A DNA stretch of 64,000 bases from a virus, in IMG/VR virus record IMGVR_UViG_3300020055_000005, positions 64,001 through 128,000 of that record; one strand, given 5' to 3'. The translations under genes and the position numbers were made by a program. Shown here one piece after another: positions 1 to 64,000 of the stretch. Under the pieces are notes generated by a model, which worked only from the letters and a program-made list of their open reading frames with translations, was not told the origin of the DNA and ran no database searches. Every line of letters starts with the position of its first letter. Positions within the stretch are counted from its first letter, which is position 1.

Positions 1-141
1 AAATATTTGTGGGGTCACGTAAACAGTCGTATTCAAAGAGTAGACCCTGAACATTGGGACGTAGTGAGTATGTTACCACTACAAAGATTTAACGAAAATG
101 CAAACACAGTGTATGCAAACAGTAAGAGGTATTTTAACTAA
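1..141 (+). CDS. 2: 3' end of DNA end protector protein (T4 gp2-like), partial
   Basis: Frame 1 reads KYLWGHVNSRIQRVDPEHWDVVSMLPLQRF...YFN*, resembling the gp2 C-terminus; TAA 139-141 overlaps the next ATG. Confidence 0.7.
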   Translation, partial: KYLWGHVNSRIQRVDPEHWDVVSMLPLQRFNENANTVYANSKRYFN

Positions 142-935
142 TGGGATTATTCGACTTTAAAGACAATGCACTTGATCTAGATCAATTCAAATATCATTTC
201 GATAATGGTGCAAGACCCAATAGATTTGAGGTTGACTTTCATGCACAAAAATTAGGATTAAGTTGGGAAGGTCTAAGAGTAGAATCATGTTCGTTGCCAG
301 GCAGATCATTAGAAGCATCAGACTTCTCTGAGTACGGACAAATAAGAAAGATGCCATTTAATGTAAGTGATGGTGGAACCGTAGACTTTACATTCTTATG
401 CGACTCATCTTTTGCAGATAGATTCTTACTAGAGGCATGGCAAAGTGCAATCTACAGTGGTAAAACAGGAAACTTAACTGAAGATGGAAGTGAAGCAGGA
501 GAAAGTGGTGAAGATCAAGGCCCAACATTTGGGACTCAAGGAACAGCCGCAATCCCATACTTCTCTTACTATAATGATTACGTAGGAGAAGTCGATATCG
601 TACAATTAAGATTTAATGGAGAGTCAGCATTAAGATATAGACTCTTTGAAGCATACCCTATCGCATACGCACCCATGGAATTGAGTGCTCAAACTAGAGA
701 TGATGTTATGCGATTTACCGTCACAATGGCATATAGATTCTTCTCAACAGAATACGTTGCAGATAGAACTGCTGGCGGACTACTAAATAAAGGTAGAAAG
801 ATTTTAGACATCATACTTGATGGTGCAAAACTAGGTAGTAGATTTAACTCTAATGCAGGTAAATTCTACGAAAGACTATCAAATCTTGATGAAAAATTAA
901 GTAGGTTAGATAATCTATCACGTGGTGGATTATAA
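141..935 (+). CDS. 54: Baseplate tail-tube initiator (gp54-like, tail-tube fold)
   Basis: ARPNRFEV, SCSLPGR, EAYPIAY motifs; located between gp2 and gp26. Confidence 0.7.
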   Translation: MGLFDFKDNALDLDQFKYHFDNGARPNRFEVDFHAQKLGLSWEGLRVESCSLPGRSLEASDFSEYGQIRKMPFNVSDGGTVDFTFLCDSSFADRFLLEAWQSAIYSGKTGNLTEDGSEAGESGEDQGPTFGTQGTAAIPYFSYYNDYVGEVDIVQLRFNGESALRYRLFEAYPIAYAPMELSAQTRDDVMRFTVTMAYRFFSTEYVADRTAGGLLNKGRKILDIILDGAKLGSRFNSNAGKFYERLSNLDEKLSRLDNLSRGGL

Positions 936-963
936 TTACTTTTAATAATGAGGAAATAATATT

Positions 964-1671
964 ATGGCATTACCAATTCAGAATACGCCTAAACATATCT
1001 GCGTATTACCACACTCAGGAGAGGAAGTAGAATACAGACCTTTCTTGGTGAAGGAACAAAAGATACTTGTTTTAGCGAGAGAAAGTGAAAATAATGCAGA
1101 GATTTTCGGTGCAGTTAAAGAATTAATCGGAAACTGTACATTTGGAAAATTAAACGTTGATAAACTTGCATCTATCGACTTAGAATTTTTATTCTTGGCA
1201 ATACGTGCAAAGTCAGTTGGTGAAACTGCAGACGTGACAATTAGTTGTCAAGAAGAAGAGTGTGCAGGTTCAGGACAAGCAACAGTAGGACTAAACGATG
1301 TAGAAGTCGTTGGGTCAGTACCTGAAGATAATAAAATCATGTTAAATGATACTACAGGTGTGACACTTAAAATGCCTACGGTTGCAGATATGAATAAGTA
1401 TTCAGAAGTCCAAGACCAAGCTGACCAAGGACTTGCAATTTTAAAAACATGTCTTGACACAATTTTTGACCAAGAAAATGTTTATGAAGTTGCAGACACT
1501 GACCCTGAAGAGTTAGATGAGTTTATCGAAAGTTTAACACTGGGTCAAGTCGAAACAATCGGAAGATGGTTTGAAGACTTACCTAGATTACAGAAAGATG
1601 TACACTACCAGTGTGGTTTGTGTAATAAAGAACAGAGTAGGACACTCGTAGGACTACAAAGTTTTTTTTAA
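964..1671 (+). CDS. 26: Baseplate hub assembly protein gp26
   Basis: MALP, YRPFLVKEQKILV, DLEFLFLAIRAKSVGE, CxxC, C-terminal GLQSFF; SD GAGG. Confidence 0.9.
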   Translation: MALPIQNTPKHICVLPHSGEEVEYRPFLVKEQKILVLARESENNAEIFGAVKELIGNCTFGKLNVDKLASIDLEFLFLAIRAKSVGETADVTISCQEEECAGSGQATVGLNDVEVVGSVPEDNKIMLNDTTGVTLKMPTVADMNKYSEVQDQADQGLAILKTCLDTIFDQENVYEVADTDPEELDEFIESLTLGQVETIGRWFEDLPRLQKDVHYQCGLCNKEQSRTLVGLQSFF

Positions 1672-1856
1672 TAGCTCTTTCTCATGAAACTTTGGTCAAT
1701 TATTATGAGACCAATTTTCAGATGATGCAACATCATAAGTACAGTCTTACAGAGTTGGACAATATGATGCCATGGGAAAGAGAGGTCTACATTAGACTCT
1801 TGATGAACTATCTTGAAGAAGAGAAGTTGAGACAAGAGAATTCTCGTAGAAGGTAA
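1671..1856 (+). CDS. 51: Baseplate hub assembly catalyst gp51 (not in ORF track; probably reached by -1 frameshift from gp26)
   Basis: Translates IALSHETLVNYYETNFQMMQHHKYSLTELDNMMPWEREVYIRLL; first ATG (1722) lies inside the conserved region. Confidence 0.85.
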   Translation: MALSHETLVNYYETNFQMMQHHKYSLTELDNMMPWEREVYIRLLMNYLEEEKLRQENSRRR

Positions 1857-1905
1857 ATTTTTATTATGTGTACGTGAGAAGTTTAATTAAAATTGAGGAC
1901 ACATA

Positions 1906-2298
1906 ATGGCAAAAGAAACAATAGAAGTTGGACGAAATGAAGTCGACATTGATCTAGACAAGTACACTAATCTAGTGTTAAAACTGGATGAGGCACAAGA
2001 CAAGATCAAAGAGATGGAAAGAATGTCCAAAGAACTAAAGATCGCAGCCGCTGGTGCGAAACCACAAGAAAAGTTTACTTTTAGTGCATTGTTTATGGAT
2101 GATAACACTATCAATGAAAAATCAATCATTGGTTTTGCATCTTTCTTAATGATGCTTGCATTTGGTATCGTAGACCTAGTGACTGGATTTTGGGGTCAGG
2201 ACATTACTATATCTGACACTATCTACACTTCATTTGTAGTAGTAACCCTAGGTTCATTTGGTATTGCAGAAGCTGGTAAAGCATTCGGAAAACAGTAG
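1906..2298 (+). CDS. Membrane protein, N-terminal coiled coil plus two TM helices (holin-like)
   Basis: SD GAGG; hydrophobic segments IIGFASFLMMLAFGIV and IYTSFVVVTLGSFGIA. Confidence 0.55.
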   Translation: MAKETIEVGRNEVDIDLDKYTNLVLKLDEAQDKIKEMERMSKELKIAAAGAKPQEKFTFSALFMDDNTINEKSIIGFASFLMMLAFGIVDLVTGFWGQDITISDTIYTSFVVVTLGSFGIAEAGKAFGKQ

Positions 2299-2308
2299 GA
2301 ACAAATAA

Positions 2309-4405
2309 ATGGCAGACGACAAACGACTAGAAGATTTAGTAATAGACCCTATTAAATCCTTAAAAAGAGTAGTTGGGGATTTTGCAGGCACTTTCAAAAG
2401 TGCAACTGACCCAGTCGTCATGGCACAAAAAAGATTAACTGGATTTCAAGATCAACTTGCAAGTCTAAGTAATCAATACAAGTCACAACAAGCAGAGAAT
2501 GCACAAGCGCATCAAGAGATGTTAGCAAGTATGAATCTCTCTACCCAAGAACGTGCAGATGTAGAACGGAAGTATCAAGAATCAGTTCAAGAAGCAAGAG
2601 AATTGCAAGATAAGAATGTAAAATATTTGGAAGACATTATTAAGTCTGAAGAAGAGATTGTTAATAACTTTAAAGAACTTGCAACAGAATCAGGTGGTCT
2701 TAGTCGTTTATCTGCAGGTGCAAATAAACTTAATGATGGTATCAAAGGATTATCTTTTGGTTTAGTCGACCTTGGTTCTAATACAGGTAAACTCACTGGA
2801 TTCTTCCAAGGTTTACAAGATGCAGCTTCAGGTTTAACTACAATCGTTTTTGGTGCAGTTGAAGCATTAACTGCACTAGTCGGTCTTGGAATATTAAAAG
2901 AAGACACTGTTGATAAAATCAAAGATGGTATCTCAGGATTCTTCAGTAACTTTAGTAATATGGGAGAAGGATTCCGTGAAAAAGGACAGGGATTCTTAGA
3001 TGGTCTTTTCGGTAAAAAGAAAATTGATAAAGGTGGAAGAGTTAGAGATAAAAAAGGTTTTGCAAAAGGTGACAAAGAAGGTGTTGGTGCAGGTGCAAGT
3101 GTATTTACTGCGTTAACAAATCCAATGGAAGGGTTTAAGAAATCCTTCTTGGGTATATTTGGTAAAAAAGGTATCTTTTCAAAAATATTTACAACACTTA
3201 AAGCTGCTGGTGCCGCATTCCTAGTCGGTGCAAAACGTTTACTTATGGCTGCACTTACATTCGCAGCTTCGACACTCATTACACTTGGTGGTATGTTACT
3301 CGCTGCTACACCATTCATCCTAATCGGTATCGCAGCCGCAGCTCTTGTTGTACTCGCATATCAAGTATTAAAGAAATTTGATGAACAGTTCCCTTGGTTC
3401 TTTGATACACTTGCATGGTTCTTTGGTAAGATATACGAGTTCGGTAAAGTTATTGTAGGTAGTATATGGGGAGGACTTGAGTCAACCTTTAACTTTATTA
3501 CTTCACTCTTTGAGTTTGATGAGGATACTAATTTATTCAAACGATTGATAGACATTGTAATGTTACCTCTCAACATGGCGATTAATTTCATATTAGGAAT
3601 CTTTGGATGGGATGACCCTGATGAACCATTTACATTTACTGGGTTTCTATGGAAAATAGTAACAGGTGCATGGGATTGGATTAAGAGTATCTTTGGATTT
3701 GCAAAAGAAGGAATGGAAGAGAGTGGTGGTCTCATGTCATGGTTAGGTGGTATCGCTGGACGTGTATGGGATTGGGTTAAGAGTAAGTTTGGATTCGCAA
3801 GAGAAAAGATGATTGAGAATTCAGAAGGATTTATGTCATGGTTAAGTGGTATTGGTTCACGTGCATGGGATTGGATTAAGAGTAAGTTCGGTTTTGATAA
3901 AGAGAAGATGCAGGCAAATGCCGAGAAAATGAATGAAATGGTTCAGGCTGCATGGAACAAAGTTCAAGAGTGGTGGGGAAGTATGACCGACAAACTCAAA
4001 AATGCATGGAGTGACACTAAAGAATGGTTCGGTGACAAGTGGGATGCTGCAAAAGAATGGGGTTCAGACTTATTAGATGGAAAAGAAAAAGGTGGCCCAG
4101 TATCTGCAAACACACCTTACATGGTTGGTGAAGCAGGCCCTGAAGTGTTTCAACCGTCTACAGGTGGACGAATTATTCCAAACGATTCATTAGGATTTAC
4201 ATCTGCATCGAATGTTGCATCAGCATTAGCAGATATGATAAGTGTGAGAGATTCTAATGCAAGTGGTGGTGGGACTAATGCAGTTTCCCAAGTGTTGAGT
4301 ATGGATAATACAAGTAATCAATCTTATAATTTTACATCAGGAAATAAGACTACAAGTAATGACGATGCTATACTACAAAAAACTGCAATGATTCAGTATA
4401 GTTAA
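2309..4405 (+). CDS. Tape measure / baseplate hub (gp29-like) protein
   Basis: Coiled coil, hydrophobic middle, Trp-rich AWDWIKSKFGF repeats, GGPVSANTPYMVGEAGPEVF motif; follows gp26/gp51. Confidence 0.75.
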   Translation: MADDKRLEDLVIDPIKSLKRVVGDFAGTFKSATDPVVMAQKRLTGFQDQLASLSNQYKSQQAENAQAHQEMLASMNLSTQERADVERKYQESVQEARELQDKNVKYLEDIIKSEEEIVNNFKELATESGGLSRLSAGANKLNDGIKGLSFGLVDLGSNTGKLTGFFQGLQDAASGLTTIVFGAVEALTALVGLGILKEDTVDKIKDGISGFFSNFSNMGEGFREKGQGFLDGLFGKKKIDKGGRVRDKKGFAKGDKEGVGAGASVFTALTNPMEGFKKSFLGIFGKKGIFSKIFTTLKAAGAAFLVGAKRLLMAALTFAASTLITLGGMLLAATPFILIGIAAAALVVLAYQVLKKFDEQFPWFFDTLAWFFGKIYEFGKVIVGSIWGGLESTFNFITSLFEFDEDTNLFKRLIDIVMLPLNMAINFILGIFGWDDPDEPFTFTGFLWKIVTGAWDWIKSIFGFAKEGMEESGGLMSWLGGIAGRVWDWVKSKFGFAREKMIENSEGFMSWLSGIGSRAWDWIKSKFGFDKEKMQANAEKMNEMVQAAWNKVQEWWGSMTDKLKNAWSDTKEWFGDKWDAAKEWGSDLLDGKEKGGPVSANTPYMVGEAGPEVFQPSTGGRIIPNDSLGFTSASNVASALADMISVRDSNASGGGTNAVSQVLSMDNTSNQSYNFTSGNKTTSNDDAILQKTAMIQYS

Positions 4406-4629
4406 TTACCATCCCAATTCAAATCAGTTAATTCACGTTGTTTATCTTTAAAGTCCTTGCGACTATATTTGGACTTGTCTCTGTGAACTTGAGTTTTACC
4501 ATGCTCAGGGGTTTCCTTTCTAACTTTAACATCAACCTTTTTGCCAAAGATTTTATCAAAGTTATCCCTATAAGCTTCTTCGTTTGAATTCCGTCTCTTA
4601 GAACCTTTACCGCCGTGCCAGTTAGACAT
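4402..4629 (-). CDS. Small basic hypothetical phage protein
   Basis: MSNWHGGKGS...YRDNFDKIFGKK; directly downstream of bS21. Confidence 0.7.
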   Translation of the reverse strand: MSNWHGGKGSKRRNSNEEAYRDNFDKIFGKKVDVKVRKETPEHGKTQVHRDKSKYSRKDFKDKQRELTDLNWDGN

Positions 4630-4631
4630 GA

Positions 4632-4865
4632 TTAAATCCTTCTGTAACCTTTCTGTTCTGCTCTCTTAGCGTCTAGTTTCTTTCTACGTTTGATTTGTTG
4701 ATTTCTTTCGTTACGTTTTTCGTTAGGTTTAATATAATATTCCCTAGAACGAACTTCCTGTACTATTCCTGCACGATCACAGGCTTTCTTGAATCTACGT
4801 AACATCCTGTCGAAGGGCTCAACATTTTTTGATTTCGGATGTTTTTTTGGACTTACACTTGGCAT
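4632..4865 (-). CDS. rpsU: 30S ribosomal protein bS21
   Basis: [32 protein letters not shown] matches the bS21 signature. Confidence 0.92.
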
Positions 4866-4871
4866 AGTTAT

Positions 4872-4901
4872 ATTATATAAAAAAAGTTCCTACTTTGTCT
4901 A
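4872..4901 (-). promoter_or_regulatory. Sigma70-like promoter of bS21 (leaderless)
   Basis: TAGACA-18nt-TATAAT, then 6 nt, then ATG; no SD. Confidence 0.65.
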
Positions 4902-4911
4902 GGTGGTTTTT

Positions 4912-5078
4912 AAAAAAAGTGTGTATTCGCCCCTCGCCTTACAGCAACCCGCTATACACCGATGAATCCGCTGTTACACCATTCACCTTTCCCTTACTGA
5001 GTACCCCCATTTTTATCCACGGTCTCAGTGAGTATGGAAGACTATCACGGACACTCATAATATTATCTTCCATCCCCT
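4912..5078 (-). ncRNA. Candidate structured RNA between gp32 and bS21
   Basis: GC-richer intergenic stretch with four stems, a possible pseudoknot and a terminal U-run. Confidence 0.5.
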
Positions 5079-5088
5079 AAGTCAAGAC

Positions 5089-6000
5089 TTACGATTCAGT
5101 CGCAAGTCTCTTGAAGTAATCCATCGCATCATCACCTTCTTCGACACTATTACTTGAAGTTGAATCTGCTGATGAGATTACAGGTTCATCTGCAGTACCT
5201 TCTGTGTTAACATTAGACCAAGGCACTTCGTCAAGGTCTTCTGCAACTGATTCTGCAGTTGATGTTGTGGTTACTCCACCTGAGAGACCTAACACTCTGT
5301 CAAGTTTCTCTTTGAGTTCTTCATAAGATTTGAACTCGTTAGGTGCAATAATCTCAGACAATGAATTAACTGAAGTATATATGTCGTTCAGTTGATTTTC
5401 ATCATCAAAAAGTGGTGCAGGTGTCTCGAACTCTGACTTATCATAGTTCCAGTAACCATCTACTTTTCTGATTTTGATTTTGAAGTTTGCACCTTCTCCT
5501 CTCAAGTCAAAAGGATTGATTGCAGCCTCGTCCTCAAATGCAGGACTGATTGCCTCTTTCAACTGTTCAAAGATTTTTTTCCCATAACGATAAAGGAAGA
5601 CTTTACCTTCGTTGTCAGGATTTTTAGGGTCTGAAACAACATAGATGTTAGACACATAGTGTAAACGTCTTTTCTGTTTACGTGCCTGTTCTTTGTTTGC
5701 TTCGATTCCAGTGTTCCACAACTGAGTGTTGTATTCACTGACAGGGTCTTGTTTACCAAGAGTCGTTAAAGACTTCTCGATATACCATCCACCTGGCCCT
5801 TGAAATCCGTGATCCCAGTATGAGACCCAAGGCATTTCTTCTCCTTCAGGGGTAGGTAAGAAACGAATGATTGCGAAACCATTACCTGATTTATCAAGTT
5901 CAGGTTTCCAAAATCTATCGTCGGAATAGGACTTTTTTTCTCCTCCTGTTTGGGGAGTAGCGGATTCCATAGCCGCTCTGAGTTTTTCTAAAGATGACAT
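5089..6000 (-). CDS. 32: Single-stranded DNA-binding protein gp32
   Basis: DDRFWKPELDKSGNGFAIIRFLP, GPGGWYIE, GANFKIKIRKVDGYWNYDKSEF, acidic tail. Confidence 0.97.
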   Translation of the reverse strand: MSSLEKLRAAMESATPQTGGEKKSYSDDRFWKPELDKSGNGFAIIRFLPTPEGEEMPWVSYWDHGFQGPGGWYIEKSLTTLGKQDPVSEYNTQLWNTGIEANKEQARKQKRRLHYVSNIYVVSDPKNPDNEGKVFLYRYGKKIFEQLKEAISPAFEDEAAINPFDLRGEGANFKIKIRKVDGYWNYDKSEFETPAPLFDDENQLNDIYTSVNSLSEIIAPNEFKSYEELKEKLDRVLGLSGGVTTTSTAESVAEDLDEVPWSNVNTEGTADEPVISSADSTSSNSVEEGDDAMDYFKRLATES

Positions 6001-6030
6001 TGTATTCTCCTATTGTATTAGCATTGTATT
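5999..6030 (-). promoter_or_regulatory. Three AATACAAT repeats in the gp32 translation-initiation region (putative autogenous operator)
   Basis: Copies at 5999-6006, 6012-6019 and 6023-6030 flank the SD AGGAG. Confidence 0.55.
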
Positions 6031-6053
6031 GCATCTTATCTATTATATTAAGA

Positions 6054-6764
6054 CTAAAGATCAAACCCTTGACCTAAAGTCCACGTATCACTACTTTCAT
6101 AGTAATTAAGTTTATTATACTCTACCAGTTCTAACTTGTCTAGGGAGTTTTTGAAATAAACCTTAGATTCGTTATACTCCTTTAAGAGTGCAATAAACTG
6201 AGAACGTTGTGCATCAAACACTCTATCCTCTAGTGTATATTTAGTCTGATAAAATTCCTGACCTTCATATACATTCGACACATCACCATATTGTAATGCA
6301 TCAAAACCTAACAGTGTAATCTCTTCTCTTCCCTGTTCCATTGCATATCCTAATGCACTCATTCCAGTAAAAAGGTTCTTGAGATTTAAAAAATTATATA
6401 TAACTATGTTATCCTGATAACTGCTGCTATAGCCCAATAAATCAGTTTCGTATTCATTCCCCATAACCACAAATCTGTCGTGTTCGATTTCGTCGACGTG
6501 GTCGTTTATTTTCTGTTGTCCTACACCCAGTCCTAACTTCAATCCATGGAAGTATTCAATCTCTAATGGTTCCCATCCTCCGACTGCGACTTTGTGTTCT
6601 TTATAGTATTGTTTATTAAATATGTCTACCTGTTGAGGAATGTCCATACAGAACAATATATCAGGTATCGAATCTTTAAAGATTTGATTACAACCCCACC
6701 ATTCTTCCAGTGAGTCTAAATCATATTTTAATCTACTAGGGCCATTACCAACTATTGTGAGCAT
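6054..6764 (-). CDS. Hypothetical protein, MptE/sialyltransferase-like Rossmannoid fold
   Basis: IVGNGPSR, WGCN, ITLLGFD motifs. Confidence 0.5.
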   Translation of the reverse strand: MLTIVGNGPSRLKYDLDSLEEWWGCNQIFKDSIPDILFCMDIPQQVDIFNKQYYKEHKVAVGGWEPLEIEYFHGLKLGLGVGQQKINDHVDEIEHDRFVVMGNEYETDLLGYSSSYQDNIVIYNFLNLKNLFTGMSALGYAMEQGREEITLLGFDALQYGDVSNVYEGQEFYQTKYTLEDRVFDAQRSQFIALLKEYNESKVYFKNSLDKLELVEYNKLNYYESSDTWTLGQGFDL

Positions 6765-7345
6765 AATTCAATTAGTTTCCTCTTGTACTTATCGTGATCG
6801 AATTGTACAAATGATCTATACTTATTAATCTTAATTGATATTTCAGGATAGACAACGGTCTCTGATATAAGTCTGTCCCAGTCTTTTGTGAATTCAATAA
6901 TCTCATCCATAATACAAAGTGTCTCTAAACTTATTTCCTTTCGCATGTATGCTTTAAGTAAACGAGGATGTTGACCGTTTGTAACTTTCAGTAGTGTATC
7001 TATTTTAAACTTTCTCAATTGATCTGACACTTCAGTTTCAAATAGGTAGAAGAGTTTTTGATTTCTTTTCTTCCAGTCCTTATACACTCTATCTGCATCT
7101 TCATTTAGAAGATCACCTGCCCATTGATCTTTAATGGACAAGTTTGCAATATAAAAATCTTGCAGTTCGTTCTTATACGTTTTAAACAATTTACCAAAGT
7201 GGTATTTGTCTTTACGTTTGAGAAAGGATTTGATGTCTGCTTTTACTTTACCGTTGTACTTAATAAAGTTATAATCCTTGGAAGTGAAGTGTAACTTAAT
7301 CCCAAGGTATAACGTATATGCATCATATCCTTCTCGACTCGTCAT
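6752..7345 (-). CDS. 59: Helicase loader gp59
   Basis: YLGIKLHFT..YNFIKYNGK, KRKDKYHF, ISLETLCI; adjacent to gp32/gp33. Confidence 0.9.
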   Translation of the reverse strand: MTSREGYDAYTLYLGIKLHFTSKDYNFIKYNGKVKADIKSFLKRKDKYHFGKLFKTYKNELQDFYIANLSIKDQWAGDLLNEDADRVYKDWKKRNQKLFYLFETEVSDQLRKFKIDTLLKVTNGQHPRLLKAYMRKEISLETLCIMDEIIEFTKDWDRLISETVVYPEISIKINKYRSFVQFDHDKYKRKLIELCSQ

Positions 7346-7629
7346 TACGTAACGATCTTAGAATCTGCCTTGACGATTGAACTAGTTGCAGTTGCATGTG
7401 CATCTGTCACTTTATCATTTGATTTTGCAATAAACACATACGACCCAAAAGTCATACTGTCAGGATTCTCTTCTCCTGTTACTGCAACACCACGTGCAAA
7501 TCCCATACCACCATCTGCAGCCTGAACTACCATTCGTGGTTTATTAAGTGTCAGGGGTTCAAGTGTCTCAAGTACACCTACGTACTCTCCACTTGTTGCG
7601 ACGACACTTACTACATCACCTTTTTCCAT
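7345..7629 (-). CDS. Hypothetical small beta-barrel (Sm-like) protein
   Basis: GDVVSVVATSGEYVG...LNKPRMV pattern. Confidence 0.55.
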   Translation of the reverse strand: MEKGDVVSVVATSGEYVGVLETLEPLTLNKPRMVVQAADGGMGFARGVAVTGEENPDSMTFGSYVFIAKSNDKVTDAHATATSSIVKADSKIVT

Positions 7630-7638
7630 AATATACTC

Positions 7639-7875
7639 CTAATTATTAAAGAATGAAGTAATGGTTCCTGTTGAACCATTACCTCTGTTAATTAATTTTA
7701 AACCTTGTGCTTCTGCTTCCAACTTCTCTTTGAGGGGGTCAGATAGTAATCTCTTAGTACCCTCAGGTTCGATGTTATTCATTTCACATACTTTAACGAT
7801 TGCATCCATAACACCTGCTTTACCACCTCTAATAAGTTTTTCCACTTGTTCAGTAAATTCCTTTTTACTTATCAT
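7639..7875 (-). CDS. 33: Late-promoter transcriptional co-activator gp33
   Basis: FTEQVE, MDAIVKVCEMNNIE, LKEKLEAEAQGL. Confidence 0.85.
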   Translation of the reverse strand: MISKKEFTEQVEKLIRGGKAGVMDAIVKVCEMNNIEPEGTKRLLSDPLKEKLEAEAQGLKLINRGNGSTGTITSFFNN

Positions 7876-8213
7876 ATCAAAGGAGCTCCTTCAACTTCAC
7901 CATAATCAAAGTTCTCTATCCAATCTTGCATTACTCTATAATATGCATAGTATGTTGGACTATGTCCATTCATATCCATACCTTGTCCATCTTCTGAATA
8001 AGGTGTTTCTAAGTAATCAATAAGTGCTTGACATTCGTCTAAGTGGACTTCAGTGAGTTCGTCTTCACTTCCTATTTCAAGATACTCTAACATATTGTCA
8101 TATGCACTATCGTATGCTTGTTGGTGAATCCAATCATCACCCTTGTTAATAATTTTACTCCAGTTCCAATCTTGTTTTAGAGTAAACTTTTCTTCATCAT
8201 AAAAATTTGCCAT
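7872..8213 (-). CDS. Acidic hypothetical protein
   Basis: ORF coupled to neighbours. Confidence 0.7.
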   Translation of the reverse strand: MANFYDEEKFTLKQDWNWSKIINKGDDWIHQQAYDSAYDNMLEYLEIGSEDELTEVHLDECQALIDYLETPYSEDGQGMDMNGHSPTYYAYYRVMQDWIENFDYGEVEGAPLI

Positions 8214-8214
8214 A

Positions 8215-8670
8215 TTAAAACCTCAAGTTATATCTGTTATCAGGGTCGACAGGGTCTACTTGTAATGGTAAACCAAAGAAGTGTTCTGCATCCCACGAAT
8301 CATAGTTGTTATCCCAAAACCAGTCGTGTCCTTCTTCACTGACACCTTCTAGAATTGCATCTTCATCTGCTTCACTTCCTTCTGCAAGGTGAACATAAAC
8401 ATCACGTCCACACTCATCAAATGATTCTACGAATTCGTTTTCAGAAAACTCATCAGGTTCCATATCACCTTGTGCATCTTCTGACATATATTTTTCTAAC
8501 AGCTCTTTATCATCTTCGTCTAATACCTTAATGATATAAGCACCACTTCTCCAAAGACATTCAATGACAACTCTATCTTCACTATCGTTATCTTTGAACA
8601 CTTCACGTTCTACATACGACTTTTTAAATTTCGGATAAATCGTATATTCTTTTCCGACTTCAATTTCCAT
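8215..8670 (-). CDS. Acidic hypothetical protein
   Basis: Likely start MEIEVGKEY after SD GGAG. Confidence 0.7.
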   Translation of the reverse strand: MEIEVGKEYTIYPKFKKSYVEREVFKDNDSEDRVVIECLWRSGAYIIKVLDEDDKELLEKYMSEDAQGDMEPDEFSENEFVESFDECGRDVYVHLAEGSEADEDAILEGVSEEGHDWFWDNNYDSWDAEHFFGLPLQVDPVDPDNRYNLRF

Positions 8671-8671
8671 A

Positions 8672-9346
8672 CTATACTCCGTATAAATTTTCATATTGTT
8701 TACGTAGTTGAAGTACATCATCTACATAATCAATAGGATTACAAAAAAACATTTGAAAGTTACCATCAGGTAAACAGACTAATGCCATACATTCTTCAAT
8801 AGGAACTCCTGTAAGCTCCTCAACCATCAGAGAGTATGCAGTCATTTGAACAAACCAAGGTTTTGCATATTCTTCTTTCTTATACTTCTCTGATGTTTTG
8901 AAATCGATTACTGTTAGTGTTCCCTCAAACATTCCTATGCAGTCAACACGTCCTGCCATCTTTAGGTGTGATGAGTATAGTGGTGCTTCAAGTGCAAGTG
9001 GAATGATACCATCTAACACTGGTTTAACACCTTTGAACATTGCCTCTTCTAAGACATTCTTAAACTCAATGTAAGGTTTTTCCTTTCTTAAATAGTCTTC
9101 GATGTGTTGGTGAATACGTGTTCCACGTGACGTTGCTTTCTTCGATACACGATTCGCCTCTTCTTCTCCTACTCGTTCTCTCCATAACTTGATTTGATCT
9201 CTAGTTAAAAGACTGGTGACAGTTGTGACACTAGGATATTTGTTTCCCTGAGTGTCGACATAAAATCGTTTACCATCTACCTGTTCTGTTTTAAGGTCTA
9301 GTCTTTCTAAGTCAGTTATCTCAAGTGTTGATGTTCTAATTTCCAT
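8672..9346 (-). CDS. PD-(D/E)XK (Cas4-like) exonuclease
   Basis: YPSVTTV, RGTRIH, AGRVDCIG, IDFKTS, QMTAY. Confidence 0.9.
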   Translation of the reverse strand: MEIRTSTLEITDLERLDLKTEQVDGKRFYVDTQGNKYPSVTTVTSLLTRDQIKLWRERVGEEEANRVSKKATSRGTRIHQHIEDYLRKEKPYIEFKNVLEEAMFKGVKPVLDGIIPLALEAPLYSSHLKMAGRVDCIGMFEGTLTVIDFKTSEKYKKEEYAKPWFVQMTAYSLMVEELTGVPIEECMALVCLPDGNFQMFFCNPIDYVDDVLQLRKQYENLYGV

Positions 9347-9357
9347 AATTTATTATA

Positions 9358-9663
9358 CTACTTTCTTGACTGTAAGTCTACATGCTTTTTGACAGTCGCA
9401 AGTGTCTTTTCTCTTTTGATGTCTTTCGTTCCATGTTCTGCATGAACATTAGAGCCTGGATGTGCATCACCCACTTTGGATAATACTTCTTTGAACCCAT
9501 CATCAACTTTGAAGTTGGTTGCAACACCACCCACAATATTTGCAGATGTTACTTGTTGTCTAAGATGGGGATTGGTTTCTTTGAATTCGTCTAATACTTT
9601 GTAAGACATTACATGTTCTTCTATCTCACCAGTATCATTATTTAAAAACACATATGTTGGCAT
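9358..9663 (-). CDS. FmdB-like conserved T4-like protein
   Basis: MPTYVF, NPHL, DDGFKEVLSKV. Confidence 0.7.
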   Translation of the reverse strand: MPTYVFLNNDTGEIEEHVMSYKVLDEFKETNPHLRQQVTSANIVGGVATNFKVDDGFKEVLSKVGDAHPGSNVHAEHGTKDIKREKTLATVKKHVDLQSRK

Positions 9664-9664
9664 A

Positions 9665-10201
9665 TCACATACTCATAAATTGGGGGACTTCTCTTTTAGT
9701 CCATTTTGCAAAGTCTTTTTTATAGACTGCATAGTATTTATGGTATGCAGAAAGAGAATCATTTTCCACTTTCACATCATCAGGCATACACTGAGGTGGT
9801 TCTTTCCATTCACCTAGTGTAATGTTATCAGGTGAATAGTATAGAATCTCTCTGAGTTTAGTATCGGTCAGATGTTTTTTACCATATCTATGAGTGTATT
9901 CATTACACAATGAAACAAACATGTGATATGCATACATGTACTGTTGTTTGTTTTCACGTACCCATTGAGTGGATGGATGATTGATATGAGAAGCCTTGTA
10001 TAAGATATCTTCTCTATCAGGGTCAAGTCTCCATCTTTGTATCCTGCGACCACTTGATGCATCAGTGTATTGTGTACCATCCAATATTCTATGTGCAGTA
10101 CTCAACATCTGAGCATATTCGATAATCATTTTAACCACGTGTTTGTCACAATGAAGTGTTGCAGACACGTCAGGGTTTTTGTGTAAGTAAAATAAATTCA
10201 C
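9665..10201 (-). CDS. Pyrimidine-dimer DNA glycosylase (DenV-like)
   Basis: NLFYLH, HCDKHVVKMIIEYAQMLSTAH, HINHPS, EYTHRYGKKH, PPQCMPD; GTG start overlaps the upstream stop. Confidence 0.8.
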   Translation of the reverse strand: MNLFYLHKNPDVSATLHCDKHVVKMIIEYAQMLSTAHRILDGTQYTDASSGRRIQRWRLDPDREDILYKASHINHPSTQWVRENKQQYMYAYHMFVSLCNEYTHRYGKKHLTDTKLREILYYSPDNITLGEWKEPPQCMPDDVKVENDSLSAYHKYYAVYKKDFAKWTKREVPQFMSM

Positions 10202-10449
10202 AGTTCCATTATTTGTTTTAAATATTTCTCGACGTTTTCCCAAGACAAGTGTCCAAGTACGTCTTCTGTTATACCACTAGTATAACACATATCTTCGTCT
10301 TTGAGAACCGCTAATTCCCATAAACCTTTTTTACCACCATAACTGTAATCGTGTTTGATTACACTTGCACCATACCCATTAGGGAATGCATAAACATGTT
10401 GCACTCCATCATACGGATAATCTGTATTCTTTAAATATTCTCTGAACAT
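10198..10449 (-). CDS. Conserved hypothetical phage protein
   Basis: FPNGYGASVI..SYGG..GLWELAV. Confidence 0.75.
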   Translation of the reverse strand: MFREYLKNTDYPYDGVQHVYAFPNGYGASVIKHDYSYGGKKGLWELAVLKDEDMCYTSGITEDVLGHLSWENVEKYLKQIMEL

Positions 10450-10982
10450 TTGAATATACTCCTTTCCTTTTCAGTGATACCCTCACCAAATATAACTCCA
10501 TCAGATATCTTTAACTCTCTAACCATATCTGACACTCCTTTACGATGGAAATACTTTTCCTTCGTTGGGTATTGTTCAATATCATTTCTTGATATCATTA
10601 AAACTTTTGTTCTGTTGAAATTCATATTTGCCATAAAGAATGGTTTGTCTGATTGTTTTAAAAACTTTTCTTTACGTGCAAGAAAATGAATGTGTTTATA
10701 ATAATCTGGCCAGTCAGGATTCCATTCTCTCCATCTTTCTATGTCTATTGTACCTATGATTTCACCCTTGCATACAATACCTATGTCAACACCATACTGA
10801 CCATCAGGATGTTTCCTTAGATGATCAGGTGTTTCAGGTAAGAACGAAGTGAGATATTTTTTTAAAGACTCATCTTTATTAACCATATCAAAAAAAGTTT
10901 TGATGTCTTCTCCATCATCAAAACTATTGTTTCTATCGTTGTATGAACCCCACTTAGTTCTATGTACGCTTGTAACCTTCAT
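10431..10982 (-). CDS. Hypothetical protein, possible PD-(D/E)XK-like
   Basis: YGVDIG...IDIER pattern. Confidence 0.5.
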   Translation of the reverse strand: MKVTSVHRTKWGSYNDRNNSFDDGEDIKTFFDMVNKDESLKKYLTSFLPETPDHLRKHPDGQYGVDIGIVCKGEIIGTIDIERWREWNPDWPDYYKHIHFLARKEKFLKQSDKPFFMANMNFNRTKVLMISRNDIEQYPTKEKYFHRKGVSDMVRELKISDGVIFGEGITEKERSIFKCSENI

Positions 10983-11536
10983 TTATAAAATAGATGATTG
11001 TCAACTGTTACTGTACGATTCAGACTGGATGCCCAGTAAGGTAATACACTGTCTGCATGATAATGGGTTGCACCTTCTGTTACATCAGACCACTCACCTT
11101 CCATGACTCGTCTTGCAATTAACATTGATTCAATCCATGTTTTACTATCGACTGGTTCATCTGACTTACCATCACAGAACCAACTGAACTGACACTTGTT
11201 TCTGACTGGAACTTCGTTACCTTTCCAGTTAATTTTCCATTGTGCCTGATACACTACATCGCAAATAGTGTCAGGATATAGACTAGAATCCACACGATTC
11301 AACACTACATGTGACACTGCAACCTTACCAATCATAGGTTGATTACCAGCTTCAAAATAAATGTTTTTTGCGAGACAGAATGCCTCTCCGTTTGCATCGT
11401 AGGCTTCTACTTTGGATGAAAACATTAGTACGAATACTAAAAATGCACTGAGAAATGCACCTGTTCCAAACCCAATGAGTGTATTAAGAAAATCACGGTT
11501 TACACGATCATTGATAACCTTTCCATATCTATTCAT
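10979..11536 (-). CDS. Cell wall hydrolase, SleB/Hydrolase_2 family
   Basis: CLAKNIYFEA, VVLNRV, CQFSWFCDGK, GATHYHA, HLFY; N-terminal TM. Confidence 0.92.
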   Translation of the reverse strand: MNRYGKVINDRVNRDFLNTLIGFGTGAFLSAFLVFVLMFSSKVEAYDANGEAFCLAKNIYFEAGNQPMIGKVAVSHVVLNRVDSSLYPDTICDVVYQAQWKINWKGNEVPVRNKCQFSWFCDGKSDEPVDSKTWIESMLIARRVMEGEWSDVTEGATHYHADSVLPYWASSLNRTVTVDNHLFYK

Positions 11537-11715
11537 GTGTTATCTCCATCGGTTGTTTTAACTTTGGACTTATCGAAATATCCACCCTTTTCCCAAGGAA
11601 GTGGAATATATTTATTCTTTCGTCTTTCTTCATTGATATGAATTGCACCATAACAAAAAATTCCTGCAAGTGTGCAGAAAACTATTCCAAATAGAATATC
11701 AAATATACCCATCAA
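11533..11715 (-). CDS. Small membrane protein
   Basis: One TM helix; ATGA coupling. Confidence 0.65.
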   Translation of the reverse strand: MMGIFDILFGIVFCTLAGIFCYGAIHINEERRKNKYIPLPWEKGGYFDKSKVKTTDGDNT

Positions 11716-11882
11716 TATCCACTGGTTGTATGTGCATATTCATCTGCACAATTGGTTTCACCACAAACACAAACACCCTCAGGTAGTTCGTCTTCAGGAC
11801 TTGGTGCAAAGTCACTAATGTGGTGTTCCACTCCACAGTCATCTACAAACGTTGTGATGACTTTATCATTATCAATAGTCAT
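11712..11882 (-). CDS. Small Cys/His-containing protein
   Basis: CVCGETNC...H; SD GAGGAG. Confidence 0.6.
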   Translation of the reverse strand: MTIDNDKVITTFVDDCGVEHHISDFAPSPEDELPEGVCVCGETNCADEYAHTTSGY

Positions 11883-12036
11883 AATCATTCTCCTCTTGGT
11901 CATAAGCAAACCAAGTCATTAATCCTAACCCTACTATTATAACACTAATACTGTCTAATGGGAAGAGGGTTTCCGTATTCTGTTCCATCCCACCGACTCC
12001 ACCGAGTACTAGTATCAATCCAATAATTAATCTCAT
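11872..12036 (-). CDS. 54-aa membrane protein (not in track)
   Basis: MRLIIGLILVLGGVGGMEQ...FAYDQEENDYDY*; ATGA-coupled. Confidence 0.65.
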   Translation of the reverse strand: MRLIIGLILVLGGVGGMEQNTETLFPLDSISVIIVGLGLMTWFAYDQEENDYDY

Positions 12037-12122
12037 ATTATCCCCATAATAATTAATGCAAGAATAATGAATTCATCTATGATCATTATCCCTACAAAGA
12101 TTTTAAACAGTAACCATTTCAT
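12033..12122 (-). CDS. 29-aa membrane peptide (not in track)
   Basis: MKWLLFKIFVGIMIIDEFYILALIIMGII*; ATGA overlap at both ends. Confidence 0.6.
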   Translation of the reverse strand: MKWLLFKIFVGIMIIDEFIILALIIMGII

Positions 12123-12442
12123 GCTACTGCCTCTTCAAGTTCCCACTCAAGGTCATCAATCTCGATACCTTTATCTCTGACTGCATCCTCAAATGGTTCT
12201 ACTAAATCGTACATTGCAGATTCAAGTGCATTGATTTTTTCTCTGACTTCTTTGATTTTCCACTCAAGGTCAGATGAATCAGATACGTCCATACCCAACT
12301 CTTCTGCAACATTTGTAACCTTGTTGTAGATAGAGAAGAAGTCAATGTACTTAACATCTTTAGTAATGTTATTCACTTTATTAACTGCAGATTCCAAGTC
12401 CCACTTTTCATCATACAGCTTATCTAATTTTGCATTTGCCAT
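12119..12442 (-). CDS. Coiled-coil hypothetical protein
   Basis: SD AGGAG; helical composition. Confidence 0.7.
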   Translation of the reverse strand: MANAKLDKLYDEKWDLESAVNKVNNITKDVKYIDFFSIYNKVTNVAEELGMDVSDSSDLEWKIKEVREKINALESAMYDLVEPFEDAVRDKGIEIDDLEWELEEAVA

Positions 12443-12451
12443 AATCTACTC

Positions 12452-12934
12452 CTAATTTAATAATTCTTTTAATTTGGGGTCGTTACCATCGAACCACCCT
12501 TGTTTAACTTTGTACTGACATGCATAGTCAGTTCTCTCACCATCTTTTAATGGTGTCCACTGTTCACTCTTTGCGAGGATTTCTTTCCTCATGTAACCAT
12601 ACTCGTCGTTGGTGACGAATCGAAGACACGTCCACTTACCATCGACGTATTGAAACTCAATGGGATTTTCCCACTCTGCACATTCCTGAGCATCATCCTC
12701 AACGATTTCCCAATCAAGGATGTACTCCTCAAACCCATCGTGAGAAAACTCAATGAGACTTGTTAGAGTTGGAATACCCTCATTTGCAATCTTGTTCATT
12801 GAAGATGAAGACAAGTTATTCACCACATAAGTGTCACCACCTTTGAACTTCCAGTATTGAGGACACTCACCCTTACCATCCCAGTCGTGGAAACCGTAGT
12901 TCTCTTTGTGTTGTGTTTGAATAACAAGTTTCAT
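12452..12934 (-). CDS. Conserved hypothetical phage protein
   Basis: TQHKENYG.HDWDGKGECPQYWKFKGG motif; SD AGGAG. Confidence 0.75.
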   Translation of the reverse strand: MKLVIQTQHKENYGFHDWDGKGECPQYWKFKGGDTYVVNNLSSSSMNKIANEGIPTLTSLIEFSHDGFEEYILDWEIVEDDAQECAEWENPIEFQYVDGKWTCLRFVTNDEYGYMRKEILAKSEQWTPLKDGERTDYACQYKVKQGWFDGNDPKLKELLN

Positions 12935-12944
12935 AAAATATCTC

Positions 12945-13292
12945 CTAGATTAAATAGTCAGGGCCGTACTTTCTCATCCCTCTGATTTCGTATCCATCGA
13001 ACAGGTTACCACGTCCTGCATTCAGAGTTGGAGTCGCCCAACCTGCAGCTTTGAGAACAGTTCCTATCTCAAACTTGGGATTTGATTTGTTAATGAAACC
13101 CCAAACAGTTCGTTGGTTACCAGTGTTGGTAATCACCTTAACATACTTACGTGCAACCTCAAAATAGGTATGATACTCAGTAAGTGTGGGGTATTCCTTG
13201 ATATGCAGATCATTAATGTCATCACATAATTTCTGCACAAGGGGTAAAAGATTGTCTACGTTGCGTTCCATATTGTCTCCTTTTTTCATCAT
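12945..13292 (-). CDS. Conserved early hypothetical protein
   Basis: KYVKV..VWGFI..G.VLKAAGW.TP...RGN; alternative SD-led start near 13271. Confidence 0.75.
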   Translation of the reverse strand: MMKKGDNMERNVDNLLPLVQKLCDDINDLHIKEYPTLTEYHTYFEVARKYVKVITNTGNQRTVWGFINKSNPKFEIGTVLKAAGWATPTLNAGRGNLFDGYEIRGMRKYGPDYLI

Positions 13293-13298
13293 GTGTAT

Positions 13299-13328
13299 AG
13301 TATACTAAAAAGTGAGACCCTTTGTCAA
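13299..13328 (-). promoter_or_regulatory. Sigma70-like early promoter
   Basis: TTGACA-18nt-TATACT. Confidence 0.75.
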
Positions 13329-13359
13329 GCTTTTTAACGTCTGATTTTAAAGGATTTTT

Positions 13360-13447
13360 TGGTGCCTGAGGCGAGAATCGAACTCGCATGACCGTAAAGT
13401 CGAGGGATTTTAAGTCCCTTGTGTATACCTATTTCCACCACTCAGGC
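13360..13447 (-). tRNA. tRNA-Leu(UAA)
   Basis: Cloverleaf with long variable arm, anticodon loop CTTAAAA, GTTCGA, 3' CCA. Confidence 0.95.
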
Positions 13448-13578
13448 AACGTATGACGTATTAAGTCATAGGTAAGATAGAAGACTGTCCCCAATAGGTA
13501 TATGACAGTCCCTAGTGTGATGAATAACCACCCATAAACTAGTAATAAAAGAATGACATTGATTATTTCATTTATCAT
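13429..13578 (-). CDS. 49-aa membrane protein between tRNA-Arg and tRNA-Leu (not in track)
   Basis: SD GGAG; MINEIINVILLLLVYGWLFITLGTVIYLLGTVFYLTYDLIRHTLPEWWK*; stop lies inside tRNA-Leu. Confidence 0.6.
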   Translation of the reverse strand: MINEIINVILLLLVYGWLFITLGTVIYLLGTVFYLTYDLIRHTLPEWWK

Positions 13579-13591
13579 GTGGTTCTCCATT

Positions 13592-13668
13592 TGGCACCCT
13601 CGGCAGGAATCGAACCTGCAACCTACGGTTTAGAAGACCGTTGTTCTATCCGATTGAACTACGAGGGC
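13592..13668 (-). tRNA. tRNA-Arg(UCU)
   Basis: ACGGT-CTTCTAA-ACCGT anticodon arm, T-loop GTTCGA, CCA. Confidence 0.95.
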
Positions 13669-13670
13669 AG

Positions 13671-13934
13671 TTATACTGCAATTTGTTCTAACACAACCTG
13701 TTTCTCAAGTTGGGTCAGATCATCAATAGATTTAAAACGAGTCCATACAGTTCCGTATGTGACTAACTTATTACCTGCAGTAACAGCTGCATTCCATTTT
13801 GCATCCAGTTCACTCTGTTTCTCTAATGGTTGTTTTGAGTTACTTGCATATATCTTGTTTTCTTCGCAATCCTTGATCAATCGTTGACCAAGTTTCACAT
13901 AATATTCTTCTGCGTTTTGCATTAGGTTCTCCAT
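13671..13934 (-). CDS. Hypothetical protein
   Basis: ORF immediately behind the promoter at 13948-13977. Confidence 0.7.
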   Translation of the reverse strand: MENLMQNAEEYYVKLGQRLIKDCEENKIYASNSKQPLEKQSELDAKWNAAVTAGNKLVTYGTVWTRFKSIDDLTQLEKQVVLEQIAV

Positions 13935-13947
13935 AATTAATGTTGTT

Positions 13948-13977
13948 ATAGTATCAAAAAATACTATGCAATGTCAA
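13948..13977 (-). promoter_or_regulatory. Sigma70-like early promoter
   Basis: TTGACA-18nt-TACTAT. Confidence 0.7.
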
Positions 13978-13983
13978 TGGATT

Positions 13984-14232
13984 TTATAGATTTTTTTGAA
14001 TTAGATTTAATTCTTCGATTTTTTTGTTGATGATCTCTACTCTGTTAGGCCAGTAGATGTAATCTTTATCAGAATCCTTTGCAAGATTTTCTAGGAGTGG
14101 TCTGATAAAGTTATCTAAGTTTTGGATTACTTCAGTTGCACTAGTGGTCTTTTCGACAATCTTAGTGTCGATAGATGCAAGTTCATCACCATCTAATGCA
14201 GTGAATCCAAAGTCGTTGTATTCAATACTCAT
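13984..14232 (-). CDS. Conserved hypothetical phage protein
   Basis: YNDFGFTA...PLLENL...DYIYWPNR; late-type ACTAAATA 5 nt before ATG. Confidence 0.75.
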   Translation of the reverse strand: MSIEYNDFGFTALDGDELASIDTKIVEKTTSATEVIQNLDNFIRPLLENLAKDSDKDYIYWPNRVEIINKKIEELNLIQKNL

Positions 14233-14236
14233 AGTA

Positions 14237-14815
14237 TTATTTAGTAAACCTCTCCATTTCTTTAAGGGTTTCTTTATCACTTTGCACATCTACATAGTTT
14301 GCATGTGCTTGAAGTGTAATATCTGACACTTCATAATCAGGATATGAGGTAATAAGTTTATGTATCAATCCTGCGACATCCTGATGTTTAACACTTGGTA
14401 GATCATGTTCAAGTAATCCCAAGTTAATGGTTGTCATCTTATATCGTTTCTTAGAATTGAATTGTAGATTATCTGCAAGGTGATTGAGTTGTGCTTTCTC
14501 AGCTGCATACTCATATCCTTTAGATATGTTAGGACGAGCAGCACGTGATGAAATGTTGATTATGTATTTGGTCTTTTCAGTTTCCCATGCACGATGTGTA
14601 ATTCCCAATATCTTTGTTTGGTCTTGATGTGCAAGATTGATAAGAACATCGCAAGGTCTATGACCTCTGTATATCCAACAGTTCTCTTTGTTTGCAGTTA
14701 TGTCCTCACAACGAATAGGTGACACTTCAATAGTCTGTCCTCTAAAAGGTGTTGACTCTAGTGTATCCTTAATTACTTTTGCAAGTCCTGATGTTCCTGT
14801 TATTGCTACTCTCAT
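14237..14815 (-). CDS. Short-chain dehydrogenase/reductase-like protein
   Basis: VAITGTSGLA, IINISS, catalytic YxxxK (YAAEK). Confidence 0.8.
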   Translation of the reverse strand: MRVAITGTSGLAKVIKDTLESTPFRGQTIEVSPIRCEDITANKENCWIYRGHRPCDVLINLAHQDQTKILGITHRAWETEKTKYIINISSRAARPNISKGYEYAAEKAQLNHLADNLQFNSKKRYKMTTINLGLLEHDLPSVKHQDVAGLIHKLITSYPDYEVSDITLQAHANYVDVQSDKETLKEMERFTK

Positions 14816-14997
14816 ATCTTATTCCATACTCTCTCATGTATAAAGTAAATAAACATTTTTGCAATGAACTCTACTCCACCAATTGCAAGTCCTACTTTGT
14901 AGTCACCTGTAATCGCCCATGCAATTAATATGGTTGTTATTGTTGCTGTAATTCTCCAACTAAAAGTTTTAGCTAGAGTTTTCTTTATAGAGTCCAT
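14812..14997 (-). CDS. Small membrane protein (DUF2061-like)
   Basis: KTFSWR...YFIHERVW. Confidence 0.8.
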   Translation of the reverse strand: MDSIKKTLAKTFSWRITATITTILIAWAITGDYKVGLAIGGVEFIAKMFIYFIHERVWNKI

Positions 14998-15337
14998 TCC
15001 TTATTTCTGTTGCACTTACGTCTTCGATCTCCTTATCGAAGTGTTCTTGTTCAATCTTATACCCTACATCACGTCCATAAGTTATATGTGTAATGTTTGG
15101 TACTTCGACTATATCATAATCCAATGTACGAGTGAATCCATGTTTCTTTAAGTCTTCACTAATAAATTTTACTCTTTCCCCAAAATTATATGGGTTACTG
15201 TCTGTACCGTCTTCCTTCCTGAGTAGTATTACTACTTGACCAGTTTTGGAAATTCCTCGCTTAAATAGTTCGAGATGCCCTCTATGCCAGGGCTGGAACC
15301 TTCCAAGGAGTTGCGTAGTTGGTCTAGTCCAATCCAT
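14969..15337 (-). CDS. HxGH-family nucleotidyltransferase (cytidylyltransferase-like)
   Basis: GRFQPWHRGH and SATEIR. Confidence 0.85.
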   Translation of the reverse strand: MDWTRPTTQLLGRFQPWHRGHLELFKRGISKTGQVVILLRKEDGTDSNPYNFGERVKFISEDLKKHGFTRTLDYDIVEVPNITHITYGRDVGYKIEQEHFDKEIEDVSATEIRNGLYKENSS

Positions 15338-15690
15338 TCTGTTATCCTTATATCGTACTCATCTTCTGTTGGTGGTTCGAATAATGCATTCGTGTCTTCA
15401 TACTCTGACTCTTTAATCGTATCCATCCAAATAGTAAAGGTTGCATCCGTTAGAGTTCTTGTCTTTTGAGTAGGACAAACAAAATCCAAAATACCAAAAA
15501 GTGCTGACCCCATTCTTCTCGCTTGTTTATCTCTACCTTCCTCAGAGAAATCCCAATCTTTGAAATTCTCTCTAGTAGTATCTGCGTTAATATGAGGCAT
15601 AAGGAAGTGGTACGCTAACTCCCTTGCAAGTGTAGTCTTGCCTGAACCAGGCAATCCCATGATCATAATCTTCTTATGTTTCTTAATCAT
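15232..15690 (-). CDS. cysC: Adenylylsulfate (APS) kinase-like
   Basis: GLPGSGKTT, NADxxR, DWDFSEEGR, DFVCP, FEPP. Confidence 0.8.
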   Translation of the reverse strand: MIKKHKKIMIMGLPGSGKTTLARELAYHFLMPHINADTTRENFKDWDFSEEGRDKQARRMGSALFGILDFVCPTQKTRTLTDATFTIWMDTIKESEYEDTNALFEPPTEDEYDIRITEWIGLDQLRNSLEGSSPGIEGISNYLSEEFPKLVK

Positions 15691-16613
15691 CTATTCTCCA
15701 AGTGTTTGTTCACAATGTCAAATGATGGTTTACCAAATAGTGAACCATCAACACTACACTTATTGCAAGGGGACTGTGAACGGTCTCCCTTTGCAAGTTT
15801 CCTACGAATTTTATTCATAGGTTTACTGAACCATACATCGTATAGAGATTGTTGTAAAAGATTTCCTACAACGTGTTCTCTACCCCAATCGTTGGAACAG
15901 AATAAAACATCACCATTCCAATCAACAAACATTTTATAAAAAGGATAGTGACACGGTTTACCTTGTAATTTTTTAATATCTGTTTCTTCAATTCCGACCC
16001 AGTCAATGACTCCACTCCTGTTGTTTAAAATTAATCCGTGTTTCTCAAAGTCACCCCAATGCATTCTATACTTGTATCTGTCTTGGGGGATTCTTGCACT
16101 TTTCATTATCTCATCAAAGTGTTCCATCTGTTCAGGCCCATCATATAGATTTATATAGAGTAAGTCTAAACCTGATTTTGCAATTCGTATTGCATAATCT
16201 ACATCTAACTTGTCACCGTTAGTGTTACACTCTAGTGTCGCTTGTGGTAGTGCATGTCTAAAGGTTGATATGATCTGTGGGAACCATGGATTTAATAAGT
16301 TCTCACCGAATCCACTAAAAGATATTTTACCTTGGTATCCATTGTCTGCTAATTCTTCTGCAATGGTTTCAGCACCCTTAATTGTAAGGTGGAGTTGCCT
16401 ATTGGGAAATACTGTTGGGTCATGTCTCGGACAAAAGACACATGTACGATTGCACAACTCAGTAGTATTAATTTCAACTGTAAGAATCGACATGAGTGGG
16501 TCATCTTGACCTCCTATCCTTTTCCAATGTTTCTTTTCTTGTTCTCTTCTATGTTCAAGAAAATCAAACTGGTCAACTGCAGTAGTAGGGATTATGTTTT
16601 TGTCGTAGAGCAT
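15687..16613 (-). CDS. Radical SAM / SPASM domain protein
   Basis: CNRTCVFC cluster motif, TNG, SPASM cysteines CHYPF...FC...CNKC. Confidence 0.92.
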   Translation of the reverse strand: MLYDKNIIPTTAVDQFDFLEHRREQEKKHWKRIGGQDDPLMSILTVEINTTELCNRTCVFCPRHDPTVFPNRQLHLTIKGAETIAEELADNGYQGKISFSGFGENLLNPWFPQIISTFRHALPQATLECNTNGDKLDVDYAIRIAKSGLDLLYINLYDGPEQMEHFDEIMKSARIPQDRYKYRMHWGDFEKHGLILNNRSGVIDWVGIEETDIKKLQGKPCHYPFYKMFVDWNGDVLFCSNDWGREHVVGNLLQQSLYDVWFSKPMNKIRRKLAKGDRSQSPCNKCSVDGSLFGKPSFDIVNKHLENR

Positions 16614-17092
16614 GTGATGTATCTTTCCCTATCTTCAGTTTCGTTTACATAAGTGTAAGTGATGTCATCACCTACATTAAACTCTTCTGCATAATGACGT
16701 GGTACGCAAAAGAATTGATGATCTTCGTATTCAGATAAACTTGTTGTTGTTGGTGACTTGGTTGGATTCCATAAGTTAGGTGATAAAAGAATATGATCAC
16801 CCAATGGTTGTTCTAACACTGAGAAGATTAAAGTGTCATTGTCTTTATATAATCTTACATAAGGTGTGTCGAACTGACACCCTAATTTCATTGTGTAGTC
16901 TTTGGGGAAATCAAAACGAAGTAAATCGTCTGCAACTTCTTGCTGAAATTTAAACTCTCGACTTACCTCGTCCTGTTTTAATTCTCTAACTGTCGATGGA
17001 CTAGAAGTAGCCACCGTCCCTGTGATCGTCGTCACCATCTGTTTCACCACCTTCATCTGTTTCAGTTGCAGATATGAAACCACTCTCTTCAT
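16592..17092 (-). CDS. Hypothetical protein (start uncertain)
   Basis: Fills the gap between the acidic protein and rSAM; overlaps the upstream gene. Confidence 0.6.
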   Translation of the reverse strand: MKRVVSYLQLKQMKVVKQMVTTITGTVATSSPSTVRELKQDEVSREFKFQQEVADDLLRFDFPKDYTMKLGCQFDTPYVRLYKDNDTLIFSVLEQPLGDHILLSPNLWNPTKSPTTTSLSEYEDHQFFCVPRHYAEEFNVGDDITYTYVNETEDRERYITCSTTKT

Positions 17093-18455
17093 CTTCAGTT
17101 AGTGACTGGATAAATTCTTCTGTACGTAATACAAACTCGTCAATCATTTTTGCTTTTGATTGAGTTGCATTTACATCAAAGTCTAATCTATCTGCTTCTT
17201 GTTTAATTTTTGCTTTAGTTAAACCCTCTAACTCTGAACGACTAGGGATTACAATCTCATCGTATTCCTCTTCTTCAGGTTTAGGTTCAGGTTCATCTGC
17301 ATACTTCTCTTTGAGTTTCTCTAAGAGTTCTTCTTCTGTATCTGCAGTTGTTACGATTTTAAGATCAGGTACCTTCGCTTCGACGGAGTCCCCACTTGAT
17401 AATGTTTGTCTTACACTAGGTGCATTACCAGCTGACACTATTGGTTTACTAAAGTCAGGTTCTGATTCTGTGTCATCTTGTGTTACATTAAATTCTGATT
17501 CAATGTCTTCAAGGTCAGGTAATGAATCCTCTGTATCCTGCCACTCTTCCCATGCAGTTTGATCTTCTGCAGGGTCTTTATAATCTTCATCAGTGAAAGA
17601 TTCTACAGGTAAGTCTTCACCCCAATCTTTGATCTCTTGTTCACTAAAATCTTTGAATGCTTGTTTTGTCTCTTCAACCTTTTCTGCAAGTTCTTTATCT
17701 TCTGTGAAAGGTGTTGTGACTTCTGATTGATGAAGGGTTGCACCATCCTTTGCGACAGACTCTGAATGTTCTTCATCAGTCTTTAGATGATGATAGAGAC
17801 CTCTGTTTGCATTGTCCCACTCTTCAGGTGTTACATCGTCTAAACCTTTTGCAGGTTCTTCTGTGATATTGTTTTCTTCAATCTCTACAGTCTTTGGTCT
17901 TCCTGCACGAATTAAATCCCATGCTTTAGACTTAGGTTTTTCAGGTTGAAGTGTCGGAGGTGTCCATTTCTCCCATGACTCAAAATGGTCAGATTGTTCT
18001 TGTTCAGGTGTTTGTCTATCAATATTTTCTACTGCAGACTTAGACTCACCCAACAATGCCTCTAAATGTTTAAGTCTATCTTCTAATGATTTTCTTAGTT
18101 GTCTTTCTTCAACTAATTTTTGTTTCTCTTGTTCTCTGCGTTTTGCAAGTTCAATTTCTTTTTCCTGTTGTTCTTCAACTGCAATCTCATTTAATCTATT
18201 TGTTGCAACTTCAACTGAACGATTGTATTCTGCAAGACCGTTAGTTACATCATCACGTACTGCAATCAAAGCCTCAAGTTCTGTTAACTTTGCCTGACCG
18301 TTCTTTAAATGTGATTCTAACAATGCACTAGTGATCTGTGCAACCTGTGGTGTTACACCTACTTTAAAATTGTTAATGCGATTTTGTATCTGTTCCTTCT
18401 CTGAAGGTTCAGGTGGAGTTTGACTAAACTCTGATGGGGTCACATCTTCTGCCAT
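17001..18455 (-). CDS. Large, highly acidic coiled-coil/disordered protein
   Basis: 484 aa, E/D-rich; SD GAGG; late promoter upstream. Confidence 0.8.
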   Translation of the reverse strand: MAEDVTPSEFSQTPPEPSEKEQIQNRINNFKVGVTPQVAQITSALLESHLKNGQAKLTELEALIAVRDDVTNGLAEYNRSVEVATNRLNEIAVEEQQEKEIELAKRREQEKQKLVEERQLRKSLEDRLKHLEALLGESKSAVENIDRQTPEQEQSDHFESWEKWTPPTLQPEKPKSKAWDLIRAGRPKTVEIEENNITEEPAKGLDDVTPEEWDNANRGLYHHLKTDEEHSESVAKDGATLHQSEVTTPFTEDKELAEKVEETKQAFKDFSEQEIKDWGEDLPVESFTDEDYKDPAEDQTAWEEWQDTEDSLPDLEDIESEFNVTQDDTESEPDFSKPIVSAGNAPSVRQTLSSGDSVEAKVPDLKIVTTADTEEELLEKLKEKYADEPEPKPEEEEYDEIVIPSRSELEGLTKAKIKQEADRLDFDVNATQSKAKMIDEFVLRTEEFIQSLTEDEESGFISATETDEGGETDGDDDHRDGGYF

Positions 18456-18480
18456 AATTTTACCTCATAATATCCATGGA

Positions 18481-18563
18481 GTCGCACACGACTAGAAAGG
18501 TTCTATATCGGAAAGTGATTAATCCCCTTTCCTTGGTGTTTCTATGTATAGTCTCTGGCGACA
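18481..18563 (-). promoter_or_regulatory. Structured 5' leader behind late promoter ACTAAATA
   Basis: Nested pairs GUCGC/GCGAC, GACUA/UAGUC, UAGAAA/UUUCUA, GGAAAG/CUUUCC. Confidence 0.5.
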
Positions 18564-18570
18564 CTAATAT

Positions 18571-19092
18571 TTAGTTAAATACAGTGTTCGGAAATGCTTC
18601 CTGAACAAACTTTTTATTGATATTTTTAAAAGGATTTACCTTGTCTTTAACTAAATCAATTAACACTGCTTCCTCTTTGGGAATGCCTTCTAACAGTTGA
18701 ATCCACAATGATTCTCTACGAACTTGTGGTACTTGTTCTGTTACAAAATACTTGAACTTTTTAAATTCAAATCTCAATGATGTTTCTGATAAATCTCCAG
18801 CTGGTGCCTGATTCTCACCGTAAGGTGTTTTACCATCAGGTAGTGTTGAATTAATATTATCATCAAATAACCATTGCAGTACTTTTTCTACTGCACCGTT
18901 TCGACTTGCAAAAGTTCTTAGACCATTGATTGCAAACTCTTCATTCTCTCCTAACACTAGGTCAGTCTGACAAAGAATCTCATATACGTTTGCATCATTA
19001 GTAAGACGAACTCTCTCAGTCACTAATTCCATTTTAGGTTTGTTAGGAGCACCCTTTGGTCTCCCTCTACCTCTTTTCTTTTCTTCACTCAT
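18571..19092 (-). CDS. Conserved T4-like hypothetical protein with N-terminal AT-hook
   Basis: KRGRGRPKG; LPDG.TPY, RRESLWIQLLEGI. Confidence 0.75.
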   Translation of the reverse strand: MSEEKKRGRGRPKGAPNKPKMELVTERVRLTNDANVYEILCQTDLVLGENEEFAINGLRTFASRNGAVEKVLQWLFDDNINSTLPDGKTPYGENQAPAGDLSETSLRFEFKKFKYFVTEQVPQVRRESLWIQLLEGIPKEEAVLIDLVKDKVNPFKNINKKFVQEAFPNTVFN

Positions 19093-19931
19093 AAATTAAA
19101 ATCCTCAATATTATTTAGAAGTTCATTCAAACGATGTTTCCTTAGGTAGTCAAACACTAACCCACTAGGAACATCCAAACTATCAAACTCGTTAAGGATA
19201 TTAGTTTCCATATCTTCAGGTATGAAATCCAAATCAATTAGAGTTTGGTTTCTTAAATAGTTACGATAGTATTTATCATCGTTTTCAATACTAATTCTGA
19301 GATACTTATCGACCACTGGTTTACGAAGTGGAGTTTGTCTAATACCTTCATCTAAACAATTATCATTAGATAGAATGTTTGGTATACCATCTGACTTATC
19401 ACCACGTAAGATATGTTCTTTAAGGAATACATCAGGGTCATCACACTGAATCATTTTATTCAGGTTAGGTGAGAACTGTTGCACTCCACGATACTTATGT
19501 AACTGTTGGAAATCTTTATCTCCACTCACAATAAGAATGTCTTCTTGTTCTGCAAAGTGTTTTACTAACACTGCAATGATATCATCTGCCTCTGCCTTTT
19601 CTACGTACATATACTTGTACGGAAAGTTCTCTTTGATTTCCATCTTAACTTGATGTAGTGTATCAAAGATAAACTTCCAATCCATGTCAGATGCATCACG
19701 AGCCTTCTTACGATTCGCTTTGTATTGTGGGAAGTAATCTCTTCTCCATGGATTAGGTGCATCTGTGCAAAGAACTATTTGACCGTAATCACCACTGTAT
19801 CTCTTTTGGTAATTACGTACTGAATTAAGAATCATGTGACGAAGTAAATCTTCCGACACCTCACCATCATTCATCTTCAATTGTGCCATCAGACCTGCAA
19901 TTATGGTCTGAGTAAAATCTATTAAAATCAT
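19089..19931 (-). CDS. rnh: RNase H / 5'-3' flap exonuclease (T4 rnh)
   Basis: ILIDF, YKANRK, EADDII, SGDKDF, GDKSDGIPN. Confidence 0.95.
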   Translation of the reverse strand: MILIDFTQTIIAGLMAQLKMNDGEVSEDLLRHMILNSVRNYQKRYSGDYGQIVLCTDAPNPWRRDYFPQYKANRKKARDASDMDWKFIFDTLHQVKMEIKENFPYKYMYVEKAEADDIIAVLVKHFAEQEDILIVSGDKDFQQLHKYRGVQQFSPNLNKMIQCDDPDVFLKEHILRGDKSDGIPNILSNDNCLDEGIRQTPLRKPVVDKYLRISIENDDKYYRNYLRNQTLIDLDFIPEDMETNILNEFDSLDVPSGLVFDYLRKHRLNELLNNIEDFNL

Positions 19932-20617
19932 TTAATCACTTTTATTAATAATGTATTTTTGGTAATAAGATCGTTTCCTGTTTTTAATTTACTTCTTGGA
20001 ATCTCTTCCATAAACTTTTGTGCAATAATATTACCACCTCTATACAGTCTATCAAGTAACTTGGAATCTGTCAAGGTCTTTTCTGAACATGAGTCGTATC
20101 CTATGATACGTGAACCTTTGACACTCAAGTGTCCATCGAACTGAGTAAGTTTCTTACTTGAAGTATTGTATGTAAATAATGTTCTTGCACGAATGATTTC
20201 TTTTGGGTCTACAGATTTAAATTGTTCCCACTCATCTAAGAAGGGTAACTTCTTAACGAGTTGAGCAGGAGTTTTAATACGAACCTTACGAACTGGTTTG
20301 TACTCTTCAATGTATTTGTCAATGTCATCTTCAAACCCTTGAATGGTTTTGATGATTCTCTCTTTTTGTTTTGCAGTGAGGAAGTTGTATGCCTCTGATA
20401 GTTGTTCACACTTTTCTTCGTTCTTTAATTCAAAGACGATGTGATCAAAGTGTCCTTTCATATACTGAACAACTCTTGAACTATAACCCAACTGTTTTAA
20501 AAGTTTATACATGGAGAATGATGTTTTCTTTTTTTCCATAAGATCATCTATGACACCCTCGACTTGACCGAGTGCATCGATGGCCTTATTTCTCATTCTC
20601 TCTTGTATGGTGTTCAT
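19928..20617 (-). CDS. Conserved hypothetical protein
   Basis: ORF next to rnh; LSVKGS.IIGYD. Confidence 0.7.
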   Translation of the reverse strand: MNTIQERMRNKAIDALGQVEGVIDDLMEKKKTSFSMYKLLKQLGYSSRVVQYMKGHFDHIVFELKNEEKCEQLSEAYNFLTAKQKERIIKTIQGFEDDIDKYIEEYKPVRKVRIKTPAQLVKKLPFLDEWEQFKSVDPKEIIRARTLFTYNTSSKKLTQFDGHLSVKGSRIIGYDSCSEKTLTDSKLLDRLYRGGNIIAQKFMEEIPRSKLKTGNDLITKNTLLIKVIK

Positions 20618-21384
20618 TACTCTTCTATAGTTGGTGGATAAAATTGTTGTATGTTACCTGCAACACTAATTCGTTCTCTGTCCTCTTGATAAAATTGGTG
20701 GACACTATGTTGTAACCATGATGGGAACATGATGATGTCACCCACATTAGGATAGTGTTGAAACTGTGAGAAGTTCATCCAAATGTGTTCACCGTATCTA
20801 CACTCAAGTGAACCTGCAAGTTGTTGACCTTTCTGATTGTCATAATGATTTTGAATTGCCTCCTCATAAGGAATGTCATTTTGTACATAGAAAACAAAAG
20901 AGAACATACCATCATGTACGTGGGGAGGATTGTATTCTTTTGCCTTTTGAATGTTGACCCACAATGCATCGACACCCAACTGTTGTTGTTTTAAATTTTC
21001 AAGTAGTTCGTCTGCCGCATAACCAGTTGCAGTTTCAATTCCTTCTAAGAAGTTTTTAGTGTGTAACATAAGGTGACCGTACACTCTGTCTGACACTATG
21101 TCACTAATGTTTAATTGTTCAATGATTCGTCCTGCAAGTCTATCACCAAAGTCTCTCTCAGGGTCACTACGTACTTTGTCGATTGCACTTTGAACTTCAT
21201 GCACTACGTAGTTTGCAAGTTTACCAACATAGATAGGTGGCCCAAAAGGTAACCTAGTCATACCATCAACTCTTTCAACTGATGACTTACCTGTTATTGT
21301 TCTTCCGTCTCCTAGATCATGTTTCTCTTCAGGAAAATCTAGGACTTTAGAATCCATTAAATCTGTTCTTATTTGTTCACTCAT
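20617..21384 (-). CDS. 2OG-Fe(II) oxygenase
   Basis: WVN, YNPPHVH, FPSWLQHSV, RISVAGN. Confidence 0.85.
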   Translation of the reverse strand: MSEQIRTDLMDSKVLDFPEEKHDLGDGRTITGKSSVERVDGMTRLPFGPPIYVGKLANYVVHEVQSAIDKVRSDPERDFGDRLAGRIIEQLNISDIVSDRVYGHLMLHTKNFLEGIETATGYAADELLENLKQQQLGVDALWVNIQKAKEYNPPHVHDGMFSFVFYVQNDIPYEEAIQNHYDNQKGQQLAGSLECRYGEHIWMNFSQFQHYPNVGDIIMFPSWLQHSVHQFYQEDRERISVAGNIQQFYPPTIEE

Positions 21385-21713
21385 TTCTTATGTAACTCCA
21401 CAAAATATTCTGCATCCACTAACACTAGTGGTTTTGTTCTGTTGCGTTTAATCACAACCAATGGTTCGTATCCTTTGCAGTTCTCAGTTGCCTGTTCGTA
21501 TGCCTTCCACACGTTTACTGCCTCCTGATTCTTACATTCTACACTATAAGGAAAGATTTGTCTAGTCTGTTTTCCCATGATGATGTCCTCACCTTGAGAA
21601 CCCATCGGTCTCGATTCAATGTCCTCTTCGTCTGCCCCTAGTGTCTCGACTAGAAGTTTGGTAAACCACTGTTGTAGTTTTCTACCCTTTGCTTTCGCTG
21701 AACTTGTTTTCAT
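21381..21713 (-). CDS. Small PD-(D/E)XK nuclease (resolvase-like)
   Basis: KAKGRKLQQW, GEDI, SVECKNQE. Confidence 0.7.
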   Translation of the reverse strand: MKTSSAKAKGRKLQQWFTKLLVETLGADEEDIESRPMGSQGEDIIMGKQTRQIFPYSVECKNQEAVNVWKAYEQATENCKGYEPLVVIKRNRTKPLVLVDAEYFVELHKK

Positions 21714-22323
21714 AATCTTCAGGGTCAGGTGACTTGAATCTTAGTGCTTCATTAGGTATGTATATATCTCCTTCTTCTTCAGGAATATACAAATGATTAA
21801 TCATTGAACGATTGCAAGTGTCAATCGCATCATAGACACTCTCCACTAATGACTCACCACCTAGGTTAAATGAAGTGTTAAAGATAATAGGAGTCCCAGT
21901 TCTCTCTCCAAACTTTTTGATAAGATTATAATAGACTGGATTGTCTTCTTCGGTAACCGTTTGGATTCTACAGGTTCCGTCTGCATGAACGAGTGTAGGA
22001 ATCTCTTGGTATGCTTTGTCTCTTGATTGAATTGCAAAAGACATGTAAGGTGAACCATACTTCTCTAACTGGTTCATATAAAAATATTCATTCGCATGTT
22101 CTCTTAATACACTACATGCAAATGGTCTGTACTCTTCTCTCATCTTAATGGAGTTAACGATGTTCTTTGCATCAGGATGTCTAGGGTCAAACATGATAGA
22201 ACGATTACCCAATGCACGTGGGCCCCATTCTGAATGACCTTGATAGATTGCAACAATCTGTTGATTCTCAATCAGTTCATCTAGAACGGAATCTAAGTCT
22301 CTGTGTATTTGTGTAACGATCAT
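21682..22323 (-). CDS. Carbamoyltransferase, C-terminal (YrdC-like) domain
   Basis: EWGPRALGNRSI, RPFA, HADGTCRIQTV, NTSFN. Confidence 0.92.
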   Translation of the reverse strand: MIVTQIHRDLDSVLDELIENQQIVAIYQGHSEWGPRALGNRSIMFDPRHPDAKNIVNSIKMREEYRPFACSVLREHANEYFYMNQLEKYGSPYMSFAIQSRDKAYQEIPTLVHADGTCRIQTVTEEDNPVYYNLIKKFGERTGTPIIFNTSFNLGGESLVESVYDAIDTCNRSMINHLYIPEEEGDIYIPNEALRFKSPDPEDYENKFSESKG

Positions 22324-23468
22324 GATGATAACTCCCTATGTAACCAAAGTGCGGCTCCTATTGCAGTACCACCATCATGAGGTACAGGGTCAACAAAGAA
22401 GTCAACCTCAGGGAACCTTTCCATATATTTGTAATTGTTCGTACAGTTCAATGAGAACCCTCCTGAGAGCACGATTCGATTGCAGTTAGGGTTTAGGTCT
22501 AATGCACGTTGAATAACCTTTACAGAGTGTTCTAGGGACTCTAACTCACATTGTTGTGCAACGGTATGTCTTGTAAACACATTGTCTCTTGGAGGTTGTT
22601 CTGCATAAGAAGCCATCCCCATGACTTTACCAGCTGCACGTCCTTCTGCATCACATCCCAATGCATAGGATAGATTACTGAAGTTCATTCCACACGATGG
22701 TGCAGACGTTAACACTGTTGGAACACCTTCGATGATGACCTCTGCATCATCAGGACAATCTAAACAGTTCTCTAACATATTTTGAAAACCGTGTGCTTTC
22801 CATTCTCCTAATGCACGATGATTGGATAGACGTTGCCATTGTAACTTGGGTTGTTTGGTTTTACCTTCGCAAAAATAAATGGATTCGATCTCTTGGTAAT
22901 TGGGATACTGTTTGTAGTTGGGTTGTGCGCCCCCACCATCCCATGTAATTGCGATTGCAGGTTCATCATCTTTGTACCATGGTGAAAAGTAATAACCACT
23001 CTCTGCATGATACAGGTGGTGTTTGGTTTCATCAAAGACAAACTCTTTTGATTCTAACTGTTCTGAAATGACCTTGTTGATTTCATTGTCACCTTCTTTA
23101 TCATGATTAATGAAGATACGTTTTCTTTCTTGGTCTTTATTGAACTCTTCTTCGATGTCTCGTAAACGACTCATGGTGACTTGTTCGTGTGCGAATGCAT
23201 TTGCAATGTCACGTTGGAGTAAACGGTCTTCTCTGACTTCATTGGAAAATTCTATTCGGAGGACTCGTCTGTCGAATGATGCAAAGATGAGGTGATCAGG
23301 TTGTGACACTCCACGTTGCACTAGTGTTAACAGATTACAGTCAGAAGGTTTCGGTGACCAGTACTTAGATCGTCTGTGTCGTTCTTCTTCCCATACGTTG
23401 GTGATGATACCATCTTTCGCAGTTACGATAGAAGTATCGTGTGATGTATTGATCGCTAATATGTCCAT
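22320..23468 (-). CDS. Carbamoyltransferase, N-terminal (Kae1-like) domain, CmcH/NodU family
   Basis: SHDTS, EEER, HHLYHA, DGGG, GKVMGMASY, SGG.SLNC, DGGTAIGAA. Confidence 0.9.
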   Translation of the reverse strand: MDILAINTSHDTSIVTAKDGIITNVWEEERHRRSKYWSPKPSDCNLLTLVQRGVSQPDHLIFASFDRRVLRIEFSNEVREDRLLQRDIANAFAHEQVTMSRLRDIEEEFNKDQERKRIFINHDKEGDNEINKVISEQLESKEFVFDETKHHLYHAESGYYFSPWYKDDEPAIAITWDGGGAQPNYKQYPNYQEIESIYFCEGKTKQPKLQWQRLSNHRALGEWKAHGFQNMLENCLDCPDDAEVIIEGVPTVLTSAPSCGMNFSNLSYALGCDAEGRAAGKVMGMASYAEQPPRDNVFTRHTVAQQCELESLEHSVKVIQRALDLNPNCNRIVLSGGFSLNCTNNYKYMERFPEVDFFVDPVPHDGGTAIGAALWLHRELSS

Positions 23469-23501
23469 AATATACCTTGTTGTCTTTTTATATAGTGTTC
23501 A

Positions 23502-23672
23502 CTATTTTTTGTCGAGTGAATAAAACTTTATAAGTTTTTCTGAAGTGGTGATGCCGTCGTCGATGAACATATTGATAATGTCTTTCTTACCTTGACTCCA
23601 ACCTGCTACCCAACTTCCTCCTGCACATGCAAGAATGAACACTATGTGTAATAAAATCATACTGTCGCTCAT
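23502..23672 (-). CDS. 56-aa membrane protein (not in track)
   Basis: MSDSMILLHIVFILACAGGSWVAGW...; ATGA-coupled. Confidence 0.65.
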   Translation of the reverse strand: MSDSMILLHIVFILACAGGSWVAGWSQGKKDIINMFIDDGITTSEKLIKFYSLDKK

Positions 23673-23887
23673 ATACCTGACTCCCAGTCTATATCGTCGT
23701 CGTCTACTCTTCTACGTTTACTTCTTGCAGTGAAGTAATCCTCTAAGTAGGGTTGCATAAATTCGTTGTAAGCATACTTAAAACTTACAACAGTGATTCC
23801 TATCATGGTTGTCCAAAAGATTGCCATGACAAAGAATTGTAAGAACACCAGTGGTGCCCAAAATAAATTAATTAGCCATTCGATCAT
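23669..23887 (-). CDS. Small membrane protein
   Basis: Hydrophobic N-terminal half. Confidence 0.6.
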   Translation of the reverse strand: MIEWLINLFWAPLVFLQFFVMAIFWTTMIGITVVSFKYAYNEFMQPYLEDYFTARSKRRRVDDDDIDWESGI

Positions 23888-24068
23888 AATCATCACCTTT
23901 TGCAAAGAACAGTCGTCTCTCGACATGTTCAATCACATCTTTTTCTTTATACCATAGACCTGAAAAGAGTTCGTTGTGATCTTCCCATTCTACGATGTAC
24001 CTTCGGTACCCAAACGGTCTCTCTGTGTAAATGACACAGTCACCGTAGTTCTGTAATACCATTCTCAT
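23868..24068 (-). CDS. Hypothetical protein
   Basis: ERPFGYRRYIV..FSGLWY. Confidence 0.65.
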   Translation of the reverse strand: MRMVLQNYGDCVIYTERPFGYRRYIVEWEDHNELFSGLWYKEKDVIEHVERRLFFAKGDDYDRMAN

Positions 24069-24081
24069 ATTTATATTTAGA

Positions 24082-24402
24082 CTAGACTAATAGTATCTTT
24101 TCTGCTAATGTGCGAATCAGAAACAGTAGTCCAACTCCGTTCAACAAGATCAATGCACGATCTTGCCATAATATACTCACCCATAACCATAGTGTAATCC
24201 CCACTAAGGATAGGTATAAGTCCAACATGCTATACTCAGGTATACCACGTAGGGACATTGCACCCAGTACGAAAAAACTTGCAACCCATTTCACGTACCA
24301 GTCAAGAGTGTACTTAGGTGTTGCACTCTTAAAGATACGTTTGGATTTTAGTTTTCCAATCTGTTCTTTCTGTTCATCAGTGAACTGTAATTTTGACACC
24401 AT
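24082..24402 (-). CDS. Three-TM membrane protein
   Basis: DWYVKW...WQDRALILLN. Confidence 0.7.
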   Translation of the reverse strand: MVSKLQFTDEQKEQIGKLKSKRIFKSATPKYTLDWYVKWVASFFVLGAMSLRGIPEYSMLDLYLSLVGITLWLWVSILWQDRALILLNGVGLLFLIRTLAEKILLV

Positions 24403-25553
24403 TAAATCTCCGTGTCTAGGTTGTCAGGGTTCAGGTATTTGTTACCTTTGAACTTGACAGGTTTGTTCATAGGATACAACTCATCATACGCCCATACCGC
24501 TGGAAGTGCAGAGTGTAAATGAATCGTCGGTAATGCACCTCTCTTCTTTGCATTGACCACACGTCCAGTGTTGTTCATAAAACCTTTCTTCACTCGCATG
24601 AATTTTTCAAATGCAGTAGAGAGTTGGTGTTCCCAATCTTTTCTTTTCTCTTTCGCAGTGGAACCACCTACGGTACCACAGTATAGTAATATATTCACCG
24701 TGTCGACATCTTCCCAACCAATCTTGTTGAAGTCTAACTCCGCCACCATGTTAAAGATTTTCATTTCTGAAGTTGCAGCTGCAAGTATCCATTTGGTATG
24801 TCGACCATCAGGGTCGATACCCATCAGTTCCCATATCTTGGATTTACTCGCACCACTAGGAAAGTGTCTGACTCCATTGTCATCACCGATCTTGTCTTTG
24901 ACCACATAGTCCACCACCTGTGCAATCTGAGCATCCGTAAACACTCCATTGACATCAATCTCTTGCATTTCTGCAGTGACGTAAGTACTGATCTGATCTT
25001 CGTCGTAAGGTTGGCCTAACGTAGAGAAGTGACCTTCGGTCTTGGTGATCATTCCCACCTTGACATCTTCTAGAGTCGCATCCCCACTTTGTTTCTTGTA
25101 GAGGTTGTAGATGAGTCCCAGTGAAACACGAATGTCGTTGAGTTTTGCTTCAGAAGGTTCGTTTTGAATCTCGAACACTTCGAAGATACATTCTTCGACG
25201 AAGTCTTCATCCAGTTTACCAACACGTGTGACACCATCTAGTAGATAATAGGTATCGGTCTCCACCACATACAAAACGATAGGGGGAACCTCACCAAAGG
25301 AAAAACCATTCTTATCGATGTCTTTCCATATTGCGTTTTTCTTTTTATTAACCCCAGTCCGTGCAAGTTGATTAAAAAAATCATCACGAACTATCGCATC
25401 AAGTTTAATGACACGTGGGTCTATGAGTTTGATTGCATGTTTGGGATAATCTTTGAAGACGTTAGGGTATGCACCTACTCTTCGGATTTTTTCTTTATAT
25501 TCTGCAAACAATTCATCTGATATGGTTGCTTGCTTATGAGTATATAATATCAT
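24402..25553 (-). CDS. ParB/Srx-like N-terminal domain protein
   Basis: NQLAR, DIDKNG, PPIV, YLLDGVTR; SD AAGGAG before ATG 25553. Confidence 0.6.
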   Translation of the reverse strand: MILYTHKQATISDELFAEYKEKIRRVGAYPNVFKDYPKHAIKLIDPRVIKLDAIVRDDFFNQLARTGVNKKKNAIWKDIDKNGFSFGEVPPIVLYVVETDTYYLLDGVTRVGKLDEDFVEECIFEVFEIQNEPSEAKLNDIRVSLGLIYNLYKKQSGDATLEDVKVGMITKTEGHFSTLGQPYDEDQISTYVTAEMQEIDVNGVFTDAQIAQVVDYVVKDKIGDDNGVRHFPSGASKSKIWELMGIDPDGRHTKWILAAATSEMKIFNMVAELDFNKIGWEDVDTVNILLYCGTVGGSTAKEKRKDWEHQLSTAFEKFMRVKKGFMNNTGRVVNAKKRGALPTIHLHSALPAVWAYDELYPMNKPVKFKGNKYLNPDNLDTEI

Positions 25554-25589
25554 ATTGTTCTTCTCCTTTAGAGTCACTTCAGACTCTGA

Positions 25590-25622
25590 TGTAACTAAAT
25601 TTAGTTACAAATTGTAACTAAA
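25590..25622. repeat. Three TGTAACTAAA 10-mers in alternating orientation
   Basis: Perfect 20-bp palindrome 25590-25609 overlapping a 23-bp palindrome 25600-25622. Confidence 0.85.
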
Positions 25623-25664
25623 AATATTATAAAAAAACTGCAGTCAACTTTGGACTACAGTACC

Positions 25665-25693
25665 ATTATAGTATACACCTCTACGTTTGTAAA
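25665..25693 (-). promoter_or_regulatory. Sigma70-like promoter followed by a terminator-like hairpin
   Basis: TTTACA-17-TATAAT; ACTGTAGTC-loop-GACTGCAGT-T-run immediately downstream. Confidence 0.6.
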
Positions 25694-25700
25694 GGGGGTT

Positions 25701-25859
25701 TTATAAAGTAGACAAATAAATCATCAGGTCATTCCATACATTCGGCACCATAGTATACACTACGAGAATAAGGAATATTAAGCCCACCGTACAAAGGTTC
25801 AGTATAAACCATACTATACTTAGGAGATTTTTTAACCCTGTCCATGCAAAATTAATCAT
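25701..25859 (-). CDS. 52-aa membrane protein (not in track)
   Basis: MINFAWTGLKNLLSIVWFILNLCTVGLIFLILVVY...*. Confidence 0.55.
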   Translation of the reverse strand: MINFAWTGLKNLLSIVWFILNLCTVGLIFLILVVYTMVPNVWNDLMIYLSTL

Positions 25860-26073
25860 AAGTGTCAACCTTTACGTCTAGGTTATCAAAGATCACAGGA
25901 ACATCAATATATTCACAGTGAGTATTGTCTTCCGTACACACTAGAATGTTTGTTCTTGCTTCACACCCACGATTATCACATTCGAATTTAATGGGGTCAC
26001 GTTCAAAGTCAACCACAACACACCCATGTAAAAAAGGTAGTGTAACACAAAATACCCCAAAAAAATTTTTCAT
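25852..26073 (-). CDS. Small Cys-rich putative lipoprotein
   Basis: Signal peptide with LHGC lipobox. Confidence 0.6.
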   Translation of the reverse strand: MKNFFGVFCVTLPFLHGCVVVDFERDPIKFECDNRGCEARTNILVCTEDNTHCEYIDVPVIFDNLDVKVDTYD

Positions 26074-26168
26074 AACACCTGTCCTAAGGTTATTAAAGTC
26101 GTTAACCCACCCAACGTAGAGACAAAGTCCCAGTCGAAGAGTCCGTGTTCAGTTAAAAATTTCATCAT
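26070..26168 (-). CDS. 32-aa membrane peptide, leaderless
   Basis: MMKFLTEHGLFDWDF...; ATG 6 nt after TATACT of the TTGACA-18-TATACT promoter (26175-26204). Confidence 0.6.
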   Translation of the reverse strand: MMKFLTEHGLFDWDFVSTLGGLTTLITLGQVL

Positions 26169-26393
26169 GGTTATAGTATATGAAAAAGTGAACAGCATTG
26201 TCAATAGGGGTTGGTATATAGAAATAAAAGGAATATGGATATAATTAATACCCAAAAAATAATTTTTCGCAGTGGTCTCATAATCTCCTCAGAAATATTC
26301 ACTAGGGGTCTTTAGTCGTTTCTCAAACACTCTAGGAGTCCCATACGACTGTTCTAAGAGCATTTAGGGGGGGTACCCTTGTCTCAGGTCACC

Positions 26394-26576
26394 TCAGTCA
26401 TCATCATCACGCTGGCGCAATTCTACGACATGTCCCTCTTTGTTCAGTGCAGACCCCAACTTAGAGGCCTCCATGAGAGACAGTGGTGTGTCATTGCGTT
26501 GTTCCAGTGGTGATTTCACTGTGCGATCTAACCCTATGACCTTACGATCTATAGAAAATACATCAAACATTCGCAT
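26394..26576 (-). CDS. Hypothetical protein
   Basis: MRMFDVFSIDRK...; AAGGA upstream. Confidence 0.5.
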   Translation of the reverse strand: MRMFDVFSIDRKVIGLDRTVKSPLEQRNDTPLSLMEASKLGSALNKEGHVVELRQRDDDD

Positions 26577-26938
26577 ACAACTTATCCTTCCATTTATCAG
26601 TCCTCTGAAACCCTTATTGGCAAAGGGTTTGGGGGTCTCTCTCATCCCCCCATGGTGATTGTCGGCATCACAGCCCCAGCGCCGTCACATTATTCATAAC
26701 GAATACAAGAGCCTTCACTGGTCACTCTTATAACTCTATTATACCATATAAGCATGGTATATACAAGGGGAAAACCCACCAGTCAGAAAGATTGCGACTC
26801 TTTTTTAGGACTACCAGTGGTATTAAACCCTCATATTGGTACTCTCGTCTAACAGTGGAGTCACTCCCTAGGTCAATATCATGGGGTCAGAACCCAATTC
26901 GATGACCGCCAGAAGACGATTTCCCATCATTCAAGTAC

Positions 26939-26968
26939 ATTATACACAAAAATGCACCCCTTTGTCAA
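26939..26968 (-). promoter_or_regulatory. Consensus sigma70 promoter driving a largely non-coding structured region
   Basis: TTGACA-18-TATAAT with extended TG. Confidence 0.75.
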
Positions 26969-26978
26969 GCCTTATACC

Positions 26979-27206
26979 CTAGTGAAAGGGTCTAGAAACA
27001 CCATTCACCACTAGAGAATCAATAAACATGTTGCCTCTAGGGTCTATAAAACCGTTACATACGCATATAGCACAGACCATATCCCATGAAGTGTTCATAG
27101 TGTCAGGGTTTTTATCTAATGCTAACTGCATTTGTTTACTATTAAAAGGTATATCAACAGGGGTATCTGTTGCAATATGTGTACCAGTAATACCGTTAAT
27201 AATCAT
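26979..27206 (-). CDS. Hypothetical early protein
   Basis: SD AGGAG; promoter TTGACA-18-TACTAT at 27228-27257. Confidence 0.7.
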   Translation of the reverse strand: MIINGITGTHIATDTPVDIPFNSKQMQLALDKNPDTMNTSWDMVCAICVCNGFIDPRGNMFIDSLVVNGVSRPFH

Positions 27207-27549
27207 AATACTTCTCCTATAGTACCTATAGTAACAAATGTTTAGGGGTATTGTCAAGCCCTCATATACGCAAATCACGCTGACACCCCACCTCTGAGAC
27301 CCTCTGTTTATAGGGGTTTCCGAGACCCTCCGAAAGTGCTTGACTCCTAATTAGAAATCGTGTTTGCCTCTCCGAACAACACCACCAAAACCCAAAATAA
27401 TCCACTTTCTCCCACCATGCTTAAATACGAATATATTTCACACTTTCACACACTTTGTCACACTAATATATTCACTCGCACCATGATCACCATAAAAATA
27501 TATTAAAACCCCCTTACATCAACCACTTAGTGTATGATATAATACACTT

Positions 27550-27735
27550 ATGAAGTATTATGAAAGAATTATCCAATATCTCAGAGATAATCCTTATATC
27601 GCATGTATGATATTTCTTACATTCGTTCTGATATTGGTTAAATACCTTCTTACAGGTTGTGTTATTGTATGCATAGAACCTTCCATCTACATAGACCCTA
27701 TTGATGTGTCTGAGGATATAGAACGTGTCGCCTAA
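27550..27735 (+). CDS. Small membrane protein, leaderless
   Basis: TGnTATAAT 6 nt before ATG; one TM helix. Confidence 0.55.
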   Translation: MKYYERIIQYLRDNPYIACMIFLTFVLILVKYLLTGCVIVCIEPSIYIDPIDVSEDIERVA

Positions 27736-27955
27736 AACAAGAAAGATACACCAAGAAACCTTTACTACAGTCTTTACAGGCTTATTGATTAATTATCCAT
27801 TGAATCTAATGGGGTTATGGTTGTGTATTGATTATTGGGGTATGTCTGACCCCTTTTGGATAGGTACGACGATTACTGCGTATATGACTATAGTTGCATA
27901 CACAAGGGTTTTTCTAATACGGCGTCATTTTTATAACAGACATACCTCTCAGTAA
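27725..27955 (+). CDS. Two-TM membrane protein
   Basis: ETFTTVFTGLLINYPLN...AYTRVFLIRRHF. Confidence 0.65.
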   Translation: MSPKTRKIHQETFTTVFTGLLINYPLNLMGLWLCIDYWGMSDPFWIGTTITAYMTIVAYTRVFLIRRHFYNRHTSQ

Positions 27956-28580
27956 ACCTCTCGTTTCTTTGCATAAAATACGGTTTAGTCATAACATCGA
28001 CTGCCATTGATATCCGTGGCGTTTGGTATATATTGGTTTTGACTTCGTGTTCGTGTTCCTGTCCGACGATGGTGAGTGTCCCTACTTCGTTTGGTGTGTA
28101 CCCTCCTGCGGCGTAGTAGTGTGTACCAGTCCGTGTGTCACCTTGAATGAATATATTACATGCATAGAGGTGGTTTGGAGGTTGATAGGTATGTGCATGT
28201 TTGTTAAGGTTCTCTCCTTGACGGAGTATATTAGTCCAACACTGAAATAGATAACACTTCCAAGTGTTAAATTCAGGTAACTCTGCGAGGCGTTGTGGTA
28301 TATTCAAAAACGACACTTTAGGATGATTGAACCAGTTATATACGGTGTGTTGTTTAGTTAACCCTTCGTAAGGTTTCTGGCTATCGTTGGGTATATTCAG
28401 AATGCGTTCTTCTTCCTCTATGATAATACGTGCAAGTGTGTTGCATTCTTCGAGAGTGAGAAAGTTCTTATATTCTTTATAGTAAAAGGGGTCTAGTGTT
28501 AGACCCCCATTATCGTGGAAAATTAATGTCTTGTTATCGTTATTCCACAGTGAGTGTATGTTTTGTTTTACAATACCCAC
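27888..28580 (-). CDS. 2OG-Fe(II) oxygenase
   Basis: WTNILR.GE..HAH, HEV, PRISMA. Confidence 0.75.
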   Translation of the reverse strand: MGIVKQNIHSLWNNDNKTLIFHDNGGLTLDPFYYKEYKNFLTLEECNTLARIIIEEEERILNIPNDSQKPYEGLTKQHTVYNWFNHPKVSFLNIPQRLAELPEFNTWKCYLFQCWTNILRQGENLNKHAHTYQPPNHLYACNIFIQGDTRTGTHYYAAGGYTPNEVGTLTIVGQEHEHEVKTNIYQTPRISMAVDVMTKPYFMQRNERFTERYVCYKNDAVLEKPLCMQL

Positions 28581-29449
28581 AGGTGGAGATACCTATCTGC
28601 AAATGGGTCGATGTTGTCTTCCCCTCTGTCTAGGTATAGAATAGACGTTTGTTTGGTGATATCACGATATTCATGATCGAATTCGATATATTTTGCTTCA
28701 GGTTCACCACCCATTCCTCTCCATAGGTTTTGGTCTTCTTCATAGAGAGGTCTGATCTTTTCTTCAAAATGGGCGTTGACTGCACGATTCTTAGTCTCAT
28801 CATTGACGTAATAACCACCGACAGCACCCAATGGTACTGGTAAGACGTACCCTTCGAATTCGTTCTCATAGAACTCACCCAGTGTTTGGTATTTCTCTTG
28901 ATACCCTGCAGGGTCTGTCATGAATTTACGATAGAGGTCACGTGTGTCACCTGCGACAAAACCAAAGTAACAATCTGAATACTTAGGTGCATTCTCTTCT
29001 ACGGCCCACCAGTTAGGTGCAAGGTGTAGGAATGCAAGGTTCTCATCTTCGATACGATCACGGTCTTCACGTGAGAATTTAACATTTGTCTCACTGGTAG
29101 TCCCTCTATCAGGAATACCATCGAAACAGAACCCTTGAGTTAAGTCTCTTGCAATACAGTTTGCATCAAAATACATAGTCTTGGTACCTGTACCAAAGTA
29201 GTCATCGTAATTGTGCAATTCAATTGCATGAAAGTTGGGATTGGTAATCTCTTCATTACCTAGATACGGAACCACACGAATACCTTCGTCGAGTCCAGTC
29301 TTATCATCAGTGAGTACGTTCAATCGACAGAATTGAAATCCATCAGAACGTGTCACTCGCATTCTATCTAATGATAGTTTAAAACGATTGATATCTTCAG
29401 AGGTCACTCCATTATCTTTCGTCTTTACACATACTAATTCAATAGCCAT
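28568..29449 (-). CDS. Glycosyltransferase-like protein (degenerate DxD)
   Basis: LVCVK, LTDD..GL, MYFDAN resemble phage GT-A proteins. Confidence 0.45.
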   Translation of the reverse strand: MAIELVCVKTKDNGVTSEDINRFKLSLDRMRVTRSDGFQFCRLNVLTDDKTGLDEGIRVVPYLGNEEITNPNFHAIELHNYDDYFGTGTKTMYFDANCIARDLTQGFCFDGIPDRGTTSETNVKFSREDRDRIEDENLAFLHLAPNWWAVEENAPKYSDCYFGFVAGDTRDLYRKFMTDPAGYQEKYQTLGEFYENEFEGYVLPVPLGAVGGYYVNDETKNRAVNAHFEEKIRPLYEEDQNLWRGMGGEPEAKYIEFDHEYRDITKQTSILYLDRGEDNIDPFADRYLHLWVL

Positions 29450-29546
29450 TTATTAATTCTCCATTATGAATATTTGTTATTATCATCGTTGTAATACTTA
29501 TATATGACAACCATGACACCTATTAATAATAAACCTTCAACCACAT

Positions 29547-29891
29547 TCACCGTCTCATCCTCGCAAGGTCTTTTGCATATTGTGAACCACCATTCTCTTC
29601 TGCAAAGACTGGAACAAGATTAGACTTATGCATTGTTGCAATACCCAGTAACTTACGTTCACCTGTATATTGCATGGGTTCCACACGTGGTGTGAGACAC
29701 CCTGTTGCATTAGTTTTGAGTGAAGGAATCTCTTCTTTCACCTCTCGCATCACTTGATCATAAATCTTTTGTTGAGTTGCGATTAGTTCATTATATTTAG
29801 TACGTTTTGACTTCTTAGTAAATGCACGTGTTTTACGTCTTTTACCATGAGGCCCATAACGAATACTATTACTTAGATTTAAATAACCCAT
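29547..29891 (-). CDS. Conserved basic hypothetical protein
   Basis: YTG..LLGIATMHKSNLVPVF...ARMRR. Confidence 0.75.
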   Translation of the reverse strand: MGYLNLSNSIRYGPHGKRRKTRAFTKKSKRTKYNELIATQQKIYDQVMREVKEEIPSLKTNATGCLTPRVEPMQYTGERKLLGIATMHKSNLVPVFAEENGGSQYAKDLARMRR

Positions 29892-29898
29892 AAGGTTA

Positions 29899-30105
29899 TT
29901 ATACTAAATCTAGGTCAGTTTGTAAAGGGTTTTTCTTACGCAATTTAACACACCCATCGACCAATTCAACTTGTAGGTCTTGGTGGTTCTCTAGTCCTAA
30001 CTCATTTAGAGACAGGTCAGACTCAAACGTAATACCATCATCTGATACCGTGAATGTCCAATTTTGAAATACAACGTCTCTAACGTTTCCTTTAAATACA
30101 GACAC
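29899..30105 (-). CDS. Hypothetical protein (AbrB-like beta pattern)
   Basis: LNELGL....L.VELVDG.V.LRK. Confidence 0.5.
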   Translation of the reverse strand: MSVFKGNVRDVVFQNWTFTVSDDGITFESDLSLNELGLENHQDLQVELVDGCVKLRKKNPLQTDLDLV

Positions 30106-30446
30106 TAGAAGTGTTCCTCCGCTTCAGTCCATGGTAGAATAGGTTTATGATACCCATCCTTTACAAAGATACCATCGATCATGGTTCCAGTACGATCTTT
30201 GATATCATCGTATGCAGTTTGCATACATTCCTGTAGTGTCAGATTATTACGTTCCATAATGTTGGTTAACACTACAATACAATCACCGATATCATCCCTG
30301 ATATCGTTACCTTTGCATACATTATCACTGAGTTCACCAACCTCCTGAATCAGTTTGCATACTTGGTCTTTATCGTTTGCACCTTCGATAAGATTTCTGT
30401 CGTGGTGCCATTGTCGAATCTTTACATCTAGTTCTCGTACATTCAT
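30105..30446 (-). CDS. MazG-like nucleotide pyrophosphohydrolase
   Basis: KLIQEVGEL, DDIGD, AYDDIKDR.G.MIDGIFVK. Confidence 0.88.
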   Translation of the reverse strand: MNVRELDVKIRQWHHDRNLIEGANDKDQVCKLIQEVGELSDNVCKGNDIRDDIGDCIVVLTNIMERNNLTLQECMQTAYDDIKDRTGTMIDGIFVKDGYHKPILPWTEAEEHF

Positions 30447-30470
30447 GACTTTCTCCTGTTAGTTAGTCAC

Positions 30471-30560
30471 TGGCGGAGAGGGAGGGATTCGAACCCTCGA
30501 TACGTTCTCACGTATGCTGGTTTTCAAGACCAGTGCATTCAACCGCTCTGCCACCTCTCC
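30471..30560 (-). tRNA. tRNA-Ser(UGA)
   Basis: CTGGT-CTTGAAA-ACCAG, long variable arm, CCA. Confidence 0.95.
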
Positions 30561-30564
30561 GAAA

Positions 30565-31029
30565 TTATTGTTCATGTATAATGGTATATGCATCCCCACT
30601 ATCAAAATAGTTTTTGACAAGACCGATCTTCTGCCACCCATTACGTATGGCTGCCTTCCATACACCTATGTTTTCTTCTTGTATATGTGCGTAATTCAAT
30701 GGGTACCTGTCATTGACAAATGACACTATGGTGTCAGTTCCCTCATGTCTATGTGGTTTTTCTACGCACAAGTCCATATAGTACCAACCTATCTCTCCTT
30801 GTAAGTCAAGTGGAAAATAGTCTTGTTCAGTGATAGTACGTATCAATCCGACTGCATATCCTACAACCTTTTCATCGTGTATCAACACCCATGAGTCATG
30901 TAGATTGTTAAGTACAAATGCCCACTTGTATTCATCCCACAAGTATTCGTCTGATTGTATGCCATTCTGATGTTGTATTCTTAGACAATCATCCTTGTCT
31001 TCTATCTTTGCGTTTCTTATACTATACAT
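30565..31029 (-). CDS. GNAT acetyltransferase (RimI-like)
   Basis: IRNA..ED, VVGY, LCV...HR..G, N..., NYF..GDAY. Confidence 0.75.
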   Translation of the reverse strand: MYSIRNAKIEDKDDCLRIQHQNGIQSDEYLWDEYKWAFVLNNLHDSWVLIHDEKVVGYAVGLIRTITEQDYFPLDLQGEIGWYYMDLCVEKPHRHEGTDTIVSFVNDRYPLNYAHIQEENIGVWKAAIRNGWQKIGLVKNYFDSGDAYTIIHEQ

Positions 31030-31038
31030 ATCACCTCA

Positions 31039-31114
31039 TGGTGGAGCTGGAGGGAATCGAACCCACGACCTCCTGAATGCAAATCAGGCGCTCTCCCAAC
31101 TGAGCTACAGCCCC
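31039..31114 (-). tRNA. tRNA-Ala(UGC)
   Basis: GGGGCTG start with G3:U70, CCTGA-TTTGCAT-TCAGG, CCA. Confidence 0.95.
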
Positions 31115-31818
31115 AAATCAAAGTCATCTTTCCATAACCATTCCACAAATTTACGTGTCTCTATATCTAGGTCAAACTTAGGTATATTGAAATCAAGTTG
31201 TAATGCTTTACTCGCATCTTCATTAGTCCACCATCTGTCTCGAAAGTCAACTTTAAGATCACCAGTGAGAGACACTATAGTGTCAGTGACATCCTCTAAC
31301 TTGATAATACGAGATATCTGTTCACCCTCATGCATAATCCATTCTGCTTGGGGCAATGTTAAGAGATTGGTATATAATGCATGAAACTCATGTGGTTTCA
31401 ATTGTCCTCTAAACTTAGGGACTCCTTTTATATCCATATCTAAGTTCATCATCACTGGTATGAACCTCATAACAGACACAAATCTATCGTATGGATTACG
31501 TGTAACAGTGAATACGTCTATATCGTGATCTGCAATCCACTCCTTGAGTGTAGGGAACACTTTAAATGCCTGTTCAAGTGTTAGATGTGCATAGTCATCG
31601 ATAGGTAAATTCGGATGATCAAGTATGGATTGATAATAAGGATTCTGTTTTATCCTTTCATCTGCATACGTTGGTAAAAAGTGATGTGGATTCCGTATTT
31701 CTACCTTACCACTATATGCTTCACGAATATATGATCGAATGAAGGTACCTGCAGTCTTTGGTATATGCATGAATAATCCAAAGAACTTACGTGACTCGAC
31801 ATCTTGTAATGCATACAT
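31105..31818 (-). CDS. Sulfotransferase (Sulfotransfer_2-like)
   Basis: 5'-PSB HIPKTAGT, 3'-PB RNPYDRFVS; stop lies within tRNA-Ala. Confidence 0.88.
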   Translation of the reverse strand: MYALQDVESRKFFGLFMHIPKTAGTFIRSYIREAYSGKVEIRNPHHFLPTYADERIKQNPYYQSILDHPNLPIDDYAHLTLEQAFKVFPTLKEWIADHDIDVFTVTRNPYDRFVSVMRFIPVMMNLDMDIKGVPKFRGQLKPHEFHALYTNLLTLPQAEWIMHEGEQISRIIKLEDVTDTIVSLTGDLKVDFRDRWWTNEDASKALQLDFNIPKFDLDIETRKFVEWLWKDDFDLGL

Positions 31819-32003
31819 TATTTTACCTTCTTCTTGAACTTCCTTTTCTTATCTCTTTCTATGTGCCAGTCGTGACTACAATATGCATCGCAAAATACGT
31901 GTAGTCCACTATCATCATTCCAATATTTAACTTTCGTCAGATCGATTAATGTCTGACACTGACTGCATTTCTGCGTATTGTTCTGATTCATCATCAGCTC
32001 CAT
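31818..32003 (-). CDS. Small zinc-binding protein
   Basis: CSQC...FCDAYC. Confidence 0.6.
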   Translation of the reverse strand: MELMMNQNNTQKCSQCQTLIDLTKVKYWNDDSGLHVFCDAYCSHDWHIERDKKRKFKKKVK

Positions 32004-32616
32004 CTATTGATTCGATTGTTGTTTCGTGATATCTACCAAACCATATTGCTAACACCCATCTTTCTCCTTTGTATATGGGTTCAACACTATGCCATCTTTC
32101 AGTAGAATTATTAAATGTCACCATAGTACCTAGTCTAGGTTGTATAAGATGTCCTTCGACATTTAATCTACCTCCTTCATATTCATCGTTAAGGAAAAAT
32201 ATTGCAGTTGCAGTATCATTACCATCTGCAACGTCTTTATGCCACTGGAACATTGCATCTTCTTTGTATCTAATGATCTGTGCATAGTTGACACCATCGT
32301 AATCTTCGTTCTTAGGTAAGTATGGTGTTACAATCTCCATACATTCATCAAATGGTTGTTCATCAGGATGCAACACTGTGAACTCTTTAAAGTCAGATTC
32401 GTATTTCCATGTAGAGTCCATTGCACGTTCATTCTTAGCAGCGACTTTACCACCAATACCATCTACATTCTCCCATATATCTTCAAAGGGTAATGCAAGG
32501 TGGTGACCAATAATTTTGTCACAGTCTCTTCGATCTAATAGTTGATCACCAACCATCAAAAAGTTTGGTGACCTATCAAAGTTATTCTGTTTCTTGAGTA
32601 TGTGTAAGTTAGCCAT
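31927..32616 (-). CDS. 2OG-Fe(II) oxygenase (prolyl-4-hydroxylase-like)
   Basis: WHKD, FLNDEYEGG, HSVEP, GERW. Confidence 0.88.
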   Translation of the reverse strand: MANLHILKKQNNFDRSPNFLMVGDQLLDRRDCDKIIGHHLALPFEDIWENVDGIGGKVAAKNERAMDSTWKYESDFKEFTVLHPDEQPFDECMEIVTPYLPKNEDYDGVNYAQIIRYKEDAMFQWHKDVADGNDTATAIFFLNDEYEGGRLNVEGHLIQPRLGTMVTFNNSTERWHSVEPIYKGERWVLAIWFGRYHETTIESIDGADDESEQYAEMQSVSDINRSDES

Positions 32617-33299
32617 TATAGTGTTGGATGAAAGAATCGCACATAAGAGTATCTCCATGTGTCTTTGTATTTACTGTAGTCGTTTATGTATGCACCATGC
32701 AATCTATTGCCTGGGAATATAACACATCGATTGAACTTTGCAGGTATGATGTGGTCAATGGTAAACAGTTCTTCTACTGGATACAATAGATTCTGATGTT
32801 CTGCATTCCATATCCACTCCCCACCATATACTGCAGTACCACCATCTTCGATCTTATCTAGATACACTATCAGATTAAGTGTCGACATATCGTCTGCAGT
32901 CGCTAACTCACTATCTGTATGTGGGTAGTGTTGATACTTGTTATCAGTTACTGCAAGTGGTTGAAAACAATTTATCTCTATGTTATCATTACAATGATAG
33001 TTCGCTTTGTTCCAGTATCGTCTACAGATTTGTTTCATAGTTTCAATACTGTTTTCATATAAACGTGTAGGATGACCTACAAAATCTACAACACGACAAT
33101 CATTATAATCAATACCATTACGACTATCACGTTCACTGTTATATTTCCACATGGGTACAGGACGTGTCGATAAGTGTTCATGTATGTCCTCTGCATTTGC
33201 AAAGAAGTTATCGATGGTTACAACCTGAGTCTTCTCATCAAATGTTGGTTCTAAGTGTGGACTTAATTTCCACAGTTCTTCTGTAATATATGGTTTCAT
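32616..33299 (-). CDS. 2OG-Fe(II) oxygenase-like protein
   Basis: IDNF, PHTD, YLD..GGTA.Y, KFNRCVIFPG..LHG. Confidence 0.75.
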   Translation of the reverse strand: MKPYITEELWKLSPHLEPTFDEKTQVVTIDNFFANAEDIHEHLSTRPVPMWKYNSERDSRNGIDYNDCRVVDFVGHPTRLYENSIETMKQICRRYWNKANYHCNDNIEINCFQPLAVTDNKYQHYPHTDSELATADDMSTLNLIVYLDKIEDGGTAVYGGEWIWNAEHQNLLYPVEELFTIDHIIPAKFNRCVIFPGNRLHGAYINDYSKYKDTWRYSYVRFFHPTL

Positions 33300-34057
33300 T
33301 TGGGTAAAAAGTCGTATGAGAGTGGTGTACCATTCTCTCTGCACTCGTTTAAGTCTTGTGCATTTCTATGATCTAAATTAAATGATATTGATATTCGTTC
33401 ATAATCATCAGGTGCATCATCATCTGCCAGACCAACACCATGTAGTAAGTGTGAAGGCCACAACAGGAATTCTCCATCACGTGGGAACAGTCTCATTTCT
33501 GATTGTACACCTGTAGTACCCCAAAACTCACAATCTTCATATCCATCTAGTGTAATGTTTCCTTGTTCTGCACGTGTACCAAAGTCTGCACTAATTGATG
33601 GACTAAAGAATTTAATTGGTTGTTTACCCTCTGCAAGAGGATAGTAGGTACCTGACACTAATGCATTGACATGGTTATGTGTATCATGCCAGTGTTTCTT
33701 AGTGTATCTATTGACCCATGCAAACAGATGTATGTCTTGTCTGTTTAAGTCTCTAACTGTCATGTTATATTGAGTGGTAATGAACTCAATGTATGAGTCC
33801 TTTAAGACATTAGAGAAGTCATTCCACCATGACCACTGTTTTTGTTTGTCTCTAATATCTTGTATGAAATAGGTAGTGTAATTGTTACATGTGTTCTCTT
33901 CTCGTTCCTCTACCTCTTTGACAATATCACGTACATCGTCACAAACTTGTTTAGTGTCCAAAGGCATGAATCCTCTGAACATGGTAGTAGGGAACAATCT
34001 GAGTATCTCACCCCTTGCAGGTGAGTACTGTTGTTCTTTAGTCTGATTTGGTCTCAT
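33296..34057 (-). CDS. 2OG-Fe(II) oxygenase
   Basis: WVN, HNH...SGTYY, WPSHLLHGV, RISISFN. Confidence 0.85.
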   Translation of the reverse strand: MRPNQTKEQQYSPARGEILRLFPTTMFRGFMPLDTKQVCDDVRDIVKEVEEREENTCNNYTTYFIQDIRDKQKQWSWWNDFSNVLKDSYIEFITTQYNMTVRDLNRQDIHLFAWVNRYTKKHWHDTHNHVNALVSGTYYPLAEGKQPIKFFSPSISADFGTRAEQGNITLDGYEDCEFWGTTGVQSEMRLFPRDGEFLLWPSHLLHGVGLADDDAPDDYERISISFNLDHRNAQDLNECRENGTPLSYDFLPK

Positions 34058-34553
34058 TCTTTTTCACTTCCACACCAATACCTTCTTGTCCATCAGGTAG
34101 TGTTACATTACGATAATATACGATGACTTCTCCTAGTTCTCTGATGTATCTGCGAATCTCTTGCATGTTTGCAGACATCATTTCGTAGTCACCTATTGTG
34201 GTTGCAACAAATACTACGTCACCACCATTTAGTTTCTTCATGTCATCTAAGAACCTGTCTAAGTATGTATAACCCTCAGGCCACTCAGGATATTCTCTGT
34301 CTTCAGGTAGACATGTCTTAGGTCTCTTCATAGACCCATCATCCTGTAATCTCTTGATACATGGATTAGCAATAATTGCTTCTGATACCACATACCATTT
34401 TGGAGTTTGTAGATTAATGTCTCTTGGTAGTGTAGGTTGAATTATATCAATCTGTACAGGTTTTGTTACTATTTCAACTTGTTTAGTTCCAAGTAGTGAA
34501 CACCCACTAATCGCTATTAGTAGTGTCGAGAGCGCTAATGTTTTTGCTATCAT
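34038..34553 (-). CDS. Outer-membrane lipoprotein (o-spanin-like)
   Basis: ISGC lipobox; overlaps the i-spanin-like gene. Confidence 0.65.
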   Translation of the reverse strand: MIAKTLALSTLLIAISGCSLLGTKQVEIVTKPVQIDIIQPTLPRDINLQTPKWYVVSEAIIANPCIKRLQDDGSMKRPKTCLPEDREYPEWPEGYTYLDRFLDDMKKLNGGDVVFVATTIGDYEMMSANMQEIRRYIRELGEVIVYYRNVTLPDGQEGIGVEVKKNETKSD

Positions 34554-34887
34554 TCTCTATATCCTCAAATACTGCCTTGGTACCATTATTTACTCTTGTT
34601 TCAATCAGGCCTGGTTTTACCAATGCAAGTTTATCTAAATTATGTTTTCGAAAGATTTCCAAATACTGGTCTTTCTCTGCCTCGATTCGTGCATTTGCAC
34701 GTTGTAAGTTCTGTAGGGATACTCCTTGTTTCTCATACGATTCTTTCATCGCATTAAAGGCTGCCTTTTGTTCTTCTACTGCGAATTCCAACTTGACGTT
34801 GTTTGCTGTTAACGTTTGATTTTCATTCCATAGGTACCAAGACCCCAGTCCTAGTACAAGAATGATTCCAATGAATAATTGGTTCAT
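34507..34887 (-). CDS. Inner-membrane spanin-like protein
   Basis: N-terminal TM plus coiled coil, KPGLIE. Confidence 0.7.
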   Translation of the reverse strand: MNQLFIGIILVLGLGSWYLWNENQTLTANNVKLEFAVEEQKAAFNAMKESYEKQGVSLQNLQRANARIEAEKDQYLEIFRKHNLDKLALVKPGLIETRVNNGTKAVFEDIENDSKNISALDTTNSD

Positions 34888-35126
34888 AACTCTTCTCCAT
34901 ATTCATAGTCTTCTATGATATAATTCAGTCCTGCAGAACTTCTATACTCTACGATCTTACCTTCCTCAGTTCTGAACTTTAGATGTTTTTCTTTCTGCAC
35001 TAATACCTTTTTAGTGACGTATGTACGATCATCAGAATCACCCCACTCTTTATTGAATGATACTGTGACCTTATATCGTGTGGTAAATAGGGACTTCACC
35101 CATAACCAAAATTTTTTCATATTCAC
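34884..35126 (-). CDS. Hypothetical protein
   Basis: SD GAGG; coupled to spanin genes. Confidence 0.7.
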   Translation of the reverse strand: MNMKKFWLWVKSLFTTRYKVTVSFNKEWGDSDDRTYVTKKVLVQKEKHLKFRTEEGKIVEYRSSAGLNYIIEDYEYGEEL

Positions 35127-35135
35127 CTCATGTGC

Positions 35136-35162
35136 GAAAAGACAGGATTAAGTCCTGTCTTA
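35136..35162 (-). terminator. Hairpin with short U-tract
   Basis: AAGACAGGA-CTTAA-TCCTGTCTTTT. Confidence 0.45.
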
Positions 35163-35221
35163 TTATATATGGTTCTAAAATGAGAAACGGTAATGCAGGG
35201 GGCTACTCTTCCTGCTCGTTC

Positions 35222-35734
35222 CTAGGTACCACTCTTACCGTTTCTCAAACCTTTTAGTATATTTATAGTCTTTTCTGCACTCTCATGGATGATTCCGATA
35301 CCACCTGCATCTTCCCATGCTTTGATGTTCTTTGGTCTATCATCAATAAGGACACTACCTTTCTCTGCAAATGCAGCTTTTTGACTACCACTGTAAGTAC
35401 AAGTCACAACCACTGTAGGGTCGATATACTTTCTTACCCACTTGTTCTTATCATACACTACTAACTCTCTGTTCACTTTACCAGCAGCAGTTAGTATCTC
35501 CCAAGGAACACCAGTGTGTTTGATGTATCCTATGAGGTCTGCATAATCGACCATTGGAGGTAATAGTCCAAATAGTCTTTTGTTAGTTAATTCTTCTTTC
35601 CTGAGGTCATACTCAGAATGACCAGCGTCATCACTGGTTAATGGTTTACCCAACATTTCACTGCATCCTGCAAGGAAATCGGCAACCACTCCGTCCATAT
35701 CGACGAAGATTCTTTTCACTACTTTATTTTCCAT
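35222..35734 (-). CDS. HAD 5'(3')-deoxyribonucleotidase-like protein, leaderless
   Basis: FVDMDGVVADF, ILT, LIDDR..NI.AW...GG.GI; promoter TTGACA-18-TATACT-6nt-ATG. Confidence 0.88.
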   Translation of the reverse strand: MENKVVKRIFVDMDGVVADFLAGCSEMLGKPLTSDDAGHSEYDLRKEELTNKRLFGLLPPMVDYADLIGYIKHTGVPWEILTAAGKVNRELVVYDKNKWVRKYIDPTVVVTCTYSGSQKAAFAEKGSVLIDDRPKNIKAWEDAGGIGIIHESAEKTINILKGLRNGKSGT

Positions 35735-35783
35735 ACTGTTAGTATAGTGCATTTTGGGTAGCTTTGTCAAGCTTTTTTAACAC

Positions 35784-36209
35784 TTATTTTACCCAAAACA
35801 TGTCGTGAATTAACTCCTCTTTTTTGTATGCTTCCAGTTCCCATGGTTGTCGTGAGTATGGTTTATGCACCACATTGTGGGCTTTCCAGTTACGACATGT
35901 AGGTGATAATTCACCCTTCAGAAACTGTTTTGCATGAATTAATTCATGTGCAAGTGTCAACATCATCTGATCAAGTGTCAAATTACCCTTGAATATCTCA
36001 ATCTCTACGTTGTGTTTATCACCTAAACAGTAACCATAGACATCACCATCTAATCCTTTCTTAAATGAGATATCAATGACTACATTTCGACGTAATCGTG
36101 GCATAAAATAATGCAACACGTTACGTACATACTTCGTTATACGTTTCTTGTCTCGGATTTGTCCGTGGAAATCAACATGGATATTGTCAAAGTATATCTT
36201 CTTCGTCAT
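35784..36209 (-). CDS. Zinc metallopeptidase-like protein
   Basis: LAHELIHAKQ (HExxH), PWELEA. Confidence 0.75.
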   Translation of the reverse strand: MTKKIYFDNIHVDFHGQIRDKKRITKYVRNVLHYFMPRLRRNVVIDISFKKGLDGDVYGYCLGDKHNVEIEIFKGNLTLDQMMLTLAHELIHAKQFLKGELSPTCRNWKAHNVVHKPYSRQPWELEAYKKEELIHDMFWVK

Positions 36210-36381
36210 GTTCTAATTCACTTTCCTCTTCGTCATCGTAAATAACTTCACCACATAATGGACAGAATTCAACAGGAGGTAACTCCTCCTCATATTCATG
36301 ATTTGTAGTGTCTAATTTAATTTTCAGTTCCATATCTAGATCACAATGATCGCAATACAGTTGTATGTTCTTAGTCGTCAT
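36187..36381 (-). CDS. Zinc-ribbon protein
   Basis: CDHC...FCPLCG. Confidence 0.7.
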   Translation of the reverse strand: MTTKNIQLYCDHCDLDMELKIKLDTTNHEYEEELPPVEFCPLCGEVIYDDEEESELEHDEEDIL

Positions 36382-36640
36382 AATTGGGTACGTAATCGTC
36401 TCTCGCTAGTCCAGTCTTGACAATGATTTTATCCCATAGAGATTCAAATGATTTCTTTTGACCATCTAATACTGCATAGGGAAGTGGATGTTTTGCATCT
36501 GACTCAGAGAAGTCTAATCCTGCAGTATATACCCTTACCTCTTGAAACTCCCTATCGATCATTCGAAATAGATGCACCCATCTAGCACAGATCACGTCTT
36601 GTTTGTCTTTAGAGGGTAAGTATAACTTATATGTACGCAC
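36371..36640 (-). CDS. Hypothetical protein
   Basis: GTG start; its 5' end overlaps a TTGACA-18-TATACT promoter (36619-36648). Confidence 0.55.
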   Translation of the reverse strand: MRTYKLYLPSKDKQDVICARWVHLFRMIDREFQEVRVYTAGLDFSESDAKHPLPYAVLDGQKKSFESLWDKIIVKTGLARDDYVPNYDD

Positions 36641-36670
36641 AATGTCAAGCTCTTTTATTTTCGTTTAAAA

Positions 36671-36913
36671 TCAGATGGTTATGTCACCAATCTGACTGTC
36701 TGACCACTCTTTGAGCTCAGTATAACCCCCAATATTGACCTCATCTACCCTAATTTGGGGAAATGTACGTGCAGTTGGGAAGGTTTCAAACAACTCTTCA
36801 GTGGTAAAATCTGTACCTAAGGACAGGTACGAATATGCATATCCTTTCTGTTCGCATAATGCTTTTGCTTTGTCACAAAAAGGACACTGTGGTTTTCCGT
36901 ATATTTCTATCAT
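36671..36913 (-). CDS. nrdC: Glutaredoxin
   Basis: CPFC, TFPQI, IGGY. Confidence 0.95.
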   Translation of the reverse strand: MIEIYGKPQCPFCDKAKALCEQKGYAYSYLSLGTDFTTEELFETFPTARTFPQIRVDEVNIGGYTELKEWSDSQIGDITI

Positions 36914-37122
36914 AGTTTTATTGCCAGTAATATGAAAATACCCATCAAGATTAGATTAGTTGTTGCAATCAGAATACCTAAAATGGTGTGATACCAAATC
37001 CATCTAGTCTTGTAAGCATTTTCGATTGTTAATTCATCAGGGTCAGGAGATTTCTCTGCAACCTTTCGTATTGCATCATCCTCTTCCTTAGACCCCCATA
37101 ATATTTCGTGCCATTTTCTCAT
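36910..37122 (-). CDS. Small membrane protein
   Basis: AYKTRWIWYHTIL plus TM helix. Confidence 0.7.
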   Translation of the reverse strand: MRKWHEILWGSKEEDDAIRKVAEKSPDPDELTIENAYKTRWIWYHTILGILIATTNLILMGIFILLAIKL

Positions 37123-38216
37123 AATTTAAAGTCTGCAAAAGTGTCATCTGACACATCTTGTTTAATACCACCAATCACATAAGATTCAATCTCTGTCTCT
37201 TGTGGTGCATTCTGTAGTCCTCTACTGTTGAACCAGTGTTTAGTCCATGGTAAAGGGTTATTTGTTGAAGAGATATCATAGATAGGATTTAGTCCTATTG
37301 CACGTAATCTCTTATTACAAATATATTCTATATATTGATTCAACAAAGGCACACTTAGTCCAATCATAGAACCATTCTTAAATAAGAACTCAGCCCATTC
37401 CTTTTCTTGACTGACTGCATTCTCATATAATTCGTAAACTTCTTTCTCACAATCCTTCATGACCTTGTTCATGAGTTTATCGTTCTCATGGTTCTTGTAA
37501 CACTTCAGAATGTGTTGTGACACTGCAAGGTGTTGTGATTCGTCTCTTGCAATGAAAGATATAATCTTTGCACTACCTTCCATCAGTTTCAGTTCTCCGA
37601 ATCCAAATGAACATGCAAAAGAGACGAAGAATCGTATACCTTCTAGGATATTAACTGAGATAAGTGCAAGGTATAATGCCTTATATAAGTCATAGTCATC
37701 GACCTTGAGTCCTAGTAACCTTCTTCGTCCCAATGCAATAAACTCGTCGTACTTTTCTGTTACCATTTCTGCACGTTTTACAATTGCAGGTTCATCTAAG
37801 ATAGTGTCAAAGATGTCACTAGGGTCTGCATATACATTCTTAATAATATGTGTATATGATCTACTATGGATTGTCTCCATGAAGTCCCATGTGATAATGC
37901 AAGACTCTAGTTCAGGTAAGGACACAAAGGGTAAAAATGCTATGGAGGGCGCCCTTCCCTGAACAGAATCAAGAAGTGTTTGATATCTCAGGTTTGATGT
38001 AAAAATATGTTTTTGTGCATCATTCAGAGTTGCGTAATCAGACCTGTCTTTTTGTAATGACACTTCTTCAGGTCTCCAAAAGAAACCTAATTGTGTTTGT
38101 GTTAGTTTATCAAATATAGGGTATTTGAACTCATCAAATCTTTGAGTGTTCAAAGGTTCACCAAAGAATATCTTTTGTTTGGTGAAGTCTACATTCTTTT
38201 TGTTAAAAACTGTCAT
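37119..38216 (-). CDS. nrdB: Ribonucleotide reductase class Ia beta subunit
   Basis: FFWRPEEV, LDSVQGR, ETIHSRSY, LEGIRF, DESQH, APQETE. Confidence 0.98.
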   Translation of the reverse strand: MTVFNKKNVDFTKQKIFFGEPLNTQRFDEFKYPIFDKLTQTQLGFFWRPEEVSLQKDRSDYATLNDAQKHIFTSNLRYQTLLDSVQGRAPSIAFLPFVSLPELESCIITWDFMETIHSRSYTHIIKNVYADPSDIFDTILDEPAIVKRAEMVTEKYDEFIALGRRRLLGLKVDDYDLYKALYLALISVNILEGIRFFVSFACSFGFGELKLMEGSAKIISFIARDESQHLAVSQHILKCYKNHENDKLMNKVMKDCEKEVYELYENAVSQEKEWAEFLFKNGSMIGLSVPLLNQYIEYICNKRLRAIGLNPIYDISSTNNPLPWTKHWFNSRGLQNAPQETEIESYVIGGIKQDVSDDTFADFKL

Positions 38217-38376
38217 ATCCTAAGTCCTTGTACTTCTTCGCAAGTTTTTCTGCTCTTTCTTTTGTTTCTCTTCTAAAACTTACTTCTTGTCCGTTATAAA
38301 ATTCAGTGATAGTGTAACGTCTAGAATTCTCATTTGGAATAATAGACACTTGATGGCCTTCGCATTCAAAAATCAT
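38203..38376 (-). CDS. 57-aa hypothetical protein (not in track)
   Basis: MIFECEGHQVSIIP...; SD AAGGAG, ATGA-coupled. Confidence 0.6.
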   Translation of the reverse strand: MIFECEGHQVSIIPNENSRRYTITEFYNGQEVSFRRETKERAEKLAKKYKDLGYDSF

Positions 38377-39356
38377 TTCTTCTCCTTCGGTTCAAATTGC
38401 ACAAGATGGTCATAGTTATTACAGTAATCACCTTTCTTTCCTTTGGTATCTCTATATAATCCATTATCCCACCATTTAATAAAATCTATGAATTTCTTTC
38501 TTCTATCTGCAGACTCATCGATGTTTGTCTCATATCTGTTCTTTCTACCATCGTATTCTAACACGATGTGCTCACCAGCAATCTTGTCTTCAGGCATATA
38601 CGTTGCACCATCTATCATTCCTATTTTAGAATGTTGATGAAAGAAATGCACAAAGATGTGATAACTATAATCACCTAGTAATCTATCTCTCCAGTGTGGT
38701 ATGTTAGGGCCTTGATATAATAATATATCACCAACTTCTAGTTCAACACACTTTGCACCGTTTTCAATTCTCTTACGTGGACTGACACCCTGTGTTATTT
38801 CAACTAATTTTTTGTTATCTTCGAAGTCAATATAGTCCTGATCATTCTGTACCCATATCTTCCATGGTTTACCATCATCAGTATGATAGTCTAAACAAAG
38901 TGTCGCACTGATTTCACATGAAGGTCTATCAGTATGTGAAGTTAATATTGCACCTCTGTCATACTTACGTGTGTAAGAGTAAGTTTCTTTTAGGTTCATG
39001 TCTATAACATCAGTCAACCTATCTCTGATATATCTGTGTAATGCAACTGCCCATGGTGTGCAGTAACCACCCTTAGATTTGTTTATCGCATCATCAGGTG
39101 TCATGTGAGTGATATCTTTTTCTTCACGATACATGATTGCACTGTCCCAATTCTCATTCTGTTCGACAGTTTTCCATGCATCAAGTGTCATGTTGATAAT
39201 TTCTTTAGGGATAAAATTACGTAAAACTACGTATCTGTCTTTCCACAATGCCCATGTCTCAGGAGTTGTTTTACCTGATACTTTTTTACCACCCTTTTCA
39301 TTTCCATAGGGATGATGTATATAATTTACTGTTCGCTTTTCAAATGGTATAGTCAT
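38373..39356 (-). CDS. 2OG-Fe(II) oxygenase
   Basis: YSYTRKY, HTDRPSCEIS, GD.LLYQG..IPHWR. Confidence 0.85.
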   Translation of the reverse strand: MTIPFEKRTVNYIHHPYGNEKGGKKVSGKTTPETWALWKDRYVVLRNFIPKEIINMTLDAWKTVEQNENWDSAIMYREEKDITHMTPDDAINKSKGGYCTPWAVALHRYIRDRLTDVIDMNLKETYSYTRKYDRGAILTSHTDRPSCEISATLCLDYHTDDGKPWKIWVQNDQDYIDFEDNKKLVEITQGVSPRKRIENGAKCVELEVGDILLYQGPNIPHWRDRLLGDYSYHIFVHFFHQHSKIGMIDGATYMPEDKIAGEHIVLEYDGRKNRYETNIDESADRRKKFIDFIKWWDNGLYRDTKGKKGDYCNNYDHLVQFEPKEKK

Positions 39357-39365
39357 TACTTTATC

Positions 39366-41678
39366 CTATATTGCACATGCCTCGCAGTCTTCCTCATCTT
39401 CTTGGTAATTACTCATTACGTTAGCTGCATCATCTACTGCACTTGGTAGTTCTTCTAATACATCTTCTTTCTTACCATCCATAGTATTCTGATAGTAAGA
39501 AGTTTTCCATCCGTACTTATATGTAGTCAATAAGTCACGTGCCATAACTGAAATAGGTACTTCACCGTTCTCATAGTTCTCAGGATTGTATGACCAATTA
39601 CCTGAGATTGCTTGATCAAAGAACTTCTGCATCACTGCAACCACATTGATATATCCTGTATTGTCTTTCATATCCCATAGTAGTGTATATGCAGACTTCA
39701 GGTGTGAGTACTGAGGTACGATTTGTTTCAGTGTACCCTTCTTACTCTTCTTGACACTTAGATAGTCTCTAGGTGGTTCAATACCGTTTGTTGCGTTACA
39801 AACAACACTAGAACTCTCTGAAGGCATCTGTGCAGTCAGTGTAGAGTGTCTTAATCCAAACTCTTTGATATCTTTTCTGAGTCCTTTCCAGTCCATGTAT
39901 AAGTTGTTAGGTGTAATCTCATCAACATCTTTCTTATATGTGTCGATAGGTAAAACACCATCTGCATATTTTGTTCTGTCAAAATACTCACATGCACCTT
40001 TTTCTTTTGCAACCGTGTTGGACGATTTTAACAGATAATACTGGAACTTCTCTGTAAGTTCATGCACCAAAGACCATGCACCTTCATCACTGTACTTGAG
40101 TTTGTTCTTTGCAAGATAGTGTGCAAGACCAATGTATCCAATACCTAATGATCTACGTGCAAGTGTTGACCTCTTTGCGGCTTCGACTGGATAGTTCTGA
40201 TAGTCGATTAACTCCTCCAGTCCTCTTACTGCAAGGTCACATAGGTTTTCAAGTTCATCCTCCTTGATAAGTCCTACATTAACTGCAGACAATATACACA
40301 GTGCGATCTCCCCCTCACCATCGATATGTTCGATTGGGTCTGTGGGGAGTGTAATTTCTTGACATAGGTTACTCATGTTTACTTTGTCTTTAAAACTACT
40401 GTGAGAATTACTGTGATCTATGTTCATGATATAGATTCTGCCAGTCTCTGCACGTTCTTTTAATAAATCAGTAATTAATTCTCTCGCACTAATCTTAGTT
40501 TTAGGTATGGACGTTGCACGTTCATACTTCTCATAGAGTTCATCGAACTCAGGTGTACCAAATGCATCATATAAGCCAGGCACATCATGTGGAGAGAATA
40601 GTGTTATTTCTCCATTTGAAAGGAAACGTTTATAGAAGAGTTCGGATAACTGTATCGAGTAGTCCAACTTCCTAACTCTGTTGTCTTCAGTACCTTTGTT
40701 ATTTTTAAGGACAATAATGTCTTCGATTTCTTGGTGCCAGATTGGGAAATGGACTGTTGCACTTCCACCTCTGACTCCGTTTTGGGTACAACATCTAACT
40801 GTTGATTCGAATTTTTTGAGAAAGGGAATAACTCCAGTATGTTGGACTTCACCACCTCTGATTCTTGCACCCAATCCTCTGATTCTTCCTGCGTTGATTC
40901 CGATACCTGCACGTTGAGCAACGTATCTTCCGATAGCCATGTCTGAACTGAAGATTGACCCCAAGGTATCATCGGAGTCAACGAGGACACAACTTGCAAA
41001 CTGTCTGAGTGGAGTTCTAACTCCTGACATGATTGGTGTTGGTATGTTAATTTTGAAAGTTGATATGGCATCATAGTATCGTTTAATGTATTCAAGTCTA
41101 TTCTCCTTGTATTCTTTGAATAGTGTCATTGCAATTAAAATGTACATGAACTGTGGTGTTTCATATACAGTACTTGTTGATCTGTCCTGAACCAAATACT
41201 TATCAACTACCTGTTGCAATCCTGCATAAGTGTAATCTAAGTCTCTACCATGTTTGATGTATTTGTTCAGTGTTTCAAATTCTTCATCTGAATAATGGTT
41301 TAGTATGTCATCATCATACACACCATGTTCTATATTTCTTTCTACAATCTCTTTGAGTGATGGATAGATTTCTGAGTCTTTCCATTTAGTATTGAACACC
41401 TGTTTCTGAACTGCAAACAATAGTAGTCTAGATGCAACAAATTGATAGTTTGGTGATTCTAACGAAATCAGATCACTTGCACTCTTGACAAGTATCTTTT
41501 GGATTTCTTTAGTGGTGATGCCATCATAAAACTGTAACCCACTATTCATTTCAACCAATGACTCTGATACACCTGTAATACCTCTACAGGCCTTCTCTAC
41601 CATTTTGTGGATTTTATCTAAATTGATTTCTACTTTTGAACCGTCAGACTTGACTACCTTGATGTCCGTGTTACTCAT
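39366..41678 (-). CDS. nrdA: Ribonucleotide reductase class Ia alpha subunit
   Basis: ATP cone, PTPIMSGVRT, SCVL, SNLCQEI, MPSESSS, C-terminal CEACAI. Confidence 0.98.
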   Translation of the reverse strand: MSNTDIKVVKSDGSKVEINLDKIHKMVEKACRGITGVSESLVEMNSGLQFYDGITTKEIQKILVKSASDLISLESPNYQFVASRLLLFAVQKQVFNTKWKDSEIYPSLKEIVERNIEHGVYDDDILNHYSDEEFETLNKYIKHGRDLDYTYAGLQQVVDKYLVQDRSTSTVYETPQFMYILIAMTLFKEYKENRLEYIKRYYDAISTFKINIPTPIMSGVRTPLRQFASCVLVDSDDTLGSIFSSDMAIGRYVAQRAGIGINAGRIRGLGARIRGGEVQHTGVIPFLKKFESTVRCCTQNGVRGGSATVHFPIWHQEIEDIIVLKNNKGTEDNRVRKLDYSIQLSELFYKRFLSNGEITLFSPHDVPGLYDAFGTPEFDELYEKYERATSIPKTKISARELITDLLKERAETGRIYIMNIDHSNSHSSFKDKVNMSNLCQEITLPTDPIEHIDGEGEIALCILSAVNVGLIKEDELENLCDLAVRGLEELIDYQNYPVEAAKRSTLARRSLGIGYIGLAHYLAKNKLKYSDEGAWSLVHELTEKFQYYLLKSSNTVAKEKGACEYFDRTKYADGVLPIDTYKKDVDEITPNNLYMDWKGLRKDIKEFGLRHSTLTAQMPSESSSVVCNATNGIEPPRDYLSVKKSKKGTLKQIVPQYSHLKSAYTLLWDMKDNTGYINVVAVMQKFFDQAISGNWSYNPENYENGEVPISVMARDLLTTYKYGWKTSYYQNTMDGKKEDVLEELPSAVDDAANVMSNYQEDEEDCEACAI

Positions 41679-42712
41679 ATTTTCTTGTACTCCGTTAGTT
41701 TTAATTTTGCAGAGAGACCATTGTATGTACAAGAGTTAATAATGTCTACTACTTTATCTACTGTTAGTCCACTCATAATCATATCATTTATATCTTTTAA
41801 TTCTCCTACTCGTTTATCATCCCAAATGCACACGTTCCATCCGTCATCGATTACACCATCTATTTTCTTGATGATTTCTTCGTTTCTAGGTTCGTTGTCG
41901 TAGATAAGTATTGCATTCTCTTTTAAATTCTTATCAATCTTTTTAAAATCACTACCACCTACTGCAATACTGTTTGGTAGGAATAAACTATCTATTGGCC
42001 CCTCTGTGACATAGATAGTATTTGATTTGTCCACATTATTCAGGTTATAGATGAGTGGAACGTCATCTATGAATCGCATGGTAAGGTAACGTAATGGTGA
42101 GTCATTTATTGCACGTCCACTTACACCTAACAATTCCCCATCATCATTGATGAATGGGATGACAACTCTAGGGTCATTACCCAAGACTCTGTCTTTATAT
42201 TTGAGAGACAGATGTGAGAGTGATTGTGCATTTTGGACGAACCATAATGATCTTATCGCATCATCAGGAATTAGACGTTGTTGAAGATACTCTCTTGCAA
42301 CAATTTTATCCCATGCACCGTGACACACTGCTTTCAATGTCTCTTCAGTTTTATATAGTGATTCTTGACGGTCAACCTTGGGTTTGAATTTGAATGCACT
42401 TGAGGGAGGCATACGTTGAGGTTGTCGTCTCCCCTTACCACTTTCTTTCAACCATTCCTTCACATATTCTTTGTGAATCACAGGAAAGTTTTCCTTTATA
42501 AAATTAACTGATGATGTGGATTTACCACAATTGTGACATTTATAGATGTACGACTGGTCTACAGCAAAGTGATAACCACGTGCCTTGAATGTGTTTTTAG
42601 ATGAATCACCACAGTATGGACATCTGTGGTTTAATGTGTTCTCATTTACCCATTTAGCCCTGTCCAGTGAGGACATGACCATATTGAGATATTTTCTCTC
42701 TAACCATAGCAT
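41675..42712 (-). CDS. 61: DNA primase gp61
   Basis: RCPYCGDS, KCHNCG, EGPIDS, DNEPRN, KDINDM; apparently leaderless. Confidence 0.95.
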   Translation of the reverse strand: MLWLERKYLNMVMSSLDRAKWVNENTLNHRCPYCGDSSKNTFKARGYHFAVDQSYIYKCHNCGKSTSSVNFIKENFPVIHKEYVKEWLKESGKGRRQPQRMPPSSAFKFKPKVDRQESLYKTEETLKAVCHGAWDKIVAREYLQQRLIPDDAIRSLWFVQNAQSLSHLSLKYKDRVLGNDPRVVIPFINDDGELLGVSGRAINDSPLRYLTMRFIDDVPLIYNLNNVDKSNTIYVTEGPIDSLFLPNSIAVGGSDFKKIDKNLKENAILIYDNEPRNEEIIKKIDGVIDDGWNVCIWDDKRVGELKDINDMIMSGLTVDKVVDIINSCTYNGLSAKLKLTEYKKI

Positions 42713-42759
42713 GTATCTATTATACTATGGTTTTGAGAGAAAATCTAGTGGGTTTTTAA

Positions 42760-42975
42760 CTATTCTGCATCGATCAATGCTTGGATTTCTGCAACCTGTT
42801 CGCCATGTGTGACCATTGAAGCATCATATGCAACCTTTTGAGGGTCATCTGCTTCCATGTCTGCATAACCAGTAGGTTGAGGTGGTAATCCTGCGCCATT
42901 GAACCATGCAAGTCTTCCTGCCAAGTCATCCATGCCTGGAATTGTTGGGGTATCGTATCCTTCAGGTGCTGCCAT
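42760..42975 (-). CDS. Hypothetical late protein
   Basis: SD AGGAG; TATAAATA upstream. Confidence 0.7.
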   Translation of the reverse strand: MAAPEGYDTPTIPGMDDLAGRLAWFNGAGLPPQPTGYADMEADDPQKVAYDASMVTHGEQVAEIQALIDAE

Positions 42976-43031
42976 GATTGTGTTCTCCTAGTTTGAATTG
43001 TACTACATTATTTATAAAATTACAACCTTGT

Positions 43032-43496
43032 TTAGACAATAATTGCTACTGTTCCTGCAATGATTACTGCACAAACAATTGCACCTATAAAGATTGCAAT
43101 ACCATCTAGTACGTTTTTTCTAAATTCTGCCTTTGCACGTGCTCGAATGAGTCTTTGTTCTCTTATCTTTCTTCTTTCTATCATCATGTCTTCATAGAAA
43201 TCAGACTGACCAGTGTAGATAAGATACTCTCTAAGTTCTTTCTCCATTTGTGCAATTTTGTATTTTGCAGATGTAACTTGAAGTGCCTGTGCTTCGACAC
43301 TTTTACCTGAAAACATCTTTCCAAATACTGATGGATTTTTTGCGTATTGATTTGCCTCTGCTATATTTTCTTTTGCATCAAACCATCGACCAAAGAACTC
43401 CGCCACGTCTTGAGCCTCTCGACCCATCTCCATACCTTTTTTGATTGCATTATAAGCAGAGGATGCCATACTCATCGCAACTGCGACTTCGACCAT
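43032..43496 (-). CDS. Hypothetical membrane protein
   Basis: C-terminal TM helix; SD GAGG. Confidence 0.7.
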   Translation of the reverse strand: MVEVAVAMSMASSAYNAIKKGMEMGREAQDVAEFFGRWFDAKENIAEANQYAKNPSVFGKMFSGKSVEAQALQVTSAKYKIAQMEKELREYLIYTGQSDFYEDMMIERRKIREQRLIRARAKAEFRKNVLDGIAIFIGAIVCAVIIAGTVAIIV

Positions 43497-43519
43497 GGTT
43501 AAGTTCCTCTTCTGATACT

Positions 43520-44692
43520 TTATTTATCTTTAGAGAGGTCTTTAACCCTGTTTTTTGGTACCTGTATTACGTATCTATTTTCGACTACTTTAGGTTTCTC
43601 ATCTTCGATTTTACGTGCAATGAGTCCTGCAGAAGTAATCAATAGTAACACTGCAAGTGGGTCAAACACAAAGATAAGTGCAAAAATGACCCATCTAATA
43701 GCGTTGTCAAGATACTTGACAGAGTCATCTTGACCGTAAATAACCTCTGCAATGTACTTTATAGGGCCTACTTCACGTTCAAAACCGAGTATTTCCTGTT
43801 CAAATACAAATCTTTCGTTCTTATACTCCTGTATAGTGTCAAGAAGTGTATCTATATCTGCATTGTATTCATTGGTCTTAACTATCTTCTCATCTAGATC
43901 ACCAGTGGATAGGTTCTGCAGTCTGTTGATTTCTGCATTCGCAGAATTAATGGTGGATTGTGCCTGTTCTCTATATTTGTCTATATTTCCTTGTTGAACG
44001 GTTATATCTGCTCTTATACGGTCTCTCTGCTCCTTCTGAGATGCATATAACTCTTCTGCTTGTGCAACATAATCGATTACCTGAACCTCATCATTGAATA
44101 ACCCTTCATTCAAAGTAATCGTTTCGGTTCCTTTACTTCTTAAATCATTGACACTATCATCTAATGATTTAAGTTCTGCACGTAGACTATCTATTTGTCC
44201 TTGTGCATAATCAATATCACCTTGAACTCTATCCCACGCACCATCTCGTATTTCTATCTGTGCGTTTACAGAATCTGTTACATCGACACTATTAGTGTCA
44301 AGTGCAGTAATTCTTTGTTCTACTAAATCTATCTGATTTTCTGTTCTTTCAATCAGTCCGTCGATACGTTGTATCTCTGAGTTTGCAGTTGCAGTTGCAT
44401 AAGATGTGTCTGATGATGCCTTTGCAAGATATCCAAAGATTCCAAGTGATGTGATTAACATGAGTACTACTACACTAAGTGTCAAATAGTACTTCATATA
44501 GTTTAGTTTTTCCCAAAAGAGATGGAGATAAGTTGCAGTAACTATCTTACCAAACTCTAATGCACCTGCCATTATAACAACTCCCATGTACGCACCTGCA
44601 AATATAGTTGCAAGTCCCAACACTGAGAAGTAGGCTGCAATACCAGCAATGCCCAACGATGTAAATAATGCAAGATAATTCAAAAATTTCAT
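43520..44692 (-). CDS. Membrane-anchored coiled-coil protein
   Basis: Three N-terminal TM helices, long coiled coil, EVGPIKYIA, FVFDPLAV. Confidence 0.75.
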   Translation of the reverse strand: MKFLNYLALFTSLGIAGIAAYFSVLGLATIFAGAYMGVVIMAGALEFGKIVTATYLHLFWEKLNYMKYYLTLSVVVLMLITSLGIFGYLAKASSDTSYATATANSEIQRIDGLIERTENQIDLVEQRITALDTNSVDVTDSVNAQIEIRDGAWDRVQGDIDYAQGQIDSLRAELKSLDDSVNDLRSKGTETITLNEGLFNDEVQVIDYVAQAEELYASQKEQRDRIRADITVQQGNIDKYREQAQSTINSANAEINRLQNLSTGDLDEKIVKTNEYNADIDTLLDTIQEYKNERFVFEQEILGFEREVGPIKYIAEVIYGQDDSVKYLDNAIRWVIFALIFVFDPLAVLLLITSAGLIARKIEDEKPKVVENRYVIQVPKNRVKDLSKDK

Positions 44693-44695
44693 AAT

Positions 44696-45457
44696 TTATC
44701 TAAGTCTTGTCAACACATCATATAATTTTTTTCTTTTCTTAGGTTTCCAATGTGCAACGTCACTACCTGTTCCTGCGACTGCACTTCCTGTTGCGTTGAC
44801 TGGTGCATCCTCCATCATATCAAACTTCAGATACTTCATCAGTTTGTTTGCGAGGTCATGTCCTGCTTCTATATCAGATGGGAAGTGTACTCCCATTCTA
44901 ACTCTACCCATTGCAGACTTGATTGCACCTTCAAATAATCCATTCTTATGTTCAGGGTAGATTGTTGCATAATAGTTTGCAACTAATTTTGGTTGCACTG
45001 TATGTCCTGATGGATACGATGGAGTCTTTGCAGTCTCCGTTTTATATCTATCGAAAGGGATATTAAGTGCTTCTGCGATTTGATATGGTCTTGGTCTATT
45101 AAACATGTTCTTGTAGTGTTTAATGATTGGTTTTGCCTGTTGACCAAGATATACCAGTCGTTCTTCATCATAATACAGTTCGTTCTCCTCCATATATTCT
45201 TGTATGTAATAGTATGGATTTTCATCTGTGTTGACGTATTCTAATTCATGTTCTTTAGTCATGGAATCTCTCATCTTTTTGACTTCTTCGAGTTCCATAC
45301 GTGTTTGTTTAGAATCGTTCTTATCAGGTGTCGGAAGTGTAATGTCTTTCCAGTCACCTGAGAATGCTTCAATCTTTTTATATTTGGGTTTCTTTAATTC
45401 GTCTTTTGGTGCGAATCCCATCAGATTGATGGTTTGAATTGTCTCAATATACATCAT
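44696..45457 (-). CDS. PAP2-family phosphatase
   Basis: KxxxxRPRP, PSYPSGH, RVRMGVHFPSD. Confidence 0.9.
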   Translation of the reverse strand: MMYIETIQTINLMGFAPKDELKKPKYKKIEAFSGDWKDITLPTPDKNDSKQTRMELEEVKKMRDSMTKEHELEYVNTDENPYYYIQEYMEENELYYDEERLVYLGQQAKPIIKHYKNMFNRPRPYQIAEALNIPFDRYKTETAKTPSYPSGHTVQPKLVANYYATIYPEHKNGLFEGAIKSAMGRVRMGVHFPSDIEAGHDLANKLMKYLKFDMMEDAPVNATGSAVAGTGSDVAHWKPKKRKKLYDVLTRLR

Positions 45458-46046
45458 CTGCAGTTACCAGTATTCTTTTACCTTCACATACAGCTGCGTA
45501 TACTTTTATACCGTAAAACTGTGAGTGTAGGTTGTTTACAAATAGTTCCGATTTTGCTTCGAAGACATTTTCAAAAGGGTAATTCACTTGTGTTGTATGT
45601 CTTCTTAATCTATACTTACCACGTTCAAGATCATCAATGTTTGCAAGTTCTTCTGCAATCATTTCTGCATTGATGATACCTTCTTCCTTCAACCATTTGT
45701 AGTATTCTTCTTCTAGTCTCTCTAATTGATCATCATCTAACTCTTGGTTCTCTTTCAACAATGCAAGTGCAACAGCGTATGATGCAAATTGTGTTTTACC
45801 AAACGGAACCTTTTCGATAATTTTCTTTAGATTAAAGACGAGTCTATGTAGAGGTGTAAGTGATGCCTTTTCCTCTGCAGTTTTAGGGTTATTCTCGACT
45901 TTTTGATTTGACCCTTCAACAGATTTTAGTTTAATTCTGTTACCCTTATCATCAATAAACCCAAATTTATATGCGGCTTGTTTGGTAAAAGGTGTAGTCA
46001 ACATCTTTAAAATACGAAAGACTATTAATGTATCTACTACTCTCAT
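45444..46046 (-). CDS. Conserved hypothetical virion-cluster protein
   Basis: LTTPF..AYKFGFIDDKG, HRLVFNLKKII; CCTAAATA 5 nt before ATG. Confidence 0.75.
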   Translation of the reverse strand: MRVVDTLIVFRILKMLTTPFTKQAAYKFGFIDDKGNRIKLKSVEGSNQKVENNPKTAEEKASLTPLHRLVFNLKKIIEKVPFGKTQFASYAVALALLKENQELDDDQLERLEEEYYKWLKEEGIINAEMIAEELANIDDLERGKYRLRRHTTQVNYPFENVFEAKSELFVNNLHSQFYGIKVYAAVCEGKRILVTADDVY

Positions 46047-46071
46047 ACTACTATTTAGGTGTTTTGAACGG

Positions 46072-46147
<76 letters not shown>

Positions 46148-46148
<1 letters not shown>

Positions 46149-46519
46149 TAAAGTTCCCTTAACCTACTAATTAATTTCTGATCTAGTGGGATATTGCTTT
46201 TGAAATCTTCATCGACTAGTTCTAGATATATCAACATAGTCTTAATGGATGACCAGTATGTGTCTTCTTTTATTTTGAATTCTAACATTCTCATGCATGG
46301 TTCAAAACCAAACACATTGAAAAGTGTTATAATGTGGTTCAACATCAAACGTTCACGAACCTCACCATACTCATGATGACGATACAGAAGTCTTTTGAGG
46401 TATCGGAAACGTCTCAGGTCTTCTTGAAAATCTTCAATGTCCTCACATTGAGGGTCATCGTAGTATTTTAATGCGAATGCCTGAAAGTTTTTAGATGTGA
46501 GTTTATCAAATAATCCCAT
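46148..46519 (-). CDS. Conserved T4-like hypothetical protein
   Basis: YYDDPQC...F.EDL.RF.YLKRLL...LMLNHII.LFNVFG. Confidence 0.8.
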
Positions 46520-46539
46520 AATATAAAGTATTTAGAATG

Positions 46540-46564
46540 TAAAAAGGGGACTCAAAGTCCCCAA
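46540..46564 (-). terminator. Intrinsic terminator
   Basis: GGGGAC-TTTGA-GTCCCC-TTTT. Confidence 0.65.
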
Positions 46565-46567
46565 ATG

Positions 46568-47008
46568 TTACACTAATGAACCGTAGACTTTGAAAGAACC
46601 GTTGTCTAGTTGTTCATATTTGAATTTTACATCGATGACTTTTTCTTCTTTTTCAATTTCATCGATGGGCGTATCGACTGACTTACCGACGATCTCACCA
46701 AATTGTGAGAATGATACTACCATCTCACCTGACCCTGCGAAGTCTTCTTCTGCGACTTCATTTCTTGGGTCGTCTGAAGGATGTACAACTCTGTTGATAC
46801 CAACTTGTGCAAGTTTAGATTCCACTTGACCTACAGCGGCCTTTGGGTTTAGGAATTCTGATACTGCAGTGTGTCCTAAAATTGCGTTGATTCTTTGTTT
46901 GACATCTTCGTCTGTTACTTCGTAAGGAACTTTCTCAGATGAAAGTCCTGAACCAAAGAAAGTTGATGGTCTGTAAAGTTCTGTTACAAATTCTCTAAAA
47001 TTTTTCAT
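46568..47008 (-). CDS. Probable capsid-internal protein
   Basis: N-terminal MKNFREFVTE resembles the T4 capsid-targeting sequence. Confidence 0.6.
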   Translation of the reverse strand: MKNFREFVTELYRPSTFFGSGLSSEKVPYEVTDEDVKQRINAILGHTAVSEFLNPKAAVGQVESKLAQVGINRVVHPSDDPRNEVAEEDFAGSGEMVVSFSQFGEIVGKSVDTPIDEIEKEEKVIDVKFKYEQLDNGSFKVYGSLV

Positions 47009-47016
47009 AATACGTC

Positions 47017-47280
47017 CTATGCGTTTGTTGCTACTGGAGTTCCAAAAACAGTTGCACTATCTGAAAAAACTTCATCAGTTGGGTCTTTGTGTAAGTCGAT
47101 TGATTGACCTGCACCTATATGAATATCCCCAATTAATACGTTTGCAGATGTCTCTACTGACACTATGTGAAATGCAGTGTCACTATTGTATAATCTAACA
47201 ACTGTTGATGAACCGAAGTTACTACCGTTAGTTGAACCAACTTGTAGTGCTTCATGTCCTGCCAATAACTTATATTTCAT
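47017..47280 (-). CDS. Small beta-rich virion-type protein
   Basis: ORF in late cluster. Confidence 0.65.
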   Translation of the reverse strand: MKYKLLAGHEALQVGSTNGSNFGSSTVVRLYNSDTAFHIVSVETSANVLIGDIHIGAGQSIDLHKDPTDEVFSDSATVFGTPVATNA

Positions 47281-47290
47281 AATTTATCTC

Positions 47291-47575
47291 TTAACTGTCA
47301 GCGAGTACTGTATCGTCGTCAACGTCAGGTGTGTTTACATCTGAATCGTCATCGAAATCAGCAACGTCTGCTCCCATTGAACCTGATGACATTGCAACCA
47401 ATGTCTCCCATTGAGTTCTAGAACCTACTACTTTTCTTAACTGCCAACCTTCTGACTTAACACCAGCGTTTGCACCAACTTCAGCGTTGTCTGCACCGTA
47501 TGTGTTAGCCTTATCTGCAGTATTAAGATACTTAGGTTTTGATGCCTCGTCGTCTAATAATCCCCAAAGTGCCAT
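47291..47575 (-). CDS. Virion structural protein (MALWG type)
   Basis: MALWG...KPKYL...GW...GSR..ETLVAMS. Confidence 0.65.
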   Translation of the reverse strand: MALWGLLDDEASKPKYLNTADKANTYGADNAEVGANAGVKSEGWQLRKVVGSRTQWETLVAMSSGSMGADVADFDDDSDVNTPDVDDDTVLADS

Positions 47576-47588
47576 ATCTTTCTCCTAA

Positions 47589-48170
47589 TTAAATTTTGTT
47601 TGCGACCTTCAAAATTGCGTTGAAAGTCTTTTTGAAAGAATTTTTATCTTTCTGTAATAACTGTATATATTTAGTACGAATGGGAGCCTTAACCTTCATT
47701 AATGTGTCATAAACTTTGACTGCATCATCTCTTTTGACCTTGTTTTTCTTATTGTCATTTGTAGAGATTTCACCATCTTTTGTAAGGTCTTTAAAGTTAC
47801 CCAATTGTACCATTACGTTTTTGTCTGCCCATGCTTGTGACCCACTTGCGTTGTCATCTAGTGCTTGGATAGCTCTTTGGACGACATCGTCATCCTGTGC
47901 TTCGGAGTATTTACCCCCTGCCATATTTGCGATTTTGTCTAGTCTCTTTCTAAGGTCTGCTTCGTTCTTAGATTGTGAAACTGCACGTGCAACTTTCTTG
48001 TTACCTGCATCAGACATCATTCCAAAATCACCGATCTTCTCCATGATCTTGTTGACTTTCTTCGCTTCTACTTTTGCATAACCTAACTTCTTCAATTTCT
48101 CTTTGAAGAGTTTAGTCCTTGCATCTGTGGTAAGTACTTTCTCTAATTGTTTTTCAACACTCTCAGACAT
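47589..48170 (-). CDS. Lys-rich putative internal head protein
   Basis: DARTKLFKE motif; charged composition. Confidence 0.6.
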   Translation of the reverse strand: MSESVEKQLEKVLTTDARTKLFKEKLKKLGYAKVEAKKVNKIMEKIGDFGMMSDAGNKKVARAVSQSKNEADLRKRLDKIANMAGGKYSEAQDDDVVQRAIQALDDNASGSQAWADKNVMVQLGNFKDLTKDGEISTNDNKKNKVKRDDAVKVYDTLMKVKAPIRTKYIQLLQKDKNSFKKTFNAILKVANKI

Positions 48171-49420
48171 TACCTACTTACCTTGTATTTTGTTAACACT
48201 GTTGCCATATCACCCCATGCAAGTGTAGCGTCTTTACCACCACGACTATAGAATGTAAACTTAGTCTTGTTTCTAGGGTCATCCTTTGCAACCATGTTGA
48301 TTTTATCAACATTGTATTTGTTACTGCGAGTAATACTCTTTACGAGTAAATCCATTTTGTGTCCCTTCTTCATTGAAGAATCGAACTCTACTGAAACGGT
48401 ATTACCCTTTTTAATCTTTTCGAATTCCTTTCTAGGGACTGCAATCTCTTGTAAGTCCTGTTCAGGTAATTCCTGTTTAGGTGCATACTTTTGTCCTTGT
48501 TCCCACATCTTTCTGTATGAGTCCATGACTGATTCGTTTTTAGGTTTTTCACCTTTCTCTTTCTTTGCAATTGCTATAGCAGCCTGTTGTGCAGGTGATA
48601 CTGCTTCTTCGACTTCTTCAAACTGAATACCTAATCTCTTTTCGTGTTTCTTCATTAGGTCTTTGACAGTCATGTTTTTGTTTTTTGGATATGCAAAATC
48701 ATCAGCAAGTTCATCATCTGATAGATATTTTAAATCTAACTGTTTGAAAAACTTTTTACCCTCAGGTGAACCTACTTTAGTGCTTGGTTTTATACTCTTG
48801 ACAAGTTTTCGCATTCCTGCAATTGCTTTCTTTTGAACTGAAGGATTGTCATCAAAGATACCAATTGCCATTGTTCCTTCTTCTAGTTCTTCTCTTTTCA
48901 TAGATTTCTCTATGGTCTGTTTAGTTTGAAGTTTACCAATCATTGACAAGATTGTATCTCTTGCTTTAAGAACCTGTTCGTAATCGTAATTGTGTTTTGT
49001 GTTTTTGAGTTCTTTGTCACCCATGTTTGCAATCTTCTGATAAGACACTAAGACCTTTTGCATGTCTTTAGAGACTTTTCTCATTGCATTGATTTCTTTA
49101 TCAGTGACTTCATCAAGTTGTGTTTCTTCTACTTGATTTCTTAGGGATACTGATTTACCCTTTAACAGTGATTGTGCTTTCTTTCTGTCGTGGAACAAGA
49201 AACTGTATGTCTTACCTTTGTCATCTTTTACTTGATAACCTTTTGAAGACATCTTAGTAATCTTTCCGAATCTTTTGTCACCGTTTTTTGGTTCATAGAA
49301 GTCTAACTCTAGACCAACTCTTGCAGAGTTTTTAGTTTCTGTACCCATTCCTTTACGGGCAAGAGTTCTATAGTTCTCTTCTAATCTAGCGGATTCTTTT
49401 AAGGATTGAAAGAGGTTCAT
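48170..49420 (-). CDS. Modular Lys/Glu-rich putative internal head protein
   Basis: Modules separated by LEE/VEE/LQE motifs; AVSPAQQAAIAIAKKE. Confidence 0.65.
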   Translation of the reverse strand: MNLFQSLKESARLEENYRTLARKGMGTETKNSARVGLELDFYEPKNGDKRFGKITKMSSKGYQVKDDKGKTYSFLFHDRKKAQSLLKGKSVSLRNQVEETQLDEVTDKEINAMRKVSKDMQKVLVSYQKIANMGDKELKNTKHNYDYEQVLKARDTILSMIGKLQTKQTIEKSMKREELEEGTMAIGIFDDNPSVQKKAIAGMRKLVKSIKPSTKVGSPEGKKFFKQLDLKYLSDDELADDFAYPKNKNMTVKDLMKKHEKRLGIQFEEVEEAVSPAQQAAIAIAKKEKGEKPKNESVMDSYRKMWEQGQKYAPKQELPEQDLQEIAVPRKEFEKIKKGNTVSVEFDSSMKKGHKMDLLVKSITRSNKYNVDKINMVAKDDPRNKTKFTFYSRGGKDATLAWGDMATVLTKYKVSR

Positions 49421-49776
49421 TACTTATCCTCTGATTCTTTCTCGTCTTCGTCCTCTTTCTCGTCTTCATCGTGATGAGCTTCAGACATTTCTTTGACCAT
49501 CTCTTCTACTTCTTGCACTTGGTATTTTTTACCTGCACATGTGAATTCTTTATCCCCATTGTCTTTTGCGGCCTGAAGTGCTTTAGTAAATGCATTACCT
49601 TCGTCCTTCATTGCCTTCTTGATTGCATCACGTCTTTTTCCTAGATATTCGTCTGAAGAATCTACGTCTCCATCATTATCTACGTCTGCATCTCTTTTAC
49701 CAACAGGGTCTAATTTTTTACCCTCTAAGATTGCACGTGCATCTTGAAGTAGTGACTTAGTTAGTTCGTCGATCAT
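49420..49776 (-). CDS. Putative internal head protein
   Basis: LDPVG..DADVDNDGDVDSSDEYL..RR.AI. Confidence 0.65.
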   Translation of the reverse strand: MIDELTKSLLQDARAILEGKKLDPVGKRDADVDNDGDVDSSDEYLGKRRDAIKKAMKDEGNAFTKALQAAKDNGDKEFTCAGKKYQVQEVEEMVKEMSEAHHDEDEKEDEDEKESEDK

Positions 49777-50294
49777 TGTTTTAACTCCCCTTTCTCAAAG
49801 TAATTGAATAACTGTTCTTTACCAGTTTCGTTCAGTTGGAGTTGCTTAGCAAGACGACCCAACATATTTTTTTCTGTGAGTTTTTCTACAGTCTTCTCTA
49901 CTGAAAGTTTTTCTTCTTGGACTTCTACTTCTTCCATAGAAGGTAGTTCACCCATTTTAGCGGCCATTCTTTTAAATCCTTTAGGATTTTGTTTCTGCAT
50001 TGATTGGAGAACTTTTAGACTTGTCATATTCATAAGATTTGCAATACCATCAATTTCTTTCTTATCTTTAGTTTTAAAGAGTTTACTGATTGCATCACCA
50101 GTTCCTACAATTTTCTCATCTAATTCTAAATTGTCTTCAACAATCTCGTCTTCTCCAAAGAATGTTGCAAGTTCCTCATCGATTTGATCACTAAGAATCT
50201 CGTCTGCGCTCTTCTCCACTGAACCTTCTTTCAGTTGTACGTGGTTACGAACTTGCTCAAGTTTTTCTTTCCAGTTTTCTGACTTATAACTCAT
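49773..50294 (-). CDS. Putative internal head protein
   Basis: Multiple LxE motifs; TATAAATA 8 nt before ATG. Confidence 0.65.
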   Translation of the reverse strand: MSYKSENWKEKLEQVRNHVQLKEGSVEKSADEILSDQIDEELATFFGEDEIVEDNLELDEKIVGTGDAISKLFKTKDKKEIDGIANLMNMTSLKVLQSMQKQNPKGFKRMAAKMGELPSMEEVEVQEEKLSVEKTVEKLTEKNMLGRLAKQLQLNETGKEQLFNYFEKGELKQ

Positions 50295-50305
50295 AGTAGT
50301 ATTAT

Positions 50306-50590
50306 TTATATATTCTCTATTCTTATTACGAGGTTTCCCTCACCTTTTATCAACCTATGGTACTGCATCTTGGGAATGTAGTACTCTTTACCCATCTCTA
50401 AATCGATGGGTAATGCATCATCGTGTTGTATCTTCCATTCTGACCCACTTAACACGTGGACTTTCCTAGACGTAGTGTCACGATGCCACACCAAATCATC
50501 TAGTTCAACAGACTCGTCGAATGTACGCAAGACATATCTACGTCCTGTACCCTGTTGTTCTTGGATTTCTTCTTTGTAGGGGTTAGTCAT
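50306..50590 (-). CDS. Cupin-like protein
   Basis: LVWHRD, W..Q.D...P, IPK..YHRLIKG. Confidence 0.65.
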   Translation of the reverse strand: MTNPYKEEIQEQQGTGRRYVLRTFDESVELDDLVWHRDTTSRKVHVLSGSEWKIQHDDALPIDLEMGKEYYIPKMQYHRLIKGEGNLVIRIENI

Positions 50591-50846
50591 CTATTTCAGG
50601 ATAAAAGTTATCTGTTTTTTGATTATATCCGTAATATCCCACTGCGTTTGGATTGGGAACTGCATCGAAAATTCCATCGACATAGTTCTCTGCACATGAT
50701 TCTGCATAACTTTCAGAATGATCATGAACTTCTCTGATCTCTTGGATTTCTCCTTTCAGAAATAGATCAACTTCAAATCCTTTCTCAGTGTATCTTACGA
50801 CAGCCTTTCTATCGTCTCTCCAATATTCATGTATCACTTGACTCAT
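50583..50846 (-). CDS. Hypothetical protein
   Basis: HSESYAESCAENYV; SD GGAG. Confidence 0.7.
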   Translation of the reverse strand: MSQVIHEYWRDDRKAVVRYTEKGFEVDLFLKGEIQEIREVHDHSESYAESCAENYVDGIFDAVPNPNAVGYYGYNQKTDNFYPEIDD

Positions 50847-50873
50847 ATTAACTCCGTTTCTAATATATATGGT

Positions 50874-51413
50874 TTACCAAAAAAAGTTTCCACCACCACT
50901 CAAACCTAACTGTTTTGCATAGTATGGAAGTCTACATGCCCAATAGGATGCTGTTGTTTTGTCGTTTGCAGTTGAACATTGATGACGAGCTGCAAATGAT
51001 TTACGTGCCTTTGGGTCATCTATCTTAACTTTTAATCCTGTAGTGTCACCCCATGACACTTTCTTGATGTTTTTTGTTTTGGGGTCTCTGACATAAACAT
51101 AGTATTTCTTAGAACCACCTTTCTTAGGTTTGTTTAATTCAGGTTCTTCCTCTTCTACTATGTTCATCATAGGACAGTCTAGGGGTACCAACTCACCCTC
51201 ATAGACTTCGTAATCACCTAGATCAGTTTCTAGGATGTGTTTGTCGACTTCTGTAAGTCTGTATTTTTGTTCATGAACAAGTCTTTTCACTTCCTTTATA
51301 GTTTCAAAATACATCAATGACCCCAGTCTAAATGGGTTGTCAATGAAGTTAGTTTTAGATTCCTGAAGGTCATTGATGACTTGATCAAGAGCTTGTTCTT
51401 TTAGTGTTTTCAT
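50874..51413 (-). CDS. Conserved hypothetical protein with C-terminal His/Cys motif
   Basis: KKYYVYV, KVSWGD, RKSFAARHQC, YWAC. Confidence 0.75.
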   Translation of the reverse strand: MKTLKEQALDQVINDLQESKTNFIDNPFRLGSLMYFETIKEVKRLVHEQKYRLTEVDKHILETDLGDYEVYEGELVPLDCPMMNIVEEEEPELNKPKKGGSKKYYVYVRDPKTKNIKKVSWGDTTGLKVKIDDPKARKSFAARHQCSTANDKTTASYWACRLPYYAKQLGLSGGGNFFW

Positions 51414-52045
51414 TATGCTAAATCTTGGTCGTGGTTTAGATTACCTTTTTTCTTTTTGACAATAAATGCGTTGACCCTTGCATGTCCCCACTGCTGTGGT
51501 GTAGTGCCTGGTCTATGACCACCTTTCCAAGCTGCGACACCTCTATCATACACTTTCTTTAGTGTTGCAACTGAGATACCACTTTTCTTTGACTTGTCTG
51601 CAAATGAATCTTCTTCAAGTGTCTCTTCGTTTGCAAGTCTGAGTGCATGTTGAACTTTTGGATGATCTCCAAGACCTTTCTTCATCTTTTCAATCTTCTT
51701 ATATGCACCAGTCATGTTACCACTCATTTTCTTTGCGATGTCTTGTGCCTTTTTGATAAGATTAGAGGGGAATGATGCCTCCAAAAGTTCTTCATCAATA
51801 AGACCTTCGATATCATCTAAGTCTTCTTTGATCTCTGTGACTTGGAATTCTTCGTTATAAGGGAAACCTTTGAGAGGATTTTGGAACACTTGACTGAAGT
51901 GTTTCTTTTTATTATTCTTCAGTTCTTTTTGTGCCTCTTCGATATACTCTTCAATAGTTTGCCCAGGCGTATCGTCTTGATATGCATTTCTTATTTCGTC
52001 TGTACCCACTTCGTGTACACCGTTGTCTGTTTTATTACCTGACAT
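51413..52045 (-). CDS. Putative internal head protein
   Basis: KSGIS..TLKKVYDRGVAAW..GHRPGTTPQQWGHARVN module. Confidence 0.7.
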   Translation of the reverse strand: MSGNKTDNGVHEVGTDEIRNAYQDDTPGQTIEEYIEEAQKELKNNKKKHFSQVFQNPLKGFPYNEEFQVTEIKEDLDDIEGLIDEELLEASFPSNLIKKAQDIAKKMSGNMTGAYKKIEKMKKGLGDHPKVQHALRLANEETLEEDSFADKSKKSGISVATLKKVYDRGVAAWKGGHRPGTTPQQWGHARVNAFIVKKKKGNLNHDQDLA

Positions 52046-52452
52046 TATAATTCTCCTACTCTTGATTGAAAGTCTTCCCATGAAGTTGACTCTGCAACTA
52101 TAGACTTTAAATGTGATTCTAAGATGACTGGTTCTCCGTTGTATGATAAAACATTATTCTCTGTTGAGATAGAACCTGATGCAGTGTGAATGGTAGTATC
52201 TGACAAATACATGTCTCGAAATTTATATTCAGCACTACCTAAGTCATATGCATCGTTTGTATCAGGTATCAAATGACCTGTTACTGTTCCTGATAATGTT
52301 ACAGGTAGACCATTTCCACCTGCAGTAGTACCATCAGACACTTTAAGTGTACCTGTTGAAGGGTCATAGAATATTTCACCTTCTTTGGGGTTAAAAGTTG
52401 CAGGGTCTGTTCCACCTAGTTTTTCTGCGACTATTTTATACGTTGTTGCCAT
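52045..52452 (-). CDS. Tail-fibre-like structural fragment
   Basis: GEIFYD...LKVSDGTTAGG, LIPDTN.AYDLGS. Confidence 0.6.
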   Translation of the reverse strand: MATTYKIVAEKLGGTDPATFNPKEGEIFYDPSTGTLKVSDGTTAGGNGLPVTLSGTVTGHLIPDTNDAYDLGSAEYKFRDMYLSDTTIHTASGSISTENNVLSYNGEPVILESHLKSIVAESTSWEDFQSRVGEL

Positions 52453-52454
52453 CT

Positions 52455-53375
52455 TTATTTACCGTCCTTCTTATCCAAATATGCTGCAATCGCCATTTGT
52501 CTTATTTTTTTATCAGACTTTCCCTTAAATTGTGGTGCATCTGATTTCCTAAAATCTTTTACGTAGTCTCCTGCATCTGCATCAGGCCCTAATTCCATCT
52601 TCAAAAAGAGTTTACCTTTCTGTTGCATCTTACTTGATGCTTTTGCACCAATCATTGAACCCAAACGATTCAACATTGCAAGACCCTTTTCGTTATTCTT
52701 TCTATAGAGACTACCGAATTGTTTCTTAAATTCACTAACCATTGCATTTAGAATTGCATCTACATCTGCAACTAGTTTACCTTCCTGTACTTCTTCACTC
52801 ATAACCAGTGTAGATAATTGGTTAACTACTGTCGTTAACATTGGTGAAGGTATTGTGGATAAAACTCTAAGTTGGTCTTTTGTTAGACCTTTAATCTTTT
52901 TTAATTTTTTGAGAACTTTTTCATTTGCCTCTAACTGCACTTCTTTTCTTTGTTTTTCTCTTTCCTTCTCTGCATCTACACTTGCCTTTGCAGTGTCACT
53001 TTGTCTGTCTTGTCTACTCTTGAGTGCTTCAAGTTCTCTTTCGTGTCTTGCTTTGAGTTTTTCCATGTCATCTGCATGTTTCGCTTTTAAATCAGACACT
53101 GCATCTTCACCAAACATCTTCTTATATTGTTTAGTGTATTGTGATGGTTTAGTCTTTGCAGTCTTATCGCCTGGCGCAGGTTTGTACGCAGATGCATCAT
53201 CGTCATCTTTTTTACTATTCTTTGCAAAATGAGCTGCACGATCATCTTTAGTTGACTTTGACATTTCGTCACCGTCAGCATCTTTTGCATAGTATCTTTT
53301 AGGTTGAGAACCTTCTTTGTCCTCAATGTCTTTGTCCTGTGCAGTCTTAATCTTTTCTCTTAATTGATTTAACAT
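52455..53375 (-). CDS. Modular putative internal head protein
   Basis: YKPAPGD..AKTKPS.YTK..KKMFGE and DF.KSDAPQFKGKS...MAIAAYL modules. Confidence 0.65.
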   Translation of the reverse strand: MLNQLREKIKTAQDKDIEDKEGSQPKRYYAKDADGDEMSKSTKDDRAAHFAKNSKKDDDDASAYKPAPGDKTAKTKPSQYTKQYKKMFGEDAVSDLKAKHADDMEKLKARHERELEALKSRQDRQSDTAKASVDAEKEREKQRKEVQLEANEKVLKKLKKIKGLTKDQLRVLSTIPSPMLTTVVNQLSTLVMSEEVQEGKLVADVDAILNAMVSEFKKQFGSLYRKNNEKGLAMLNRLGSMIGAKASSKMQQKGKLFLKMELGPDADAGDYVKDFRKSDAPQFKGKSDKKIRQMAIAAYLDKKDGK

Positions 53376-53381
53376 ACTAAC

Positions 53382-54683
53382 CTACTTCTTTTTTGCATCT
53401 AACTCTGCCTGTTTCCATTCAAGTGCTTTCTTGTTTGCAGGGAATGAACTTGACCATCCCATCATCTTACCATACAATGCATTAACCTTTTTCTTTAAAG
53501 CTGCATGATCATCATCATTTACAATCTCTATAAAGTTTTTACCAAATAACTTTTTAAACCCATTAACGTTCTTTTGTGATGCATTCCAATCTTTCTCTAC
53601 AACTTCCTTTGGAAGTTTTCTTGCACGTTCATCATTTCTTGCCTGTGCAAACTCTAATGAAGTGTTAACGAATACCATTTTGTATTCGTAACCTGCATTG
53701 TCTAATAACTTCTTATAGTTTTTAATCTTGGATGCCTTTGCACCTGTAGTGTCAAATATCATTCCGAGTCTACCTCTGATATACGCACTCATGTTTTTTG
53801 CAGTAATCTCTTTTGCACGTGCTCTGATTGGGTCTCTAAGTTCTGCATCCATGTTTCTCAAGTCAAGACCAAGTCCTGCCTTTTTCAGACCAGTCTCAAA
53901 TGCCTTGTCAGTGTTTACAATCTTCAATCCTAATGCAGTCAATCCTAGTTCACTAACAACTGTTGATTTACCTGAACCAGGCCCACCCATCAAGAACACT
54001 GCCTTGAAGATGCCTGGGTCATACACACCCTCTTGTATTAAGTCTTCTACCATGTATTTTGGTGCAGAGTATAAGTCTTCTGTTAGACCCATTCCCTTAC
54101 GTATTGCTTTATATAATTTCTGTGCATGACGTTTACCAGTAGAAGGAACCCCATCTTTGAATGAGTCGAAGTCACCCTTCTCTGCGAATGCTCTCATTTT
54201 AGATGCACTCATTCCTGATACATCGTCGGCGTCAGGGTCACGATCACCTGCAGATATAACTTGAATCTCATCAAATTTATAGAAACCGTGACGACCTTTC
54301 ACCGAATTATACTTGTTAATGATAGTGTCAAACTCTCTAATTCTATCTGAACCTACGACCATTCTAATCTTAGTGTAACCTTTATCGTGTAAGAATGTTA
54401 GGATTTGAAAAATCTGTTTTACATCTGCATCGACAACATTTACCTTCTTACCAAAGAATGCACGTAAAAATTTAATTTTATCTTTGTGCGATAAAGGATT
54501 CTTAATCTTATCGTTTGAATGTGATGAAAACAATAATGCATCACCATATCCTTTTGCAACTTTGTTTAACTTATCAACTAATTTTTCGTGACCGTTTGTA
54601 GGAGGATTAAATCGACCAAAGGTGAACACTGCACCTTTTCCTTTTGCCTCTGATAACCACGATGTAAATGTTTTATTTGGCAT
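53382..54683 (-). CDS. HxGH nucleotidyltransferase fused to P-loop (zeta/AAA_33-like) kinase
   Basis: FGRFNPPTNGH, VGSDR, SASKMR; then MGGPGSGKS, VNTD, IFDTTG, RN..R.R. Confidence 0.85.
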   Translation of the reverse strand: MPNKTFTSWLSEAKGKGAVFTFGRFNPPTNGHEKLVDKLNKVAKGYGDALLFSSHSNDKIKNPLSHKDKIKFLRAFFGKKVNVVDADVKQIFQILTFLHDKGYTKIRMVVGSDRIREFDTIINKYNSVKGRHGFYKFDEIQVISAGDRDPDADDVSGMSASKMRAFAEKGDFDSFKDGVPSTGKRHAQKLYKAIRKGMGLTEDLYSAPKYMVEDLIQEGVYDPGIFKAVFLMGGPGSGKSTVVSELGLTALGLKIVNTDKAFETGLKKAGLGLDLRNMDAELRDPIRARAKEITAKNMSAYIRGRLGMIFDTTGAKASKIKNYKKLLDNAGYEYKMVFVNTSLEFAQARNDERARKLPKEVVEKDWNASQKNVNGFKKLFGKNFIEIVNDDDHAALKKKVNALYGKMMGWSSSFPANKKALEWKQAELDAKKK

Positions 54684-55041
54684 TTTTCTTAGTCTTCTCC
54701 TGTTCCTTCTTTCTAATCATTGGTAAGAGTTTCTTTGCAAGTTTCTTAATTGCACCTTTTTTCTTGTCTAATTTTTTCTCTAATGCAGCCTTTCCACTCA
54801 TACCCAAATCATTCTTATCTTTATCTTGTAAGAGTTTCTTTGCGACCATTCCACGTGCCTGTTTCTCTGCACGTTTCATAAGTTTCTTAGGGTCAAGAAC
54901 CTTTTTCTTCATCGCCTTTTTACGTTTTGCGAGAATCTTATGTTTGTTCTTTTGGAATGCTTTCTTTTTCTTCAGACGAGTTGCCATTGAGTCTGCTTCT
55001 TGCATCTCATCTAAGTAATTTTTGAAACTTTTTAATTCCAT
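54673..55041 (-). CDS. Extremely basic putative internal protein
   Basis: MELKSFKNYLDE N-terminus followed by K/R-rich body; GATAAATA 5 nt before ATG. Confidence 0.7.
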   Translation of the reverse strand: MELKSFKNYLDEMQEADSMATRLKKKKAFQKNKHKILAKRKKAMKKKVLDPKKLMKRAEKQARGMVAKKLLQDKDKNDLGMSGKAALEKKLDKKKGAIKKLAKKLLPMIRKKEQEKTKKNAK

Positions 55042-55045
55042 TATA

Positions 55046-56254
55046 CTATTTATCCCAATTTTTAGCAGCATTAAAATTATTCTGACTGAATTCCATTCGG
55101 TCTACTAACTTAACTGCCTTACCTTCATGGTCAATTGCAACATATCCTTCAGGATTAACTGCTTTGAATCCTGTTGAGGTCTTAACAAATGTACCTATAC
55201 TTTTAACTTTATTCAAACCATCTACGATTAATTGTTTTGCAACAACCATCAATTCTTGAAACTTGGTTAGTGCTTCGATCATTTTCTTTAATGCACGTAA
55301 CTCATTGTAGAGTTGTTCACCAATCTCTCTCTTAATTGCCTTAGTCTTTTCTTGTTTTACTTTACCAACTACCTTCACTCTCCAATAATTTTCGAAGTGT
55401 TTTAAATAACCGTTGTAGTTTGGTTTGAATTTACCTTGACGTATCTGTGCGTTACAATAGGTTTTATAGGTTGCACCTGGCCCCTTCTTTTCTATTGTTT
55501 GTTGTATTTCTTTGAACTTCTTTAAGTCCTTTCTTTTGATATTGTGGAATTGTTTACCCACTGCAGTCAAATAGTTTGATAGTTTAAGTGTCTCAGTTGC
55601 AGTAAGTGTCGCATTGCCTGATACATCTTTATAGGATGCATCATCCATCCATACGTCTTTAGATGCACCCAGTTTTGATATGTTTGCACCGAATGATGCA
55701 GATAAGTCCTCGATAGTTCCACCTGTATAGGTAGTGTGAAATACAATACCAAGTTTTGCATTAGCGATTTGTTTACCTAGTTCTGATTTTGTTTGAACAC
55801 GATACACTATAGTGTTAGGCCCAAACTGAATATAGGATTCGAAGTCGTCCTTGACCATCTGTTTGTCTTCGTCAGTGAACATTAGATCACCCTGAAGTAT
55901 CTCGTTACCCCATGACAGTCCTGAAAGATACTTAAAACATGTAAGGAACTTCTTTTCTAAGTCTCCTGATATCTCAGATGCATCTTTGATTTCTTGTTCT
56001 GAAGTGTAAAATAAGGGGGTTTGATTGAATAATGATTTCTTTGCAACAAAGAAACGACCATCTTCAGGATGTTTCCCACAAAAGATTGCAGGAGCACCAT
56101 CCCATTTGACTGTCATATTGACACCCTTTTTGGTGTTTCCCTTCATCATGTCACGAAGACCACGAAGGAAGTTTATAGATGCACGCCCACCATCAATACC
56201 ATTGTTGATGATCTCGTCTTCTATGTGTTCTAAATGTAGATTCTTGACTGCCAT
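55046..56254 (-). CDS. Putative ATP-dependent ligase/capping-superfamily nucleotidyltransferase
   Basis: VKWDGA (motif I KxDG), LQGDLM (III), EGYVA (IV), AVKLVDR (V). Confidence 0.55.
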   Translation of the reverse strand: MAVKNLHLEHIEDEIINNGIDGGRASINFLRGLRDMMKGNTKKGVNMTVKWDGAPAIFCGKHPEDGRFFVAKKSLFNQTPLFYTSEQEIKDASEISGDLEKKFLTCFKYLSGLSWGNEILQGDLMFTDEDKQMVKDDFESYIQFGPNTIVYRVQTKSELGKQIANAKLGIVFHTTYTGGTIEDLSASFGANISKLGASKDVWMDDASYKDVSGNATLTATETLKLSNYLTAVGKQFHNIKRKDLKKFKEIQQTIEKKGPGATYKTYCNAQIRQGKFKPNYNGYLKHFENYWRVKVVGKVKQEKTKAIKREIGEQLYNELRALKKMIEALTKFQELMVVAKQLIVDGLNKVKSIGTFVKTSTGFKAVNPEGYVAIDHEGKAVKLVDRMEFSQNNFNAAKNWDK

Positions 56255-56313
56255 AATAGTAGTATATCACAATTTCCTGTGTAATACTACTATTTATGGT
56301 TATTTATTTTTTG

Positions 56314-56682
56314 TTAAGCGCCAGCGTCAACTACACCAGTGTCAATATTGTTCTGAAGATTATCTCTATCAGAAATATATTCGTCTCTTTGTGTGGTCAT
56401 TGCAGTGATTTTTTCAGCAGTAACAGCAGACCAATCAGCACCTTGATTTGCATCATTCCATTCATTCCATGCATTAAAGTTTGCAAGTTCGTCTCCTGTT
56501 GACGATGATGATGCAGAAGGATTTGCAGTTCTCCATGCAGCCCAAAAACCATCACGACCATTTACTGTTGCAGTGTAACCTCTAACTGTGTACTCTTGAT
56601 TTGTACCACTCAACCAAGCGATAACTGTATTAGTGTCATCTATTCTTGTTTGCAGTGATGCTATTTCGTCTACCCATGCCAT
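56314..56682 (-). CDS. Hypothetical late protein
   Basis: SD GGAG; CCTAAATA upstream. Confidence 0.7.
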   Translation of the reverse strand: MAWVDEIASLQTRIDDTNTVIAWLSGTNQEYTVRGYTATVNGRDGFWAAWRTANPSASSSSTGDELANFNAWNEWNDANQGADWSAVTAEKITAMTTQRDEYISDRDNLQNNIDTGVVDAGA

Positions 56683-56718
56683 GGTTTATTCTCCGTGAAA
56701 GTGTTATAACACTACTAT

Positions 56719-56892
56719 TTAGGATTTCTGCAGGTGCGATTGGGATAGTTTATCTTCGATTCGAACAATCTTATTGGATGTTTTGTTAATAAGAACCTTA
56801 TCTCCGTCCTTTTTCGCTTGACGAAGTGCCTTTTTTAACTCAATCTTCTGTTGCAGAAGACCAATAACGTCCTGTGATTTCAATGTTTTCAT
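56719..56892 (-). CDS. 57-aa basic helical protein (not in track)
   Basis: MKTLKSQDVIGLLQQKIELKKALR...; TATAAATA upstream. Confidence 0.65.
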   Translation of the reverse strand: MKTLKSQDVIGLLQQKIELKKALRQAKKDGDKVLINKTSNKIVRIEDKLSQSHLQKS

Positions 56893-56919
56893 ACCTATTA
56901 TATTATTTATATAAAATAA

Positions 56920-57014
56920 TATGGCTTATCAATCTTGGTAGGCTATTCTTTTAACTGACTAACTTAGCTTCTCCCTTATTCGTGTGATCAAGACAACCTT
57001 TGAGAAGTACCATC
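56920..57014 (-). ncRNA. Candidate ~95-nt structured sRNA with its own promoter
   Basis: TTGTCC-17-TATAAT; AUGGU/GCCAU closing stem, CUUCUC/GAGAAG, GCUA/UAGC, possible pseudoknot. Confidence 0.45.
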
Positions 57015-57064
57015 TTTTATTATACTATAAAAAACCCCTCAGGACAAGGGGATTTTGAAAAAAG

Positions 57065-57138
57065 GAGGGTAGGGCAGTAGGGTTTACATACTCCGAGCAT
57101 CCGATTGAGACCCCATATTACTACAGGGTCATACCCTC
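57065..57138 (-). ncRNA. Candidate tRNA-sized RNA downstream of tRNA-Asp
   Basis: 7-bp GAGGGUA/UACCCUC stem, GACCCU/GGGGUC hairpin, 3' U-run. Confidence 0.5.
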
Positions 57139-57143
57139 AAAAT

Positions 57144-57219
57144 TGGCGATTCCAAGGGGACTCGAACCCCTAATACTACCGTGACAGGGTAGCGTGTTAA
57201 CCAATTACACCATGGAACC
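57144..57219 (-). tRNA. tRNA-Asp(GUC)
   Basis: CTACC-CTGTCAC-GGTAG, GTTCGAG, CCA. Confidence 0.95.
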
Positions 57220-57225
57220 GTGTAC

Positions 57226-57306
57226 TTAAACTTTTTTAAGAGATAGTAAACACCAAACTAACAGTGCAACTGTCAATGATAGAAAATACATTGATAGTAA
57301 ACCCAT
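57226..57306 (-). CDS. 26-aa membrane peptide between tRNA-Glu and tRNA-Asp (not in track)
   Basis: SD GAGGAGG; MGLLSMYFLSLTVALLVWCLLSLKKV*. Confidence 0.6.
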   Translation of the reverse strand: MGLLSMYFLSLTVALLVWCLLSLKKV

Positions 57307-57330
57307 TCTATGTTCCTCCTCTATTTAAAG

Positions 57331-57405
57331 TGGTACCCTGTAGGAGAATCGAACTCCTGTTGCATGGATGAAAACCATGTGTCCTAACCACTAGACGAAC
57401 AGGGC
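57331..57405 (-). tRNA. tRNA-Glu(UUC)
   Basis: CATGG-TTTTCAT-CCATG, GTTCGA, CCA. Confidence 0.95.
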
Positions 57406-57407
57406 TT

Positions 57408-57648
57408 AAAAAAAGCGAGGGGGGATTCGCACACATCAATCATGTATAAACTTGTGGATTTTGTGATACTTGAATCCTTGTCCCTTCGCCGAGTCTTTCG
57501 ACCCTAAAAAAGTCGAATCCTCTCGTCATTCAATACTCTTCAGCAGTGTTGAGAGGATTCTAGACCGTAACCTTCGTACTTCACCATCGTCATTAGTTCT
57601 TGTACCCAGTTTACTGGAGAGGTTGACGATTCCTCGGTGTTACTGGTC
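57408..57648 (-). ncRNA. Candidate ~240-nt multi-domain structured RNA
   Basis: Multiple nested stems and a terminal U-run; no credible ORF. Confidence 0.55.
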
Positions 57649-58095
57649 TTAAAAATCTCCTTCTGCAACTTGCACTACAGTGGTTCCTCTTTTTCTCCAC
57701 ATGTCGACAACTTTATTTCTGTCATCAAACACTAAGTCAATAGTACCACCCATTTCTTCAAATGTGTCTGCAAGGTCAGACTTAAACTCTTCATCAGGTC
57801 TGTAGTCACCATCAGGTCTTAAAAATAATCCTTTGTGACCATCCCCAACCCATTCTGAAATCTGTTTTTCAGTAATCTCTCTTTCAGACTCATTTCTTGC
57901 AGAGAAGAATGCAACATGATCTCCCTGTGCAATGAATCTCTTTGCGACATCAACAACCCACTGCATAGGTGTGTCGTTTACAGTTTCTGCTCTGAAAGAC
58001 TTCCAATCTGCAGGTTTCTGTTCCACAAAATGTCTTCTGTGTTCAACGTCAGCGATTGTTCCGTCAATGTCAAAGATTACATTCCTAATTTTCAT
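57649..58095 (-). CDS. HAD 3'-phosphatase (T4 PNK/PseT phosphatase domain), leaderless
   Basis: IFDIDGTIAD, FSAR, LRPDGD.RPD...K, VFDDR..VVDMWR..G...QVA.GDF; TTGACA-18-TATAAT-6nt-ATG. Confidence 0.88.
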   Translation of the reverse strand: MKIRNVIFDIDGTIADVEHRRHFVEQKPADWKSFRAETVNDTPMQWVVDVAKRFIAQGDHVAFFSARNESEREITEKQISEWVGDGHKGLFLRPDGDYRPDEEFKSDLADTFEEMGGTIDLVFDDRNKVVDMWRKRGTTVVQVAEGDF

Positions 58096-58127
58096 ACTAC
58101 TATTATATGAAAAAGTGACCCCCATTG

Positions 58128-58256
58128 TCAAGCAATATTTACTCTTTTTTGGAGAACTTCTATCTCCTTTTTTTGACGATCATTGGGTTCCTTTACCTTT
58201 AGAAGTCTTTCCAAGGCACCCTTTCTTCTGTTTTGTACGTTCTTTTTTCTAATCAT
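58128..58256 (-). CDS. 42-aa basic protein (not in track)
   Basis: [18 protein letters not shown]...; ATGA-coupled to gp41. Confidence 0.55.
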   Translation of the reverse strand: MIRKKNVQNRRKGALERLLKVKEPNDRQKKEIEVLQKRVNIA

Positions 58257-59635
58257 ATTTTAAAGTCCGAAAATTTATCTTTACCCCTATCGAACACTGG
58301 AGTGTCATCATTCTCCACTGCAGATTCAATAAGTTCCTCTTGTGCTTCCTGTTCACAATCATACAACTTCATTCTACTTCTATCAATACCGATTACAAAT
58401 CTCTTGAAAATTGTAGGGTCGTTGTATCTGTTCTTCAATTGTTTCACTACTAACTGATCTAGTTCTTCTAGTTCATCACTGGTAATCAATGCGAACATCA
58501 AATCTGCAGTTGCAGGTAGACCAAATGATTCTGAAGTGTCTTCAAGTCCAATATCAGTTGAACCATAACCACTACGTGTAGTCTGTGTTGCACTCACTAT
58601 TGGTACATCATACTCCACTGCAAGTCCTCTGAGTTCCTCTGCAATACTCTTGACCAAAGTGTAAGAGTTTGCACCTGAACCAGGCCTGATTCTATGTGAT
58701 GCACAAATGTTTAGATAATCAATAAAGATGATATCAGGTTGAAAGTCTTTCTTGATATCTAACTCCTGCATCAAATGTCTGAAGTGACCTACGTGTGCAG
58801 ATGCAGTTGGATATTCTTTGACAATCAGTTTACCTTTAGTCTTCTCTCTGAGTTTCTCAATCTTCTTATCATACAACTTCTTGTTCATGTCAGGAAGTTC
58901 TTTCATAGGAACGTTCATGATGTTTGCATCAATACGTTCTGCGATTCTCTCTTCTGACATTTCAAGTGTAATGTATAATACATTCTTGTTCATCATTAAA
59001 CAGGATGCAGCCTGATGACACATGAACAATGATTTACCAACACCAGTACCTGCAAGAACAATGTTAAGTGTCTTGTTTGGTAGACCACCTTTGGTTATCT
59101 TGTTGAAGTATTCCAAGTCAAATGGAATCTTTTCTTCTTCTGTGTTATAGAATTCAAATCTTGCATCTGCATCTTCTAAGACATCGTGTCCAATGTGAGT
59201 ATCAAAAGACACGGAAAGTGCATCCTTCAATAGTTCAGGTATTTCACCAGTAGACCGTTGTGATGTTTTATCAAGGACGTTGATACTATCCATCACTGCA
59301 ATGTATATTGCACGATCTTTACACCATGATTCAGTTTCAGTTACTAACCAATCCTGTGGTGTTTCTTCTTTGTTCCTTCCGATTTTCTCTACAATAGATT
59401 TTGTGTTCTTGACAACGGAATCGTTCAGATTCGTATTGTTGTCAAGATTAATGAGAAGTGCTTCTGTTGTAGGATTTTTAGTATACTTGTCAAAGTAACT
59501 TCTTACTTCTTCAAATATTACCTTCTCTTCAGGGTCTGTGAAATAGTCTGATCTAATGAAAGGAATACACTTCCGTGCAAACTCTTCACTCTGAATCAGA
59601 TTCTTCAGTATTGTCTGTTCTAGTCGTGTTTCCAT
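58253..59635 (-). CDS. 41: Replicative helicase gp41
   Basis: [40 protein letters not shown]. Confidence 0.97.
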
Positions 59636-60638
59636 ATTTAAAGTAATCTTGTACCACTGTTTCTATTTGTTCCATCACCTCATCAGTGAAGTATTTTTCA
59701 GGGTTGTTATTAATTGTCTTACCAAATTCTGTTTTACCATTTGGTAGTTCAACTCTTGTTGAAGACTTTTTGAAGATACCACTTGCAAGTGCAAGGTCTA
59801 GTAGACCATAGTATCTATCAAGTCCTTTGTCGTATGTCAATCTAACATCTACGACTCTGTTCTCAACAGTCAACCTACTCTTTGCATTCTTACAATGAAT
59901 GATATTACCAATGACTTCCGTTCCTTCTTTCTCTTTCTTCTTTGAAAGATAGACAATGGAAGAGGCTGCATATTTGAGACCTGAACCACCACCCATTTCT
60001 TTCTGAGGGAACATAGAACCAATCACATCATAAGTGTGGTTAGTTACAATCATTGGAACTCCTGCTCGTCCTAGTTTAAGAGTTAAGACTCTGAATGCAC
60101 CTTTTACAATCTGTGCTCTCGTCATGTCTCTTGTCTCTTTACCATCTGCAGTGTCTTCGATTTCTTTGGTTGTTGATAACATACCAAGTGAATCAAGAAC
60201 GAACATCATAGGTGGACGTTTGTCTTCAGGGGTTTCGATATACTTATCAAGAATATTAATGGACTGTGTCCTAAATTCTTGTACGGTTACGACTGGAACA
60301 ATCACCACTCTATTTGCATCAATACCTCTGTCTTCAATCATTTCTTTACTGATTGCAGATTCTGATTCAAAGTAGATTACGGCCGCCTCAGGATGGTCTT
60401 CCAAGAATTGTTTTACCATTCCTAGTGCGAAAAAAGTTTTACCAGTTGCAGATTCACCTGCGATTGCAGTGATCTTGTTCTTGGGTAGTCCACCATAAAG
60501 TGAACCACTGAGTAATGCATTAAAGATGTATGACCCACTATCTATGAATGAATCAACATCACCAGCGGAAACACCATCTGCGACGATGGATGCATATTCG
60601 TTCCCACTCGATTTAACTAAGTCTTTAATAAACGACAT
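59586..60638 (-). CDS. uvsX: RecA-like recombinase UvsX
   Basis: [30 protein letters not shown]. Confidence 0.96.
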
Positions 60639-60677
60639 AACACTTCTCCATAATGTTTAATAACATTATACGTTAGT

Positions 60678-60860
60678 TTATGTGTTTTGTGAAGGGGTTT
60701 TTTTTAATTCTTTTGAAATTTCTGATAATTTAACTTCGCACTTGACGTGTTCTTCCATCATAGTACGTAACACTCTTATTTGCATTTCCATGTGGGCGAC
60801 AAAACCCATAATCACTAGGATAGAACCTAAGTAAAAACAATCTAAGAGATCAAGTGTCAT
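60678..60860 (-). CDS. Small membrane protein
   Basis: One TM helix; ATGA-coupled. Confidence 0.6.
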   Translation of the reverse strand: MTLDLLDCFYLGSILVIMGFVAHMEMQIRVLRTMMEEHVKCEVKLSEISKELKKTPSQNT

Positions 60861-61297
60861 AGTTCTACTTCACCTGATTCAGTTAATATATCCCTATTTT
60901 TTAGATGTTCTGCTTCGATCTCTTCTTTGTTTCCACCACCATAATCGACTGCATGATGATCATCAATCATTTGTTGATTGACATTTATTTCTGTTTCGAA
61001 TTGAGGATGACCCTCATTGTTATGAATGTAAATCTCTCCAAGGATTCTACCAAACTTACCTTTATCGTGTGAGATAAGAGAAATTCTTTCACCACTTTCT
61101 AGAAGTTTCTTTAAGTGTTTCTTTGATGCTTTTCCAAATTTCTTTTCAACCAAGTCTCTTGTTCTAGATTCAGGCGTGTCGATACCCATGAGCCTAACTC
61201 TTTGTTTGCGATAGGTCATGCCGAATCCTAGATCGATGTCCACGTCTATAGTGTCACCATCCACTACTTTTATAACTGATACATTATACTGATACAT
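60857..61297 (-). CDS. Thermonuclease (SNase)-like nuclease
   Basis: VVDGDT, RVRL.GIDTPE, GKFGRILG. Confidence 0.9.
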   Translation of the reverse strand: MYQYNVSVIKVVDGDTIDVDIDLGFGMTYRKQRVRLMGIDTPESRTRDLVEKKFGKASKKHLKKLLESGERISLISHDKGKFGRILGEIYIHNNEGHPQFETEINVNQQMIDDHHAVDYGGGNKEEIEAEHLKNRDILTESGEVEL

Positions 61298-61314
61298 TTT
61301 TTATTTCTCTCATA

Positions 61315-61342
61315 AAGTTAAGGGGAACTCAGTCCCCCTTAA
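61315..61342 (-). terminator. Terminator-like hairpin
   Basis: TTAAGGGGGA-CTGAG-TTCCCCTTAA-CTTT. Confidence 0.55.
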
Positions 61343-61420
61343 CAGTTCTACATTTCTGTGGGAACTCTGAACAGTAGAGCATCATTGCCTCTAGCAACAT
61401 TGCTGTTGGAATGACTTCTT

Positions 61421-61693
61421 CTACTTTTTTTCAGGCGTCTCCTGTAGTTCATCGGTTTGTCTGTCAACCTCATCTGCAACAGTGTCTACTACACCTATTA
61501 CAGTTTCAGTTGCGAGAGTACCGACTGATACTACATCGTCTGCTACTGCTGTTGCAACGGTTCTTGTTCCTTTTACTGCACCGTCAACAACACCAGTTGT
61601 AAATTCTTTACCACCTTCAATTACACTACCAACTGTAGCGCATGATGGAAGTAATACCACAGAAAATAGTAACATATACATTACTATTTTCAT
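61421..61693 (-). CDS. Lipoprotein, possibly extended to 61329 by -1 frameshift
   Basis: SD GGAG; LPSC lipobox; amphipathic V/G/T-rich body; ends GAA AAA AAG TAG. Confidence 0.8.
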   Translation of the reverse strand: MKIVMYMLLFSVVLLPSCATVGSVIEGGKEFTTGVVDGAVKGTRTVATAVADDVVSVGTLATETVIGVVDTVADEVDRQTDELQETPEKK

Positions 61694-61756
61694 AATTATC
61701 TCCAAATTTGGATAAATCTGTTACACCTCCAACTGAGAGTGTAACCCCACATTTAT

Positions 61757-62032
61757 TTATGTAAGATAACAACCTGAAGACTTTAGTTTGAGGTCAATCT
61801 CGTTATGCACCTCGTATGGGTATGGTACTGGTTCTATAGATAGATTTTCTGCAGCTATCATTAGGTCTTCTAATCTGAGTCTTTCTTTGACGTATGTAAT
61901 AATAATCACTATTGCACCTATAAATGCGAATATGTGTAACATTTCATTTGGAAACATAATCGTAAGTCCAATAATATGTGCAACCAGCACACTATACACA
62001 TAAAACTTTATACTAATCAGTAGGTGCCACAT
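61757..62032 (-). CDS. Membrane protein
   Basis: Two TM helices. Confidence 0.55.
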   Translation of the reverse strand: MWHLLISIKFYVYSVLVAHIIGLTIMFPNEMLHIFAFIGAIVIIITYVKERLRLEDLMIAAENLSIEPVPYPYEVHNEIDLKLKSSGCYLT

Positions 62033-62180
62033 TCAACAACAAATCCTTAAACTCATTCGTGTGCCAATAACTATCTAATGTGATATCAACTACTAGTGCA
62101 ATCAATACCATTGTTAAGATAATCCCCAAATATAAATTGACGAATGCATTAATTTTCATCCATCGTATCAAGTGTTTCAT
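62013..62180 (-). CDS. 55-aa membrane protein (not in track)
   Basis: MKHLIRWMKINAFVNLYLGIILTMVLIALVVD...; ATGA-coupled. Confidence 0.6.
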   Translation of the reverse strand: MKHLIRWMKINAFVNLYLGIILTMVLIALVVDITLDSYWHTNEFKDLLLNVAPTD

Positions 62181-62407
62181 TTTCTATTCCTAATAAATTC
62201 TAATTCTTTTTCCCAATTCCTTTTGTTAGTTTCTGCCTCACCACTACCGTGTTGTGCAAGAATTACTCGTCCACCGTCCATGTCAATACGAATAGAATCT
62301 GTACTGACTATCTCACCATATCTTCCAATAAAAACACCTGTCAATTCACCCTTAGTATCTTCAGGATGAAGACCATTTATTAATTCAACTAACTCTTCTT
62401 TTCTCAT
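62177..62407 (-). CDS. Hypothetical protein
   Basis: ATGA-coupled to the polymerase. Confidence 0.7.
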   Translation of the reverse strand: MRKEELVELINGLHPEDTKGELTGVFIGRYGEIVSTDSIRIDMDGGRVILAQHGSGEAETNKRNWEKELEFIRNRK

Positions 62408-64000
62408 CCAAAAAATGAATCTAATGATGCAACTGGTTCTACGTTCCAGTTGATCAGGTTAACAACTGCCTTCAGTGGTTCCACAAAGGCCTTATCAAAT
62501 TGTAAATCGTGATCAACGAATCTGTGTAAATCAAACTCACGTGGAAGTGTTCCAGTGAATGAGATTACATTTTCATTGATGGGATTCGGTAGTGTCAGAT
62601 ATGTAAACATAATCTTCTCACCATTCTTAATCATTTCATATCGCATGTTTAACTCCTTCTTCTTGAGAAGGTGGTTGTATAACAAAGAACCTCTAACGTG
62701 AATCGGTGTACCCTTAGAATAGATGTTAGTACTGTCTGCATACTGAATCAGGTTTTTACATCCACGTGGGAATGCAACGTCCTCTACAGGTAGGTTCCTG
62801 AAGTCCTTACGTGCAGTCTCTACGAATTCCCATAGTTCTTGTTCGTTACCCTGCATGACAACCTTGAATGCATCTTCAAGTTTCTTACGAATCCACATTG
62901 GTGTTGAAGACTTTGCAGTTTCAATACCCATCATTTTAAGTTTGGGTTCTGCGAGTCTGACACCTTCGTTATCATGTACGTTTAGTATGTACCGTTTCTT
63001 TGCAGTCCAAATACCTCTGTCTGCAATTACCTCACGTCCCATCTGCATCTTTTGTTGGAATGCATTAGTGTAATCTGCGAGGTCTTGGTAACCATTTGCA
63101 ATGACATCTTCTAGTTGACTTTCTGCCTTAGTGAGGAAGTCAATGATCTTTTCTTTAGGTGTATCTTCAGGGAAGATTTGTTTAACCATGTCATCCATGG
63201 TGATGTATACTGAGTCAGTGTCAATTGCAATCACATAGTCTTTGTTGTCAGTCTTTAACACTTCGTTGAGATACTTGTTGATTGTTTTCTCAGCCCACTG
63301 GATGGACAACTGACCACTAAGTGTAATCGCCTCTGCGAGATCAATAGAGAAGAATGCGAAGTATTGATTTGCGAGAGCACCATAAGCAGAGTTCAGTGCA
63401 ATCTTACGAACCTGTTGATTGTTGTATGCACGTTTGATAAGAACATCAAGTTCCTTTCTGCGTTTAGTATCTTTGCAAACTTCACGTTCCTTCTGATACT
63501 CAATCATTCTCTTCTTCCACATCCTACGTTCATCGTAAAACTTTTCCATGAGTTCAGGAAGGAATCCTTGTTTGTCACGTTTGAACATGACTCCGTTAGG
63601 TGTGACACTTAAATCTTGTTGTTTGGTGTAGGATAGATCACACTCTTTGTCCAACATTCGTTTGACATTAACATCTTGTCGATTACCAGTCACCATCTTC
63701 TCAGGTGAAATGTTGTATTGCATAATCAAGTGTGGATACAATGAGTTCAAGTCAAAAGACATAACCCAGTTGTGACCACCAACTAGTGGTTCCTTGACGT
63801 ATGCACCTTGAATCGCATGTGTCTTATCATTACCACTCTTCAGTCTTTGAGGTGGTGTCTGAATGTTTTGATCTTTAAGGAAGTTGTAGATGATGGTTTC
63901 CCAATACTTCACCATACCAAAGACATCAATGTAGTTACACTTCGCATTGTAGGCCATGGTTTGTGTTAGTTCTAGGAATCCTAGTTTGTCATCTAGGTCT
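62404..64000 (-). CDS. 43: DNA polymerase B gp43, 3' part (5' end outside window)
   Basis: SFDLNSLYP, KIALNSAYG, IDTDS, KKRY, GTPIHVRG; frame is open to the window edge. Confidence 0.97.
   Translation of the reverse strand, partial: DLDDKLGFLELTQTMAYNAKCNYIDVFGMVKYWETIIYNFLKDQNIQTPPQRLKSGNDKTHAIQGAYVKEPLVGGHNWVMSFDLNSLYPHLIMQYNISPEKMVTGNRQDVNVKRMLDKECDLSYTKQQDLSVTPNGVMFKRDKQGFLPELMEKFYDERRMWKKRMIEYQKEREVCKDTKRRKELDVLIKRAYNNQQVRKIALNSAYGALANQYFAFFSIDLAEAITLSGQLSIQWAEKTINKYLNEVLKTDNKDYVIAIDTDSVYITMDDMVKQIFPEDTPKEKIIDFLTKAESQLEDVIANGYQDLADYTNAFQQKMQMGREVIADRGIWTAKKRYILNVHDNEGVRLAEPKLKMMGIETAKSSTPMWIRKKLEDAFKVVMQGNEQELWEFVETARKDFRNLPVEDVAFPRGCKNLIQYADSTNIYSKGTPIHVRGSLLYNHLLKKKELNMRYEMIKNGEKIMFTYLTLPNPINENVISFTGTLPREFDLHRFVDHDLQFDKAFVEPLKAVVNLINWNVEPVASLDSFFG

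Follow-up and report, generated by a model that had tools for sequence, protein, structure and literature searches.

A late ligase-like, nucleotidyltransferase and kinase module of a marine T4-like phage with a probable role at nucleic-acid ends

Introduction

The closest described systems come from bacteriophage T4. Its polynucleotide kinase Pnk, which unites kinase and phosphatase, acts with the RNA ligase Rnl1 in the repair of anticodon breaks in tRNA. The same phage carries the internal proteins IPI-III and Alt as capsid cargo, for which leader positions 4, 7, 8 and 10 have been reported as important in capsid targeting (PMC9026906). In cyanophages, homologues of a nucleotidyltransferase, namely S-SZBM1_140, S-SCSM1 ORF91 and S-CREM2 ORF154, have been detected in virion proteomes (PMC9146016, PMC9602691, PMC10665884) and were called NMNAT-like by their authors (PMC9602691, PMC10665884).

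The locus considered here lies at 53382-58095 of a 64,000-nucleotide stretch of DNA (the window) from an uncultured marine T4-like phage, with all its genes on the minus strand. A first-pass annotation had proposed that a ligase-like protein, a nucleotidyltransferase-kinase fusion, a very basic protein, a phosphatase, two tRNAs and three structured RNAs form one repair system. On re-analysis the gene set, the motifs and the tRNAs were confirmed as real. The kinase, nucleotidyltransferase and ligase-like protein hold together by conserved synteny and natural fusions; the phosphatase and tRNAs fall outside the module.

The DUF6267 protein resembles RNA ligases

The central protein, P0001 (55046..56254, 402 aa), matches Pfam DUF6267 with an E-value of 3e-97. 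A full-text literature search found no paper naming this family. All motifs previously read from the sequence are present: motif I KWDG (residues 50-53, 56096-56107), QGD (residues 121-123, 55886-55894), EGYV (residues 369-372, 55139-55150) and the downstream K382 (55109-55111). Their conservation over 93 diverse relatives (K50 in 92, D52 in 93, G53 in 93, Q121 in 91, D123 in 92, E369 in 92, G370 in 93 and K382 in 93) shows that they are not due to chance. Motifs III, IIIa, IV and V follow KWDG in canonical order, with residues kept in at least 90 of the 93 relatives: QGD, which lies in a strand of the AF2 model and is assigned to motif III by position only, is followed by F144/PNT/Y151, E369-G370 and K382. 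Motifs IV and V align to E227-G228...K240 of T4 Rnl1 with equal spacing.

The predicted structure contains the nucleotidyltransferase domain fold, and RNA ligases rank above DNA ligases among its structural matches (VIA-align). DUF6267 is accordingly predicted to be a divergent ligase-type covalent nucleotidyltransferase with a modelled fold closest to RNA ligases, which upholds the earlier assignment to the ligase superfamily; the "ATP-grasp ligase fold" named at the same time does not correctly describe the fold of RNA ligases. Comparison by hhalign with T4 Rnl1, Rnl2, gp30 and the Rnl1 family profile gave E-values of 0.07-0.7, and the T4 Rnl1 family model PF09511 matches 4 of 93 DUF6267 members (best E 6e-4). 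P0001 itself has no PF09511 match in Pfam, no Rnl1-type C-terminal tRNA-specificity domain and no match in a sequence search of the PDB. The features of gp30-type DNA ligases that were looked for, a PF01068 match in Pfam and an OB domain, are absent as well, and the chain ends about 20 residues after motif V. The protein further contains a helical insert (residues about 216-349) and a conserved N-terminal HxEHxED helix.

DUF6267 is very abundant in ocean viromes, with 2,491 cluster representatives (50% identity) at E-values up to 0.001, and in 458 cultured-phage records, mostly of cyanophages.

A nucleotidyltransferase fused to a polynucleotide-kinase-like domain

The second enzyme of the module (53382-54683) is the fusion that had been described as an HxGH nucleotidyltransferase joined to a P-loop kinase, and Pfam recovers both parts as CTP_transf_like (residues 21-139) and AAA_33/Zeta_toxin (residues 229-372). 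The HIGH-motif (TNGH) nucleotidyltransferase domain (54069..54644) was recognised by Pfam and PHROG; its closest solved fold is that of PPAT (Foldseek), and its sequence matches to NMNAT are weak (NCBIfam). The AAA_33 kinase domain with its C-terminal helices (53382..54023) has E-values of 4.5e-14 in Pfam and 4e-9 for the PHROG polynucleotide kinase family. Its best single-domain fold match, as determined by Foldseek, is the kinase of Clostridium thermocellum Pnkp (TM 0.71-0.72, rmsd 3.3-3.7), compared with TM values of only 0.52-0.55 for dephospho-CoA or thymidylate kinases. The region from the P-loop through the Asp aligns to residues 3-35 of T4 Pnk. The best NCBIfam match of the kinase, PSTK, is far below its cut-off.

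Taken as a whole chain, the fusion protein has NadR as its best structural match, with matching domain order (E 4e-7), and PPAT and dephospho-CoA kinase are also among its Foldseek matches. The curated NadR and NMNAT cut-offs are not reached (TIGR01526 20.3 bits vs 341; NadD models 13-15 bits), and Pfam finds AAA_33 in place of the NadR kinase or CoaE families.

Synteny, natural fusions and the late transcription unit

Within a set of 80 related viral loci, the nucleotidyltransferase lies no more than 3.5 kb downstream of DUF6267 in 40/47 loci (85%) and the kinase in 18/47. Natural fusions comprise DUF6267-nucleotidyltransferase, nucleotidyltransferase-DUF6267, kinase-DUF6267 and nucleotidyltransferase-kinase, and Stenotrophomonas phage DLP6 carries the triad in matching order. 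Together, pairwise fusions and 85% synteny point to functional coupling of the three domains. The expected co-occurrence across phages is seen for these enzymes and fails for the phosphatase, found in 1/80 loci.

A T4-type late promoter match, TATAAATA (56904..56911, coding strand), is located 12 nt upstream of the ORF at 56719-56892 and is likely the start of a late unit running through DUF6267 and its partners. Between this promoter and DUF6267 are two small ORFs of 57 and 122 aa (56314..56892). Homologues of the former are found upstream of DUF6267 in close clade relatives (11 of the first 16 loci listed); the latter has a protein-search match in locus L017 only and DNA similarity in locus L012. 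Downstream of the fusion follow a highly charged repeat-containing protein (52455..53375), which matches the middle of phrog_3041, a long "cytidyltransferase" family in PHROG, and a protein matching the C-terminal module of the same family (51413..52081). Some relatives have a homologue of the former joined to the nucleotidyltransferase in one protein. Homologues of the latter follow the nucleotidyltransferase on its downstream side in 23 of 33 related loci and at times share its ORF.

Leaders suggest that part of the module is packaged

The very basic protein of the block is probably an internal-protein-like capsid cargo. Its ORF (54673-55071; 34% Lys+Arg) likely starts at the ATG at 55041, 5 nt past the DUF6267 stop, which yields a small protein of about 122 aa (54673..55041) with the leader MELKSFKNYLDE and membership of phrog_23027. 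The end of this gene overlaps the start codon of the nucleotidyltransferase-kinase fusion, and homologues are present in 11/33 related loci. The fusion bears the leader MPNKTFTSWLSE (54648..54683), which is disordered in the model. Such a leader was found in 40/41 members of the fusion family, with the consensus MKxFxxFLSE and an invariant Glu12; in this phage it is two residues longer. In the leader pattern, positions 4 and 7 are aromatic, position 8 is L/I and position 10 is E; the N-termini of T4 IPII and IPIII (MKTYQEFIAE) share it. The fusion and the basic protein both conform to the T4-type leader, as the first-pass annotation had suspected for two members, and the genome encodes a gp21-type protease (PF03420, E 3.5e-39). 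Many unrelated leader-tagged modules were observed in the surrounding region.

Among 74 DUF6267 relatives, 37 have the strict leader motif, versus a background of 0.28%. P0001 is without one: its N-terminus reads MAVKNLHLEH and an in-frame stop lies 5 codons upstream, which makes packaging of DUF6267 in this phage doubtful. In S-SZBM1, the leader-bearing nucleotidyltransferase was detected in the virion and the leaderless DUF6267 is absent from the list.

The phosphatase and the tRNAs form a variable cassette

Upstream of the late unit lies the stand-alone PNKP-type HAD 3'-phosphatase that had been proposed as a member of the system. The enzyme itself is confirmed, with a HAD_PNKP match (PF25109, E 3.9e-27), a DIDGT motif, 29% identity over residues 147-301 of T4 Pnk, its C-terminal half (E 2e-16), and a C-terminal GDF like that of T4 Pnk. 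The kinase half is not present in this gene; the sole PNK-like kinase belongs to the nucleotidyltransferase fusion encoded 3 kb away. The ORF was listed with a TTG start (57649-58131), but this TTG belongs to the -35 box of a perfect sigma-70 promoter (TTGACA, 18 nt, TATAAT; 58102..58131), so that the ATG at 58095, which the promoter precedes by 6 nt, is the likely start (57649..58095). The unit continues with tRNA-Glu (UUC; 57331..57405), which has a 98.7% identical copy in L012, and tRNA-Asp (GUC; 57144..57219), and is closed by an intrinsic-terminator-like hairpin with a U-run (57035..57051). Two of the three proposed structured RNAs are supported as candidates (57408-57648, z -2.6; 57065-57138, z -2.2) and the third is not (56920-57047, z +1.1); an Rfam search returned the tRNAs only.

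Beside its near absence from the related viral loci, the phosphatase is missing from all five cultured relatives, and the tRNAs are variable among relatives: the close relative L012 has tRNAs without the phosphatase and L025 the phosphatase without tRNAs. The phosphatase is a variable cassette gene in its own sigma-70 unit, not a conserved partner of the DUF6267 module, and the proposal that it and the tRNAs belong to the system is not upheld.

Interpretation

The ligase/kinase/nucleotidyltransferase module is real, its role probably concerns nucleic-acid ends, part of it is probably capsid cargo, and tRNA repair is a plausible task. From motifs, predicted folds, fusions, synteny and leaders we infer catalysis, substrate and packaging as follows. 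Marine and soil T4-like phages share a conserved core module, expressed late and composed of DUF6267 and the HIGH-motif nucleotidyltransferase, to which a PNK-like P-loop kinase is fused in this clade. DUF6267 would form a Lys50-NMP adduct and seal 3'-OH/5'-phosphate breaks, with RNA a likelier substrate than DNA. The 5'-phosphate end would come from the kinase, and the HIGH-motif nucleotidyltransferase might either provide a nucleotide cofactor or act on a phosphate end by adenylylation. Since the fusion and the basic protein bear a T4-type leader, both probably enter the prohead, lose the leader when the gp21-type protease cleaves behind its Glu, and reach the host together with the phage DNA. 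DUF6267 has lost its leader here and probably acts within the cell in which it is made. The sigma-70-driven cassette of HAD 3'-phosphatase and two tRNAs would have been acquired separately and might supply what an end-healing pathway of this phage needs to be complete. To this reading as a whole, a late end-repair module with packaged leader-tagged parts and a separate phosphatase/tRNA cassette, we assign a probability of about 0.45. A far-reaching version is distinctly unlikely: a three-enzyme kit of T4-like phages, injected or produced late, would reverse the cuts made in RNA by host defence nucleases from the onset of infection, ahead of any phage gene expression. Its members would be a PNK-like kinase, a ligase that represents a new branch, and a HIGH nucleotidyltransferase that carries out an undescribed step at nucleic-acid ends, such as adenylylation or cofactor capping of a 5'-phosphate.

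The structural likeness to NadR, PPAT and dephospho-CoA kinase, together with the weak NCBIfam matches to the NadR NMNAT domain and NadD and the NMNAT-like name given to virion-borne homologues (PMC9602691, PMC10665884), could also mean that the injected fusion rebuilds NAD+ or CoA depleted by host defences, with DUF6267 as an NAD+-using ligase, whose HxEHxED helix might bind a leaving group such as NMN, or only loosely connected. We regard this as unlikely: the NAD-family scores are far under the curated cut-offs, the kinase superposes better on polynucleotide kinase and is assigned to AAA_33, a direct kinase-DUF6267 fusion exists, and NadV was not found in the 151-kb record.

DUF6267 might instead be a DNA ligase, either in place of the T4 gp30 missing from marine T4-like phages or as a nick sealer of the injected or replicating genome. 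This is rather improbable, as DLP6 carries a gp30-type ligase in addition to DUF6267, RNA ligases structurally outrank DNA ligases, the OB domain is lacking, and a late promoter and capsid leaders on most family members fit a replication enzyme poorly. The genes might also share no pathway at all: they would be capsid-cargo or late genes that happen to be adjacent and act on different targets, and DUF6267 would be a non-ligase that nucleotidylates, for example, a protein or small molecule. This would agree with the richness of the region in unrelated leader-tagged modules and with the other contexts of the family, which include fusions to RimK and a Zn-protease and an SNase neighbour. This reading is quite improbable, since precisely these three domains are found fused in pairs, DUF6267 and the nucleotidyltransferase in both orders, synteny reaches 85% and the full ligase catalytic residue set is conserved.

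As a ligase-type enzyme, DUF6267 would be the only recognisable one of these ocean phages and could supply a compact new ligase scaffold. Through its link to DUF6267, the "cytidylyltransferase" that recurs in cyanophage virions gains a testable role and, if part of the kit is injected, the idea of T4 internal proteins and Alt would extend to enzymes of nucleic-acid repair or modification.

Comparison with known systems

The ATP-dependent RNA ligases used for comparison were Naegleria NgrRnl/Rnl5, the fungal Trl1 ligase domain, Trypanosoma brucei REL1, T4 Rnl2 and T4 Rnl1. DUF6267 shares with them the predicted fold and the order of KxDG, acidic motif III strand, aromatic IIIa, EG and Lys; it has the motif IV-V spacing of Rnl1 and, like Rnl1 and Rnl2, no OB domain. 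On the other side, it gave no significant hhalign match to the T4 enzymes, has about 130 residues of helical insert separating motif IV from the IIIa region and an invariant N-terminal HxEHxED helix, lacks known C- or N-terminal substrate-binding domains and, in most family members, bears a capsid-targeting leader.

The fusion protein has both folds of NadR in equal order and NadR as best whole-chain match, but it scores far below the family cut-offs, has a kinase closer to polynucleotide kinase and contains no HTH domain. With T4 IPI-III and Alt, the locus has in common a leader of 10-12 residues, a gp21-type protease, small basic proteins and homologues in virions, with packaging and cleavage predicted for this phage. 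In place of a DNA-binding anti-restriction protein or an ADP-ribosyltransferase, the cargo would comprise enzymes acting on nucleotides or nucleic acids. The phage encodes a PNKP-type phosphatase, a PNK-like kinase and a ligase-like enzyme and might therefore, in principle, command each of the three activities of tRNA repair by T4 Pnk and Rnl1. In contrast to T4, kinase and phosphatase are on separate genes and in separate transcription units, the phosphatase is missing in nearly all relatives, and the best-conserved partner is an additional enzyme, the HIGH nucleotidyltransferase.

Genome context and gene starts

Gene content marks the source of the record, an uncultured virus sequence of 151,189 bp with an estimated completeness of 83%, as a T4-like myophage. 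The window covers bases 64001-128000 of this record. The phage encodes UvsX (59586-60638), a gp41-type helicase (58253-59635), a gp21-type prohead protease and seven tRNAs, and the minus strand carries almost all genes. Phage records gave no megablast match to the region. For the DUF6267 gene, the closest cultured relative is the Methylophilales phage Melnitz (Kyanoviridae), with 49.5% identity between the two proteins. Every feature listed in the first-pass annotation is present; two gene starts need correction. The small basic protein (54673-55041, minus strand) most likely starts with the ATG at 55041, 5 nt past the DUF6267 stop, which gives the N-terminus MELKSFKNYLDE. The stand-alone HAD phosphatase (57649-58095, minus strand) most likely starts with the ATG at 58095, as the TTG chosen by the ORF finder is that of the -35 hexamer of a perfect sigma-70 promoter.

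The DUF6267 protein is a predicted ligase-type nucleotidyltransferase

The product of 55046-56254 (minus strand) belongs to Pfam DUF6267 (E 3e-97) and PHROG 455, two families of unknown function, and a full-text literature search found DUF6267 named in no paper. The family matched 2,491 representatives at 50% identity (E up to 0.001) and occurs in 458 phage records, for the most part cyanomyophages. The motifs on which the claim of membership in the RNA ligase/capping superfamily was based are not chance matches: in an alignment of 93 diverse members, the putative catalytic residues are essentially invariant, namely K50 (92/93), D52 and G53 (both 93/93), Q121 (91/93), D123 and E369 (both 92/93), G370 and K382 (both 93/93). 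The same applies to H7, H10, K73, N147, Y151, H173, N268, K340 and R386. An invariant HxEHxED motif at residues 7-13 (H7 in 91 and H10 in all 93 members) opens a long helix and might bind a metal or a leaving group; no counterpart is known in described RNA ligases. Weak Pfam matches to SWI2_SNF2 were seen in nine of the 93 members (best E 2e-4); in the family protein P0166 the match spans residues 385-509, within its DUF6267 domain (244-625).

With the 93-member alignment as input, AlphaFold2 returned a confident model (pLDDT 93.4, pTM 0.89), whose beta-rich core (residues ~40-215 and 350-385) is split by an inserted helical region (~216-349). In structure searches with this model, Foldseek against the PDB gave no credible match; the Foldseek-independent VIA-align ranked RNA ligases first among 48,161 chains. 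At the sequence level, phmmer and the family profile retrieved only low-complexity noise from PDB sequences, hhalign of the family found no match to T4 Rnl2 or gp30, and with Rnl1, as a single sequence or a 36-sequence profile, it aligned only a 20-residue motif IV/V segment. An ESM-atlas feature search gave a weak lead only, to an RNA_ligase cluster (score 0.75). By predicted fold and superfamily, DUF6267 would be a ligase-type nucleotidyltransferase, with a probability of roughly 0.85. It stands outside every named ligase family, because it has no OB domain, Rnl1 C-terminal domain or Pfam match to them.

A conserved module of three enzyme domains

The ligase-like domain, the HIGH-type nucleotidyltransferase (NTase) and the P-loop kinase are linked to one another by natural fusions: DUF6267-NTase in S-PM2d138 and several metagenomic proteins, the reverse order NTase-DUF6267, AAA_33-DUF6267 in P0166 and NTase-kinase in this phage (53382-54683, minus strand). 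Conserved gene order links them as well. In a sample of 80 IMG/VR loci whose DUF6267 is 40-75% identical, searched with HMMs built from the window proteins, the NTase lies on the same strand within 3.5 kb downstream of DUF6267 in 40 of the 47 loci that are long enough to tell. For the kinase, this holds in 18 of the 47, in 14 as one ORF with the transferase, and gp41 precedes DUF6267 in 39/44 loci. Homologues of 52455-53375 and 51413-52081 follow downstream in about two thirds of loci and are sometimes fused to the transferase, consistent with their matches to later parts of the long 'cytidyltransferase' family phrog_3041. The soil phage DLP6 has the same order of DUF6267, small protein and long 'cytitidyltransferase'. 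The finding is thus real and goes beyond chance, and this conserved module forms its core.

Other combinations were observed in relatives (proteins P0242 and P0142, loci L007 and L008). DUF6267-NTase is fused there to a RimK-type ATP-grasp ligase and a domain resembling Zn-proteases, or has DUF5824 behind it, and an SNase-type nuclease can take the position of the small basic protein.

The fusion at 53382-54683 combines an NTase domain (TNGH; SxxxxR) with an AAA_33 kinase, and its model (pLDDT 81) shows disorder in residues 1-13 and in the inter-domain linker. Foldseek with the kinase domain alone found the Clostridium thermocellum Pnkp kinase (TM 0.71-0.72, rmsd 3.3-3.7), clearly ahead of dephospho-CoA and thymidylate kinases (TM 0.52-0.55), and with the NTase alone PPAT (TM 0.65-0.67). 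The NCBIfam hits were PSTK for the kinase and NadR-NMNAT or NadD for the transferase, with every score far under cut-off; when the kinase was aligned pairwise with T4 Pnk, the result was trustworthy over the P-loop only. On these matches and sub-cut-off scores, the kinase leans to the polynucleotide/tRNA-acting branch and the NTase falls in no defined family.

A variable slot next to the module

The tRNA-repair framing of the locus, which took in the neighbouring phosphatase, tRNAs and structured RNAs, went too far. The phosphatase has a true PNKP-type domain of a kind that is widespread among phage Pnk proteins (2,588 phage records). It was found in one of the 80 related loci (L025) and not in Melnitz, S-PM2, Sf-CH11, S-SZBM1 or Syn19. 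The tRNAs vary too: an 86%-identical relative (L012) has a 98.7% identical tRNA-Glu (here 57331-57405, minus strand), keeps the tRNA-Asp region (57144-57219, minus strand) and lacks the phosphatase, while L025 has the phosphatase and no tRNA. Synteny thus rules out both as module members. A hotspot of variable cassettes (56893-58252) separates the gp41 helicase from the late DUF6267 unit, as seen in loci L002, L003, L006 and L010-L015. Its content differs from phage to phage: tRNAs, a HAD phosphatase, MazG, a 2OG-Fe(II) oxygenase, a DNA methyltransferase or an unknown protein of 499 aa.

On the minus strand, the phosphatase/tRNA block has its own sigma-70 promoter (58095-58131 including the ATG; 12/12 consensus, TTGACA, 18 nt, TATAAT) and a terminator at 57051-57035. 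Since this promoter ends only 6 nt before the ATG, the phosphatase mRNA would have little or no leader, unless the downstream tRNAs are what the promoter mostly serves. The DUF6267 block starts behind the promoter motif TATAAATA (56911-56904, minus strand), a T4-type late promoter match by which its expression would be late. Between the two tRNAs, a 26-codon ORF (57226-57306, minus strand) with a strong AGGAGG site encodes a very hydrophobic peptide (MGLLSMYFLSL...); the folding of the 111 nt around it is unremarkable (z -0.4). In a 241-nt 'structured RNA', the last 100 nt at the 3' end (57408-57508, minus strand) are 82% identical to L025:2795-2893, directly after gp41 in that locus. Because they end in a long GC hairpin and U-run, at least this part resembles a conserved intrinsic terminator more than a new RNA gene.

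Capsid-targeting leaders

T4 IPII and IPIII begin with MKTYQEFIAE. A review (PMC9026906) states that the first ten residues are enough for capsid targeting, the main determinants being residues 4 and 7 for targeting and residues 8 and 10 for processing. The fusion family has the leader consensus MKxFxxFLSE followed by AK, with an invariant Glu12. In this phage, the fusion (MPNKTFTSWLSE) and the basic protein (MELKSFKNYLDE) carry such leaders; the ligase-like protein does not. A strict leader pattern occurs in 37/74 related DUF6267 proteins (background frequency 0.28%), and one-residue variants in many more. The clade that contains the DUF6267 of this phage has lost it, with N-termini such as MAVKNL or MGAKNL, and in this phage an in-frame stop lies five codons upstream of the DUF6267 start.

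In published proteomes, the NTase homologue was detected in CsCl-purified virions of S-SZBM1, S-SCSM1, S-CBWM1 and S-CREM2; the authors caution that late proteins present in large amounts may co-purify. The S-SZBM1 homologue (gene 140, adjoining DUF6267 gene 141) has the leader MRFRQFIIE, and the leaderless DUF6267 protein is missing from that virion list. Leaders and proteomes together suggest that the fusion and the basic protein are probably packaged; packaging of the ligase-like protein is unlikely, or indirect. Downstream, highly charged proteins with the leader-like N-termini MKNFREFVTE (46568-47008), MNLFQSLKE and MKTLKEQALD (48170-49420 and 50874-51413, all minus strand) suggest a putative ~10-kb run of capsid-cargo genes.

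Relation to known enzyme systems

Two other functions are kept alive. The whole fusion chain matched NadR (Foldseek, E 4e-7), which has both folds in identical order, and this architecture would suit a role in NAD or another cofactor; NadV, however, is absent from the 151-kb record, and the NAD-family scores are far under their cut-offs. DUF6267 might also be a DNA ligase, as its gene lies beside replication genes and a canonical ligase was not found in this genome or in five relatives. DLP6 encodes both DUF6267 and a gp30-type ligase, and simple replacement of gp30 is therefore downgraded.

The ligase-like, NTase and kinase module belongs to an unstudied, very abundant family. With its genuine PNKP-type phosphatase, this phage may have assembled a full heal-and-seal set, although such a set is not the conserved design.

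Follow-up and report, generated by a model that had tools for sequence, protein, structure and literature searches.

The locus analysed here raises the question of whether a phage lipoprotein gene is decoded in two ways. The gene lies on the minus strand and ends in CCT GAA AAA AAG TAG, so that its last codons form a heptamer of the A AAA AAG type, and the -1 frame continues open beyond the stop codon. We examined it in a window of 64,000 nt, corresponding to positions 64,001 to 128,000 of the 151-kb IMG/VR virus record IMGVR_UViG_3300020055_000005, which is estimated to be 83% complete. The G+C content of the window is 37.6%. The source is an uncultured marine T4-like phage, the UvsX protein of which shares 73% identity with its counterpart in Methylophilales phage Melnitz and 69% with the one in Pelagibacter phage HTVC008M. 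The lipoprotein gene is located between the DNA polymerase and uvsX genes. The gene next downstream (window 60857-61297, minus strand) encodes a staphylococcal-nuclease-like endonuclease (Pfam SNase, 2e-12; phrog_452, 7.7e-36) and is syntenic across the whole of the window's clade. The features of the coding region and of its immediate surroundings are as follows, in window positions:

61700-61703, minus strand: Shine-Dalgarno sequence GGAG, 6 nt before the ATG, read from the sequence
61693-61421, minus strand: 0-frame lipoprotein ORF, with ATG at 61693 and 90 aa plus TAG
61693-61640, minus strand: signal peptide with lipobox L-P-S-C (Cys18), within the lipoprotein ORF
61639-61424, minus strand: mature lipoprotein, short form, 72 aa, rich in V, T, G, A and D, with an 11-residue periodicity
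61443-61439, minus strand: AGGAG, Shine-Dalgarno-like, 8 nt before the heptamer
61424-61430, minus strand: slippery heptamer A AAA AAG in the X XXY YYZ register
61421-61423, minus strand: 0-frame stop TAG, directly 3' of the heptamer
61329-61424, minus strand: -1 frame extension, 31 sense codons (61424-61332) and TGA (61331-61329)
61381-61415, minus strand: candidate weak 3' structure from the minimum-energy fold, GUCAUUCC/GG-c-AAUGAU around a 4-bp hairpin
61350-61376, minus strand: YCSEFPQKC, the Y-C-x3-P-x2-C motif of the extension
61317-61343, minus strand: terminator-like hairpin with the -1 frame stop in its loop

The coordinates and sequence statements of the original prediction, which had described a frameshift site at this place, were all right, with the feature lying on the minus strand. 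We confirmed the A AAA AAG at the end of the lipoprotein ORF in a shift-competent frame (61430-61424), and found the AGGAG 8 nt upstream of it (61443-61439). The 31-codon -1 frame with its stop (TGA, 61331-61329) in the loop of a hairpin (61343-61317) was likewise as described.

We first consider the protein. It starts with a basic and hydrophobic N-terminal signal followed by a lipobox, and the cysteine and the alanine next to it are invariant in 57 family sequences; it is, by these features, a predicted bacterial-type lipoprotein and signal peptidase II substrate. In the mature short form, the autocorrelation at lag 11 is 0.45 and the hydrophobic moment peaks at 98.2 degrees; this 11-residue periodicity may reflect a hendecad coiled coil or an 11/3 amphipathic helix. 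An AlphaFold2 model of a fused relative (P0061, see below) consisted of helices with a pLDDT of 42, which is too low for use. Searches of the lipoprotein against Pfam, PHROGs, NCBIfam and PDB sequences gave no credible relative. Individual members of the family had sub-threshold Pfam matches with E values of 0.01-0.1, including one to Synuclein, one to DUF948 and three to Senescence; these matches are weak and did not amount to true homology. An assignment as an Rz1-like o-spanin was also rejected, as there is no i-spanin partner and the mature part is not proline-rich; of the neighbours examined for this purpose, the 55-aa protein has one hydrophobic segment and the 91-aa protein has two.

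We propose that this is a late-transcribed phage lipoprotein which is very probably decoded in two ways by means of a -1 frameshift. Most ribosomes would stop at the TAG (61423-61421) and release the 90-aa precursor. On A AAA AAG some would move back by one base as tRNA-Lys re-pairs in both the P and A sites, and would then read 31 codons of the -1 frame before stopping in the loop of the 3' hairpin. Because the signal peptide and the lipidated cysteine are common to both isoforms, both should be envelope-anchored and facing the periplasm. The long form would additionally carry a helix and a C-x6-C loop, whose two cysteines could form a periplasmic disulfide. We infer from sequence the ribosomal nature of the slippage and its efficiency, as well as the lipidation, the disulfide and any function of the two products.

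Taken by itself, the window is suggestive of a frameshift, but it is weak evidence and not proof, and the case depends on the relatives. Among 100 window ORFs of at least 80 aa, A AAA AAG or G GGA AAG occurs in frame six times. Only the heptamer of the lipoprotein gene has a long -1 frame behind it, of 31 codons versus 1-7 codons for the others. A null distribution made from the -1 open lengths at all gene ends was unusable, because the frame often enters the next gene. An in-frame A AAA AAG is also present two codons before the stop of the ORF at window 53382-54683 (minus strand), where the -1 frame is shut after three codons; this site was ruled out as an extension candidate for that reason.

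A scan of viral contigs yielded 74 loci related to the lipoprotein gene. In 69 of them, an in-frame slippery heptamer stands 0-1 codon before the 0-frame stop and the -1 frame is open. The remaining five loci comprise one that is cut off and four (L071-74) in which both the heptamer and the extension are missing. A AAA AAG TAG followed by 31-32 extra codons was observed at 44 loci, A AAA AAG GAY TAA with 38 extra codons at 10 loci, and G GGA AAG TAG or TAA with 37 or 50 extra codons at 15 loci. All 44 loci of the window's clade have the same heptamer, and in the nine distinct sequences of this clade the heptamer and the stop are invariant while the flanking codons are variable. More distant relatives, obtained via their proteins, were:

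L077-80: A AAA AAG GAC TAA, 42 extra codons
L087-88: A AAA AAG TAA, 40 extra codons
L084-85: A AAA AAG TAA, 58 extra codons
L083: G GGA AAG TAA, 67 extra codons
L094: G GGA AAC TAA, 66 extra codons
L095: C CCA AAA GAG TAA, 56 extra codons

Overall, four types of heptamer (A AAA AAG, G GGA AAG, G GGA AAC and C CCA AAA) thus occur in the same register. The -1 frame is open for 31-67 codons in every heptamer-bearing locus, and in all heptamer-bearing lineages the 0-frame stop follows either directly after the heptamer or one codon later. A relative in a cyanophage-like context, L092, had no extension; together with the L071-74 lineage, this indicates that the long form is dispensable for some relatives.

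Next, we analysed the peptide encoded by the -1 frame. The extensions nearly always end in a helix followed by YCxxxPxxC, and the Y, C, P and C of this motif are invariant in an alignment of 14 divergent extensions. Variants of the motif are found in L083 and L094, in which the proline is replaced, and in L095, which has F-C-x5-C. The helix, claimed to be hydrophobic in the original prediction, is indeed moderately so in the window's clade; elsewhere it is amphipathic, and it never reaches transmembrane hydrophobicity. In the window-type extension, pN/pS was 0.26 for the -1 frame, as against 0.79 and 1.30 for the other frames. The -1 frame had the minimum pN/pS in all four length classes (0.26, 0.75, 0.26 and 0.52), with values from 0.65 to 9.4 for the two other frames of these classes. 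Comparison across the relatives shows both the putative recoding signal and the predicted -1 frame peptide to be under selection. It had been suggested that conservation of the extension in related phages should be checked; the extension is kept at the codon level, and is uninterrupted in the 69 of 74 loci as well as in the further lineages.

Two relatives encode the long form in a single frame, and each of these fused forms comes from one short, low-coverage contig. In the first one, P0061 (locus L075, 136 aa), comparison with the near-identical L076 revealed a 29-nt (3n+2) deletion, which spans the 0-frame stop and the hairpin, and a synonymous change of CCA AAA AAG to CCT AAG AAG. As the deletion fuses the two frames and AAA AAG has become AAG AAG, the slippery codons were lost at the very place where the fusion made them unneeded. 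The second single-frame form, P0089 (L082, 88 aa), has an internal deletion. A search among longer proteins with a profile of the extension found P0061 as the only long form, so that a split by the predicted frameshift is the rule in the family. The codon-level conservation, the heptamers kept in register and the two natural in-frame fusions all support the -1 frameshift reading made originally from the window.

We then looked for stimulatory elements. As cross-clade RNAalifold was uninformative owing to indels, each lineage was folded separately. In all 13 folded representatives outside the window's clade, covering about ten lineages, a hairpin is present 5-8 nt after the heptamer. The sequences of these hairpins are unrelated, and their z values range from -1.4 to -5.2, with nine of the 13 at -2.2 or below. 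The residues encoded by the hairpin are the least conserved part of the extension, as expected for a constraint at the RNA level. The linker that encodes the hairpin is absent in the window's own clade, in which the z values of the downstream fold lie between -0.8 and -1.5 and the best local fold has an 8-nt spacer and a bulged 8-bp stem around a 4-bp hairpin. For the candidate structure at 61381-61415, 94% of cells pair in nine relatives, with one compensatory pair. The stems AACAG/CTGTT and TAGAG/CTCTA, to which a stimulatory role had been ascribed, do exist, and the former begins 16 nt after the heptamer, but as stimulators they found no support: the 60 nt downstream of the heptamer in the window fold no better than shuffles (z -0.84), and neither stem has a compensatory change in nine relatives, although the alignment is compatible with both.

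The Shine-Dalgarno-like element is found in the window and in some relatives, and is absent in L001, L007-L023 and the other clades; roughly half of the window's clade lacks it. The description of the site as dnaX-type is therefore right for the heptamer, which is the same, and not for the upstream stimulator, which is not conserved. For this reason, we regard the predicted mechanism as canonical -1 frameshifting that is not strictly dnaX-type. Since the window's clade has no significant downstream structure and the Shine-Dalgarno-like element is not conserved, the efficiency of frameshifting in this clade may be low or modest. What stays constant is the heptamer together with the 0-frame stop next to it. 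An adjacent stop can reportedly itself promote shifting, the 'shifty stop' effect ascribed to Weiss et al. in 1987. In E. coli, the three heptamers that shift most efficiently include A AAA AAG and G GGA AAG (PMC4066793), and the dnaX site in a short-cassette reporter gave 14% (2025 preprint, 10.1101/2025.10.02.679949).

The absence of a significant stimulator in the window's own clade also bears on the alternative that nothing is programmed here, the heptamer just encoding Lys-Lys or Gly-Lys, with the conservation reflecting an RNA structure or terminator and shifting being negligible. The AT-rich genome and the five other in-frame heptamers in the window would fit this explanation. We consider it very unlikely, because purifying selection is specific to the -1 frame, the Y/C/P/C residues are invariant over lineages whose nucleotide sequences are divergent, and the slippery codons disappeared at the very locus where the fusion went in-frame.

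The same fused protein could be made by transcriptional slippage, in which RNA polymerase would add one A in the A-run and translation would be normal. In the window's clade there is a run of seven A, and one extra A gives the identical protein. However, 7-A runs are short for efficient transcriptional slippage, other lineages have only six A, and some, with G GGA AAG, G GGA AAC or C CCA AAA, have no long homopolymer while the architecture is the same. The hairpin 5-8 nt downstream moreover has the geometry of a ribosomal stimulator. Slippage by the polymerase thus seems a quite improbable source of the long form, and ribosomal frameshifting remains our preferred reading.

We also asked whether the downstream frame might be a separate small gene or a product of termination-reinitiation that is not joined to the lipoprotein, since the window's extension contains internal ATG codons. 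Methionine is absent from the L044, L050 and L057 extension types, and in the L054, L058 and L062-L069 types there is none upstream of the conserved helix; GTG/TTG starts were examined by eye, in L044 and L054 only. With some extensions devoid of methionine, or having none before the helix, a separate gene starting at an AUG is ruled out for the conserved part, as judged from these sequences. VEEVIPT, with which the extension begins, is kept through synonymous changes, and this, the conservation of the heptamer in register and the two natural single-frame fusions all argue against an unjoined product, which we hold to be extremely unlikely. Finally, homopolymers are error-prone and one fused relative exists, but a sequencing or assembly error, or a pseudogene of one longer ORF, is scarcely conceivable as the cause of a frame break that is shared by more than 80 contigs, the products of many independent samples and assemblers, and that also occurs at heptamers that are not homopolymers.

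The frameshift that we propose would operate in a gene with its own transcription signals and in a conserved gene neighbourhood, the elements of which are:

61754-61761, minus strand: late-promoter-like motif, T4-type, CATAAATA (NATAAATA), upstream of the lipoprotein gene
61720-61745, minus strand: 5'-leader stem-loop GUUACAC...GUGUAAC with loop CAGWUGG, about 9 nt after the promoter motif
61757-62032, minus strand: cassette gene 2, 91 aa, two hydrophobic segments
62013-62180, minus strand: cassette gene 1, 55 aa, one hydrophobic segment

The motif NATAAATA, which we take to be the late-promoter consensus of marine T4-like phages, was scanned for in 13 lineages and lies 54-73 nt ahead of the ATG in 12 of them; it also occurs upstream of L092 and L095. 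The GGAG Shine-Dalgarno sequence is kept in most relatives. In the leader, RNAalifold on 11 lineages gave a stem-loop of 10 pairs, seven of them with compensatory changes. Counted from the start of the promoter motif, the CAGWUGG loop begins after 24-26 nt in 11 of 12 motif-bearing lineages and after 41 nt in L057. This stem-loop had no match in Rfam; it may be an mRNA-stabilising or protein-binding element. The G-rich hairpin after the extension is kept in relatives with differing stem sequences, as judged by eye, and in L075 and L087 the sequence after the extension resembles a canonical terminator, with a GC hairpin and a U-run. With a promoter motif upstream and a terminator-like hairpin after the extension, the gene seems to form a monocistronic late unit, of which the -1 frame is a part. 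A role in superinfection exclusion or in the envelope had been put forward as possible for the extended lipoprotein; on the assumption that exclusion genes are mostly early, the conserved late-type promoter motif does not obviously favour exclusion.

The lipoprotein gene is the third gene of a conserved cassette (window 61421-62180, minus strand), which we also found at L077:1975-2844, L084:490-1363 and L087:1944-2788. The 55-aa product of gene 1 is 50-66% identical to that of a small upstream gene in L077, L084 and L087, and tblastn placed gene 1 upstream in L063, L064, L069, L070, L077 and L078. Gene 2 is homologous to a gene of about 100 aa just upstream in L077 and L082 and, weakly (E 0.007), in L084; its product measures 91-103 aa across the relatives and has two hydrophobic segments. 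The cassette occurs in two settings: between the polymerase and uvsX genes in the window and, in L077 and L087, with a FecR-like gene on one side and a CHASE2 cyclase gene on the other. The source phage has a CHASE2 cyclase homologue of its own at G000:C1:134380-136239, about 6.4 kb past the end of the window, with 41% identity to that of L077 and one in-frame TAG within the match. The FecR/CHASE2 neighbours look cellular, but with this cyclase they have a counterpart in the window's phage itself. Our guess would be a late envelope role of the lipoprotein together with the two small membrane proteins of the cassette.

The locus, the lipoprotein, its 55-aa neighbour and a divergent homologue had no match in DNA and protein searches of 50,697 cultured-phage records, and scanning 185,579 species-representative genomes with a profile gave no relative either. 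In the ESM Atlas, the nearest three clusters all come from viruses, and an exhaustive HMMER search gave only 51 clusters at 50% identity. As all but one of 63 protein clusters for the lipoprotein gene contain the short form only, the tail of 31-67 aa is missing from current protein sets. Full-text literature searching found no report of recoding in a lipoprotein gene, and the word 'lipoprotein' is absent from a comprehensive recoding review (PMC5009743) and from the PRFect paper. The conserved arrangement for a probable frameshift in this lipoprotein gene appears to be unreported, and gene callers miss it.

We compared the locus with known systems. The frameshift of lambda G/GT is alike in having a canonical heptamer at the very end of the upstream ORF, G GGA AAG being identical in many of our lineages, in giving a minor C-terminally extended isoform beside a major short one, and in an arrangement kept across divergent phages despite sequence drift. 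However, the product of lambda is a cytoplasmic tail assembly chaperone and not an envelope lipoprotein, and the families are unrelated. The extension is merely 31-67 aa here, and most lineages have a clear 3' hairpin, whereas we know of none for lambda G/GT. E. coli dnaX (tau/gamma) shares the A AAA AAG, the stem-loop 5-8 nt downstream in most lineages and, in the window, the AGGAG 8 nt upstream. In dnaX, ribosomes that shift terminate early and the product is shorter; here, the shift would carry ribosomes past the adjacent stop and make the product longer.

In the capsid genes 10A/10B of T7 and T3, a -1 shift near the end of a late gene similarly gives a minor C-terminally extended isoform, and in T7 sequence within the downstream terminator contributes to the shift (PMC5009743). 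The heptamer of these phages is of the G GUU UUC type, and the product is a structural component of the virion and not a lipoprotein. OrfAB of IS3/IS911 is alike in combining A AAA AAG with a structure downstream, which is a stem-loop or three-way junction (PMC5009743, PMC4066793). In contrast to our locus, two sizeable transposase ORFs are joined there and no stop stands right after the site. T5 Llp, the lambda Rz1 o-spanin and phi80 Cor are also small phage-encoded lipoproteins in the host envelope, and some lipoproteins of this group use cysteines for disulfides. They have no sequence similarity to the lipoprotein described here, and we are not aware of recoding in any of them.

As a tentative extension of these results, which we think possible but doubtful as a whole, the frameshift would set a fixed ratio of isoforms, and the lipoprotein would be the third member of an undescribed three-gene membrane cassette (with a 55-aa single-pass and an about 100-aa two-pass protein) of abundant SAR11/OM43-type marine myophages. 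The disulfide-looped tail might then be the active part in a novel late function in the envelope, for example lysis control, masking of receptors for the progeny or exclusion.

The usual phage cases of recoding are tail chaperones, capsid proteins and transposases, and a conserved recoding family seems to be added here outside them. Its product would be a secreted, lipid-anchored envelope protein, made by phages related to those of the most abundant marine heterotrophs. The family offers a natural series, with four heptamers, many unrelated hairpins, one clade with no obvious stimulator, lineages that lack the extension and two single-frame reversions. With such a series, how frameshift signals evolve and are tuned can be tested directly.
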